This document shows positions 1-63,845 of a DNA stretch of 63,845 nucleotides, piece after piece. Origin of the DNA: Podarcis bocagei (Eukaryota); NCBI GenBank assembly GCA_964188305.1, contig OZ076885.1, one strand, 5' to 3'. Both the position numbers and the translations under genes were made by a program. A model generated the notes under the pieces. It was given only the letters and a program-made list of their open reading frames with translations, had not been told where the DNA came from and did no database searches. The first letter of the stretch is position 1; each line of letters starts with the position of its first letter.

Positions 1-571
1 TCTCTCAAGAATGTCCTGTTAGATATATAACATAATATGGTCTCAGACATATTGGATTTTGGAACAGGAAGCATTTTTCTGGTTTGGCTCTTTGCCATAT
101 GAGAATGGATCTGTAGAAGTAAAAAGAGAATGTGTTCCACCTTACTGGCCTAAGCTGCTCCTAACCTTCAGTTTTGCACTAAAAATATTTTATTAACTAG
201 CTAGAACATATTGCGTGCATAGAGAATATGATATCCAAATTAGCTATTCACAAGTCGAGAGATGAAAGTGAAGTGCTAAATAGGAAGGAAAGGGCTTGTT
301 GTGGTGGCTTATGAAGAATCTCAGCCAAGATTGCACAATGGCATCTCATCTGTGGCTTTGATGCATAGCGTTGTTGGTTTGGAGCATGATAAAGTTTTCT
401 GTTTCTTCTGTTTTCTTGTTGAAAAATCCAACTTGTGTTACACCAGTCTTACGTATTTGAAATCTGGTCAGTGATCTTGTTTTGGAAAATATATGAAAGA
501 ATGTTGTTTAAATATCTAAGGTGTCTGGTGACTAGAATTGCAGGTACAGTATTTAAACTGTTTATTGTATC

Positions 572-600
572 ATGATGATGATGATGATGATGATGATGAT
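572..600. repeat. (ATG)n microsatellite
   Basis: 9 full ATG units. Confidence 0.95.
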
Positions 601-943
601 TACTATCGTTTCCATGCTCAACAATGTTGTTGTTGTTTGGTGTATGAAAGTGTTCACTCTACTTTGTTTTTGCATCCACCATGCAAAAATGTTTCATGAA
701 ACCATTAGAACATTGGCCTTAGCTCAGTGTGTGGAAGGCTGGAGAGCTATGACCTGCTTTTCATTAATATTTGCCGCATCAAGTTTCCTTTTTGAGATGG
801 TGACTGACCCTCTCTTCAGCAGATTCTAGCAGGCTAAAACATACCTTGAACAGAAGGTATCGTCTGATGACTCTTCCATTTCCAAACAATGTTTGGATGG
901 TAGCTGGAAGCCAGATTTTCTAGATTACTAGATTAGTGCCTTG

Positions 944-1130
944 NNNNNNNNNNNNNNNNNNNNNNNNNNNNNNNNNNNNNNNNNNNNNNNNNNNNNNNNN
1001 NNNNNNNNNNNNNNNNNNNNNNNNNNNNNNNNNNNNNNNNNNNNNNNNNNNNNNNNNNNNNNNNNNNNNNNNNNNNNNNNNNNNNNNNNNNNNNNNNNNN
1101 NNNNNNNNNNNNNNNNNNNNNNNNNNNNNN
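944..1130. other. N-run (187 nt gap or mask)
   Basis: Directly visible. Confidence 0.99.
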
Positions 1131-2889
1131 CTCCCTTTATCCATAGAAGATCACAGGGCAGTTCACAACAAATTAGAAAATGAGAACTTGTGCCTGGTTT
1201 TCAGAGTCCATGCTAAAGAGGGTTTAGCATTAGATTCAGTAGTTCAAGAATCCTTTAGAGGAGGCATTAGCATGAATAAGCATTGGTGTTGCATTATAAA
1301 AACTTCAGTAATTCAAAAGTAATGTTGTGATCACTTTCCCACATTTTAAAAATCAATAATTCATACAAACTCCAAGTTGCACTTATACACACATGGTCAG
1401 TTTCTTGGGATTTACCGAGGTAATTTATCATTGGCAGTTGCATTTTAGCCTTTCTGAGGGTAGTTATGCAGTACTTTCTTACTGCATAACTACCCTCAGG
1501 TAGTTATGGGTTTTTTTACAGGGTGGGGTTTTTTTTTTTTAAAAAAAAAAAGAGTTGGGGAAGCCATATTCAAGTAACTATTCATTCACCTTAAAAAAAT
1601 AATACCCCTAGAAAGTCCCAAAGCTATTATTTTAGAAGAAAGCTGTCCATTCATCAAATAGCAAGGCATTGTTGCAGATGAAGTGGTATGTCCTTGCTGA
1701 TGTCTGCCACATTTTTAAAGGAGTTTTATACTGCAGTTGTACAGTGTGTGAGCAGCTTGACTTCGTACAAAAAATTAAGCAATTTTCAAAGGTCACAAAA
1801 CAAGGCAGCCATGGGGGGGGGGGAGGAGGTACTGTTTACCTAGTGGTGTCACAGGTACTCCCAGACAACTGCCTACATTTTTCTCACAATTGCTATGTTC
1901 TATCTAAATTGCACATTCAGTCTGAGCAGCTCCCCTCCCCATGGGTGTTTGGAATAAGATGTGCCTAGTATGCAGTAGTGGTGAGGCTGTGACAAATCAT
2001 GCCCCTGTTTTACTGCTGGCAGACTGTTAACACAAGATTTGCATGTCAGCATGTCTGCTATTCATATTGCCAATAAGTGTTTACTTACTTCAATGGCCAC
2101 TTACTTGTTAAAAGCTGAATCTAAAATAAGTGGCCATTTATACTGGAGAGCGATTTAGTCAGTTCAGTACATGCTAAATCATTTCCTTTCTTCAATGGCA
2201 GGGATTACAATTCAGTTTGCTTTTTGAAATGCTGTATAAATTATAAGTGTTGCCTATTTTACATATTTACTTACCTGATTTAATCACACATGTTCTTGAA
2301 TAACTAACAGCTGATTTGAATTTCCTGTAACTTATTTAGCTGAAATGACAAGCTTATCAAAAAGTGCATGCAAACAGACATCTCTGCTCCATAAGCCGTT
2401 TAAGTGATCTCTTTCTGTATTCAGCAAAGTTACAATAAAAATCTGTTCCTTGTCCCAACTTTTGCAGTTCCTAACTTTCAATGCACTGTGTATTTTAGAG
2501 AGCCTTCAGCAATGAAAATGTCCTATTAAAGTTTTAATCTCAGCCATTAAAGACATGCTGATTCTGCAAGGGAAACTTTAACTGTGCTACCACTCAGACC
2601 CACTTAAGGTTACATCAACAGTTTTCTTTAAAGTAGGAAGTGATTTGTAACTAGGGAACTGTATAGAATAGAATTGAAGGGAAGCAGTTTTGTATTATGA
2701 ATGCTGAAGAAAGCACCAGTTGCTTGTGCATATTCCTAAAGTTGTCGCCTTTTGTCGCCTGGCTTCATGAGTTTTGTTCGAGAACTAGTTTAACGTAAGT
2801 TTTAGAACCATCACCCAACCCACTGAGATAAGAGAATGAGTCACACCAATGATATATAAAAAGTATAAATACAGACATTGCATTTTTAA

Positions 2890-3098
2890 CCTGTGCATCT
2901 CCAAGATGCTCAGAACAGCTTGCAAGTTCTTCTTACTTCTCACTTCACATTTTAGCCTAATAACCACCCTGAGAGATAGGTTAGGCCCAGAGAGTGGATG
3001 GTCCAAGGTCACACAGTGAGCTAAATGGCTGAGTGGGAATTTGAACCTGGATTTCCCCAGCCGCAGTCCAACACTATTAACTGCTCCACTAGCCTGGC
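2890..3098 (-). mobile_element. Decayed tRNA/CORE SINE
   Basis: Antisense ccaaggtcacacagtgag...gggaatttgaacctgg (B-box/CORE-like); boundaries approximate. Confidence 0.6.
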
Positions 3099-6000
3099 TT
3101 TCCTTGTTAGTTGTGGCTATACAGTATTTTCTAATGCATTCCTATTGACATTTTCTTATTTATACTTTACTCCCGCTTCTATTACAGTTGCAATCCCTGA
3201 CCTCCAATTTTATCTTGCCCAAGCATTGCACTTTTCTGCAGCTGACCTCTGTACCACCTCCTAAAAACAGCCTGTGGCAATACAGTGTTGGAGAATGTTA
3301 TGTACTGAAGTTCTCACCCTGGGCCAGCAGGGGGATACTGGATTGAAAGTGACGTTCAGTGATTGGATAGTTTTAGAAAATGGTTACTGTTGCGTTCTAG
3401 TGGAGCTCTATATAAGCAGGCTGGCTGAACCCTTCAGTTCAGTTATGTTCTGGCCTGTGAATAAACAAGAGCTGTTTGAAGAATCGCTGTGTCGTCTAAT
3501 ATGTTTACCCACAAGTTAACAGAGAACATGGCCTTGCGCTCCCCCCCCCTTTCTATTTCACTTTCTTCAAGTGGGGTACTGCCTTCATGAAATGGATTGG
3601 GAATAGGCTTACAGACCTCACATTTTCGTTCTTTTAGAGGCCAGTGATGTTGGTATTGGGGGAAGGAACACATCATTTGCCAACCTCATGTGGTTCCTCT
3701 ATAGATGTTTGTTGGATCACTGTGGTGCGTGCTTGGTCATAGAGAAGCAGGTCTCATATTGCTCTATTAATGCTTGAATTAGAATGAGATCTGCCTGCAT
3801 CATGTATTATCTGTCTTTTCAAAGGAGCTACATTAGGGTTGCAACTACCTGGAACTTCCACACCAAGTTGTGTTCATTTTTCCAAAACTCACCAGGGCAA
3901 ACTTCTGGTTCTAGCTTCTGTACTAATGCCAACGTACCCAGCTGCTGCTCTGTGGAGAGAGTGTAAACTGATTACTTGGGAAGGGGGGACCCTTTGTTCT
4001 TATTTCCAGCTCTTGAAACACCCATTAATTAGTCATTGGCATAAGTTTTGAGGTTGTTTGAGGTGGGTGTTGTTTGCTTGAGCCTGTGTTGACCTTCTGA
4101 ATCTAAATCTGTACCTTAAAGCCAAGAGTTGCAAACCAAGGTAGCAGCAACCAACTCTTACCATTGTAAACATGCTGTTGCAGCCACATTAATAATTATT
4201 TTTATTACATTTTGAGGGTGAGCTATTATCAGGTCTAATAGTTTCTTTAGATACAGTACCTAGGTTGACATGGCAGCCAAGTGAATTTTATTTAGGGCAA
4301 AAACACAAAAATCTCTACAAAATACGTCATGCAGCCAAATGTGTTAGTTATCAAACATTAAATGACACATAGTTTGTATGAACTGGCCTTTTGTGCCATT
4401 GCGTTGCTAAAAATACATTTCAAACTCCAAAATTGCTGCAAAACTCACTATATCTCAAAACTGAAACATATTCATCACTTTGTAGTCAGAAAAACATTGA
4501 AAGGTTTAGAACTATAGAAATGGCACCTAGTGTTATCTTTTTAAAGTTATAAAACAATTCTTTATAAATTAGTGTTGTTTTTATATCTGTTTTTTCATCA
4601 GCATGTTTAGTATTTCTAATGATGTTGGAGTGTGTATGCTTCCACATGGGTTCACACACATAATTATGCACATCTTTCACATTCTCAGTCTTCTGAACCT
4701 TAAGTATTTAATAAAATGTAATTACTGATACAGCTGGGAGTTATTTAAACATGGTCAAATTTTAAAGGATGGTAGTTAAAACTAGCTTTAGTATGATCAG
4801 CTAAAGCTAAATGTTGTTTGAAAGGTGTAATGTGTGTGTTCATTTTTCTTTTCTCTCTCCATCCATAAATATACACAAGTGCACAGTCACCTTTACCATG
4901 AAATATACTGTTTGTAAAAGTGCCTGATTTGTTGCTGCTAATCTTTGCAGTCCATATGTCACAGATAAATATGATTATACAAACCTTTTATGAAAGTTTT
5001 TTTTTGTTTTAATGAAAGATTTCTTTATTCTTAATGACCATGTTGAATAATTTTCAGTGGTGTATAAGAGGTATTTGATTTTATCAAATGTTTTCATTCA
5101 GGTGGTTCAGTAATAAACCTGATTTAATTGAAAACCTTAAGAGCCCCACTAGATGGCAATCTCGGCAATTGATGCTGCAATGCTTTCTGCTTAGGTTGAC
5201 AACAACTTATGGAAATTAATCTTGAATTCATTTTGAGGTCACAGATCCAAGAAAAGCATTCCATATATCTGCAGTATCACAGAACCTATGAAAGAAGTGT
5301 TTAAATCTGCCCAGATTGTGAATCTGGTAGCATATTGCTCGTTCACTAATAGATATTTATATTTTAAAGCAGAATATAAAATGGTCCTACTAACCTGATT
5401 TTTACTGATAAAAATAAAGCTGTCTGATGGCAGTGACTTCAAAAAGTGGTTCTATTATTTCCTCTGTTTAACCTTACTGGGTGACGACTTGGCTACAGTG
5501 CAAAAAAGTTGAATCATAATTCTTAAAATATGTAACTTCACCTTTTATCACCCACACACAAATACATATAAGCAGTCTCCATAAGTATTCGTTCTTTTTC
5601 CAAGGAGAGGTGAAGAGTGGTCTTTCAATTATAAGGATTCTTATTCAGCCATATACATTAAAATATTATTCATGGGAAAGCCCAGTATGAAGAACTTTAA
5701 GGGGTTTTTTTTACTTGAATTCACCAGACCAAACTATAATGTAGTTAATGGAAATGGGCTTCTCTCCAAGCTGATCAAACTGAGCTGGTAAACATTTGCC
5801 AAGTTAAAATTATTTCTAGCCTGAAAATTAAGTTTGCTGTGTTTGGTATAGTATTGCTCATGGAACAGCTGAGAATCCTGATTCGTGCTGTTGATATTTT
5901 TAATTAACTAGCTATCTGTACATTTTTGTTTGAAAGATGGATTTCCATTCATTGATAAAGGGCAGAATGTCAAAGAGGGATTTTGGAGGCGTGGGGGAAG

Positions 6001-9000
6001 GTTGAGCTTAATTTTGAACAAAGTGTTTGATTATTTCTGTCCTGGTGCTTTTAAGGGTAGCAACTTCAGGATTGATTTGTTGGGCAGCCTGATCACAAGG
6101 GACTGCTTCAGTTGCAGCAGTTCACATAGGCTTATGCTGCTGCACTTAAAAGTGCCATTCAGTAGACACACATTCAGCTCTGCTCCACTTGTCATTGAAA
6201 AGCCCTGCAACTCCCCTTACTCCAGCTACTTCCCGAGTGCAGCTACATGCTTATTCAGCAGGTTCAAGGCTGCCTGTGCCCTCAAACATCTGTTGTGTCA
6301 AGTGTGGTGGTTGTGTCAGGGTGGTGTGGATTTTTCCAAGTGCTGTCAGAGGCAGAACCTCCAGATTTTAGAAGCTGTTTCAGCAAAGCAGCTCATCGTG
6401 CCATTAAACACATTAAATGTTCCCAAGTCATTTCAGTCAAAGTTGTGGCTGGGTTTGCTTTCGTACACCAAAACTGTTTTACACAGCTGATAGCTCCCAC
6501 CTCTGGGGAACCTGGATATACTTTTATATTGCTATTACTACAGTATAGTGTTGCAGATAAATTAGAAACCTTGCTAGCTACACTTCAGCATCCCATCACA
6601 ACAGCAGCTTGAGCAAGCTGGCACTTGCCCAGAAGAAATGGCTATTCATCCTGGATGAGCATTTTGCTGCAAGCCTCCAAAGTAGAGCTGGGGAAGTGGT
6701 GCCTCATATTCCTGATTGGACTCACTAGGTCTCATCGAATGATACTAGGTGTGAGGCATGTAAAGGTAGGGTTTGAATGAAAGGCGCTTTGCAGGCACCG
6801 CAATCAGGTGGTGCTTTCAAAGCTCCTTGCACATGTGCTGCCCAGGCACCGACTATCAGCGCTTGGGAACCACTGCATGCATTCCCACCCACTTTTGGCT
6901 TGATTTCAAACTGTGTGGGCAAACATGGATCACCTGACACCGTTATGCAATTGATAAGGGGGTGGGTCAACTGTCATCACACTTGGCCTGTGGGCATATG
7001 TGGAAATAAGGACCTGACCCTCCCGCCAGATCCAGTTCCCCACTCCTGCTCCAAAGGAATGTATTCAGGGTTGTTCTTACAGTGGGATACTTGCTAGACA
7101 TGTGAATGTCAATAATGAAAGACTTCATATAATATGAAATTTAGTAAATATTGTGGGAAATACACTGGCACATGAACACATATTAAACTTACGATTTTCA
7201 GCCCTTCTGTTGTCAGTGAACATATTTTATTAATTGAGGGTTACATCAAAAGCATATCTTTGCCATCTTCCCTTTAAATATTTTTTCTGCCTCAACCATA
7301 AGATACTCAAACTTCAGCAGTCATATTTTTCTGTGATCCTTGATACTGCTACTAGCAAAATGGTGCTCTTTTTTGTTTATTTTGGTCCTAAACTATCATA
7401 GCACCTTATCCCCTGCTTGTTGAATAATACAGATTATTATTTATAGATTTAATATTATACATTAGGAAATCAAGGCATATCCTGTGAAGTACAATTTTGC
7501 ATTTCAAACTATTTGATAGTGTCCCTTGAATTTTCTATTCCTGCGTTCTTTGTGAGTCAGAAGTAAATTATTTGCTGTCTTTGAAGTAGATCCTGGAAAT
7601 AGTTTCTACAAGTATCTTTTACAGCTGAAATTTAGCATATCAAAGCATTTTTTTCTTATGGTGTACACATTTATATAATGATTCACTTGTGAGATTGAAA
7701 CAGTATTGTGAGTTGAAAAGTAGTAAGGGAGTTTGCATAGTTGTAAATGGCAATACTCAAAAAAGGAATTATTTATGAAGGGCAAGTATCTGGAGGTTTT
7801 AATGAAACATTTGTCCAGGATCTTAATGCTCTTTCTTGCTATTTTAAATTTTACAATATCTGCAATTGAAGATTATTACTTTTTCCCTAGGCTCAGCTGT
7901 ATTTTCTTGCTTCCATCACAATGAAGCTAAGCCTTCCATAGCTACCTATTGCCCGAACTTATAATAGAATATCCTAGGTAGCTATGGATATTACAGGCTG
8001 TTTCTGGTTTGTCCTTAATTGGGAAAAGGAAATGTTTAAGTTTAACTGATGTAGAAATTGTGGAGAAATGGTATACAACTAGGCATAGGCATTATAACCT
8101 GAAAACTTGCAAACCACATTGCTCATATAGAGTAGTTTTAAAGTGATAGATTAAGGAGCATTTTATTTAACTTTTGATAGTTGAGTAATGGCTGTGAAAA
8201 CTCTCAAACTATCTAATTCAGAAAGTAGCAGCAAAAGGTCTGTTTATATATATTATATATTTATGTATTTATATATTTAAATTGCTACTTCATTCTGAAA
8301 GTACTTTGCATTCTATATTCTTTTGGCATTGCACATGGACAGCAAATATATAAGGGCCAATTCTTATATGCATGTTCCTCACATGCAAGTTATCATCACT
8401 CAATATAAATGAAACACCACTGAACTTTCTCATTGATCAATATCATCTTAAGCACAGTGCTCATCAGTTGAGTAAGTTCATATATTCAGTTGTTGGCCAT
8501 TGACTGATGAGAAATCAAGTAATTGTATATGCATATACAACCCTTAGTTTGCATATGGCCTCTGTGTAGTCCCACATATTGGTTCTGAGTCTGTGCAGAG
8601 CACCATAGGGAATCTTCTAGCACTAACCCAGTAATGTTTGTTTTTTGGCCTCGGAGCCCACCTAGCAGCCAGGGTGCATGTTTGTTAGAATATGGCCTGT
8701 GCCTTTGAAGTGGGTTCCTCTCAGGGAAGCTTGCATGGTACCAACTTCGTCATTCTTCTGGTGTTTTTATTCTCCTGGACATTTGGTCAGCATTAATGAT
8801 CTGGCTTTTGGTCACTTATTTTTTGGTGTTTGTGCTTAAGTGCGTGAAGTGGTTGTTTTATATATGTGTGTGTGTGTATTATTTAAAGGACTTTCTGATT
8901 TATTTCATGTCTTTGCATGTAAATTACTATGGGATTTCCTTTGGCTTTGTTAAGCAGTGCATACATTGAATAAACTAACATAGAACATAATATTTAGGTG

Positions 9001-9296
9001 AGATACATTCTGGAATAATGATTTAAGCTCCACCAAAGGACTATGAATTCAACAAACAAGCAGTGGTATATTTTTGAAGGAAACAAGCCTTTTGAAATAG
9101 AGACAGGAAGGAGTTACTTGCACAAGGAAGAACGGAAGCTATAACGGCAACAGGAAGCCATCCCATGATCTGCCTGAGAGACAGCAGATGGGACATGCAA
9201 ATGTAACATCCACAAAGCAAAACATAAAAATGGAGAAGCAACAGGAATAGACTCCATACTTCTCACTCCAATGGGCATCAACCACTCTAACCACAG

Positions 9297-9530
9297 GACA
9301 GAAGAATCCCTTCTAGATCAGACCCAAAGACCTTATCTAGTCCAGCATTCTGTTTCCTTCAGAGACATACCAGATGCTTCCAGGAAGCCCTTAATAAGGA
9401 TATGACAGCAAACATTGCTCTCCTACTGTTGTTTCCCAGGAACTGGTAGTTGGAGAAATGCTGCGTCTAATTTGGGAGTGTAGCTTATAACCACTGTAAC
9501 TCATAGCCATTAATAACCTTGTCTTCCAAA
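9297..9530 (-). mobile_element. CR1-like LINE 3' fragment
   Basis: gatcagacccaaag...atctagtccagcattctgttt pattern typical of antisense reptile CR1 3' ends (recall). Confidence 0.55.
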
Positions 9531-12500
9531 AATATGGCAACTCCAGAGTGGGCACCTGGCTTACACCTTGGATACTTGCTGTAGGGCTCATTTATGAGCT
9601 GCATTAAACTGGGAGTGGGGAAGATCCTTGTCTCATTGCCCATTGAACGGAGGCCAGAGGAACATGGTGATGGTAATGAGTCGTGAGCTGCTGCCACCCA
9701 TGTTTATTCATTTCTTTTCTTACATTTTTATAGGCACTCCATAGCAGGAGTTATTTGGGCAAGCTCACAAATGAAAACAAACATTAAAATGCAGTATAAA
9801 ACAGTAATAACCAAAGCAAATTAATTAATCTGAAACACAACTGAAAAGAACTTTAGTCACAACACTTTGTCACAGGCATTCATTAGGTGTTGGTGGGTGC
9901 ATTCTTGAGAGAAGATACTGCAATTTGGTAATTTTTCATTCTCTGTGTCTCAGACTAGCTCCTCGGTTCCCTTGTGTCTGTGTTCAAAGCTTCCCCTATT
10001 GTGACAATACTCTCCTATCTAATGTAGGGAGTTGCACTGGAATTCTGTCTGGTTTCTTCCTCCCCCGCTTTCCATGTGTCCTGGTATAGATTACCTGGAA
10101 TGGCTGGTATTCGCCAATAAAATATATCTTGTGCTTCCCCATTGCCTGCACTGTTACATAGTTGGAACTTACTGTATGTTGTGGTTCATGGCCATCAGGA
10201 CCCTCTTACAGAAGTTGCAGGTATGCATTGTGAATGGGACGCTATTCCTACCCATTGTGTAAGGGAGGATTATTGCCCATGCACTTTCCCTCTCACAGGT
10301 AGGAAGCAGGAAAGACACAGTCTCCAGCTATGGGCATTTATTTGAGTGTTCTCTGTTGACCCATCCATACACATTCTTAGTTGTCTGGGCATTCCTTGTC
10401 CTTGAAGCCCAGTTATAGCCGTGGAGTTGGGGTTTCTGTTTGGGTGTGCTGAGGTTTGCGTTTGCAGGTTGGAAAGGAGTTCTGAGAAGACAAGTGGGTG
10501 ATGTTAGGGCTGGCAGAGTTCTCATCCGGCAAATTTTTCTTGACTACTTAAGTTCTTTAGACATGAGGACCGAATGATGTAGCCCTCTGTCATGTGCAGG
10601 CAAAGTTAAACTGTATACAGTAATAGTATAACACAAATGTAATGTTAGCACTGTGTCAGCATATATACAGTAGTATATAAAATGAATGAATGAATAATAA
10701 CGGGATTTTGTAGCACTCCTATCCACATCTAGCAGGAGTAATTTGAGAATAGGATTAAACTATAAGTAAGAAATATTTTTTTCTAAGTTTTTCCAAGTTT
10801 AAAGGAAACATCTATTCATATTTGTTAGCTTTTTAAGAAATACGGGATAGTCATCATTTGGATATCATGGTCCAAAAGCAATACTCATAGTACTGCTTTT
10901 AATTTTAGTGTTCTAGCTTCAACAAAGTAGTGTGAACTCTTGCTTAATTTGATTTTGCATTTCAGCATTTGAACATTTGTAAGGCTCTTGTATTGTGGCC
11001 CATCTGAGTTACCATAGAAACCAGAGACCTTCATCCTTGTTATTAGAAATGGAATGCAAACAGGGCATCAAAGCAATGTTTTCCCTGTATGAATGGCAGC
11101 CCTAGACAATCCAAACTTGAACGATTTTTATTGGTTCTTCTCTGTCATGGAATGTAATATTTAAAGCACCAGGCAGCCCCCCCTCCCCCAAAAGAGTAAA
11201 CAGGGCAGAAAGCAAATTTGTGGTATCAATGGCAGTTCCTTTTTGGTGTGTGAATGTAACTTGTGGACTGGCCTATTTTCCTTGCACAGAGGGTTTGTTT
11301 TATTATCAGCTTAAGGTGTTCTAAGAAAGCTGCTCTGCAAATAAAATGTGGGAGCAAGTGCTGCTGCTGCAAGTTGAGTGGCTTTGGGTAAAAAATACCC
11401 AGTGCAGTGCCTAGTGTATTCTTTTGCATAAAAAAGCCTGTTCACTACATCTCTTTAAGAACGAGATGTAATTTTAAAAAATGTAATCATTCAGGAGACT
11501 ATCCATCTGACAGATGTGTTTACAAGATTTTATACAACTTTCCATCCTCTGTATATGACTGTGCATTCAGCAGTATTTCAGGGAATATTAATGCCTGGTC
11601 TCCATGACAAAGAACCTCTGAAATGCACCACTAAATGCTGACTGACTCAGCTGCCTTTGTGCCTCAAAATGAATTTCTAATATAGGCTAAGAATATGTCT
11701 TTCTAAACAACTTGCTCATCAACAAAAAAGCAAGCTCAGTCAGCACCGTTTGTGAGGATAGGGACATTTTAATGGTGTGTTTATTTGGCGGTTGTGAGTG
11801 GAGGAGAGAATAATAATCTAGGGACACTTCCTGTACTGTATGATGCTTTTTTTAACCGTCACCTATGCATGGGACATGGGCTCAGAACAGAAATCACACC
11901 TATGGCAACTTCTACATTTATTTTCATGAGGTGCCATGAGGCGCTTTAATATTAAACTTGCTGTTTTCCCTAACATTTCTGTCCATTCTTTATTAACTCA
12001 GGGTGGTCCTTTAGACACCCATGTGGGTAGACAGAGGTATTAATTCAAATTCCTATGCAAATATAGGATGTCTAACCTTGTCTTAGGCGAGTCACTGTGA
12101 AACCTTCTTATTTTCCCTCCAGTCCATCCATGCCTTCAAAGACACACATGTTTGCTTAGTAGTACATTCTCCAAATTTCATTCTTTGGAAACATTTTCCA
12201 TGTTGATGGATAAATATCTGTACCTAGTGATGTTAGTGAGGAAGGTGGTTCTTCTGTACTTTAAAGTTTCGTTGCTAGAGCTTCCTTTGAAGGTACTGTT
12301 TATTTCCTCTGCTTTTCCCTAATGGTTTTCAGAATTCACAGTTCCAATGGTTGGCTCTGTGTTTTATGAAATTCTTAAATACTTTATATTTTTGTTAGGC
12401 ATTTGGGGTTCTAACCCCCTCATGATTTTGTAATAGTTCATTTCCTTTACAATAAATAATACTCTGATATCTCTGAAGTCATGTTTGTTACTGTTTTGTG

Positions 12501-13799
12501 ATGAAGAGGTATGTGTTCGTGTATACACAATTGCTATTTTAATTTGTTAAAGTTAACATTTGGGGTCCTCAGTATTCTGTTTGGGTTGTAGACACTGGAT
12601 AACCAATTTAAACACAAAACAGGGCAGTGATCTTTTAGAAAACATTAATTAGTGTGAACACAAATCTGTGGAAAGTGTAATATAAATAAATGCATGCATT
12701 AACTGGCTGATAAACTAGCACAAGGACAATTAGCTCTGAGCTAACTTTTTAAAGTCTGGTGGAACAGAATAAACTCTGCTCCAGTAAAGGGGGGGGGGAA
12801 GGCTAGTGATTGAAAAACAATAACCCTGCAGTAATACATGAATGAATAGGTAGAACCAATATCTTCACTTGCTGCAAGCACACAACCTCCCCCAAGAAAT
12901 TAGGAAGCTCTAAGGGTTATGGGAATTGGAGTTCTGGGGGGGTAAACGATGGCTCCCAGAGGGGAAGTCATGTACTTTAAATGTATGGTGTGTACTCAAC
13001 CCAAGAATGAGTCGATCACTAGTGGTTGAGCACAGCAACCACAGAATATTACAAAATCAGTTATGGTCATTTGTATTGTTGCAGTTCACACATTTAAGAA
13101 GTGGAGAATTTGTCCACATTTTCCCTGTGGTAAATTGGTTGGCTGTATTTATCCAGAGTGTGCAACGCTTAAAAAACCTCTGATCATATTATGGATTGCT
13201 TCAGTTCTGGGTTTCTCGTGTTTTTTGTTTTTTTCATTTTTGTGTAAGGGGGGGGGGGGACCAGCAGCACCTCATCATTATAAACAAGCATAAGGGGAAA
13301 AATAGTATTCTTGGAGGAGGCTATATTATTAATAGACCCAGCTTTAAGAGTAGGCTGTCATTTATGTGCTCAGTGTTGAAAAACAGATAAATCTAATGTT
13401 TGCTAACCAGTTTTTATTGGAAAGGGAAGGGAAATTACATTTTTTAAAAAGTTTTATTTTATATTCTCACTGGACAGTTATTCTGTAATGTCATGCTTGA
13501 TTCGCTGAACACTCTTCAGTTGGGAAGATTCCACAATGAAGGGAGAGCACCTCAACGTGCATATTGATATGATGAATAATTTCTCAGTTGTTAAAACCTG
13601 CATTTTTGGTAGTTGTTTTCATTTGCTTGAGTTTTATGGAAAGGCAGGGAGAGCTAGTCATTGGCCGTTACCGAGATCTGGGTGAACTAGACCCAGCTTA
13701 GCTCTGCTCGCTTAGGTATTCAGTGCAGCACCAATTCAGATGAGGTGGGGGGATGTTTCAGTTTTCCATAAAAATTCCATGTCTCTCATTAGGAGACCA

Positions 13800-14053
13800 A
13801 ATAAATTAAAAAATTAAAAAATTGTCCAGTAGCACCTTAGAGACCAACTAAGTTTGTTCTGGGTGTAAGCTTTCGTGTGCATGCACACTTCTTCAGATAA
13901 ATGGTGTCTTCAGATGGTATCTAAAGAAGTGTGCATGCACATGAAAGCTTATACCCAAAACAAACTTAGTTGGTCTCTAAGGTGCTACTGAACATTGTTT
14001 TAAATTTATTTATTTATTTCGTCTGCGTCAGACCAACATGGCTATGTACCTGA
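13800..14053. mobile_element. Palindromic Penelope-like element remnant, copy 1
   Basis: Long inverted repeat plus a unique tail ending gaccaacatggcta; 12-bp TSD ATTAGGAGACCA at 13788-13799 and 14054-14065. Confidence 0.8.
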
Positions 14054-14756
14054 ATTAGGAGACCAGTCTGCCTAGGAGCTGGGTTTGAACCTGGTGTTGA
14101 GCATTGCAGACAGAACAGGGATGCTGTTGGTTTCCCTCTGCCCAGTAAGCTCTCTGACTTGAGAGTGAGAGTGGTCTGTCGTGTGGACTTGGAGAACTCC
14201 AGGACAATGGTGGGCTTGCCTAATAATGGGCTTGCCTAATAATGATGATGATGATATCAGCAGCAGCAGCAACAAAAATAATAAACAATAATAAATAATA
14301 ATTATCAATATCTTTATTGTTAAGTAAAAGAACTTTGTTTGGCTTGTGCTTAAGTCTGAAATATTGAAGTGCTTTGGTTTTGTTGTTACATGTACTGGTC
14401 TTGTAGATTCCATAAAGACTTATCAGATGTGGACAGTTGGTGTTGTTGGTATGAAAGCACAGAGGAGCTCTCATGTAGAAGGTTAATGGAGTGTAATTAT
14501 AAAGAAAAATGGACTGTTTGCCCACTCTGTCTCACTATACCTGCTCTGAGAGTGACAAGTACTTGATCTTGTGTAAACCCTAGAGCAGAGGTTCAGCTGT
14601 CTGAAATTACGACAGTGTAGCTGTCAGACGACCACACTATGAGATATGTGTGAACTTGGTAGGAAAGTTTTCATTCCATTTTGTAGGGCCTCCTTTTACA
14701 AAAGGCATTCTTAGAAAGCTCCTGTAAATTACAGTAGTTCTTCTGTTTTTAACATT

Positions 14757-14843
14757 GATTGGGAGCCGCCCAGAGTGGCTGGGGAAACTCAGCCAGATGG
14801 GTGGGGTATAAATAATAAATTATTATTAATTACTATTATTATT
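14757..14843 (+). mobile_element. Short LINE (L2-like) 3' terminus with (TAT)n tail
   Basis: gagccgcccagagtggctggggaaactcagccagatgggtggggtataaataataaattattatt. Confidence 0.55.
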
Positions 14844-15368
14844 CATTTCTTCTCATTCTCTCCCCTCACCTTCCAAAAAGGTTCTGCTTATCTCATATTA
14901 TACTTGTTTCTTTTACATGATAAAAGTTTGTGATAGTGTGTACATAGTCAGTCATTTTCATATTTAAAAAATCATTTTTTAATTTGGGATTCCTTATACT
15001 AGAAGGTTGAGGAATCGTTGAGGTGTGTATTCATTCCTAGAACACTGCCAGTATTTTTTTAACTCTGTAAGTTTCTTTTATTCTTATTCTTTCATTCTTA
15101 TAATTATTCTAGAATTTTATCTCTCCAACTGTTTAGCCTCCATTTAGTTGTTGATTAGTCCTTGTACCGATAGCTTTCCTTAACCTGAATTCATCTCACC
15201 CAAATTAGTTTTTTGCAGAATGTCATGATTTAGTCATATATCTGGCAATGTTTTCCCACCATAAAACAAACAGCCAAATCATTTCAGCCTGCTGATAAGA
15301 TAGGTTATTTCAGCCTGTGAATTTTTTTTAAAAAAAGTTTAACTTTAGCTTTCTCAAACACAGATGAA

Positions 15369-15567
15369 CAGTGGCAGAGCATTCCCTGCCAGAGCCCAGG
15401 GCGGCATGACACACTATGGGGGCTGGCGGGACCATGGGCCAAAGCAGCGCTGGGCGGCATTGAGAAGGACACAACAGCTCACGATGGGGCAGGGCACCTT
15501 GGTGCGCTCCCCAAAAAACTGTGCCTGGGGCAATGGCCCCCCTCAGTCCCCCCATTCTACACCCCTG
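15369..15567. mobile_element. GC-rich hAT-type MITE
   Basis: Perfect 8-bp TSD CAGATGAA (15361-15368, 15568-15575); CAG...CTG termini with imperfect TIRs. Confidence 0.7.
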
Positions 15568-16497
15568 CAGATGAACATAACTGGACAGAGTATTTCAGAC
15601 GATACCTTATTAGATTATGCTTGGGTGATGGTTTTAATTTTTGCTTCCTGGAGGTGCTCTCTGTAGTAGGCCAAGTTGGTTGGAGTTTTGGGTGATTATT
15701 ATGCGAGTCAGAAAGAGACTTGGTGTACAAGTTTTGGCCACTCTTGAAATTGAGACTTCAAGTGACCACAACTGCCAAGCAATTTGTTTTGCTAAGTCTG
15801 TACTAAACATTTATGTGGTGATAAGTATTATTGCCATCTCATCAGCTAAATAGCATAATGTTAAATAGCCAGATCAATTCCCTCTCAAGAAAATGAACAT
15901 GTGGGGCTGATTTCAAGAGATTTTGTGTGGAAGTTTAAGGCAGGACATGTACCACATCAGTTGGAGAGTCCATGACTGAGTATCTCAGGACCATAAGTCA
16001 ACAGATCTGTCGGGACCTAAATCAGGATACAGCAAGCCAATAATTTTCTTTTTTGTTCAGTTCATTCATGAGAAATTACACTAAAAATATTGTAACTAGT
16101 TCGCTGCCTAAAGAAAACCATCATTCTATCCTACTTAAACCTTCTTGTTTTTATATTGCCTCATATTAGACACAAATTTTTTACCCAGTATTTGTTTCCT
16201 GTTTGCACAAGGAGTCTGTAATTGCAATGCTACTTGGTTCTTTACGAGCCCAGGCATAGTGAGCCCAGGTTCAGTGGGGACTGGTGGTGTGAGAGTACCA
16301 AAAAGGACATGACAACATCTTGGGATTAAAATCCCCAAGTAATGTTAGACTTCCAAGTTTATTTGAAATGTTGGCTTTCTAAGCTCACAGTGCTTTCACA
16401 AATGGAAGTGAAGAAATGAATAACTGGCTTGTGGAGTGCCTATATATATAGATAAACCTGGTATTTGGGCAGTTCAGGTAGGGTTGGAACATTAGGC

Positions 16498-16620
16498 CCA
16501 GCCTTCCACAACTTTGTGCCCTCTAAATGTGTTGAACTACAATTGCCATCATCTCTGACCAAGGCTGGCTGGGGTTTATGGGATAGGGAGTCCAACAACT
16601 TCTGGAGGGGCAGCAGGCTA
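16498..16620. mobile_element. Short decayed foldback (MITE-like) repeat
   Basis: gttgaactacaattgccatcatc...gggagtccaacaacttctggaggg; similar copies near 30061-30185 and 46498-46633. Confidence 0.5.
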
Positions 16621-19600
16621 TTTCTGTGTCTTCAGTTGTGGTTGCCAAGGGACAGTTGCTGCTTACCATTAGCTGTCAGATATGTTTCATATTTATACTG
16701 TAGTTTTTTGCAGTTAGCATCATCTTGTAATGACTTTTGTACACAAAGGAACAATTAAAAGATGCACTTATCTATACTGTTTTGTGCTTACGGGGTGTTT
16801 CAAAAGAGTTGCCTGGACTTTAGATATTTAAAATATGTAGACTTTAGAAAAGTGTGTGTGCAATTATGCATAGACTAGGAGCTGTTGATTTTGATCTTGA
16901 ATCTCCTGTACATTTAACAGCACAAAGTGTGTTCACAAAGCGGATACAGTTCTGGCAGCTTTATCCTCAAGAATGTTGTTGAACAAAATGTACTCTCAGC
17001 TTGATTTAAGGTAGCTTTGACAATGAAACGAAGCAAATGACATATGTCCAAGGACATGAGGTTTTCTAATATTCATGTAATTAGGAAAAGGGTGTGGTAA
17101 AAATGAAGCAAAAGAATGTGCAAGCAGTGCAGTCTATGTGGAGAAAATGAACATAATGATTACTACTGATTCAAGGAGCATGGTCAGTCACATGGTCCCC
17201 AGAATGCACAACCAGTTTGTGCCAACAAAGTATCCTTCAGAAGTGTATAATAGCATATGTTTTAATAAAAGCTGCTTAATTGTGTTACTTGTCCATAATT
17301 GCACTCCACTCCCTAGCCTGGTCTCGTGTCACAGGTGGTCTGGACTTTGACCTTACTATGGATGCCATTGGCTTAGCTGCTTTGATGACACGATGGCGGT
17401 TGAAGATAGATAGTGGTATTGGGCTCCGATGTAATGATGGTGCCTCCACACAACAGAGTACTACAGGTACACCAGTCATAAGAAGCCAACATGGCACAAT
17501 GGGCCATTGGAAAAGGTCTGGTGCATCAAAGAGTGGAGCCCACATAAAATGTTAAGTTCACTTCAGTTTTGCTGCTATTCTATGTGTTCATAAGTCCTCA
17601 GCCAGCAAGCAGTGCGACATGTATGTGGTATCAGACCACCACAGGTCAACACAATGCAGACTGCAACTGTGGCACTATCCGAAGCATGGAGTAACCTAAG
17701 CACAGTTCAGGCACCTCAAGAAAGGGAGTTAAGTTACATATTATATGCATTGTGTGATGGAGGAAATAAATAGGTTGAATAATATTTTCCTCGAAAGCAA
17801 AGATCAAGCCCAAGAGAAAGCAGACTACACAACCTTCTCTCACTCATACAGACAGAAGGGATTGCACAGCCATTATTGCTCCTTCTGGCTCTTTCTCTGA
17901 ATATCAGGTACCCTGTTTTTAAGCTTTGAAGGGTATTTGGCTGGCTACCAGTTCCTAGAAAGCATGTTTGCTTATAAAATACATACACTTCTTATTAGTG
18001 TTTAGTTTTGCAATTCTAAAACATAAAACACAGGCAGTCCCTTTAAGCCACTGGCCACCAGTGTAGTGGGGTGTGGCCTGATCCAAGGTAAGTCACAACA
18101 GGAGCACTGCCACCTTGCAAATATACGGCAAAAGATTGAGAAATAGACCCCCAAATGCATGTTTGGGTTAAAAGTGAGTCCTGGGTCTGAAAAGGTTGAA
18201 GATGCCTCCTTTAAACCGAACAAAGGAACTGTCTTGTAATAAATTAGGGGAGGGGACAGGAAGTGTCCCTGCATGACAACTTTTCACTCTTTATAAAAGA
18301 GCAGAGGAACAACTTTTCTCCCTCATTTTGTCTGCTCTTCATGCTAGTAGGCAAGTCTTTAGTTCTGTAAAACTAATGAAAGTTTTCAGGTGTTTCATTC
18401 TTATTTTCCTCCACAGCTTTCCTGGGCTTTGTTTCAGGGCCTGGGGGAGGAAGAGTTGTGAATGTGATATGACTCACTTGACTCCTACTAAACCAAATTC
18501 CTGTTCTGATTGGTTCTCACTTATGATTGCAGCTTGGCGCATGAGTTATGCGAGCTTAGCTTCCCCTTCTTTCCCTGCTGTTTTTGTTTTGTGATAAAGG
18601 ACACGGAGCAAATGAATGCTAGCTCTCTGCTGCTGGATTCCTTGAACTAGGGAACTGGTAGAAAATCACCCTTATCCCCGAACTTCATAAATATAGCTAT
18701 AGAAAATAAAAAAGGCTTTCTGATCTTGTTCGACACAGTAATGTAGTCTCTGTGATGTTAATAGGTGGAGTCATTGTTTGGCAGGTGTAACTGGTTTCTG
18801 TTCTATTACTTCCTCTACATTTCTCTGCTTTCTGGAAATGTTCCTTTTGTTCCTGTCTCTGCTTGCTGACATAGCATTTTAAATAGCTTGATAACAGACT
18901 TGATGTTTCAGAAAGCAAGCTTAAATGACTGATCAATGGTTGAATGCACATATAAACTCAGATATGGAGCAGATTTCTTTGCTTGATGTCAGCTGCCTAT
19001 ATTTCATTTTCATGTGTTAAGTTTTCAGGTAAAGTAGTCTAATAAATTCAGATAGTGCAACATGGTTTGATAAACTACAAACCAGTCTTTTAAATAGCCA
19101 CTTGCTTGGTTGCCTGATAAGAATCACGTATAGGTAGCCAGACAAGGCACTGACGTCCACCTGTCTCGAGAGACAATGGAGGAGTGCGCCTTTTAGGGGC
19201 AAAGACCAACTGTTGAGAGGTTGCAGCACCTGTTAAGAATCACCCATAGGTAGCCAGGCAAGGAAAATAACATACTTTCAGGCCACCACTGAGCCACAAA
19301 TGGTCAGCATAAGTAAATGTGGGTTGGTGGGGTGCTAAAGTTAGCTAGTGACTGAATTATCTTATTTGCAAGTCTGAGATAAGCAGTCATTTCAGAGGAT
19401 CCAAGTGCCTAGAAATGTCACCTAGATAGGTCAGGAGCCATAGAGTTCTAGAACAGATGACAGAAGTCTGGAACATACACCACTGTAAAGTGGTGGTGGC
19501 AGGGGTGGGGTGGGAGAACTTGATAAAAGAATGGACTGAGAAGGCAAAGTCTGAGTGGATTCAGTAGGCAATGGCTGAGCAGTTTTAAGAGTTGGCCAAT

Positions 19601-20667
19601 GGCCACCAAAGGGGATTGGGGGGGGGAGAGAAATCCAAAGAACCTGAAACAGATTCTGCTGTAGCAGAAAACATACAGAGTTAAAAATTTTAGGGAATTG
19701 GGTACTCTAAACGAGTTCAGGGCAATTGCTGTATGAAACACTGAACTACTTTTAAGACAAGAGTGTGTAAACTTTTTTTTGCTTGATTACGTACAATCTT
19801 TCAGGGACCTCATGCCAGCAGTGGGTGGGGATGAAGCCAAATGTGGGTAGGACACACGCATTCCTTTCTCCGCCCTATCTCTCATTTCCCCCTCCTTACC
19901 GCCTGCATGAAATTATCCTGATAGGTTTGTGAAGGATTGAAAACCAGGCAGGTTGTTTGAACTGTGAATGTCCTGGCTATACCACAGATTCTAGGATGAA
20001 CTGTGTAGGAACAATCGTGCATGGGGTGATTTCAATTGAAGTACGCATAACTTCTGGTTTGAGGGCTGTATTATTATTGCTTATCATATTTGATGGTTTC
20101 TGCATTCAGCCATTTGGGGGGAAAATGAGTTGTCTAATGGATGTGTGCAGTGTTTAATTTTTTAAAAAGAGTTTTTAAAGTTGCCAATATTTGTTAATCC
20201 ATCTTGAGATGCCTTCTGTAAGTGGGGGCAAAGTAGCTGGTAGCACTTTGGCCTAATGAGCCAGTATATTATTTTCATTTATTTCCTTGATCTGAAACAT
20301 GACCATACTTTTAGGATCCCTCTTGAGTACTCGGAATGCATACTGAGGAGTTCATTAAGTAGCACCCAATAGGTTGAGAGAGCTCAATGATCCTACAGAT
20401 ATGTGTAACTGTAGTGCCATAGTTAATTGCTAAATGACATCTTGTTTGAAGGACATGTCTATTCTGCCACTGCTGCCTGTCAGTTACACTCTCATTGTAA
20501 CAGCTACTGTATCAAACATAAGGGACAGTGCCGACGCAGTTGGCTTGGACCACCTAGATTAATCCTTTGAAAGCCAGACAGTAAATGGATTTATAAACAA
20601 GTGTATATAGTGTTTTGCAAGTTAAATAATGTAATGCCTGGTATTTTTGTGTCTGTTTCCATGATAG

Positions 20668-20841
20668 AAAAGAGTGGTTGAACAGCTGCGGAAGAATTTG
20701 ATGGTAAAGCAGGAACAGCCGGACAGTAAGTTTCAAATACAACCATTGGCACAGTCAGAAAACAAAATACAAACTCCACAGCCACTACAGCTACAGCAGC
20801 AGCAAACTACTGCAGCCTCTCCAAACCTGCTTGGATCACAG
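20668..20841 (+). CDS. PHF21A: PHF21A coding exon ([18 protein letters not shown]...SPNLLGSQ), 174 nt, phase 0/0; first PHF21A coding exon visible in the window
   Basis: Translation matches the recalled N-terminal coiled-coil/Q-rich region of PHF21A; acceptor ttccatgatag, donor gtaaag. Confidence 0.95.
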
Positions 20842-21503
20842 GTAAAGTGGTTGAAGGTGTTACACTAATTTTCAAAATGTATTCCTTTCTTAGAATGAAA
20901 TGTATCATTGTATAAAGAAGAGAACACAAAATCAGAGTTAACCTATCATAATCCAGTGCACACTTGCTAGAGAGTAAGTCATATTGAATTCAGTAAGGCT
21001 CAATTCTGAATCAACATGTGTAAGATTGTGCTACAAAGCTATCAGTAGCATTTAAGAGAAACAAGAACACTTTATGAACTTGAGTCTAAGCATGGATCAC
21101 TCCCCGCTTCCCCAGAAAGCTAAGTCAATTGCTGGATTTTGAAGTAACAGTATTATATGAATCTTGCATGCTTTAGTTTTTTATGTTTCTTTAAGGACCC
21201 TCATGATGAACTGATGTGCAACACTGCACATCAGGTTAACCAGGTTGTCTTTAACAGTTAAGGCACAGCTAATCTGTGCTAAGTGCTCTTGAGTATACAC
21301 TCTTGCTTTAAGAACTGGATCAGAATAGAGTCCACCTTGCAGCATTTTCTGCAAGGATAGGTGTCCTTCATTGGAAAATAATGTGGAATTGTCTTGAGTT
21401 TTCTCTTTTTGTGGAAATGATTGCCTTCAGAAGTTGTTAACTAGGGAACTACAAGTGTCCAGAGATCTTGGTTCAATATGTTTCAACAGCATGAAACAGA
21501 ATA

Positions 21504-22033
21504 CAGTGGTGCCCCGCAAGACGAATGCCTCGCAAGACGAAAAACCCGCTCCTCCACATGCAGCTGCTGGGTGACCTTGGGCCAGTCACACTTCTCTGAA
21601 GTCTCTCAGCCCCACTCACCTCACAGAGTGTTTGTTGTGGGGGAGGAAGGGAAAGGAGATTGTTAGCCGCTTTGAGACCCCTGAAGGGGAGTGAAAGGCG
21701 GGATATCAAATCCAAACTCTTCTTCTTCTTCTTCTAGACGAAAGGGATTTCCGTTTTTCAATGCGCTTCGCAAGACGAATTTCCCTATGGGCTTGCTTCG
21801 CAAGACGAAAACGTCTTGCGAGTCTTGCAATTTTTTTCGCTTTCCCCCCTTTTTCTAAGCCGCTAAGCCGCTAATAGCCTTTTAGCCGCTAAGCCGCTAA
21901 GCCTTTAATAGCCGCTAAACCGCTAATAGCGCTAATCCGCTAAGCCGCTAATAGGGTTGCTTCGCAAGACGAAAAAAACGCTAGACGAAGAGACTCGCGG
22001 AACGGATTATTTTCGTCTTGCGAGGCACCACTG
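21504..22033 (+). mobile_element. Non-autonomous MITE of the same Tigger family, inverted relative to 22291-24490
   Basis: Same TIRs, TA flanks (21502-21503, 22034-22035); subterminal CGCAAGACGAA arrays match the reverse complement of the large element's ends; internal GCCGCTAA microrepeat near 21855-21955. Confidence 0.9.
21551..21733 (+). mobile_element. 5'-truncated squamate SINE (Squam3-like, (CTT)n tail) nested in the MITE
   Basis: CORE-like GGGTGACCTTGGGCCAGTCAC and a (CTT)n tail; interrupts the MITE motif cgct|agacg; family name from recall. Confidence 0.78.
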
Positions 22034-22580
22034 TACCAGAAATAATAATATAAACCAAGCAGGCTATAAATAAAGAAATACATAGAAAGGATCCACATAA
22101 ACTGCCCCCCACTGTCTTCTCCCCACAAATACAATAACAGAGATTAATGTAGTTTCATCTATAATTGCTGAGGGCATTTGCTGCAATTTCAGTAAGCTTG
22201 AATCACATAGTCAGTTTAGAAAGCTAGTTGCTTGAATTAGCAAAAAATAAGTTATTTGTGTGTAGACATTTGGCAGTCTAGCTTCTGATACAGTGGTGCC
22301 CCGCAAGACGAAATTAATTCGTTCCGCAAGTTTTGTCGTCTAGCGAATTTTTCGTCTTGCGAATCACGAAATCCCATAGGAATGCATTGAAAATCAATTA
22401 ATGCGTTCCTATGGTCAAAAAAAGTCCAAACAAAGCCAAATTTGGTACAACAGTTTATTAACTGCTCTTCAAAGTCACACATACTGTAAAGAGCAGTTCA
22501 AAAATTGAAGGGAAAATAAATTAACTTTATAAACATGACAGAAAAACATTTAAAAATCAACAAAGTGTACAGTACATTTT

Positions 22581-23645
22581 CTAAGACTCTGGGGGACCAC
22601 TCGAAGAAGGCTCCTCTTCCACTCTTTGCTTCTTGCTCAAGAACCTGTCCATAGTCTGCTGCTTCATCCGCCTTTTCAGCACCTCCCTGAAAGGCAACAT
22701 GACCCTCGTATCAAAAATGTTCCCAACGTCATGTGCCACGTGCTTCTCAGGGTGGTGCTGCTCTGCAAAAGTCTGCACCTCCTTCCACTTCAGGCAAATG
22801 TCCCTCAGTTTTTCGGAGGACAGCCGTTCCTCAGTTGCTTCCTCCTCTTCCAGTGAGGCCTGCTCCTGCGCAGCCTCTGCCTGCAGTTCGACCAGCTCCA
22901 CGGTGGTCAGCTTGTCATCGTGCTCCTCCACCAGCTCGCAGACATCCTCCTCCGTGACCTCCAGGCCCATGGTCCTCCCCAAGGCAACAATGTCCTGCAC
23001 CACTGTTGACTCTGGTGCATCAGAGTCTCTTGGTGCCACACAGTCCGGCCACAGGCTGCGCCAAGCGCAATTCAAATTTCTCTGGCTGATCCCGTTCCAG
23101 GCCGTGGTGATCATCTTCAAGCAGGTGACGATGTCGAAGTGGTCCTTCCAGAATTCCCGCAGGGTGATGGTGGTGCAGTCAGTCACCTCGAAGCATCGCC
23201 TGAAAAGCTCCTTGGTGTAGAGTTTTTTGAAATTGGCGATGACCTGCTGATCCATCGGCTGGAGCAGTGGCGTGGTGTTAGGCGGCAGGAACATGATGTT
23301 GATGAAGCTGAACTCCTCCAACAAGTCCACCTCCTTGTCGATCTTGTGTCTCTTGAAGGCCCGTGGATTCTCTGAGTGGTACACCAGCAAGGGCTTGATC
23401 TTCAGGTCGCCGCTTGCGTTGGCACAGAAGAGCAGGGTCAGACGGTCCTTCATGGGCTTGTGGCCAGGCAACTTGGCCTCCTCCTGTGTGATGAAAGTCC
23501 TTCTGGGCATCCTCTTCCAAAACAGCCCGGTCTCGTCGCAGTTGAAGACCTGCTGTGGAACGTAGCCCTCCGTCTTCACAACCTCCAGGAACTCCGCTGC
23601 AAAGTCTTCAGCCGCAGAAACATCAGAACTGGCAGCCTCTCCATG
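22581..23645 (-). pseudogene. Tigger-type transposase remnant lacking the CENP-B/HTH DNA-binding domain and the second catalytic Asp segment
   Basis: HGEAAS, VFNCDETGLFWKRMP, KDRLTLL, YHSENPRA and LPPNTTPLLQPMDQ motifs; the DNAPxH segment is absent. Confidence 0.9.
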
Positions 23646-23646
23646 C

Positions 23647-24127
23647 CAGAAAAAAACACACAAGCTTCCAGATTCTTGCAAACCCCTCTCCAACTGTTTC
23701 CCCAGCCACCCAGCACACAGAAATTCAAATCCAGAATTTTTTTAAAAAAACAGCAGAGTGGCCCAATGGTCACAGAAAATCATAAAAATGCAGAAAAAAA
23801 CACACAAGCTTCCAGATTCTTGCAAACCCCTCCCCAACTGTTCCCCCAGCCACCCAGCACACAGAAATTCAAATCCAGAATTTTTTTAAAAAAAGAGCAG
23901 AGTGGCCCAATGGTCACAGAAAATCATAAAAATGCAGAAAAAAACACACAAGCTTCCAGATTCTTGCAAACCCCTCCCCAACTGTTCCCCCAGCCACCCA
24001 GCACACAGAAATTCAAATCCAGAATTTTTTTTGAAAAAACAGCAGAGTGCCCCAATGGTCACAAAAAATCATAAAAATGCAGAAAAAAACACACAAGCTT
24101 CCAGATTCTTGCAAACCCCTCCCCAAC
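23647..24127. repeat. 144-bp tandem repeat, about 3.3 copies, inside the Tigger element
   Basis: Unit starts cagaaaaaaacacacaagcttccagattc at 23647, 23791, 23935 and 24080. Confidence 0.93.
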
Positions 24128-25168
24128 ACCAAGTCCTTGAATTCCAAACACCCCAACCCAAAATCCAAACCCCCCCCCAAAAAAGTTTTAAAAACTTAAC
24201 TTACCAAATGGCTGCAAAAGAAGTTCTGGAAAAGCTTCAAAAATCACCAAAGTCTTTAAAAACCTCAAAAAAGGCTACTATGTACACTGCGTTCTATGAG
24301 TTGCTCCTCGAAGTCAAGTCGCAACTGTATTAACAGTGTTAAGAAAAAGGAAACAAACTTGCAAGACGTTTTCGTCTTGCGAAGCAAGCCCATAGGGAAA
24401 TTCGTCTTGCGAGGCAACTCGAAAACGGAAAAACCTTTCATCTAGCGAGTTTTTTGTCTTGCGAGGCATTCGTCTTGCGAGGTACCACTGTATATGGCGT
24501 ATAATGAGGCAGAGGAGAGTAAACTCTCATCTCAACAGGGAACAACTATTCCTCTTTCTGTTCTCAGCATGATAGAGACTATAGAGACTGGGAAATCTTG
24601 GGGAAAATAAGGTATTTAGAGAGGTCCTCAGAAGCATAAATGGTGTTGGTTTGATACTCTGTTTTGAGAGTCACTTGACTGCCTCCTCCCTACAACTTTG
24701 GCCAGGGAGTGCCCTGAGTTTGGAGAAAGTGTAAGCTTAGAAGTTGTCTATTGCTCCTTCTCACTAGAAAAAGATAAGCGATAAGCACGCTTCTAGAGTA
24801 CTGGAAATGCTTTAAGGAAAATTGCTGTTGTTTTAAGCAGCATTGGGGCAGCCAAGAAACTGAGCCTTTTTCTTGTGAGCAGTTATTTGCTCCCGCTGGC
24901 TCTTTGAGACCCTGTGGGCAGAACTAACACAATGACTGGCTGTTACTGAAAATGGTGGCCCCTTGTTAAAGAAAATCCTTTCCCATCAGTAACATGCCAT
25001 GACACTGTGTTTCCCTATCAGCAGCAAAATATATGGAGCAGAAGCAAGGAAGTGCACAGGGTGATGACATCTGGACACATCCACAAGATATTACAAAGGA
25101 GGAGCTTGACATGAGGCATTTGTTTTTGGCATTTATTTCATTTAGTTCTGTACTTGGAAACTTCATCT

Positions 25169-25370
25169 AGGGAGCCACAGCTCAGTAGCAGTGATGCTTT
25201 ACATACACAAGGTTCCAGAGTCAACCTGTGGCATTTCCAAGTTAGGGTTGGGAAAGACTCCTGCCTGAAAATCTGTGGCATCTCCAAGTTAGGATCAGGA
25301 GAGACTACTAACTGGATTGCTTGAAAAATCACTGCTAGTTAGTGCAAATGCTAAGCTAAGTGCACTAGTG
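25169..25370 (+). mobile_element. Decayed tRNA-derived squamate SINE (Squam2-like)
   Basis: tRNA-like head (AGCTCAGT...GGTTCCAGAGTCAACC) then TAGGGTTGGGAAAGACTCCTGCCTGAAA; family from recall; boundaries approximate. Confidence 0.6.
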
Positions 25371-27288
25371 GAAGTAGTTCAAGGACAGAAAGTAAGCAAA
25401 AACTGCTGCCCCTCCTTTCCTTCTCTCCCTTGGTTTCATTCAGCATGATGGAATGGGCATTGCTAGATCATAGCTGGGAAGAGAGAAAGCCTCATGGGGC
25501 AGTGCACTTTCATCAGAAGAGGAGAAGGATCGGGACTGGCCTGCTATGAATATCCTACCATCAATTCATGTCTATGCAGAGAATTGCAGAACTGTTGGTG
25601 GAATACTTACTTTTTAGTTTGCAAGGCTCTGCTTTGTATGGGAATTGTTCACCTGGAAGTCGATATATATTACTGACTAGGACCACTTCAGATATTGCTC
25701 TAGGAATTCAGAATTGTCGGACTCTCATCTGACTTTTCCACTTGATGTGCTTTTAAAGTAACTGAAACAAAACAATATTTAAAATGTGAGAGAGCAAAGT
25801 GTGCATTAACAAGTATATCTTTCAGGTAGATTGTGAGTCATTTTTTAATTATTGGTGTCTGCTTTTATCTAGAGTTTTGACTGTAAAGGGACACTCATGT
25901 TCTTCTCTGTATTCTGTGTTGTGCACTTTGAGATTAACTTCCAGGTCATTTCTGCATTTGTACAAAGTTATGTTCAATGCTAAAGAGCCCTCTAGCGACA
26001 CTGTATTGAAATTGCTTCTACTCTTTTCTTGCCAGCGTCCAATTAGGGTGTTTCTTAGAAAGCACTGAATCTGCAACCCGTTCCTTTAAAGTGTATAGAG
26101 AAAACCAAGTTATAACTTACGTTGCACACACATGCATCTCTGAATTGTCTACTCGGAAATCTGCAATGCTTTCCAAATTAGTCTTCTTTAAAACTAGCTA
26201 AATATGTGCTTTCTCATTTGAAATAATTATAAACAAAGCATTTTCCACATTGTGCAACAACCACAATAAGTTCTTCAATAAGGGATTTTAGCAGACCTGA
26301 TTATTTTTAGTTGTGGAATGTGTTGTGTAAATCATAAGAACTAGTGAAAACACTGTCATAATAGTGACGCTAAAATCTAGTTGTGATGTGCTTTTACTGA
26401 TTATGCTGAAAGCCCCTCATTTTAGTCTTGATACTTTAGCTCTGAAATATCGCAGGAAATTGAAGGTGTTTCAACAATATAAAATTACATAAAATACCAA
26501 GTCAATTAAATCTGATAATGAAAAAGGAACATTAGAGCAACAGCAAAAACAAAAAAACTCAATTCAATATCAAATGCTTGGAAAATTCTGCTAAAGTACA
26601 CATTGCATCTACTTTGCACCTCGGTGTTCCTGGTTCCATGTTTGCTGAGTACAAGCACACACACCCTGCAGCTCCTGCCCAGTACATTGTGCCCACTATT
26701 ACAACTGTTGGTGGCCAAGGTTCTCAGACTCCTGTCTGCTACTGAACAGTTAGTTCAACACTCTGTCAAGGGCATTTCTAGGCAAATTCTCCTGAATTCC
26801 CTAGCAACCAAAAGTCCATCTACCTGGATTCAGTATTAGCCTGTTAACTCTTATCCATTTGATCACAGCCTACAAACACTGGTTCAAAACAAATTCCATT
26901 TGGCACTGCCTGTAGCATCGTATAGGTACACTAATGTTTGGGGGACATGGAATTGACAAGAGACATGGGGACATTATATGCGCCAAAGCATGTACTACCA
27001 AGACATGATTGATTTCACACACAGTTCAGCAATGGATTAAGCAAGCCATGGCATGTTGTTTCCTGTGCGGTTGTACGTCTATATGTGGAAGGTTTATTGA
27101 AAGTATTTGTAAAGGAGTGGGCTGATTCCATACAGCTTTGACAGGTAAGAAATCGGTGTTTTAAATCTTCCCAGTTGCATTTCCCTTGCACTTCAGCTTC
27201 TGCTTTCTCACTTGTGAATTTCTAGAGCAAACTCTGTCCAGTTTGCGATGAGTAGGTTCCAAAGTGTTTTTTGTTTTTTTTCTCTTAG

Positions 27289-27543
27289 AAGACGGTAACT
27301 ACAGCTTCTATGATCACCACTAAGACACTACCTCTTGTCCTGAAAGCAGCAACAGCAACCATGCCTGCCTCCGTTGTGGGTCCAAGACCTACAATTGCCA
27401 TGGTGACTGCCATCAATAGCAACCAGAAAACTGTCCTTAGCACTGATGCACAGAACACGCCAGTCAACCTCCAGACAACAAATAAAGTCACTGGTCCAGG
27501 AACAGAGGCAGTTCAAATAGTGGCAAAAAATACAGTCACATTG
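27289..27543 (+). CDS. PHF21A: PHF21A coding exon ([20 protein letters not shown]...VAKNTVTL), 255 nt
   Basis: Near-identical to recalled PHF21A peptide; polypyrimidine+tag acceptor, gtaagc donor. Confidence 0.96.
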
Positions 27544-28776
27544 GTAAGCGGTCTTTGTTGCCTAGTGTTCTAAGGGCGTGAGCCATTTTTTAAAATTTCC
27601 CTTGTTGAAACAGAGATGTGTGCCCTTTTGGGCATATACACGTATTGAGAAACTTTGTTTAATGTGAGAAAATACTTTTGCTCTAATGGGTTTCAATTTT
27701 TAAAATAATTTACTACTTTAACAAATGATTACTATCATATCATATATTTTTCCTTGGTGTGCTGAAAGATAATTGACAATGCACCTTCACTCCAACTGTT
27801 TACAATGCTGTGCTTGCCAATAAAGGCATGTAGGACCATGCATGGACTTTCCTTATTTAGGTTATGGTTTTAAATATATGTTCCTTTCACTGCTTATATT
27901 AAAATTATTTTAATGAGGCTCACCAACGTTGTCTATTTCTTGCTGCTGCTGGACCCACAAAGAAATCATCCTGCATGACGGGATCTAGCCAGCATCTTCC
28001 TCAACCTGCACACGAGTCTTTCTCAGGGGCGCTTTTGTGACTAACCAGTAACTCTGATAATCAGTTTCACAAAGTGCTAAGCAGCTGAAGCCTGCAGAAA
28101 TGTAAAAATTAACTTGAGTGGAAAATATATCCTTGTGAGGGAGGCCAGGCTTTTAAACGGAGTTTTGCTGTTTAAATAAGAATTGATCCAGAGCTGCAGC
28201 TGTAACGAAATCCATTTATACCCTAAAGTATTTCACTCCCAAAGCAAATTACTGTATATGAAAACAGTGTTCTACACATTTAAGAGAGAACCAGAGTCCT
28301 AATGTACTAAATAATTTATCTAGTACCTAACATTTATCCTTCCAGCATTTTTGAATATTATTGTTTATGCCCTCTTATCAAATATTTCAAAACATCCCCC
28401 CAAGTTATGAAGCCTTAGCACAATTAAGCATCATGTGCAGCTCCACTTGAATGGGCAGCCAAACCTGATTATTCTTTGTGGTTATTTGTAGCGCTTTGAC
28501 TCATAAAACAAAGAGGAGAATTCAAAAATGTCAAGGATGAGGGCATATTTTTAAAAATAGTAGAGGTCTTGGGTTTTACATGCTGGTGAAACAAAAGGAT
28601 ACTTAGCTCCATTATGCCCATGAAATGCCGTTTTATTTCAGAATGGCTTGAAGAGCAAGAATTATTTACTGTGAGAAAGGTAGGCTGTGCCTGAATAGCT
28701 TTGAAGTTGCTCATCACGCCTATTCCCTTTGCTTAAATTTGTCTTCTTCCCACCCGCCCCCTCTTATTGTTAGCAG

Positions 28777-28863
28777 GTTCAAGCTACACCTCCTCAGCCC
28801 ATCAAAGTGCCACAGTTCATCCCTCCTCCCAGACTCACACCTCGTCCAAATTTTCTTCCACAG
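28777..28863 (+). CDS. PHF21A: PHF21A coding exon ([29 protein letters not shown]); alternative NAGNAG start at 28774 adds Gln
   Basis: Manual translation; acceptor tagcag, donor gtgagt. Confidence 0.96.
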
Positions 28864-30060
28864 GTGAGTTTGTCCAAAACAGGAAAAGGGGTAGGAGTGG
28901 GGAGTTTGTCCTAAAAGTGTGACTTTGATTGGAAGAAGTACAACACCAGATGTTTCGTATACCTGGTAATAATTGAACACTACCTAATATGCTTTCCAGA
29001 TTAAATCTCCAGCTTTGCTATCATATTTTTGTTTCCCTGTCAGCTCTCTACCTTGCACTAGTTCTGTAAGAACTGAATTAAAGACGAGATGATGAAGAAA
29101 TGCCTTGCTTGTTATAAGGTTATTGAGTGCTGAATATTTTTCATAGTTTCTTTGATTAAAGAGCCCCTATTTAATGTGAATCCTTAGCCTTTTTGTTAAG
29201 CAAAACGTAACTGTAATCTAATTAATATAGTTTCTAGCTTCTGCTCCTTTCTTCCAAAGAGGAGCAGATTTTATCTAGAAATAACTTGAGCTGCAACTTT
29301 TTGAAAAAAATCTGATCTTTTACCCAAAGATGAAGGCATTATGTAATAGATTGTTTGCAGTATTTTAAATTACTAGAATTAATTTAGTTGCTCTCTCTCT
29401 CAGAGGATGCCATCTGCATCTCATTGAAGCTACATCTCTTCTCCTACCCACACTGTTGATTTTTAATATAGTTGTTATTCAAATTCCTAGTTGTAATGTC
29501 AACAATCATTACCCAGTTATGAAAGAGAGGAAAGCGTGAAAATATTAACTGCTGCACTATAGATATGCCCATCCAATGCTCTAGTCACCTGCATTTAACC
29601 CAAAGAAAGTTAGTCGGGCTCAAAAATGTAATCCCTGATTGGAGGAGAGAGCTGTGTAATTCAGAAACTAGCTACTCTTGCCAATACAGTTGATCTAATA
29701 ATAAATTAGAATGCATAGCTATTTGTATCCAATTTAGACACCCTAGATTTTAGAAATACTTCAAATTAACAGACCTTTGAATTCCCCCAGATCTATCCAA
29801 AGATATTTTGGTAATGCAGTTGTATTTGATAACCTGCTTAGACTCCCCTCAACACTCAGTATTCCTTGAGAATATATCATTGCAAGTTGTGCTTCCAGAC
29901 CTGTGCTTCCAGAACCAGTATATCCTTTTAAAGTATGATTAACATTGAATATGTGAAGATACAAAATGTAACATACAAAATGATGACAGTATTGTAGAAA
30001 TGTACAAGAATGTGTGGTTAACATCTGCACACTAGCAGTTAATGCATAGTGCAGCCATTA

Positions 30061-30185
30061 CTAGCCTGGCAGCTTTCAAGTGTTTTGGACCACAATTCCC
30101 TTCAGCCACAATCACAATGGGATATTGTGAAGGAGAATGAAAATCGTAGTTCAAAACCTCTGGAGGACAGTAGGCTGTGGAAGGC
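30061..30185. mobile_element. Short decayed foldback (MITE-like) repeat
   Basis: tgttttggaccacaattccc...gtagttcaaaacctctggagg imperfect inverted arms. Confidence 0.45.
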
Positions 30186-30833
30186 GAACACAGTGCAACA
30201 ATCATAGCTGGAATTAAACAAGATTTGGGGCGGTTTTAAAAGTGTGGTAGGCCTGAAATGTACATGAGGGTTACATTCCAGGGATCTACTTGCAAAGACA
30301 AAATCATTCAACGTCAGGAAACCACACACCCAACCTGGAACTGCCTTCCTCTGCAAACCATTCCTACCCATCTTGATATCAGCGCACTGGGCAGGCAAGA
30401 TCTTGGGAGCCTTGCAGGGCCTTCGTGGACCCTCACGCAAGGACCCCTTCTGAGAGTCCTATAAATAAGGCAGAGGGCTTAAAAACTCTTTCCATGGCAG
30501 GAAAACTGGGTGCTGAAAGAGCCTTGTTTCCCAGGCTTTGGAAGGTCACATGAGGGCTCTGGAGGCTTTTGTGAGAGATTGTGTGGCCCCTTCTGACGGT
30601 TTTTCCAGTCTCCCACCCTCTTTCTATTTATTTTTTGTCGAGGTATGCAAGGCTGCAATTGTGTAAGTTTTGGGCCTACTGTAGTTCTTTCCAGTGCAGA
30701 TGTGTAGCACTATATAATACAAACACTATTGTAATCTGAGTCATATTTGTTGGCACAGCCATAAGTTATGTGTTAAGTACTATATCTTATCTATGCATGT
30801 GGTCTGATATGGGTTTCTCTCTCTCTTATGTAG

Positions 30834-31133
30834 GTTCGACCTAAACCTGTTGCCCAGAACAACATTCCTATCGCCCCTGCCCCACCTCCTCCTATGCTCG
30901 CTGCTCCTCAGCTTATTCAGAGGCCTGTGATGCTGACAACAAAATTCACACCCACCTCCTTACCTTCCTCTCAGAATTCCATACACCCAGTCCGTGTAGT
31001 GAATGGGCAAACAGCAACCATAGCCAAAACTTTTCCAATGGCACAACTCACCAGCATTGTTATAGCAGCCCCAGGTACCAGGCTTGCTGGACCTCAGACT
31101 CTACAAATCAGCAAACCAAATGTTGAGAAACAG
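30834..31133 (+). CDS. PHF21A: PHF21A coding exon ([15 protein letters not shown]...SKPNVEKQ), 300 nt
   Basis: Matches PHF21A; acceptor ctcttatgtag, donor gtacag. Confidence 0.96.
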
Positions 31134-32696
31134 GTACAGATGGAGAAATGCATTAGTAGTTTAAACTGTGAATCGTTTCCTTCTCCTAAAGACAATAGAA
31201 TTAATGGAGATGCAAATGCAATTAAACATAACATAAAACCTGTCCTCTCATTGCCTCTCCTGTGGTTAGCAATCTTGTGTGACCGAGAACAGTTCTGTGC
31301 CCACTAGCCCTTCCATACCAGCCATCCCATCCCCTTCCACCGCCACTTAGACTGTCCATATGTTGGAGAAGCCTGGGCACGCTCCCTGCACAATTTGGAA
31401 TAGGGATGGGTGGATCAGTCCATTTCCATCCTGTGTACATTTCCTGTGTGTGCTCATAGGTGTATTCCATCCTGTTTCCATATTAAGCTGAGCAGTTTTT
31501 AAAAGACTGTCCAAAACTCTGCATTTAAATACATAAATATGTATTTTAATATCAAAATATGTATTTAGTTGTGTATTTTCCAAAATGGCGTTTGGAAAGC
31601 CTATTTTATCCTGAAGCAAATTCCCATTTTTTAATGCATTTTGACACTTTTTTTTTGAGCCAAGAACGATATTGCAAAATTTGGAGAAGTGCAAAATCCA
31701 AAGTATAATTATGTTTCAATCTGTTTATTTAGTCTGGGAGGTGCATTTGCTTAAAAATGCAGGCCAAGTGAAATTTTCCTCCATCCCAAATTTATAATCC
31801 TGATTTCATTGGGTTCTATATCACAGGGGGCGGATACACATATAGGGTATGCTCTCCTGTTCAGAGGTTTCTTGCAATGTATGGATGGGGCAGGGTTGGC
31901 AGAAGAGGACGCGGGTGGACAAGCCAGCAACTGTTCTCTGTCTCATGCCAATCGTGAGATACAATGTGTGAATAGAGATGGCTGATAATACCTTGTTCCT
32001 CAGACAGGGATTGGGAATGTACCAATAATTCATAATGAGTGAGCAGTTAATTTGTGATTTTATATATAGTACACCAGAATAATTAAAATTTACTCGTTTT
32101 GTGCTTTTTCTGCTGCTTCAGCATGAAACATTAACCGTCAAATAATATTTATCCATAATCTTGCTGACATTTATGATGAAGCAGACATTCAGATGACTTA
32201 ATTACCATCAGTTTCAGCTAACCTTTTTTAAGTAGTTTATAACCCTGGACATTTGAGAATTTCCTCTAATTCCATCTATCAGATGTAGGCCTTTTTGTGC
32301 AAATGCACTTTAAACTGACCTTTGAGTCTACTGATCTGTATTCTCAAAAGCTTGCTTGGTTTCAGTCTTTTAAGCTTGACAAATTTGCCATGAGCAGTTA
32401 TTTTTTAAGTAGACAGAAGTGTGTCACCTTCCCCCCAAAACTTTTATTATCGTTCTCTCTTCAAAACACTCTGAAGCAGATTCAAGGTGATATGGCTCTG
32501 CAACAGGTGGCAATGTGCCAAGACTGGCCACAACTCTAGGTTTCATAGAAGCAAGGACCTTCAGCAAAAACCCTAGTACTTAAATGTGGAAGAAAAGCCT
32601 ATATGTAGAAACTGCCCTTCAGCCCTTATGTACTGAGGAAGGCTGCTTCCAGTCTGGTCATGGCTTTTCTTGTCATAAATAGGCAGAAAATTTTCT

Positions 32697-32864
32697 CAGT
32701 GCCGTAGCGTGGGGGGTGCAGGGGGGGCCGGCCGCACCAGGCGCAACATCTGGGGGTTAGGGTTAGGGGGCGCAAATCCACGGGTTAGGGGGTCAAATCC
32801 ACGGGTTAGGGGGCGCAAATTACTTGCCTTGCCCCGGGTGCTGACAACCCACGCTACGCCACTG
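32697..32864. mobile_element. hAT-type MITE containing TTAGGG repeats
   Basis: 17-bp TIRs CAGTGCCGTAGCGTGGG / CCCACGCTACGCCACTG (1 mismatch); 8-bp TSD AATTTTCT / AGTTTTCT. Confidence 0.85.
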
Positions 32865-33946
32865 AGTTTTCTCAAGTGTGAACAGAGCCAGACCTCTCTT
32901 TTCCACTTGCCAGTCTTAGGAATACACACACACACACACGTGTATTTATTTATAAAAAAGGTACATCCTCCTACTTTTATTTTCTAAGGGAGATGTCCAA
33001 AGTGGCCACCATCATTTCAAATAAAACAATTAAGAAACAAGGTTTCATCCTCACTTGTCAAACCATTGGTCTAGTTTGCGCAAGCCACAAACTATAGTTT
33101 AGTGTTAGGTTCTTGAGTTTCCCCCTCTGCTCTTCCAGCACAACTGCACTTATAGTGTTAGTTGTGGTTCATCCAAACAAGCAAGTGGGATCATACAGTC
33201 TAGTAGATGGGACCGAGAAGTAATTCAAAATAATTCACAATTTCAAACAATATGGTTCAAGTTATTTCTTTATGTTTCTCTTATTTCTGAGTAAACACAT
33301 TGAGAACATATTTGTCATCTTAGAACAGATGGATCTAATTTTGTGACGTCACAGCTATGTCATAAAGTGGGAATCATTGGGCAGGCACTTATGATGCAAT
33401 ATGCAGGGGATTATGACATCACTAAGCGAATGAGTTTCAGGAAAACCCAGCACTTGGGAATTCTGGAGAACTTATCTTCAGGCAAATTCTTGTTATAGTG
33501 AATAATGAATGAGAGAGATGCAAGGTGCATCTCTCAGGCAGATTGTTGTCTGGACAAGCTTTTCATGGAATGTTATTCCACAAAACGTCATCCCATCTGT
33601 AGTTATTCTGTTTATCAGGTCTCTCTTATACATATCCCCTCTTACCCACGTCTTAGATGCAAAGTTATTGTTATTACATGATCTAGTTGCTGAATTGGGC
33701 TACTTAAGTGTTGCAGTTGTACCCTTGATGTTCTAAATAGTAATTTTTATTTGGGATTGTGTTTTCACTACTTAAAATGTACCTTACCACACTTTTTAAA
33801 GGAGCTCTTGGGGAAAATGTTTAGTGTATTGTTCGGATTCATTTCCATCCATTTCTTCATTTTGGTAAAGAAAAACACTGGCCGCTGTTTCTGTTTGTTT
33901 AGGAATTTAAGAAACCTGTGTTCACTTGCTGTTGTTTCCCTTTCAG

Positions 33947-34045
33947 ACTATCAAGCCCCAAGCAGAAACAGAGGAGAAGCCAACAGAGATTCATACAGTT
34001 GCTCCTCCTGCACCACCCAAACCAAAACGAGAAGAAAACCCACAG
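33947..34045 (+). CDS. PHF21A: PHF21A coding exon (TIKPQAETEEK...PKPKREENPQ), 99 nt
   Basis: PKPKREENPQ motif; acceptor ccctttcag, donor gtacta. Confidence 0.94.
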
Positions 34046-35203
34046 GTACTAGTACAAATATCTACAATATCCTTTTGTGGGGTTGTGCAGATTCAAAAAA
34101 AAAATCTGTCTTTAGAAATGCTTGTTTTCATCTACATTTTAATGCCACTTTTCCTCTTAAAAGAGATTCACATTCTTCACAGCGTTATTGCTGCAGTGAA
34201 GAGGTCTATATGTCTGAGGAATGCTAAATCTAGCCACAAATTCCAGTTCACCAAATATTTTCAGGGCTAGAAGAAAGAATGCAAGAGCATTATATAATAT
34301 ATTATGATAATGACACTTAAGGGTGTTCAAAGTGCTTCATGTTTTCTTAGTAATTTTTGCAATAACCCTGTAATGGTTAGGAGGCTGAAAGAATCTAGCC
34401 TTGCTTTAAGTTCTTGCCTAAGGTAAGGCTTGAACAGTGGCTTTTCCAGCTCTCTCTACTGTTCTGTATACATAGAAATCCCAAATTATCCTTAGCTCTT
34501 TTGAGTGTTCAGATTGCATCACGCACGGCAACTTCTCCAATCCCACAGGGACATTTTAAACATGTTTCGGATGGCCTTGTTTGACTAAGGAAAAGTTGTA
34601 TTTGCTGGTGCCGTGACTCCCCCTCCCCTTTGCAAAGGTAGCATGGGGGCTTAAGGATGTCACAAGAGACTTTGTGCATGGATGCCCAATATACTCATCC
34701 TACACACAACAAACACACACTGGCCTTTCCTGAAAGCTGAGAGTGTCCTGACAAGTGTCTCCAGCCCTCCCTTCACCTTTCCTATTTCCAAAGATGAAAA
34801 ATCTCACAATTATGGTTTGTATAACAAATAATAAGACCCAAATTATATTCACATAGTAGCTATATTGTACTGGTACATGTTTTAATACCTGTACAAATTT
34901 AACAATAAAGCTACAGCTCGCTGGTAACCATCCATTTCAACAAATAGGGTTTTTGTTTAATCAAGCTCCTGAACATTTGCATCATGTAAGTTTGAAAATA
35001 ACACATTATAAATAACATAAATGCCTGTGGATTTATTTTGTTTTCTGTGGGACAATGACACATTTAAGTGAGTGTGTGAAGGTTCCCCCAGCTGTTAGAA
35101 AAGAGAGATTGGGTGAGTTTATTCTTTCCTTGGGTGAGTGGAGTTATAATAGCATTTCAGACAGCTTGTTTTCCAAGAATACCTGCAACTCAGAAAAACA
35201 CTT

Positions 35204-35338
35204 CTGATGAAATGGACTTTAGTCCACAGAAGCTTCTACCATAATAGATTTGTGAGTCTTCAATGTGCCACAATTCTTTCTTTTCTTTTCTTTTTCTTTT
35301 TGTTGCGAGAGGTTAACATAGCTATCACCCTGCAAATC
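35204..35338 (+). mobile_element. Older degenerate Penelope-like end with a decayed hammerhead motif
   Basis: CTGATGA-AA-TGGAC-ttta-GTCCA-C-AGAA-GCTT followed by sequence resembling the tail of the palindromic copies. Confidence 0.55.
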
Positions 35339-36396
35339 TTTCAGAAAGCGCAAGCTAAGAAACCTGGATTCTGGCAGCTTGAGCAACACACAAAATCAAC
35401 TGGAACTAGTGAATCTCCCTCGGGGCCCATTTAGACAATATTCTACCATCAAAATTCTGATATTTTTTTAAGGGGGAGATCTTGGTTTCCCCTCTGCACA
35501 GGGAGAAGATATTAAATGAGCCAAGAGACTTCACTTTTTACTAATTTACTTACCGTAGTATTGTCAGAATCTGAAATGCTTTTTTGCTCCACTGTGGCTG
35601 TCCTTTTGCAGTCCATGTGATTCATGTACAGTGAAAGGGAATGAGGCCAAACATTGTCACACAGGTCTAGTCTCTTGAATTCTAAAACATGGTTAATGGA
35701 GTTAAGAAATCATAGACTGCAAATACTTGACCTGAACAGTTGTGCTAGATGAGATGAAAGTGAACTACTGCTTTTTGAATCTCACGGTTCTCATGCCCTA
35801 AAACTTTTTATAGCAGTCTAAGAATAGCATAACTTGGCTGTCTCTTTAAAATAGATACATACAGCTGTGATGTTCTGCGCAAACAGCTTATGCAGCAATC
35901 ATCTGGACAGTTCAGAAATCCTTGCTTGTGCTGGAAGGCTTCCATGTTTTCAGGTTTTGAGTAATCTCCAGTTAGATAACTATGGCTTTCATAATTCAAA
36001 TCACACTATGTTCTATTTTCATTTTCATAAAGTATAATGTTATTTATTATTTTATTCATTTATACATTGCTTGATTGTAAAAACAAACAAACCTCAAAGC
36101 AATTTACAAAACGATAAACCATAAAATCACGAGAATTTTACAATATATCTGATGCACATGCAAGTTTATACAGGGATTTTTTTTTTAATTTTTCAAATTA
36201 GTTTTGAATGGACAGCAAAGGCCTAGGGTGCAGCTGAACTGTTAGGTTCAGAGTTGGGGGCTATTTGTAAATAGTGGTCAGAGGAAGCTGAAATGCAGAG
36301 AAGTACAGACAGTGTATCTAATTAGCAGTGATAATTCACAAAGCAGTTGTTGGTAATACAGACATCCTAGCATAGTTATGCTAATTATCTTACTCA

Positions 36397-36512
36397 AAAT
36401 AAAAAAATTCCTTCCTGTAGCACCTTAAAGACCAACTTAGTTGGTCTTTAAGGTGCTACAGGAAGGAATTTTTTTATTTTGACTATGGCAGACCAACACG
36501 GCTACCTATCTG
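36397..36512. mobile_element. Palindromic Penelope-like remnant, copy 2, lacking the central ribozyme part
   Basis: Perfect 44-bp arms 36394-36437 / 36439-36482; same tail as copy 3; direct repeat TATCTTACTCA at 36386-36396 and 36513-36523. Confidence 0.8.
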
Positions 36513-36662
36513 TATCTTACTCAGTATGCTAACAAATATTTTGTCTTAGGTCAGTCCACAAGTGATAGCAATGTGCTTGATGTATTGTAATTCAGCAGTT
36601 ACAGGTGCAGCTAGTTTTAAATTGGTGTTTCTCTGCAGCAACACTTGTGTCTGCATCTTTTA

Positions 36663-38927
36663 TTTTATTTTTTAAAAATTTTTTATTGCAAGTTTCAAAC
36701 AAAGAAAAATCACCAAACATATACAATACCTTCACCAAGGAGTAACGAACAAAGAACAACATAAATAAACAGAAACATGAACATAAAGTAAAGAAAATCA
36801 TAACTTTTCATAACACATTTCTTCATAACTAACTGGACTTCCTCTCATCTCCCTTCCCTGCATTCTCAGTAATAAAGTTATATACAGCAATTTATTACCT
36901 TATTTCAGATCTTATTTTGTACTTCTCAGATATTATGTCTCAAACTTCAAATAATTTTTGTCAAATACTTATCAGCTTAGTTTAAACATAATATTACTTC
37001 AAATTTAATCCTTTTCTTAAACATCGCTTAGTCTCATGTGTCTTTCAACTAAATTGCTGGTACCATGTTATTTTCAATCGTGCAATTTCTTAACATTCAT
37101 ACAGTTTGTACTGTTTTGTAAATAGTCCTCAAACTTTTTCCAGTCCTCTTCCATTGTCTCTTCTCCCAAGTCTCGGATTCTGCCAGTCATTTCAGCCAAC
37201 TCCATATAGTCTATCAGTTGCGTCTGCCATTCTTCCAGTGTGGGCAAATCTTGTGTCTTCCAATATTTTGCGATGAGTATTCTTGCTGCTGTTGTTGCAT
37301 ACATAAAAAAAGTTCTGTCATTCTTTAACACTTTCTGGCCTACAATGCCCAAGAGGAAGGCCTCTGGTTTCTTAGGGAAGGTATACTTAAATACCTTTTT
37401 TAGCTCATTATAAATCATTTCCCAGAAGGCCTTCACTCTTGGACAAGTCCACCAGAGGTGAAAGAATGTTCCTTCAGTCTCCTTACATTTCCAACATCTA
37501 TTATCATGCAAATGGTATATTTTTGCAAGCTTGACTGGGGTCATGTACCAGCTATATCTCATTTTCATAATATTTTCTTTCAAGGCATTACATGCCGTGA
37601 ACTTCACACTGGTGGTCCATAACCGTTCCCAGTCAGCAAACATAATGTTGTACCTAATGTCCTGAGCCCATTTTATCATGGCTGATTTAACTGTTTCATC
37701 TTGAGTGTTCCATTTTAACAGCAAGTTATACATTTTTGAAAGTACCTTAGTCTTAGATTCTAACAATTCTGTTTCTAATTTCGATTTTTCCACCTGGAAA
37801 CCTATATTTTTGTCCAAATTAAAAACCTCCTTAATCTGAGCGTAATGTAACCAATCTCGCACTTTGTCTTTTATTTTCTCCAGACTCTGCAACCTCCAAG
37901 TATCTTCAACTTTTTCTATTATTTCCCAATACTTCGGCCATACGGCCTCCATATTGAGTCTTTTCCAAGCCTTAGCTTCCATTGGTGATAACCACCTTGG
38001 GGTCTTATTTTCTAATAAGTCTTTGTATTTTATCCAGACATTAAATATTGCTTTCCTGACAATATGGTTCTTGAAAGTTTTATGAACCTTTACCTTGTCG
38101 TACCACAAATAAGCATGCCATCCAAAAGCATTGTTAAACCCTTCCAGATCCAGGACATCAGTGTTCTCAATAAGTAACCAATCTTTCATCCAGCAGAAAG
38201 CTGCAGCTTCATAATATAACCTTAAGTCCGGCAGGGCAAACCCCCCTCTTTCCTTTGCATCAGTTAGTATTTTAAATTTTATTCTGGGCTTTTTGCCCTG
38301 CCAGACAAACTTAGAGATATCTCTCTGCCACTTTCCAAAACATTCCACTCTGTCCACAATCTGTAGGGTCTGAAACAAAAATAACATCTTTGGCAACACA
38401 TTCATCTTAATAGCAGCAATTCGTCCCAACAAGGAAAGCTTCAATCTTGACCAAGTTTCTAAGTCCTTTTTGATTTCTGACCAACACTTTTCATAATTGT
38501 CCTTAAATAAATTCAAATTTTTGGCAGTCAAGTTAACCCCTAGGTATTTCACCTTTTTAACCACATTTAAATCTGTCTCTTTCTGAAACCTTTCTGATTC
38601 CAAAGGTGTCAAATTTTTCCCCAAAACCTTGGTTTTTTGCTTATTTAATTTAAATCCCGCCACCCGACCAAACTCATGAATCAATTCTAGAACTCTTTTC
38701 GTACTAGATTCTGGCTCCTGTAGTGTTAAAACCAGGTCGTCTGCGAAGGCTTTAAGTTTGTACTGTTTAACTCCGACCTGTATCCCTTCAACCAACCGAT
38801 CCCCTCTAATCATATTCAAGAGCACCTCCAGGACCGATATAAATAACAGAGGGGAAATAGGGCAGCCTTGTCGTGTTCCTTTTTCAATTTTAAACTCTTC
38901 TGTCACCACATTGTTAACTATCAAGTT
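36663..38927 (-). mobile_element. 5'-truncated L1 LINE, antisense in a PHF21A intron
   Basis: ORF2 C-terminal part, 3'UTR and A-rich tail near 36663-36690; TSD TCTGCATCTTTTA at 36650-36662 and 38928-38940; TTTT/AA endonuclease site at 38936-38941. Confidence 0.93.
37074..38927 (-). pseudogene. L1 ORF2 fragment (partial reverse transcriptase plus C-terminal Cys-rich region)
   Basis: GTRQGCPISPLLF, FADD, KYLG, SLLGRI, GGFALPD and CWKC...HLWWTC motifs; over 600 codons without a stop. Confidence 0.92.
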
Positions 38928-39352
38928 TCTGCATCTTTTAACTCCCAAGTCCATGCTTCTGGGAGCCCTGGCCTTGTCAGGCTTTAGGAATCACGTATAT
39001 GCATCTATGTTGTCCAGCCTTTATGAGGTTGCTGTAGAAAACACTAGTGTCCCTGCTGCATAAAGACTTCTGTATAAAGTGTGGAGCTGCCTTCAGTCTC
39101 ATAGATCCACAGAGATGAGCTTGCCAACCCTCCCTTTTGAACTAAGGGATATGCAAGTTGTATAAAGAGACATAGTGCTGCTGTTTGCTTCATTTTATGA
39201 AGTGCCATTTCAGATATACAGGTGATGTATGTTTTTGAAAAATTGCTCAGTGAAAATTGTATCACTTTTTTAAAGCTACTATTTCACCTTAAAATAAGTT
39301 TAGTTCCTCTTTTAATTTGATTGAATTGTTTTCTTCTTCTTTTCTGATACAG

Positions 39353-39404
39353 AAACTTGCCTTCATGGTGTCTCTTGGACTGGTTACACATGACCATCTA
39401 GAAG
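39353..39404 (+). CDS. PHF21A: PHF21A coding exon (KLAFMVSLGLVTHDHLE), 52 nt, phase 0/1
   Basis: Manual translation matches recalled PHF21A; acceptor tacag, donor gtaaga. Confidence 0.96.
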
Positions 39405-40733
39405 GTAAGAAAAATGACTATGGCTGCAATCTTTGCACGCTATCAAGGAAAAAGTTTATTTAACTTAATGGTGCTTACTTCCAAGTAAATAAGTTTAGGA
39501 TTGAGCTGCATAAATTATTCCAGAGCTCTGGAATTAATGTAAAAGTTTCAAATATTTCTGCTTAGAGTGAATACTTTCCCATGTATCAAAGTTTAAAATA
39601 TCAGTTTTAAAAATGAAATATTTTCTGTTCAAGGTTATGGGTTGTTTCCTGGACTTGAAAAAATGACCAAATAGGATGATGATCCTAAATGCTAGTCTGA
39701 TTTTTAGGTTTCTGACTAGGAGATCTAAGGTCACAAATATGGTTTCTTCAATATCAGAACCACCACAGTACTATTTTTCAAATAACTTAATTTCCTTTAT
39801 CAATTAATTAGCACATAGTTTAAACTGAGGGAAATTATTTTGACTGGCAGGCTGGATCCTAGGTTCCCTCAACCCTGGCAGCAACTCTGCCAATCAGCTG
39901 ATCTCACTATGAAGTCAGGTGACTAATTTTTCATTTCTGTGCAACAACGCGTGCTGCAAAAGAAAACATGAGGCTTGAAGTTTTTGCCCATCAGCTGAAA
40001 GGCAGTGACTCCAAGTCTCTTTTCTGTAAGGATCAGCTGTGTTGCCAATTCAGTGGGCAGTGACACCAAGCCTACTTTCTGCAGAGATATCATCTGCACA
40101 GCGTATCCATCAGCCCACTGCAGTTCCATCTGCTCCACTTTGAACAACAGGGAACATGCTTTAAGCTCTCAATTGTGCCTTCACAGCCACATCTCTACCT
40201 GCCCCACACCTGTTGTCACATATGAAGTCAGGTGTGGGGCACATGGGAGTGGTTTGGGGAAAGCGGTCTCCCATGGCCTGGAGATTCCTCACCCCTGGGT
40301 TAAATATATTTAAATGGTTTTGTACCTTAAAAAAAGTTTGCAATATTTTGATATGAAGTTGTTGTAATCCACCTTTGCATTGAGAAATACTGGGATATAA
40401 GTCAAGCAAATAAATCAGTCTTCAAACAACTCCCTGCCTCTGGCAGAAATAAGTTGCCAGCAACAAATTTTGTGTGACACAGAATGTGGAAGATAAAAAT
40501 ATCAGCTGAGAGCTTTTGGAAGAGCAGAAAACACTTTCTCAAGCTAATTTACTTTCTTTTACTTCACTTTCCTCTCTACTTTCAACCCATTTATATAATA
40601 TGGATGTTTCTTCAGAATTAAGTTTGCATAGAGCATTTCAGAAACCGTAGTTCCTGATTCCTAACTTGCTCATACTAGATATTTAGGTCTTTGTGCCCTT
40701 TACAAATGCTTTTATTTCTACCCTTTTCCCAAG

Positions 40734-40813
40734 AAATACAAAGTAAGCGACAAGAAAGGAAACGAAGGACAACAGCAAATCCAGTGTACAGCGGAGCTGT
40801 CTTTGAGCCTGAG
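40734..40813 (+). CDS. PHF21A: PHF21A coding exon ([27 protein letters not shown]), 80 nt, phase 1/0
   Basis: Manual translation; AAG acceptor, donor gtaaca; 52+80 nt restores frame. Confidence 0.96.
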
Positions 40814-41274
40814 GTAACAATTTTTGCTTATAAAATAAGTAAATAACTTGCTGAAAAGCATTTTGCTCATTGCTTCAGCATTCTAGGTGTATGAAAACAA
40901 TCACATTCGAAGCTAGACAGTGGGACTGTCATCACTTAAGAGAGCATGAAGGACAATTAAAAATGGAAAGAAGTTTCCTACTTTATACTTTCTTTCCCTT
41001 ATATCTCCCCCCCTCCTCCTCCTTCTCTGGCATGATTGCAGACTTGGCATTGAATTATTTCTCTCATCACAAGTGGGATCAGCATTGCCTGTAATTGTGT
41101 GAAAGACTAGCTTTTCTACAGGGTAGTATCCAAACACTGAAACGATAATGGACATAATCTGAAGAAAGTTAAACCTACATTTGATTCTTACTGAAATTTA
41201 TGGATTTAAGTGCAAAAGCCTGTTTGCTTCAATGGTACTCAACACTTGTGTTCTTCCAGATTTTTTATATAGTC

Positions 41275-41276
<2 letters not shown>

Positions 41277-41308
<32 letters not shown>
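41277..41308. repeat. (TG)16 microsatellite
   Basis: Directly visible. Confidence 0.95.
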
Positions 41309-41313
<5 letters not shown>

Positions 41314-41370
41314 GTAGCTTTCACTTGCCAAAACAGTTGACCAACTACTTTGTTCCTTTCTTCTGTAAAG

Positions 41371-41431
41371 CGCAAGAAGAGCGCAGTCACATACCTGAAC
41401 AGCACAATGCATCCTGGGACACGTAAACGAG
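41371..41431 (+). CDS. PHF21A: PHF21A coding exon ([20 protein letters not shown]), 61 nt, phase 0/1
   Basis: Manual translation; AAG acceptor, donor gtaggt. Confidence 0.96.
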
Positions 41432-43207
41432 GTAGGTGTCTCATAATAGCACCTCCCTGTATGTTTATTTCCCTTTCTTTTGGACTGAAATAAAACAATA
41501 TAGAAAATAGTTTTGTGGTACTGAATACACATAGTAGGTATGCTGTAACCCTGGTAGGCAGCTACACTACAGAAGCAACCATTGTTGGTAGGCTTTGGGG
41601 GTAATCTGGAATGAATAAGGATATATATGGGAGAATTTCCTGTGTGTAAACTGCCCTGAGCCAGTAAAGATTCCCAACCCAGATTTGTAAATGTAACCCG
41701 TCATGCAGACTAGAAGGGGGGTGCCAAGGTGGTAACTGAGCTCCCATTCTGAGACTCTTCCTGGGTAGTGACTAAGTGCATTTGGTCCTATGTTAGGACT
41801 CACTGTTTATGAAATTATTTCTTGTTCTGTTAAGAACATGTTCAGGTTTCTTTGAAAGGCGAGTTACTTGAAATTTGATGAAATCGTGTGGCAACTGTGG
41901 TACTCTTAAAATTATTACAGGGATGCTTGCAAAATTCTTCCTACCCAATTTTCTCCTTAGATTTCAGGGTTCCGAATTCTTGATCTTTCTTATGGAATGG
42001 CACCAGTAATCTGCCATTTTTCCGTTTTTTATTGTACAGACTTTGTTTAGGCTGCTACACATGCAGTTCACTAGTTTTCCATTTGCATACTCCCCCCCAT
42101 ACACACACTTTACAGGTTACTAATCCATGCCAGCAAAGGCAAACGTTGATTAATATACTAACGAAAAAGGCAGTAGTAACATGGCCATATCTATTCATAT
42201 GCCCTAGTGTGTATCTGTAAACTGTTAAGGGTTAGGAGTAATGTTGAAAATGGAAAACTGGCAAACTGCATATAAGCCAGTCCTGAGATGTATTTTAGAA
42301 ATTGTCCATGTAAAACTATAAGGCAGGTAAAGCAGAGCATGGGGCAGCCAATCCATGGAACAAGAAAAGAACTTGGGATATCTATTTTATCCCTTGATCT
42401 AAACTGTGCTGCTTCCACTGTGAACAATATATCTAGTATTAAAGGAAAGAGATCCCAATTGAAACTGAGATGGTGTGAACTGTGGAAGGTTTGCTCAGAA
42501 ACACTTTTCCTTGAGGAGGGAAGGTTTCTGCATTCTCCCTGCATCTTGAACCTTTAAGTGTTGTTTGGTCTCCAACAAGCAGATGATGCACAGTTTTTGA
42601 AGTTTTGTGATGAAGCCCTCAGCTTCAGTAAGTTGTGACAGCTATCGACATGGTTGAGTTCAAGAGAGGTTAAGTTAATTCCTAATGCTTTGGGTGACCC
42701 TAAGATCACCAGAGAATGTATGTTGATGGCCAGGAATCAGAAGGGTACTATATCATCAATGCTTGTTGTTGCTAATACATCACCAAGCATGTCTGTTTTG
42801 TGTCTGAGACAAGTTACTACTGATCTGCTCTCGTGTGGTGGTTGCTGTGTTCTTAGAGCCAGCCAATTGCACAGTAGAACTAAGCTTGGCTTTGAGATTA
42901 ATTTATTTTGACTCTGTTCAGTGCTAAATATCATGGGTGAGCACTGAATGCCCTTTCTGTAATGCTTTCTAATGTTTCCTCTGCTCCTGGGCCTGTTGTT
43001 CAAAAACAAATGGCCAGGTCAGAGGACGTAAGTTGTATAATACTTGATATTTCAAATGTTAAAAGATAAATGCACTATGTACCTAATAGGATGAGTGTGT
43101 TCATGCACATGAGTGTTTGGGTGAGTTATTAGGTAGCTCAGTAGAGTGCATTTGTCTCTTTCTGTTTAGCCCACTGATTTGAATTTGCTTAAAATGATAG
43201 TGCCTGA

Positions 43208-43275
<68 letters not shown>
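43208..43275. repeat. (TAT)n microsatellite, about 22 units
   Basis: Directly visible. Confidence 0.95.
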
Positions 43276-44301
43276 GTCTTTGACAGCTTTTGGCATTTTG
43301 AAAATAAGGTGATGGTCTCATTGCAGTTTACATTGAGCAGGCTTTACTTTCTCCAAAAACTGCTGCCATAACTGCTCAGTTCAGCTATTAGTGCATTTCC
43401 CCAGGAGATCAGATGTTCAGAGGAGCCCTTCTTTCCTTGCATAATTTTTTCTCACCTGAAGCAAAATTGGATGTACTGGGTTTTTTTGCACTGATGTTGG
43501 CTTTCTGTCCCTCAACACACAGAGGGCATTGGCCTTCAGTGCCACTTTCCATCAGAGTTGTTAGGTGCCATTTACTGAAGATAATGATTACTATGCATGT
43601 TTAATTTGATCTTCCTGCCTCTTTTCTCAGTCTCTAGCTTCACTTATTGACTGCTTAAATATCTTTATTTATATATTCCTCTCTGAGCATATGCCTCTCA
43701 TCAATCACCAGAGTAGTGGTAATACAAAAGACAAAGATTGCTGTTTCCTACAGTGTTGTGATTTCACTTGGAATAATAGCACACTTTATCGTGAGTTATA
43801 TCTTCCTACAGTCAGCAGGATAGGATTTTATCTTAACTCTTCATACTTGCAGATTTGCTTTGTTGAGGCTTTCTCCCACTTAGGCTAGCTTACAGCTCCT
43901 TTTGCTGAGAGAGATCTCATGGGGTTGCAGGCCATAATTTTCTCTGGCATTTGTGGAATGTTGTGAGTTTTTCTTAGCACAAAGGTGGTATTTAGATGTA
44001 GGTTTCACCTTAGGCTCACTGAGGGTGATTTACCAATGGTCATAACAATGTGATGGAGATACCATGATAAACTAGAGTGGTAGAAATCATGGCAGCTTTT
44101 CTTTGCCAGTGGAATTTGGGGCTGGTAAGTTAAAAGTTAAAGACATTAGTGTGGTTATATAGATATATTGGGAGTAGTGCTCTTTCTGAAGGCATGTGTT
44201 TTCTCTCTTGTGATACCATCCTTCCTTACACAATTCTCCTTTAAGTGTCTTAAAAATAACTTTACAGTCCTGACTTGGCTTTCTTTCACTCGTGACTATA
44301 A

Positions 44302-44348
44302 TACTAACTTCTTCTCTGTACTACATCACTTCCTTTTTTTCATGCTAG
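44302..44348 (+). promoter_or_regulatory. Microexon 3' splice-site module: TACTAAC branch point, polypyrimidine tract, UGC motif
   Basis: TACTAAC 44302-44308; U/C tract; TGC 44343-44345 just before AG 44347-44348. Confidence 0.75.
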
Positions 44349-44371
44349 CCAATGAGGAGCACTGGCCAAAG
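44349..44371 (+). CDS. PHF21A: PHF21A 23-nt neuronal microexon (ANEEHWPK), mutually exclusive with the AT-hook exon
   Basis: catgctag|CCAATGAGGAGCACTGGCCAAAG|gtatgt; phase 1 to 0 fits the flanking exons; ANEEHWPK is the known alternative PHF21A peptide. Confidence 0.92.
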
Positions 44372-44423
44372 GTATGTAAGATTATTTCCCCTCCCCTTTT
44401 TGTTCCCTTTTGTTAATGTGTAG

Positions 44424-44587
44424 GTCGTCCACCTAAATACAACACGGTGCTGGGGTTTGGGGCTCTGACCCCCACATCCCCTCTGTCCAGTCATCCTGAC
44501 TCCCCTGAAAATGAAAAGACAGAGACCACATTTTCTTTCCCCGCAACTGTTCATCCTGTGTCCCTGCCCAGCCCCAGCTCCACAGAC
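44424..44587 (+). CDS. PHF21A: PHF21A AT-hook exon ([17 protein letters not shown]...PSPSSTD), 164 nt, phase 1/0
   Basis: Completes the RKR-GRPPK AT-hook; acceptor gtgtag, donor gtaagt. Confidence 0.95.
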
Positions 44588-46497
44588 GTAAGTAATTCTT
44601 CCTGAGAGGTTTGCTGTTCGAAGAGACCGTGGAGACTTCAGAATTTGGTTCTTTAGATGCACTGGTATTATGGTAAACTGCAATAATATGACCCCCTTCT
44701 TCAGCCCCCTACACTTCTACCTGTACCTATTCACCCCCCACCCAAACTCTGGAGTAGTATATATATATCTATATGATATCCACAGGACATGCCAGAATGT
44801 TCATATCCTAGAATCGTAGAATTGTAGAGTTAGAAGGGGAAGTATTTCAAAGTTCTATAAGCCCTTCCCAGATGCACAGTGATGCAGTGAATTAAAGACA
44901 GTGCATATGTGATATATTTCAGCAATCTAGTGGCAGGAGGAGAACAGGTCCTGTCACACAATTATGTATTATTACTGAATCAATAAAGTAAGGAGAAATT
45001 CTTGCTCAAGATAGTTGGACACAGCGTTAGTGGAATCAGAGGGAGTGCCTTCACTGACACCTGGCAGTTGCTTCTCGTTTATGGATTCTGCATACCTATC
45101 TGGGGAAAAGTTTTCTTTTCTGTGAAAGTATCCTCCTGGTATGTGAGCCCAGTTGCCTATTCTGCCAGTTTAGCACAGGCTGAATTAAAGTTGATCTAAT
45201 CCATAGCTTGATCTGCAGCACTGTCTGTTTTTGGAGAGTGTGAGTGGTAAATTTTTATTACTCAGAAGGAAGGTAAATCCATCCTTCTCATGATAGCTGG
45301 GTTGGAATTGGAAGTTCTGGACTCACAACCTTGGTCAAGTCTCATCACTTCTCTGTACCTTCGTTTCCTCATAATAAATAGCTCCATGGTTGTAAGACCC
45401 AACTAATGAACACATTTTACACACAATCAGACTTGCATAACTTTTATGTTCTAGTGGGCTGCACTAGATGTTCCTCCAATCTGTTTTTTTATGCTGCTGA
45501 GCTAAGAGCCTCTGCATCTCATTCATGAAATATGCAGCTTGAGGATTGCTCTAACTTACATAACTGTATCTGTAGCCTCATTGTTGAAGCAGCCAAGAAT
45601 AGCGAAATCAGGAACACCATCAGTATCTTTTCTGCACTGCTGGGTATTGCAAATGATAAAATCAACAGGCAGCATTCCTATAGGATGCAAGTTCTGTGTT
45701 AAGAGCCATAGTCATTCATTCTCTAGGTATTGTATTATTCATGAAATCTCCCAAACTATCAGAAGGCAGTAGTAAAAATTGATCCAAACAAAGAGGACTT
45801 TCCTGCTGATTCAGCATGGTGTGCACACATGCACATGAACACATTCTACTTATAACAGGTTTGACAAAGGTTGCTAGACTCTTAAGCACATTGGCTTTAT
45901 AAATAAAGCACTAGGACAGTGAGCTCATTGTCATTCCAGTTGATGTCTGTTGCACATTTTTACATAATGTTCTGAGCTTTCGGTAATGATGTAATTCTGA
46001 TTAGCCATCAGCCTTCAAGCCTACAGTGTTTTGCTAAATATCCATCCACCAAACATGTACACACATCACATGAATGTATTGCTTCCTCCAGAAATTCACC
46101 TCCTATTTCACTTCAGTGGTGTGTGTTTTTTGGAGAATTTATGGTAAATTGGTTTGTTTTCAGTTGTGTCCCTCCACTCACCAAAGATTCTTTAATCCAA
46201 TATAGGATTCCCTTAATGGAATGGGGGCAGGCATTGTTTGCTGATTTCCCCCCATCTCTCTGCAGTCCTAGACCTTCCCTGGTCTGCTCCAAAGGATTGT
46301 GGAGGTTGATGGGGCAGGTGGCCCCAGAAGATAATGAAAACTGCTTCCCTTCCATTCATGGAAACCTCTGCTAGTGCAGAGTACTGCCCATTAATGGAGA
46401 GAAACAACTGAGTACAACCTTCTGATCTTGTTAGCTTCTGAATATCTTTAACTGCCATAATCAGTTACTCAGATTAAGATGCTCATTAGGTTTCAGC

Positions 46498-46633
46498 TAG
46501 GATGTGGGATCTGTGGCCTTCCAGATGTTGCTCTACTCAAACTTTCATTAGTCTTGGCTAGCACAGCCAGAGGTCAGGGGATTTTGTAAATTTGTTCAGC
46601 AGTATTTGGAGAGCTATATGCTCCCCATCCCTG
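46498..46633. mobile_element. Short decayed foldback (MITE-like) repeat
   Basis: ggccttccagatgttgct...cagcagtatttggagagct imperfect inverted arms. Confidence 0.45.
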
Positions 46634-46865
46634 TTCTAGGGAAACCTCATTGTGTTTGTCCTCCATGCAATCACAAAATACAAGAAAAAAGTAGGCCGTT
46701 TGAGTTTGGGTAGTCATAACGCTTCAAGAGATACATGAAAGTTTAACTCTGTTGAGTGGACAATATGAAACTGGCTGTATTATTATAGATTGAACTACCT
46801 TAGAACCCAACAATGCTCAAGTCACAGGGGATCCAACCCCCTTATATTTTGTGAACTCATCTTAG

Positions 46866-46890
46866 CTACTACTACTACTACTACTACTAC
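46866..46890. repeat. (CTA)8 microsatellite
   Basis: Directly visible. Confidence 0.9.
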
Positions 46891-49199
46891 ACTGTAGAAA
46901 GCTACAGAGAGGGGTATGACTGACTTAAAAGCTGGGTGGGGGGGTTGAGGGATAAAATGTGAGGTTTTCATTAAGTCCCCCCCTTCCCCCCCATAATTTG
47001 AACATTGGAATCCAGCACTCATTTGATATGTAGAACTTGCAAAATCAAAGCATCTTTACATGCCAAAGTCAGGATAGCACAGTAAATTTAGGAATTAATA
47101 GAGAGAGGTTTCCATCAAAGTGTGAAGGCTTGGTTTTCAGTGTCAAAGTTTAAGCCTCAGCTAATGTTTGTGGGTAATATCCTCCCACCCACCAGTGGTT
47201 GGTATTCTGGCATCATTTAATATGTATTCTTAATAAAGATGGGCACATTAGCATGCTATGTAAGGCAGTAGAAAACATCTGGCATAATTCAAATCCTACC
47301 ACTGCTCAGTTTGATATGGAAGATTGAATTACATATTTTAAGGAGGCTGTGACACTTTTATTTCTTTCAAATTTTATCCCTATATTCTGAATTTGAAGAA
47401 AGCTTTAGAGATTGGGATTTGGATGTAGCAATTTTCCAGAGCAGCCCTCAGTTGATTGAAATTCGTGTATTAAGCCATTTTCTGTTACCTTATTTCTGTT
47501 CTTTTTAGCTCTTCTTCTCTTTCTGCATTTCTGTACAGTAATCTACAAATAAAAATAGTAACTATGAGATGGTAACGGCAGAAGGAAAGAGAGAAAAGGA
47601 AACTAAATGGCTTTGCTAAGAATTTTGCATCCTAAAGTGAAGAGATAAGGAAGGGAAAGTAATGCAAAGAGTCATGCAAAACTGAAATGTTCTTGCTATT
47701 AAAACTAGTACTGGGGCCTTTGTTGCCATTTTACAGCTGGGGATGGTGTTTCGTGTGAGTCTGGTTTGGTCAAGGTTTTCCATCTCTTCTATCGAAAGGC
47801 CAAGTTTACGTAAAATAAATCAGAAAAAGTATACCTATTACTGGATATTGCAGTGATGCACCAAGGTTAAAGTTATATTAGGCTTAAAGTGGCGCATTAA
47901 CTTAATTTTGCAACCAGTGCCTTCTACTTCCAAAATATTGAAAAGATGATGGCACATGAAACACATTTCTTAGGAAAGACTGTAGCTACCTTAAGAGGTA
48001 GCACCCAGGTGAAATTATGCTTATGCTCATGCTAAGCATGCCCAAGGCTATATTCCATAGCCTTTTGCAAACAATAATTTTATTGTACAATAAATATGTA
48101 GATCTTACTCATATTTGCAGAGAATCCAGGCAGCCTTTCTCCTCAGTGCTGTTCCCCAGATATCACATTTTGCCAATGTGTAGGCCACAGCTCTTTTGCC
48201 AATAGAAAGCATTAATTTTATATTTTATCTTTGGCCCCCACCTGCCTAACCCATCCCCTTGCTTTCTTGTTTTGATTTGGCGTGCTGTGTGGAATGAGGC
48301 TGTACAGATGTCACAGGCACCTAGAAATGGCCATGACTTCACTGCTCACAATTTTCTGCCCCTATAGCTGTGCAGATTTTGCTTATTTGCTTAGAGGCTT
48401 ATCAATCCAGTGTGGTCATATAGCCATTGAAAATAAAGACATACAGTAGCAGCAGCAACCACCACAACAAATCTCTCTTATCCATCATGGTTAATGATAT
48501 CAGCTTTTATTCCTTGTATATGTGTTAGTTTCACTCCTCTCCAGCATTGGAATATTCATATTCACTATTTGATTTATGCACTCTATCCCCAAACAAAATA
48601 AGCACCTCAGTATTGTGAGCTCCTAGTGTTGGATCGGGCTACTAGTGTTGGATTTAAATTATTAGTTGCTTACTACAAAAGTCTCTAATGGAGCAATCCT
48701 AACTATAGAAAGCTAGCATAAGTAATACTGGCATGTTACAGTGGCAAAAGTTACCCTTATTCCAAACTCAGTTCAGAAGGAATAGGACACTCTTTGCCAG
48801 CTACGTTGGCTGGGCTGCTGGCTGTTTGGAAGAGGTTTGGAAGAGGTGTAAGTCTCTCCTTGCTCTGCCACATCTCCAGAATGCCCCCTTCTGGGGGGAA
48901 CTTGTGCTAGTGTAAATGATACCGTCTTAAGATCCACCGGCTGAGCACCCATTAAGATCTGCCATATCCAAATTCTTTCATCCCAGTGGATCCTAGTTTC
49001 AGTTACACTGCAAGTGACTTACAATCTTTTGGTTTTTAACTTTTTTGTAACAAAAAAACAGAAGCTAAAGCATTCTGCACTACCAGGGCCACCTGTCCCT
49101 CAAGTGACAGCAGTGGATACAGATTATGGACCTTTCAGAATGAGTCTCACCCTGCCAAGAGCAGATTGCATGCCATTCACCTGGTCAGAAGATCCACCT

Positions 49200-49420
49200 G
49201 CTAATCCATCTTGGCTGGATTAAGACTCATGTCATTGGTCCTCATCCAGTCCATTATCATGACAGGGCACCAATCAGCAGATCCACTGCCTACCTGCAGA
49301 AGATGACATAAGAGCTGTGTGTCATCAGCATGGTGATGACAGCACACTCTCAGACGCTGTCTAATCCCACCCAGCATTAAGTGAAACGTGGGTGACAAGT
49401 TCTGCACCTCCTGGAGAACC
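49200..49420 (-). mobile_element. Degenerate L2/CR1-clade reverse transcriptase fragment
   Basis: ORF track peptide HADDTQL...MDWMRTNDMSLNPAKMD resembles YADDTQL...WMxxNxLxLNPxKTE. Confidence 0.7.
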
Positions 49421-49799
49421 GAACCTATTGCGGCACTTTAAAAATGTTTTCCATATAGTGGATCACTGGGACTTTCACCCCATATTTAATTTCACTTACT
49501 TGGAAATAAGATGGGTGTGATCCTTAACTATATAAATAAGTGATCTGTACTTTATAGTTTGAAATTGTACTAGGGTAGACATGGTGGCATTTGAAGAAGC
49601 TGTGGCCCTTGACGTTCCTTGTGGTTCTTTTCTGTCTGAAGAAAGTGGATCTAATCGTCAGGCACCCTTTGGTAGCTTTCTTTCTGTGTTTCATGAAAAG
49701 GATATTATTTGGGGGATTTCATTCACTTAGGACTTTACTTTGAACTGGAATTTAGTTTTCAAAGTTTGTAAGTTCCCTTTCCCCCCTCTAATTTTATAG

Positions 49800-49955
49800 G
49801 GTGATATCCATGAAGATTTTTGCAGTGTTTGCAGGAAAAGTGGGCAGTTGCTGATGTGTGACACGTGCTCACGTGTGTATCACTTGGACTGTCTGGACCC
49901 ACCTCTGAAAACTATTCCCAAGGGCATGTGGATCTGTCCCAAATGTCAAGACCAG
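49800..49955 (+). CDS. PHF21A: PHF21A PHD-finger exon ([52 protein letters not shown])
   Basis: C4HC3 PHD signature; acceptor ttttatag, donor gtattg; 156 nt. Confidence 0.98.
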
Positions 49956-51688
49956 GTATTGTTTGACACGAAAGGGGAAGCCTCTCGCAATGGTTCTCTG
50001 CTTTTGGACAAAATGGGTGGGGCACATGGCTTAGACTTTGAGAGGGTGACAATATCTGACCTGAACTGAAATGGCCTCACAAATTCAAAGCCATCAAACG
50101 TTTGCTTTTCTGTTCCACATCTCAGGGTACTAAACAGCCATTTATTTGCCATGGCAAAGCTCAAAGACTTACGGGGAAGATTCCCTTTGATCCACTTGCA
50201 TCTTTATCTATTTCTGCTTCCACAAAATAATGTTAGCTTCATTCTACAATACATGTGTTGGAAAGTCCAGTATTTTAAGGTCTAGGACAAAGCTACATGC
50301 TGGAAAAGCAATGTTTGCATGATAATGCAGGGACACAGGGCATTTTACAGGTGAGAGTTAGCAGGCATGAGATAGATGCTAAATCTTTCCCCATAGCTGG
50401 CTCTGAGAGCAAAAATAAGCCCAGCTGGGGAGGAACGTTTTGTGATGAATAACCACATGATTAAACACCCATCTCCCACCCACCAATTCTCTTCTGGAAA
50501 TGCCCCGCTACTCCTGCATTGCTGTTAATCAACAAACACATTTGTGGGAAATGCATGTTTGCCAAAGTAACATGTAGTTTTCTCCATGGAGACTGCTCTT
50601 TGCTATCAGAGTGTTTTTCCTTTAGCTAATTAGATCAGCAGTTTGTGAATCATGAAGTCACAATCCTCTCTACTGGCAAGTTTTAAGATCAGATATGTTG
50701 TCTCTTCATTCCTGTTCAGCTTGTTAAAATTTCATCAGCAGAAAATGTTTGTAGATGCAAGGGAATGTACAAAATTGCTGACATGGTGATTAAACAGGCT
50801 TCCCTTGTGGGAGGTTTAGCATAGATGTGTGAGTATTTCATGCTATTAAATCTTGAGGGTCTTCCCAAACTATTGTGGAGGTTTTTGTGTGTGCAGTAAA
50901 TGCAATGTTTACTTGCTTGAGGTGCGTGTTGAGTTGTGGATCAGGCATCTTTTTTGGATAATGCTTCTGTTGAAGAATTTCCCCAGTACTCAAACCTCAG
51001 TATTCTTTTGCTTGGAATTTCCTTCCCCTCTCCCCCCTCCCCATTTCAGCATACTATTGTGAGTGCTGTGTATAAGCTGGTTTTGAATATCAGAGGCACA
51101 TATGTTTTAGTGATTAGTAACACAATTCCCCTTCTTCCTACCAGCGCCTCACTATTTTGTTATCCATTTAGGGATTTTTATTTTTTTTTAATTAATTCTT
51201 TAGGGGCTGAATGCTTGCCTGCTGAAACAACCAAGCATAGAAATGATCATGTAATTGCCTTCATTTTGTTTTTTAATGTAGACTTTAAAGCAACAAGGCT
51301 ACCCTTCCTTACCATTTTATGAAATTTATGTTTTTTATTTAGTTCTTGAAAGGTTACGTGTTATCCCCATGCACTTGATAGCACTGCAGCACAGTCTTCC
51401 TCTCCCTCCTTTTGATATGTGGATATAGTCTGGTTCATTTCTCCTTCCCATTGGCCTCCCACATCCATCACATGTCAACAAAGCATCAGGCTTCTTGTCC
51501 CGGACCAGAACTAGCAGCAACCCAAGAGTAGAACAAAGGGGGATTTTAAGTTGTTTTATTGCCTGGGAAGGGCCTAAGAAGAGAATGGCATTGATTTTAA
51601 TAGTTGTTGTGTAAGATACCCTTTAGTGTGTGTCATCTTTCCTGGAGGTAGAACATGTCAGCCAAGTGTTCCTTCTCCTTTCTTTCAG

Positions 51689-51764
51689 ATGCTAAAGAAA
51701 GAAGAAGCAATCCCGTGGCCAGGAACTTTAGCAATTGTTCATTCATATATTGCCTACAAAGCAG
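51689..51764 (+). CDS. PHF21A: PHF21A coding exon ([25 protein letters not shown]), 76 nt
   Basis: Translation; acceptor ctttcag, donor gtaaga. Confidence 0.96.
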
Positions 51765-52040
51765 GTAAGAAAATGGTGCAGGGCTTGGCTTGGTTTTCTT
51801 TTCTTTGGAAAATGTTACTTTGAGGAAGGGAGTAGGATGTTTGTTTTCAGAAGGAAATTAAGAGCTGACTGCATGATAACCCCAGTAATGAAATGGATAT
51901 GACAGCTTCATCTGACTCTCTTTATGTCTGCACCTGCAGCTTCAGGTATTGTCCTGTACTGGCTTTCCATTGTGCAAAAGCAGCTGAGAGATCCCATCTG
52001 CAGGGCATAATTGATACAATTGATGTACTCTCTTCCACAG

Positions 52041-52144
52041 CAAAAGAAGAGGAAAAACAGAAATTACTGAAATGGAGTTCAGATTTAAAACAGGAAAGGG
52101 AGCAGCTAGAACAGAAAGTCAAACAGCTCAGCAATTCTATAACA
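52041..52144 (+). CDS. PHF21A: PHF21A coiled-coil exon ([18 protein letters not shown]...LSNSIT), 104 nt
   Basis: Translation; acceptor ccacag, donor gtaagt; 76+104 nt restores frame. Confidence 0.96.
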
Positions 52145-52598
52145 GTAAGTATTGCTGTGCTAAATGATGGTTTGTTTATCCTCTGTGTTCCGCTAGAAGC
52201 TACAGTCGTGAATCTTAGAAAATGACTGTTTACTGTGACCAATCACGGTATCAGTTCTGAGCCGTGCTTCACCACAGCTTTGTCATGGTGGTGTTTTTTA
52301 AAAGTCTCAGAGGCGTCTTATGTTTGTTAGAGCTTCTTTTTCTCTGGTAAGTCATAGTTGTAATCTATATGCTGTAGTCGTGGCTGTGAAATAGCATTTG
52401 CTTTCTTTGAACTCTGGTTTGCTATGTGGGCCGTATTTGGTATGGGAGCCATGTTGTATCCACCAGGTACTCTGACAAAGAATCTGTTTTTGCAGTCTCT
52501 TGTGGATCTTGGAATCCCTTTGCTTTAACTTTCATTCTCGTTTGGGCCTTTTTTTATGAGCGCACTCATTAATGCAATGTCGTTCCAATCTGCTTCAG

Positions 52599-52856
52599 AA
52601 ATGTATGGAAATGAAGAACACCATCCTGGCAAAACAGAAGGAAATGCACAGTTCATTGGAGAAGGTAAAACAGTTAATTCGCCTCATCCAGGGCATCAAC
52701 CTTTCAAAACCCATAAACTCTGAGGGCAGTTCCGTCGCCATCTCCAATGGCATGGACTCCACCAATAACGCAAAGGCTGCCGCTGCCTCCACCCCAGCCT
52801 CTTCCCCCTCCCAGAGCTGCATGGTGAACTGTACCAAGGGCGACGAGACTAAATAA
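52599..52856 (+). CDS. PHF21A: PHF21A last coding exon ([13 protein letters not shown]...KGDETK*)
   Basis: Translation ends at TAA 52854-52856; acceptor gcttcag. Confidence 0.96.
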
Positions 52857-53058
52857 CATAGCACATGAAGAAGGAGCCGGGGGAGATGGCGGCGAGGCAG
52901 AAGAGCAAAACAATAAAACTCTAGAAAAGAAAAGCTGGATTTCTTCTGGAAAGCGCAGAACTCTTTGGTTCCAGAAAGAGCGCGAAGAGGCTTGTGCCAG
53001 GCGGCACCAGAGTTGCCAATCGATCCTCCTTATTCTGTGTGTACGTGCAAAGTTTGGA

Positions 53059-53234
53059 NNNNNNNNNNNNNNNNNNNNNNNNNNNNNNNNNNNNNNNNNN
53101 NNNNNNNNNNNNNNNNNNNNNNNNNNNNNNNNNNNNNNNNNNNNNNNNNNNNNNNNNNNNNNNNNNNNNNNNNNNNNNNNNNNNNNNNNNNNNNNNNNNN
53201 NNNNNNNNNNNNNNNNNNNNNNNNNNNNNNNNNN
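53059..53234. other. N-run (176 nt gap or mask)
   Basis: Directly visible. Confidence 0.99.
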
Positions 53235-54052
53235 GGGAGGAGGAGCAGGTTTCAAATCTTATCTGCAGACCAGTTTGTTTAGCTAAGGAAACTTCAAGTC
53301 CAAAGAGCCTGTGGGCTTTTCCTGTTTCTGAATTCTCCGTACTACTAAACCAAAAATCCAGAAATATGAATTAACAAGTCCTAGGGTCCAGAGGGGTGGG
53401 GTGGTGGGAGTGGGGACCAAGCCTATCCAATAAGCAGTATTCACTATTGTTTTGACAGGAGAGACAAAAAGGAATGGGGAAGGGTTTTTCACTAAGAATC
53501 TAGGGCACACTCAGGCTGGGGATTACTAGATTGGCAGCTTTGGGTTTATCCACTTTTCCCCCCAAATAGACAAGTGAAATAAATTGCTGGTTTGGGCATC
53601 ACATTGGCCCAGGAAGCTTTTGCTGAGGAAGAGGAGAAGGGAGGGGGACTAATATAACCAGCCTGGGGTTTCAGAAAAGCAGGTCACGACTGAAATGAAA
53701 ATTCCAACTTTTTTTTTTCTACACTTGTCAAGCAAAAGTGATATTCCAAACAGTACAGCACATGTCCCAAACATATGGCCCAAATAGTAAAAAAAAACAA
53801 AAAAAATTAAAATGCCTGTTTCCTTTGTTTCCTTTCTCTTTTGGTTACAAATGTAAGGAATAGAAAAGCTGTTTTTTTCAGGCTGACAGTCCGATTAAAG
53901 AGGTAGATGGGACCTTGCATGGTATAGATTAGAAGTAATAGTGTCAGTGAGATACAGTGAGTCTTTGTGAGTCCGTGTGTCATCGTTTTGGGCACTGTTT
54001 TTTATGCAAGGGCAAAATCTTTGTATCTGGGGGAAAAACAACTTTTTTAAAT

Positions 54053-54212
54053 NNNNNNNNNNNNNNNNNNNNNNNNNNNNNNNNNNNNNNNNNNNNNNNN
54101 NNNNNNNNNNNNNNNNNNNNNNNNNNNNNNNNNNNNNNNNNNNNNNNNNNNNNNNNNNNNNNNNNNNNNNNNNNNNNNNNNNNNNNNNNNNNNNNNNNNN
54201 NNNNNNNNNNNN
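54053..54212. other. N-run (160 nt gap or mask)
   Basis: Directly visible. Confidence 0.99.
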
Positions 54213-57168
54213 TTTTAACACAGGTTTTGCTTATGATGTTGCCATTCTGCTGTGTTTCTGTTTGAAAAATGCCTTGGGGGTGAGTGTCGAGAGATTGTCA
54301 TGCCATTCAAATAGCCTGTGGGGTTGAACTGCATCCAATCTGCAAACCTTCCTCCAACTGGTGGAATCTCTCCTCTGTTAAGCTCTCCTAATTAACTCTT
54401 GTGCTTAAAAGCACAAGAGAGCATTGGCAGCATTTAAAAATCTTTGTCGTTATAGCACCTAGATTATAGGGAGAACGTGGAGACAAAGGATTTTAGCGTT
54501 GGGATCTGGCTCTGCTTAGCACAGCTTGTCTGTCTTCTGAAGCAAATTGTCGCAGTAATTTCATGCTATTAAAATGCTGGTGCTGGACATGAGATGAGCG
54601 AGTCTGAAATAGCCACCTTTGCATAGACAAGTGCAAATGGCCAATATTTCATACCCTTTCACTTCCATGGCAGCACTCATGTTGGCGTAAGTCATGGCAG
54701 TCAGCCCAGGTCCATGTTAGAAAGTCTCTCCTCTGTCAGACAGCCAGTGATGGTGCTGCCGTGCTTTCACTATTATGTGTTGAAGAACTATGCATCCTAA
54801 TGCACTTTATTTACATAATCATCTGAATTTTGTTCCTGCCACTCATTGTTTGTGGCGGTTTCTTTACTTCTAGCCTCCAATCTTGTCCCTCAAGGACTCC
54901 TCAGTGACACTCAGTTATGCTCACGGTCCAGCAGCTGATCTTTTATCATTATACATATCAGTGAAGAGTAAGGACAATTCGTGTCAAATAGCCTTAGCTT
55001 TACGTTTGAAAAAGATCAGGCCTTACCATTTGACTTTTGATACTCCATAGTGAAGTTGGCAGCTTTCTAAGTACCTGGTGTTATTAGCAAGTAAAGCCAG
55101 AAGGCAGCCAATCAGGAAAATTGCTCAGAGGAAATAACACTTTTTATAGCAATACACAGAACAAAATATCATTGGGGGCATGTTTGAGAGGCCTTTTCAT
55201 CTTGTGACCTACCAATACAAATGTAGCCCACCAGATCCCTGATAATCCTAGTTTTGCCTGCCTTTGAGTGCAGCAAACAAGCAACCGTGTGTGTTGGGTG
55301 GTTTGCATTTGGCTTGATGGGTCACGCAATTTGCAAACCTACATTTAGATATTCTGAGTGTAATGGGTGAAAAATAGACAAGTCCTCATATTTCAGGCCA
55401 GAAGCTGGATTTCCAGCAGCAAGGAACAGGAGGAAGCCAATTACCCTCTTCTGGTTGATAAATTGGTGTTGGCTGTTGACAGAGGCAGGCGAATGGGATT
55501 TCTGATTTCAGCTGTTCCCATGTGCATGTGGCCCTTCCTTCCCCTCACCAAACACACTTGCCATCCTTGTATTCTTTTCCCTTAAAGCCATAGGTTCATT
55601 CAGAATGGCCACACATGCATGAATTTGGGCAGTGGCTATCATGCCCTCTTAGCCTATGATGTAAGGTGCAGGGAGTGCAGAACTATTTGCTTTATCTTAA
55701 ACATGGAACAGGTGCCAAAAACAGGTGATCTTGTGTTGAATTCTCTGCCTCCTTTGTGTTTCAGGCCATAAAAATTTGTACCACACAGAGAGGGAAGACT
55801 AGAGCTCAGTGCAAGGCTGTTGTTGGGGGAAGGGGAAGAGAGTCGTGTGTTGATCTGTGCTGAGGAAGGGGCATTTGTCTGCTACCTTCCACTTTAAAGC
55901 AATTTAAAAACTGTGCCTCAGCAAAGTAGTATTAATAACATGCTATCTTTATGCCCCCACAATGGGGCTGACAGTTGGTCCCTGGTACTTTCTGAAGGGA
56001 AAACAATTTATTATACAAAGGTCTCCCATGTGTTGAAACCCTGCTTTGGATTTAGCCATGGGATTTTTTTTGGGGGGGGGATTACTTTACATTTGGCCTC
56101 TCTTGACTAGTGACATCTGTGGTATAACTTTGCTTAGCCTGCAGCACTGGAGTGATCAGCTAGTTTAAAGTGAAGAGCAGCAAGGTACTCTTGTGAATCT
56201 TTAATTTTGTCATTCTTCTGATTTTGTGTGTACTTCTCTCCTTGCCCCTTCACCCCCGCCTCGCTGGCATCTCCTGTCCTGGAAATGCCACCAGCTAAGT
56301 TTAAGAGGGATTTGGCTTCTGGAAATATAGCCAAAGGAGAAAATAAAGTTTGGGCATGTTTTGTTTGGCTGTGCAGAAAGATCCTTGCTTGGGTAGCAGA
56401 TGTGTCAGATTTCCTTTTGCCTTGAGAAAACGTAGGGGAACCACAGTATCTTTGTTCATCAGGGTATCAAGTTTGTCACCCTGATTTTCTTAGAATTCAG
56501 AAATATAATTAGTACTATGAGAGGACAGTGTTCTGCACCTGAAGGCTGGATCCTAGCTAGTTGCTTGCATGCAAATGACATTGCCTCTTTACATCCTACT
56601 CCTAAACATTCTGCAGGAGTTGCCTGCTGCTGCCTTGGCTCATTTGTGGTACGCTGTGTGAACGTCAGGGTGTACACTCATGTGCTGGTGCAGCAAAGTC
56701 CAGAGAGTACCCATCCATATTTGAGGTTGCAGCCGGGAGTTTTTATTTGCTTATTTGCAATTGAAAATGGAAAGAATGGCTTGTGTGGTCAGACTCCATT
56801 AGTAGTTATAAGGTGGAACCTATTTGAACTTGTGACTTTTCTGACACTAAAGAAGTCTTGTACCAGATTTACATCTTTTTTTTTTTACTGAAGAGGCACT
56901 GTCACAAGAATAACTCCAGCTTCCTAGTTGTTGGGAAATTGCAGCAAGCATAGCCCATGCATTTGTGATTGGAAAATACAAATTAGAAGATGATAGTCGG
57001 TACTTGTGCAAAAACAACATTTCTCTCATTTGGGCCAACAATTCTGTGTACTATCTTTACTGCTTTTATTTCACTTCTTTCAAACCATTTTAAGTCTGAC
57101 CATTATTTATGTCAAAATAAAAAAATTCTTTCCAGTAGCACCTTAAAGACCAACTATGGTATGGTATG

Positions 57169-57206
57169 GTATGAGCTTTCGTGTGCATGCACACTTCTTC
57201 AGATAC
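57169..57206 (-). ncRNA. Minimal hammerhead ribozyme motif, mirror copy
   Basis: Exact reverse complement of 57228-57265. Confidence 0.7.
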
Positions 57207-57227
57207 ACAGTGTGTATTCTTCAGTGT

Positions 57228-57265
57228 GTATCTGAAGAAGTGTGCATGCACACGAAAGCTCATAC
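57228..57265 (+). ncRNA. Minimal type I hammerhead ribozyme motif (Penelope-type)
   Basis: GUAU-CUGAAGA-A-GUGUGCAUGCACAC-GAAA-GC-UC-AUAC: stem I GUAU/AUAC, intact core, palindromic stem II, minimal helix III. Confidence 0.72.
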
Positions 57266-59169
57266 CAAGAACTAACTTAGTTGGTCTTTAAGGTGCTACT
57301 GGAAGGAATTTTTTTATTTTGACTATGGCAGACCAACACGGCTACCTATCTGTAACTGGAACCATTATTTATGTAACCTTTTAAATTCCCCTAAAATGTG
57401 ACTGCGGTTCATGACCCCAGCCCCAGCACTGTAACGCTGCTATTTTAGTTTGGTGCCCTTGGTCAATCCAGTAATGCAGTGTACATCTAACAGCGTCCCC
57501 AGTCAAACAGGTTTGCAAATGCAGCTGTTTCCTGTGTCCCACACACTGCTAGGTTTAAGGGGGAAGTCCCACAGTTGTGTCTGGGTCCAGGGTAAGCAGA
57601 AATGCCTACCCCCCCCTCCCCTCAAAAAAGTTTAGGAGGCTTTTTTTTACTTGTTTTCTAATATGTATGCAGGTTAGAACAATGCTCAATTACGTGCTAA
57701 ATCCCGGTTTAACCCTCTGCAAATGACATTGCAGGTCACAAAAACAGAAAGGCCTAAACTCAGTGACAATTACAGCATCTAATTTCCCTCCCATCCCATC
57801 CCATGAGGATGATAAGAAGCCTCTTTGTTATGGGGTCTATAATTTTGCCCAGGTGCTGAGTGTTTCTTTACATGACCAAGAATGGACAACAGCAAACATT
57901 CCCAGGTGAAGCTGTCATTATCTGCATCAGTGTTGGCAGCTTTTAGAAATAGCTCTGCACAGCACCTCCATTTTTATTGTGGTTGGAATAAAGTTATTGA
58001 CCCTGGCATTTATCATCCCCCTTCCCCTAGCACATACTCCTCTTGAGTTTAGCCAGGGCTCCCTTTGCAGCTCAGTTATGTGAGCCTAGAGGGTGAGTGT
58101 TGAGTCCACCATCCACTCCCCCAGCAATAAGCGCTGTACCTGCATCCCAGTCTGCTGGGGAGTCTGCTCACTCCACAGTGCCACACCTGTACATCCCCAC
58201 AGTGAAGGAAGGCGCCTTGTTGAGAGAATGTGCTTTAGCAAGGATTGGACTAAGCTGGTCCTTCACTCTTCCTATGGCATGGAACAACAGCAGGGGTCTA
58301 CACACCCTTGCTGGTTGCATTGGAGTCTCATGAGGACACCAGTTGAAAAGTCCTATTAGTGCCAATTTACATTATGAACAACAGGCCTGTGAGAAGTGAA
58401 CCAAGACAAGAACGGGCATTATCAATAAAGTTTTATCTTGAAATTGTATGTCAGTTTGGTCATATCCGAACTAGCAAATACTGAATAGTCCTTAGCTTTT
58501 CTACTCTGTCAAGTCCAAGTGGTTTGTTGGATGTTACACTCACCTGTGGCTTATGTTGTAGTTTCATTCCATTCTTCGGTAGTAGAGGAACCGGCAGTGA
58601 GCTGCTTACAAGCCAACTATCCCATCTGTGTCTCAAGACCATTGTTGAAGCCAGAATATTTCTAGTAACTGGAATAAGGACTCTTTGAAATAAGTGGTCT
58701 GTGAAAGAGGCCATGACCCTAAAAGGAAATTCACAGCCTTTGTTTTTAAGGCAGTGGGTTTCTAAACCCTCCTCCCCCATGTACACTGATGTATTGATTC
58801 ATACATAGCCAGCATCCTCCCATCTCTTCTTCTCCTGATGTTTGTGCCAGATAAACTCAACCTCACTCGTGCTGCCTCTGCATCCATCCTGAGTTCCCAT
58901 ACCTTTAAGTGAACTGGGCACAATATTGCTTTCACAGATCAACACCCTGTGAATGTTATATGGATGCATGACTTCTGTTGGTTAGGTGGGTTTCTTTTTT
59001 GTTAAGTTTTTCTTTTTCTTTTTTTAAGAAATTGAATAGCCTGGTGCTCATAGTGATTTGCAGTCTCTTTGCTGCCTTCTTTTCTGTAGCCTTCCAGTCC
59101 CTTGTGGGTTTGGTACAATTGTGTCTAGATTTTAGTCTATTAAGGTGGGAAGAAAAAGAAGGGGTCCAG

Positions 59170-59213
59170 AATAAACGATCAATTTGTATTTATTTAACAT
59201 TTTACTAAATAAA
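59170..59213 (+). terminator. Candidate distal polyadenylation signals (AATAAA at 59170 and 59208)
   Basis: Two hexamers, TGTA at 59185, GU-rich downstream sequence. Confidence 0.55.
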
Positions 59214-62200
59214 ACTATGAAATCTATTGTCTCTAGTTGTTTATCATGCAGCTGTGTTCATGTGTGCTGATCACCCTTTGCTTTATCCACACTGAAGCTG
59301 CAAACGAAGAGAAATGCAGCTTCTCCCATCAAAGCTGAAGGTTTAACTGCAAACAGGTATGTTGTGCCACACCCTAAAGGTGCAGACACTGCAGGCAGAT
59401 CAATATTGGCACTTCCAGGATTTGGAAAGGCGGCTGCTTGCCAATCATGGCAGGGGTACTGCCAGGGAGCTAAGAATACATAATTGAATGAAACTAAGGC
59501 TAGCCCAAGGCCTAATTCTGTCTTGTATTTCTAGTGTAGGCCCCATATAAATAGAGAATACTCAGAGCTGTGTTTCAGCTCCTCTCTCCCATCCTTTCAA
59601 TTCTCCTCACTTGGCCTTTTCCCCTGGGGCCCCATTGCAACAGTTTTCTTCACCATCACATGCTTATAGTATAGGGAAGAGTCTTTTGTCCATTTAGTGC
59701 TCTGCTATCCTATATTGAGCTCCTTTCTCCCATTTTCAAAATCCTCCAGTGCAATGAGGTCTTTTCCCAGCTGTGCTGACCTTATGCTTCCCTCCAGTCC
59801 TCCTCATTCTACACTTCGAGGCTCTTCTTCCGAGCAGTTAGAGGTTTGATATCACAACTGATCAGCCATAAAAGCAGGTAGGGGACCTTTACAGCACACC
59901 TGCAAAGCTGAACCTCTCCTATACTTATTATTTCTTGGCCTGTAGAAAAATAAAATACAAAGTTTTATAATGATAAAGAGTCTGGGCTTCAGTTTCCCTT
60001 CTTTACAGAATTTAAAGCTCCCTGGACCTGCAAGGAGAGTTGGCAATGACCTGAACTTGGCAAAGTCTACTGCAGTCACTGACAGCTTGGTCCTATAAGG
60101 GCTGTAGAGTAAGTCAAGTGTGCTTCAACTTCTGGGAATAGCTTCCTGTATGGATTGTGCTAAGTGGGTGGTAACTAAGTTTTACTCAGAAAGTAGACCT
60201 GTTGAAAATAATGACTAATTAACTTGACTAAGGCCCACTAATTTCAGTGGATCTACTTCGAGTAAAAGAAAGTTGGATACCATGCAGAATACTTTCCTGT
60301 CCCTGGCAGATTTGTGGGTTGTAGCCAAGAGTTCCCTGAAGGAATTGTTTCTCTAGTTTGTTCTCTCCCCTGTTCCTCATTTTAATGACTAGTAGAAATG
60401 AGGAACGCATTAATACTACGCGGACATAATAACCAAACAACTCTCACAGCAGCTTGAAAAGGATTTTCCTCAAAACTTTAATGTTTTTTAAAAAGGAATA
60501 CTTGTGCCCATGCTGTACAGTGCTGAGTGTGGGACAGTTTCAACGTTTACATCAGCCTGTCTAGAGGGATGGAAAACTTTAATCCCAGCACTTTGGAAGC
60601 TCTTGAATTCCATGAAATCAAAGGAAAAAATCAAAGAGTCCAGCAGCAGAAGACCCTAGACAGACTCCAGAACGAAAGAGAGAAACTACCAGAAAATCTA
60701 TGACACCCAAATCATTTACAGCTTGTGAGAAATCACCTTAAATTATATAAACAGCAAGGAAAGAGTTTTCCCATTACATCTCCATCCTTGTGCTCCAGTG
60801 TTTGATAATTGTGGACCATGGCTGGGCTGAAGCTGCTCCCAGCACAGACATTCAGCTACAGCATACATAACAGACCCTACGTCAGTTGCAGATACAGCAA
60901 GATGCTCATGTGTTCCTTTCTTCAAGAAGTGGAATTAGTCCCTTCGAGCATCAGGTTCACCAAGCAGCTATCAGGACGGAAGCCTGCATGCAATGACTTG
61001 CCTACTTCCATGGTTGCACAGACTTAATCTGTAATCAGCTGTGACACTTAACTGCATCTAGACTGAAGACAATCCAATTCCATTATGGACTCCTGCACAA
61101 GGCCCAATTGTGCAGTCCTTGGTCCTGATCATACAAACACACAGTTTGAGCTGATATTACTCAGGAAAGCAGCTGATCAAGGCCATAGTCCAGCAGATAT
61201 AGGAAGGGCAAGACTTGCGTTCCTCCATGGGAGGGGGAAAGTATGTTTGGCAATGATGTGCAACATCAAGCTAAACGAGATTTACTGAGTAGTAGCCATG
61301 ATAAGAGGTTCTATTTAGCTCCGGTGAGATGAACTACACCTGCATTTTAGATGTGGGGGTGGGGGGCGAATAGGCAAGCAGGGTTTGGGCTTTTCCCAAA
61401 ATGCCCTGCTTACACATTTTCAAGGACTCTCGCCTGAATCCTGTTGGAAAGAAGTTCGTTTGGACTAAAGGGATCTTGGTTTCAGCCATGTACTCACAGC
61501 AAAGCATGTGCGCTATATAGCCCCTGTAACAAGGACCTGGCTTTGCTTACACTAGGCTTTTTTCTAGATAGTAAAGTTATCCATGAAGTAGGCACAAGGC
61601 AGATTGAAGAGAAGGTTCCTTACCACTACCCCTGACAGCCACATTTCTTGGTGGGCAATTTCCCAGAAGCCATGTGGTGGTGGTCAATAGCACCGAAGGC
61701 AGAATGTGGGTGAAGCAACAGTTGTGACTCTTCTGCCTTGTGTAGTTGTGTGTGTGTTATGGGAAACCCTGTGCTAAAATATTTTCTATTCCAGTGCAGG
61801 GCTTCTCTACACACACATTATAAAAAGGAAAGGAAAGGCTGCACCCATAGAGATAAGCAGGGACACATGCAGCCCCTAGGCCTCAGGTTCCCCACTTTAA
61901 ACTTTCACAATAGGTCCCACATCATCCTTTTCCCATCAGTAAAGCCCTGATCCATGACCAACAGGAAGGCTATGCAGATTTGTAAAAGGGTACAGGCAAC
62001 CCCTGTTTTGCATGGGTTCAAAGAATGTGCAACTGTGCACACATATGCTGGTTTTGGACCTGCAAGATGGTGTTACAGGGTCGGGTGGGCTTATGCATGC
62101 TCCACCAACATGCACAGTACCCTGACGTACAACCCATGCACAAATTGAGTTGCCTGTATATGCATACAGTCCCTCTTGCCACATATATAGGAATAGCTCA

Positions 62201-62848
62201 CAAAAGATTTTCTAGATGCTCACTTTATATGATTTAGTCATAATTGCCCTATTTCGGTTTTGGCTTAGAGGGGACAAATGAAAGAGCTGGAAATAAGATG
62301 GGGCTACTACACTGATAGAGGGACACAAGACATTAGTAGAAGTCTCAATTTCCACGTCTAATCTACCTTTCTACCACAGGAAACAGGTGACTGTAGCTGA
62401 ATTAAGGCATCAGGCTCGTGGGGTGGGAAAAGCCCACCTTCAAAACAGCAACAGAGGAAGTTGCTTTAGAGTCAGGCCACTGGTACACCAACAGGAAGTG
62501 GCTCTCCAGGATGTCAGCTCAGGAGCACACCTTCCCTCCTCTTCATTCCCATGCTTCGCCCCTCAATTTGGAAACAGATGTACACAAATGTATGGAACTT
62601 GCCTGATTTAGATTGGGAGCATTGTTTTGATTGGCTCCATAGCCCTGAATGATATGCCACCTGCCCCGCCCCAACCGGCTGCAATTGTACCCACAACTTA
62701 GACAAAGTGTGTAGCACCCGTCTACCATTGGGAGAGTGGCTCTGCCGTAGGTCTGAACTGCTCCAGGACACGAGCGTGGTCCGCTGTCCCTCCTCTGCAG
62801 GGCATGAGTTGCCTTGCACGGACTGTCCTTTGGTGTGTGTCTTGCCGT

Positions 62849-63046
62849 TCACAGGCTTCTCTCGGCAGTGAGGTATTTGAGTGCAGCGGCGCCATACTTG
62901 CGCGACAGGTCCTGGTGGAACTCCTCCCGCAGGGTCTCCAGGCAGTCGCGGTAAGTGGAGCTCAGGCGGAACTTGGAGATGTCAAAACTGGGTGCGTGAG
63001 GCATATGGATCATGAAGGCATTGGGCAAGACCAGCAGCTCATTCTC
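62849..63046 (-). CDS. LARGE2: LARGE2 (GYLTL1B) last coding exon ([27 protein letters not shown]...[10 protein letters not shown])
   Basis: C-terminus of the LARGE-family glucuronyltransferase domain; acceptor tttttgcag on - strand; LARGE2 rather than LARGE1 from known tail-to-tail adjacency to PHF21A and residues YRDCL, FHQDLSR. Confidence 0.92.
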
Positions 63047-63168
63047 CTGCAAAAAGGCATGAAGTTGCTAGAAAGGCCGGCTCCCTCGGAAGCCACACAC
63101 CCCAGCCCTGGATTTCTGGGAACGCATAAAGAGGCAACCTTGCAGGAGACATTAAGCAGCACACTCAC

Positions 63169-63364
63169 CTGGGCGTCAAGCTCCATGATGTGAGACACCT
63201 TGTTCCAGCCGAAACCGACAAATCTCTGGTCGTACAGGGGGCAGTCGCGCCTCACTACAACGTAAGGCTCAAAGTGCAGCTGCCACTCCACGCGATAGGG
63301 CACCGTGGCTGTCCGCCACTTGGCATAGTCCGTTGGGGCATGGCCCTGAGGCCACACATGGTAC
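63169..63364 (-). CDS. LARGE2: LARGE2 penultimate coding exon ([20 protein letters not shown]...[18 protein letters not shown]), 196 nt
   Basis: FEPYVVV and GFGWNKV motifs of the LARGE GT49 domain; gtgtgcag acceptor, gtgagt donor; 122-nt intron to the last exon. Confidence 0.93.
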
Positions 63365-63404
63365 CTGCACACAGATACACAAGGGAGCTGAGAAAAGTCT
63401 GCAC

Positions 63405-63457
63405 CTCGGACTCCTTGTCTCCTAGTCTGACACTCCGACCACTGCACCACACTGGCT
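63405..63457 (-). mobile_element. tRNA-derived SINE head fragment in a LARGE2 intron
   Basis: Minus strand agccagtgtggtgcagtggtcggagtgtcagactag (A-box-like). Confidence 0.5.
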
Positions 63458-63845
63458 GGGGTAGCCAGCCTCTTAGAGCCATTCTGAACCTCTTTAGTCA
63501 GCAGGGCAGAGTTGGGCTTGGATGAGGGAGATGGGCCTTCATGTCTTAGATTTGCCACAGACCCACAGCATGGCCAGGGCAAAGTCACCTTGGTCTCAAC
63601 TCCCCACCTGTAAAATGGCAATGATGCAAATATGCCCCTATGAGTGCACAGCTGTGCCCTAACAGGTGACTGGGAACTGGATGAGCCCAGGACTGAGGAA
63701 AAGGGCATGAGGAAAAGCAGAAGAATCATAGGATCCAATGAAGAGTGGGGGGGGGGGCGGCGGGTGGAAATGAGGAAAGGGACTATTTATTTAAAATATT
63801 TGTACCATGCTCGGCACGGGGCTCCAAAGCAGGGAGAGGAGACAA

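Follow-up and report, generated by a model that had tools for sequence, protein, structure and literature searches.

A probable Penelope-like head-to-head insertion with paired minimal hammerhead motifs downstream of PHF21A in Podarcis bocagei

Penelope-like insertions and their hammerheads

Penelope-like elements (PLEs) are often 5'-truncated on insertion, with an inverted 5'-truncated copy adjoining, a tail of 30-40 bp confined to one end, and a target-site duplication (TSD) of variable length (PMC8557442). For an anole PLE it was found in vitro that two adjacent reverse-transcription start sites define this tail and that both target strands are cut and extended (PMC11167929). The minimal hammerhead ribozymes (min-HHRs) of metazoan PLEs, which according to PMC6765202 are also treated by Lunse et al. 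(2016), have been reported from reptiles, though from no mammals, and may lie as pairs on opposite strands, 100-700 bp apart (PMC4209133). Cleavage was undetectable with single min-HHRs and slight with dimers (PMC4209133). The hammerhead of the anole PLE needs its own protein in order to cleave, and no RNA-seq reads were found ending at its site (PMC11167929).

We analysed a stretch of 63,845 nt of Podarcis bocagei DNA (contig OZ076885.1; the window), its N runs unaltered. In it, a 248-bp insert at 57113-57360 is flanked on both sides by an exact 14-bp TSD. This insert is very probably a young, 5'-truncated head-to-head PLE insertion, or else a short non-coding element copied by a PLE enzyme, with the hammerheads as passengers. 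Both its structure and its ribozyme motif are already known from the literature. The following features were delimited, the arms from the inverted repeat together with alignment and the tail from alignment:

57099-57112, left TSD copy, exact 14-nt direct repeat with the right copy
57113-57212, minus strand, left arm: inverted 5'-truncated element copy without the tail
57116-57121, plus strand, AATAAA hexamer 4 nt in from the left end, being the reverse complement of the T-rich tract in the element
57155-57169, plus strand, three TATGG units that substitute for 11 nt of the arm at unchanged arm length; the sole internal bubble
57169-57206, minus strand, minimal hammerhead, 38 nt, identical to the plus-strand motif
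57213-57221, turn of 9 nt joining the arms
57222-57323, plus strand, right arm: element copy in sense
57228-57265, plus strand (PHF21A sense), minimal hammerhead: helix I of 4 bp, CUGAAGA box, extra A, helix II of 5 bp, GAAA, AGCU, C17 at 57261
57324-57360, plus strand, one-sided tail of 37 nt, shared with copies 2 and 3 (below)
57361-57374, right TSD copy, exact 14-nt direct repeat with the left copy

Architecture of the insert and its relatives

The inverted repeat (57111-57212 and 57222-57323) consists of arms of 102 nt each that are 91% complementary and 9 nt apart. Seven of the nine arm mismatches fall into the TATGG microrepeat patch (57157-57166 vs 57268-57277), and outside it the arms differ at only two positions, leaving perfect duplex stretches of 43 bp (57225-57267, spanning the entire hammerhead) and 27 bp. 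A foldback insert between direct repeats, with two mirror hammerheads, an AATAAA at 57116 in its left arm and a TATGG microrepeat disturbing the symmetry, had been proposed from the sequence before, and each of these elements was recovered; the hairpin, which had been put at roughly 90 bp, is there as well, with a length of about 100 bp.

Three further stretches in the window are related to the insert (copy 1), two of them with the same one-sided tail:

13788-14065, plus strand, copy 2: older and laid out alike, inside a PHF21A intron; TSD of 12 bp, arms at 13810-13899 and 13918-14007, both hammerheads decayed
35204-35331, plus strand, old relic with a single arm, from a related subfamily; hammerhead decayed
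36386-36523, plus strand, copy 3: truncated further toward the 3' end and without a hammerhead; same tail, 10-11-bp TSD

Copies 1 and 3 are 98.7% identical. In the relic the helix II sequence differs, yet it is still self-complementary. All three copies, which are independent, share the layout of an inverted 5'-truncated arm and a one-sided tail of 36-39 nt, whereas their TSDs vary in length (14, 12 and 10-11 bp) and the inner ends of the arms in copy 3 are found at another point than in copies 1 and 2, the outer ends being fixed. Aligning the arms, we found those within one copy to be more alike than those of different copies, which indicates that each foldback arose at insertion.

Among described systems, PLE insertions (Evgen'ev and Arkhipova 2005; Craig et al. 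2021, PMC8557442), including those of the anole Poseidon element PAc (PMC11167929), come closest, with 5' truncation and an adjacent inverted copy. A hammerhead in the pseudo-LTR part (as in PMC4209133), variable 5' truncation with an inverted truncated copy directly upstream (three copies; PMC8557442), a 30-40-bp tail at a single end (36-39 nt in all three copies; PMC8557442, PMC11167929) and a TSD of variable length (PMC8557442) were all found here. The likeness extends to the position of the hammerhead, about 100 nt short of the insertion's 3' end, and to AT-rich targets, with ATT within the target in two of the three copies. In contrast to these elements, the window holds no RT/EN gene: none of its open reading frames of at least 90 aa encodes a PLE reverse transcriptase or GIY-YIG domain, so that the link to an autonomous PLE is drawn from structure and literature. 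The 3' part of the element was also considered as the start of a PLE reading frame, as in the anole element, and rejected because each of the three frames runs into a stop within about 20 codons downstream of the hammerhead. As the PAc frame starts inside the hammerhead, this family is either non-autonomous or built in another way.

Animal non-LTR retrozymes (PMC7229834; bioRxiv 10.64898/2026.07.22.740005) are likewise short, non-coding, PLE-related and equipped with type I hammerheads. They are, however, direct tandem repeats yielding circular RNAs, whereas the insert here is one head-to-head unit between TSD copies; a search for direct tandem hammerhead units found no tandem copy, the two motifs lying on opposite strands.

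According to the proposed course of events, the insert would consist of that end of the pseudo-LTR region which bears the hammerhead, as far as the site where reverse transcription starts. On integration, the usual head-to-head structure of the family would then have formed, with one complete 3' end carrying the 37-nt tail and an adjoining mirror copy that stops at a second, inner start site, both enclosed by the 14-bp target duplication. We infer that the PLE protein cut and extended both DNA strands from two adjacent start sites, which would account for this structure. The hammerheads on both arms would be passengers, intact through youth and not through selection; the 98.7% identity to copy 3 and the mere two arm differences outside the microrepeat patch point to such youth. 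Containing young PLE copies, the window would not be human DNA, since such copies are reported to be missing from mammals (PMC4209133).

Hammerhead motifs and their predicted inactivity

The 34-nt hammerhead core string matched without mismatches at 57232-57265 on the plus strand and at 57169-57202 on the minus strand (chance expectation, 0 matches), and a generic min-HHR descriptor run over both strands of the whole window returned these two motifs and no others, with no hit in 200 shuffles. The min-HHR core (C3-A9, G12-A14, A15.1-U16.1, H17) is present as CUGAAGA, GAAA, U57260 and C57261, and further features given in PMC4209133 were found at A57239, G57240-C57253 and G57258-C57259. Judged by its sequence, the motif is the published PLE min-HHR. 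With the min-HHRs of Cervera and de la Pena (2014, PMC4209133) it shares the type I topology, the core boxes and G10.1-C11.1, one additional nucleotide following A9, a palindromic 15.2-16.2 without loop 3, and a helix I that is short beside a helix II that is long; paired opposite-strand motifs were reported there too, and there is no notable difference beyond the palindromic helix II, here a perfect 14-nt palindrome.

All that the original prediction observed of the motif itself stands. The spans 57228-57265 (plus strand) and 57169-57206 (minus strand) are reproduced once the GUAU/AUAC helix I is included, and since C57261 is position 17, the predicted cleavage site after it falls between 57261 and 57262. 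Helix III is indeed reduced to the palindrome AGCU (57257-57260), with nothing more, and the assignment to Penelope-type minimal hammerheads, proposed to act as dimers, agrees with the features in PMC4209133.

Canonical type I hammerheads (Rfam Hammerhead_1, HH9, HH10) share the catalytic core, but their helix III stem-loop is missing here, and none of the Rfam hammerhead models scored the motif, even at E <= 10 (56900-57600). At the gathering threshold, Rfam gave no matches in the whole window. The matches at E <= 10 within 56900-57600 were to microRNA-precursor and other hairpin-shaped families, and these were set aside as structural look-alikes in shape only. A microRNA precursor (MIR1222, mir-3149, mir-1 and others) was rejected on scores below the thresholds, e.g., 68.6 vs 90 bits and 53.6 vs 100 bits; mir-1 reached 45.7 against a threshold of 45.6 only in a permissive local scan, was absent from the gathering scan and differs in the mature sequence. 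The motif string was found neither in the literature searched nor in the supplements of PMC11167929.

Folding of the hairpin RNA gave a minimum free energy of -161.2 kcal/mol (z = -20). The sense motif pairs with the antisense arm at a probability of 0.9996, and unpairing of 57228-57265 costs about 72 kcal/mol. For two RNAs, the double-hammerhead fold reached -12.7 kcal/mol vs -34.4 for the best dimer fold, and because the 14-nt helix II is palindromic, two RNAs would be expected to pair there rather than to form an active double hammerhead. A host transcript would carry a single sense motif that has no helix III partner and is paired to the antisense arm, and the expected product would therefore be a stable RNA hairpin of about 100 bp without self-cleavage. 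From these models and by analogy with the published assays, the ribozyme is almost certainly locked in the hairpin and inactive in the host transcript: helix III is out of reach for a lone copy, cleavage was not seen with single min-HHRs (PMC4209133), and the whole motif lies inside the 43-bp perfect duplex, from which it would have to be freed.

Competing readings and meaning for host transcripts

PHF21A lies on the plus strand with its stop codon at 52854-52856, and the last coding exon of a LARGE-family gene on the minus strand at 62852-63067, which confirms the gene context of the original prediction; the insert follows 4.26 kb beyond the stop. From this position and the intact catalytic core on both strands, a latent switch had been proposed, i.e., a long PHF21A 3'UTR isoform with a self-cleaving hammerhead that editing, helicases or alternative polyadenylation could free. 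In its favour, candidate poly(A) hexamers (57987, 58424, 59170, 59208) follow past the insert, and the anole PLE hammerhead can cleave with its protein (PMC11167929). The claim nevertheless found no support, and we regard it as very improbable: with one sense copy per transcript helix III cannot form, single min-HHRs are inactive in vitro (PMC4209133), about 72 kcal/mol would be needed to open the duplex, and transcription reaches the antisense arm before the sense motif, which would be captured on emerging. The structure is a routine product of PLE integration seen three times in the window, once in a PHF21A intron (copy 2), and youth accounts for the intactness. A plain double-stranded RNA element, on which A-to-I editing or Dicer could act, or a donor of a poly(A) signal that brings about an early 3' end at AATAAA 57116, with no ribozyme involved, is unlikely as well, if somewhat less so. 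It would fit the very stable hairpin (z = -20) with its perfect stretches of 43 bp and 27 bp, the scores of generic microRNA-precursor models and the hexamer 4 nt inside the left end. These scores reflect hairpin shape only, however, and lie far below the thresholds except for the borderline mir-1, and the sequence downstream of 57116 is not notably GU-rich (score 8; the hexamers 56342 and 59208 score 17-18). Such side effects would hold equally for the other copies.

The long inverted arms inside a direct repeat also resemble a MITE, a foldback DNA transposon bounded by long terminal inverted repeats, in which the hammerhead-like boxes would be due to chance. This has next to no probability, given that the TSD length is not constant (14, 12 and 10-11 bp), 36-39 nt at the right end have no counterpart at the left, the inner arm ends of copy 3 are shifted while the outer ends stay put, and the motif matches the PLE min-HHR throughout (PMC4209133). 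The PLE insertion with passenger hammerheads therefore remains the preferred reading.

As one more copy of a lizard repeat, the insert is of little importance in itself. Its practical value concerns annotation: with intact-looking hammerhead cores and microRNA model scores, one of them at the threshold, such hairpins can be misannotated as ribozyme switches or microRNA genes. There is only a slight chance that a long PHF21A 3'UTR isoform containing the insert is expressed and that the insert affects this mRNA, either as edited or diced double-stranded RNA of about 100 bp or, in cells producing a PLE protein, through a protein-assisted hammerhead cutting the host message; in the latter case retroelement activity would be coupled to the level of the chromatin regulator PHF21A. 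If RNA from lizards showed 3'UTR hairpins of this kind to be edited, diced or cut, this would point to a genome-wide effect of PLEs on host messages and not to a property of the PHF21A locus.

Insert between PHF21A and LARGE2

The insert lies 4.26 kb beyond the PHF21A stop codon and ~5.5 kb beyond that of LARGE2, inside the 10-kb gap that separates these two genes, which are arranged tail to tail.

Gene context of the insert
49800-49958, +: PHD-finger exon of PHF21A (matches PHF21A structures, 2puy, E = 1.6e-33)
52854-52856, +: PHF21A stop TAA, end of the last coding stretch
52912, 53578, 56342, 57116, 57987, 58424, 59170 and 59208, +: candidate poly(A) hexamers (57116 within the insert)
end just above 62851, -: LARGE last coding exon
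within 63013-63738, -: LARGE-type exon (E = 4e-36 to LARGE1)

Runs of N occupy 53059-53234 and 54053-54212, both in the first 1.4 kb past the PHF21A stop. A PHF21A intron carries a 370-aa ORF (22581-23693, -) with a DDE_1 transposase domain of the pogo/Tigger type (E = 9e-21), its start overlapped by a tandem repeat (23647-24127; 3.3 copies of 144 bp, 97% alike). A LINE fragment at 37074-38954 (-) has kept most of its reading frame open (626 aa); it includes the C-terminal half of an RVT_1 domain (reverse transcriptase).

The original prediction for 57099-57374, a foldback insert flanked by a target-site duplication (TSD) and bearing a hammerhead on each strand, was borne out by the sequence.

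Layout of the insert (copy 1)
57099-57112 and 57361-57374: TSD, exact 14-nt direct repeat enclosing the 248-bp insert
57113-57212: left (mirror) arm
between the arms: turn, 9 nt
57222-57323: right arm
57324-57360: tail, 37 nt, without left-side counterpart

Inverted-repeat detection gave arms of 102 nt each with 91% complementarity, and a 43-bp perfect duplex stretch between them spans the hammerhead. Seven of the nine mismatches cluster in a single patch, with three TATGG units in the left arm replacing 11 nt of right-arm sequence; two differing positions lie elsewhere. At this microrepeat (57157-57166 vs 57268-57277), 11 nt of the element were swapped with length unchanged, plausibly because replication or reverse transcription slipped on the helix I ATACC.

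Hammerhead motif, PHF21A sense
57228-57231 with 57262-57265: helix I, 4 bp
between helix I and the unpaired A: CUGAAGA box
57239: unpaired A
57240-57253: helix II, a 14-nt palindrome, first pair G10.1-C11.1
after helix II: GAAA
AGCU: A15.1-U16.1 and G15.2-C16.2, without intervening loop
57261: C17

The 34-nt core string is present without mismatch at 57232-57265 (+) and 57169-57202 (-). A generic minimal-hammerhead descriptor found only two motifs in the 63.8 kb, both in this insert, and none in 200 shuffles. Rfam hammerhead models require helix III; they gave no score on the motif, even at E <= 10. The intactness of the cores does not need selection as an explanation: given how far the arms have diverged, finding two 38-nt stretches unchanged is no surprise.

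Related copies and probable Penelope-like origin

The window holds two more copies of the element and, as a fourth, an old single-armed relic.

Further copies
13788-14065: copy 2; 12-bp TSD, 90-nt arms, tail of ~36-40 nt
36386-36523: copy 3; mirror arm and tail as in copy 1, 10-11-bp TSD
35204-35331: old relic of a Penelope-like retroelement (PLE), single arm, no mirror arm

Copy 2 is 86% identical to copy 1, has lost CpGs, and both its hammerheads are damaged (G5-to-A on one arm, helix I broken on the other). Copy 3 is 98.7% identical to copy 1 across 78 nt and lacks the hammerhead because its truncation goes further toward the 3' end. The relic has a decayed core (CUGAUGA box, extra A, damaged GAAA) and a helix II of different sequence that has kept its self-complementarity, which fits the covarying subfamilies reported for minimal hammerhead motifs.

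Alignment of all six arms showed that mirror arms always have their outer end where a T-rich tract ends, that the tail is one-sided in every copy, that inner arm ends are common to copies 1 and 2 and different in copy 3, and that the private substitutions of each copy occur in both its arms. This shared layout is the published PLE insertion signature: much 5' truncation, a directly adjoining inverted 5'-truncated copy, a one-sided extension of 30-40 bp and TSDs of variable length (PMC8557442). The protein of the anole PLE 'PAc' cuts both strands of the target and extends them, and reverse transcription begins at two adjacent internal sites whose spacing gives the tail (PMC11167929). The motif has the features of the PLE minimal hammerhead; pairs on opposite strands, 100-700 bp apart, are also on record, with motifs present in reptiles and absent in mammals (PMC4209133). 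The predicted identity was right, and a PLE minimal-hammerhead foldback insertion is a kind of object already in the literature.

The anole ORF starts in helix II, whereas here each of the three frames 3' of the hammerhead is closed. Since the window also contains no gene for a PLE reverse transcriptase or endonuclease, the family may be non-autonomous and travel as a passenger with a PLE, or it may be a PLE organised in another way.

Although they inserted independently, copies 1 and 2 have coinciding inner ends (57211-57240, 13904-13930). In both, the tail-bearing unit is ~21 nt longer at the 5' end than the mirror unit; this extra stretch contains TTCTTCAG (57217-57224), whose complement is the CUGAAGAA box lying 7 nt downstream. 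The turn of copy 3 falls at another short native palindrome, AACTTAGTT. With only three copies to compare, self-complementary stretches of the template may determine where the arms turn.

Ribozyme motif and hairpin in a putative host transcript

The insert had further been read as a latent self-cleaving switch in a long PHF21A 3'UTR isoform. Five points argue that the ribozyme would not work in a host transcript. Any transcript through the insert would contain the motif once in sense and once in antisense; AGCU is unable to self-pair within one molecule, and helix III therefore needs a second sense copy. In vitro, cleavage by a single minimal hammerhead was undetectable and cleavage by dimers slight (PMC4209133); the hammerhead of the anole PLE needed its own protein in order to cleave, and RNA-seq gave no read ends at its site (PMC11167929). 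RNA folding predicted one long hairpin for the element (-161.2 kcal/mol, z = -20), in which 30 core nucleotides pair with probability 0.9996 on both strands; forcing 57228-57265 open would cost ~72 kcal/mol. Since helix II is perfectly palindromic, two free units would favour a helix II duplex (-34.4 kcal/mol) over the double hammerhead (-12.7 kcal/mol). Nor would there be a co-transcriptional window, since transcription reaches the antisense arm before the motif whichever strand is read. The switch is unsupported and unlikely.

In a permissive local scan, the Rfam mir-1 model matched 57180-57254 on both strands (45.7 bits vs gathering 45.6) with a different mature sequence; false microRNA calls are likely to arise from PLE hairpins. 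Of residual interest is that double-stranded hairpins of this kind might act generically on host messages; such an effect, if any, would be a genome-wide matter and not specific to the PHF21A locus.
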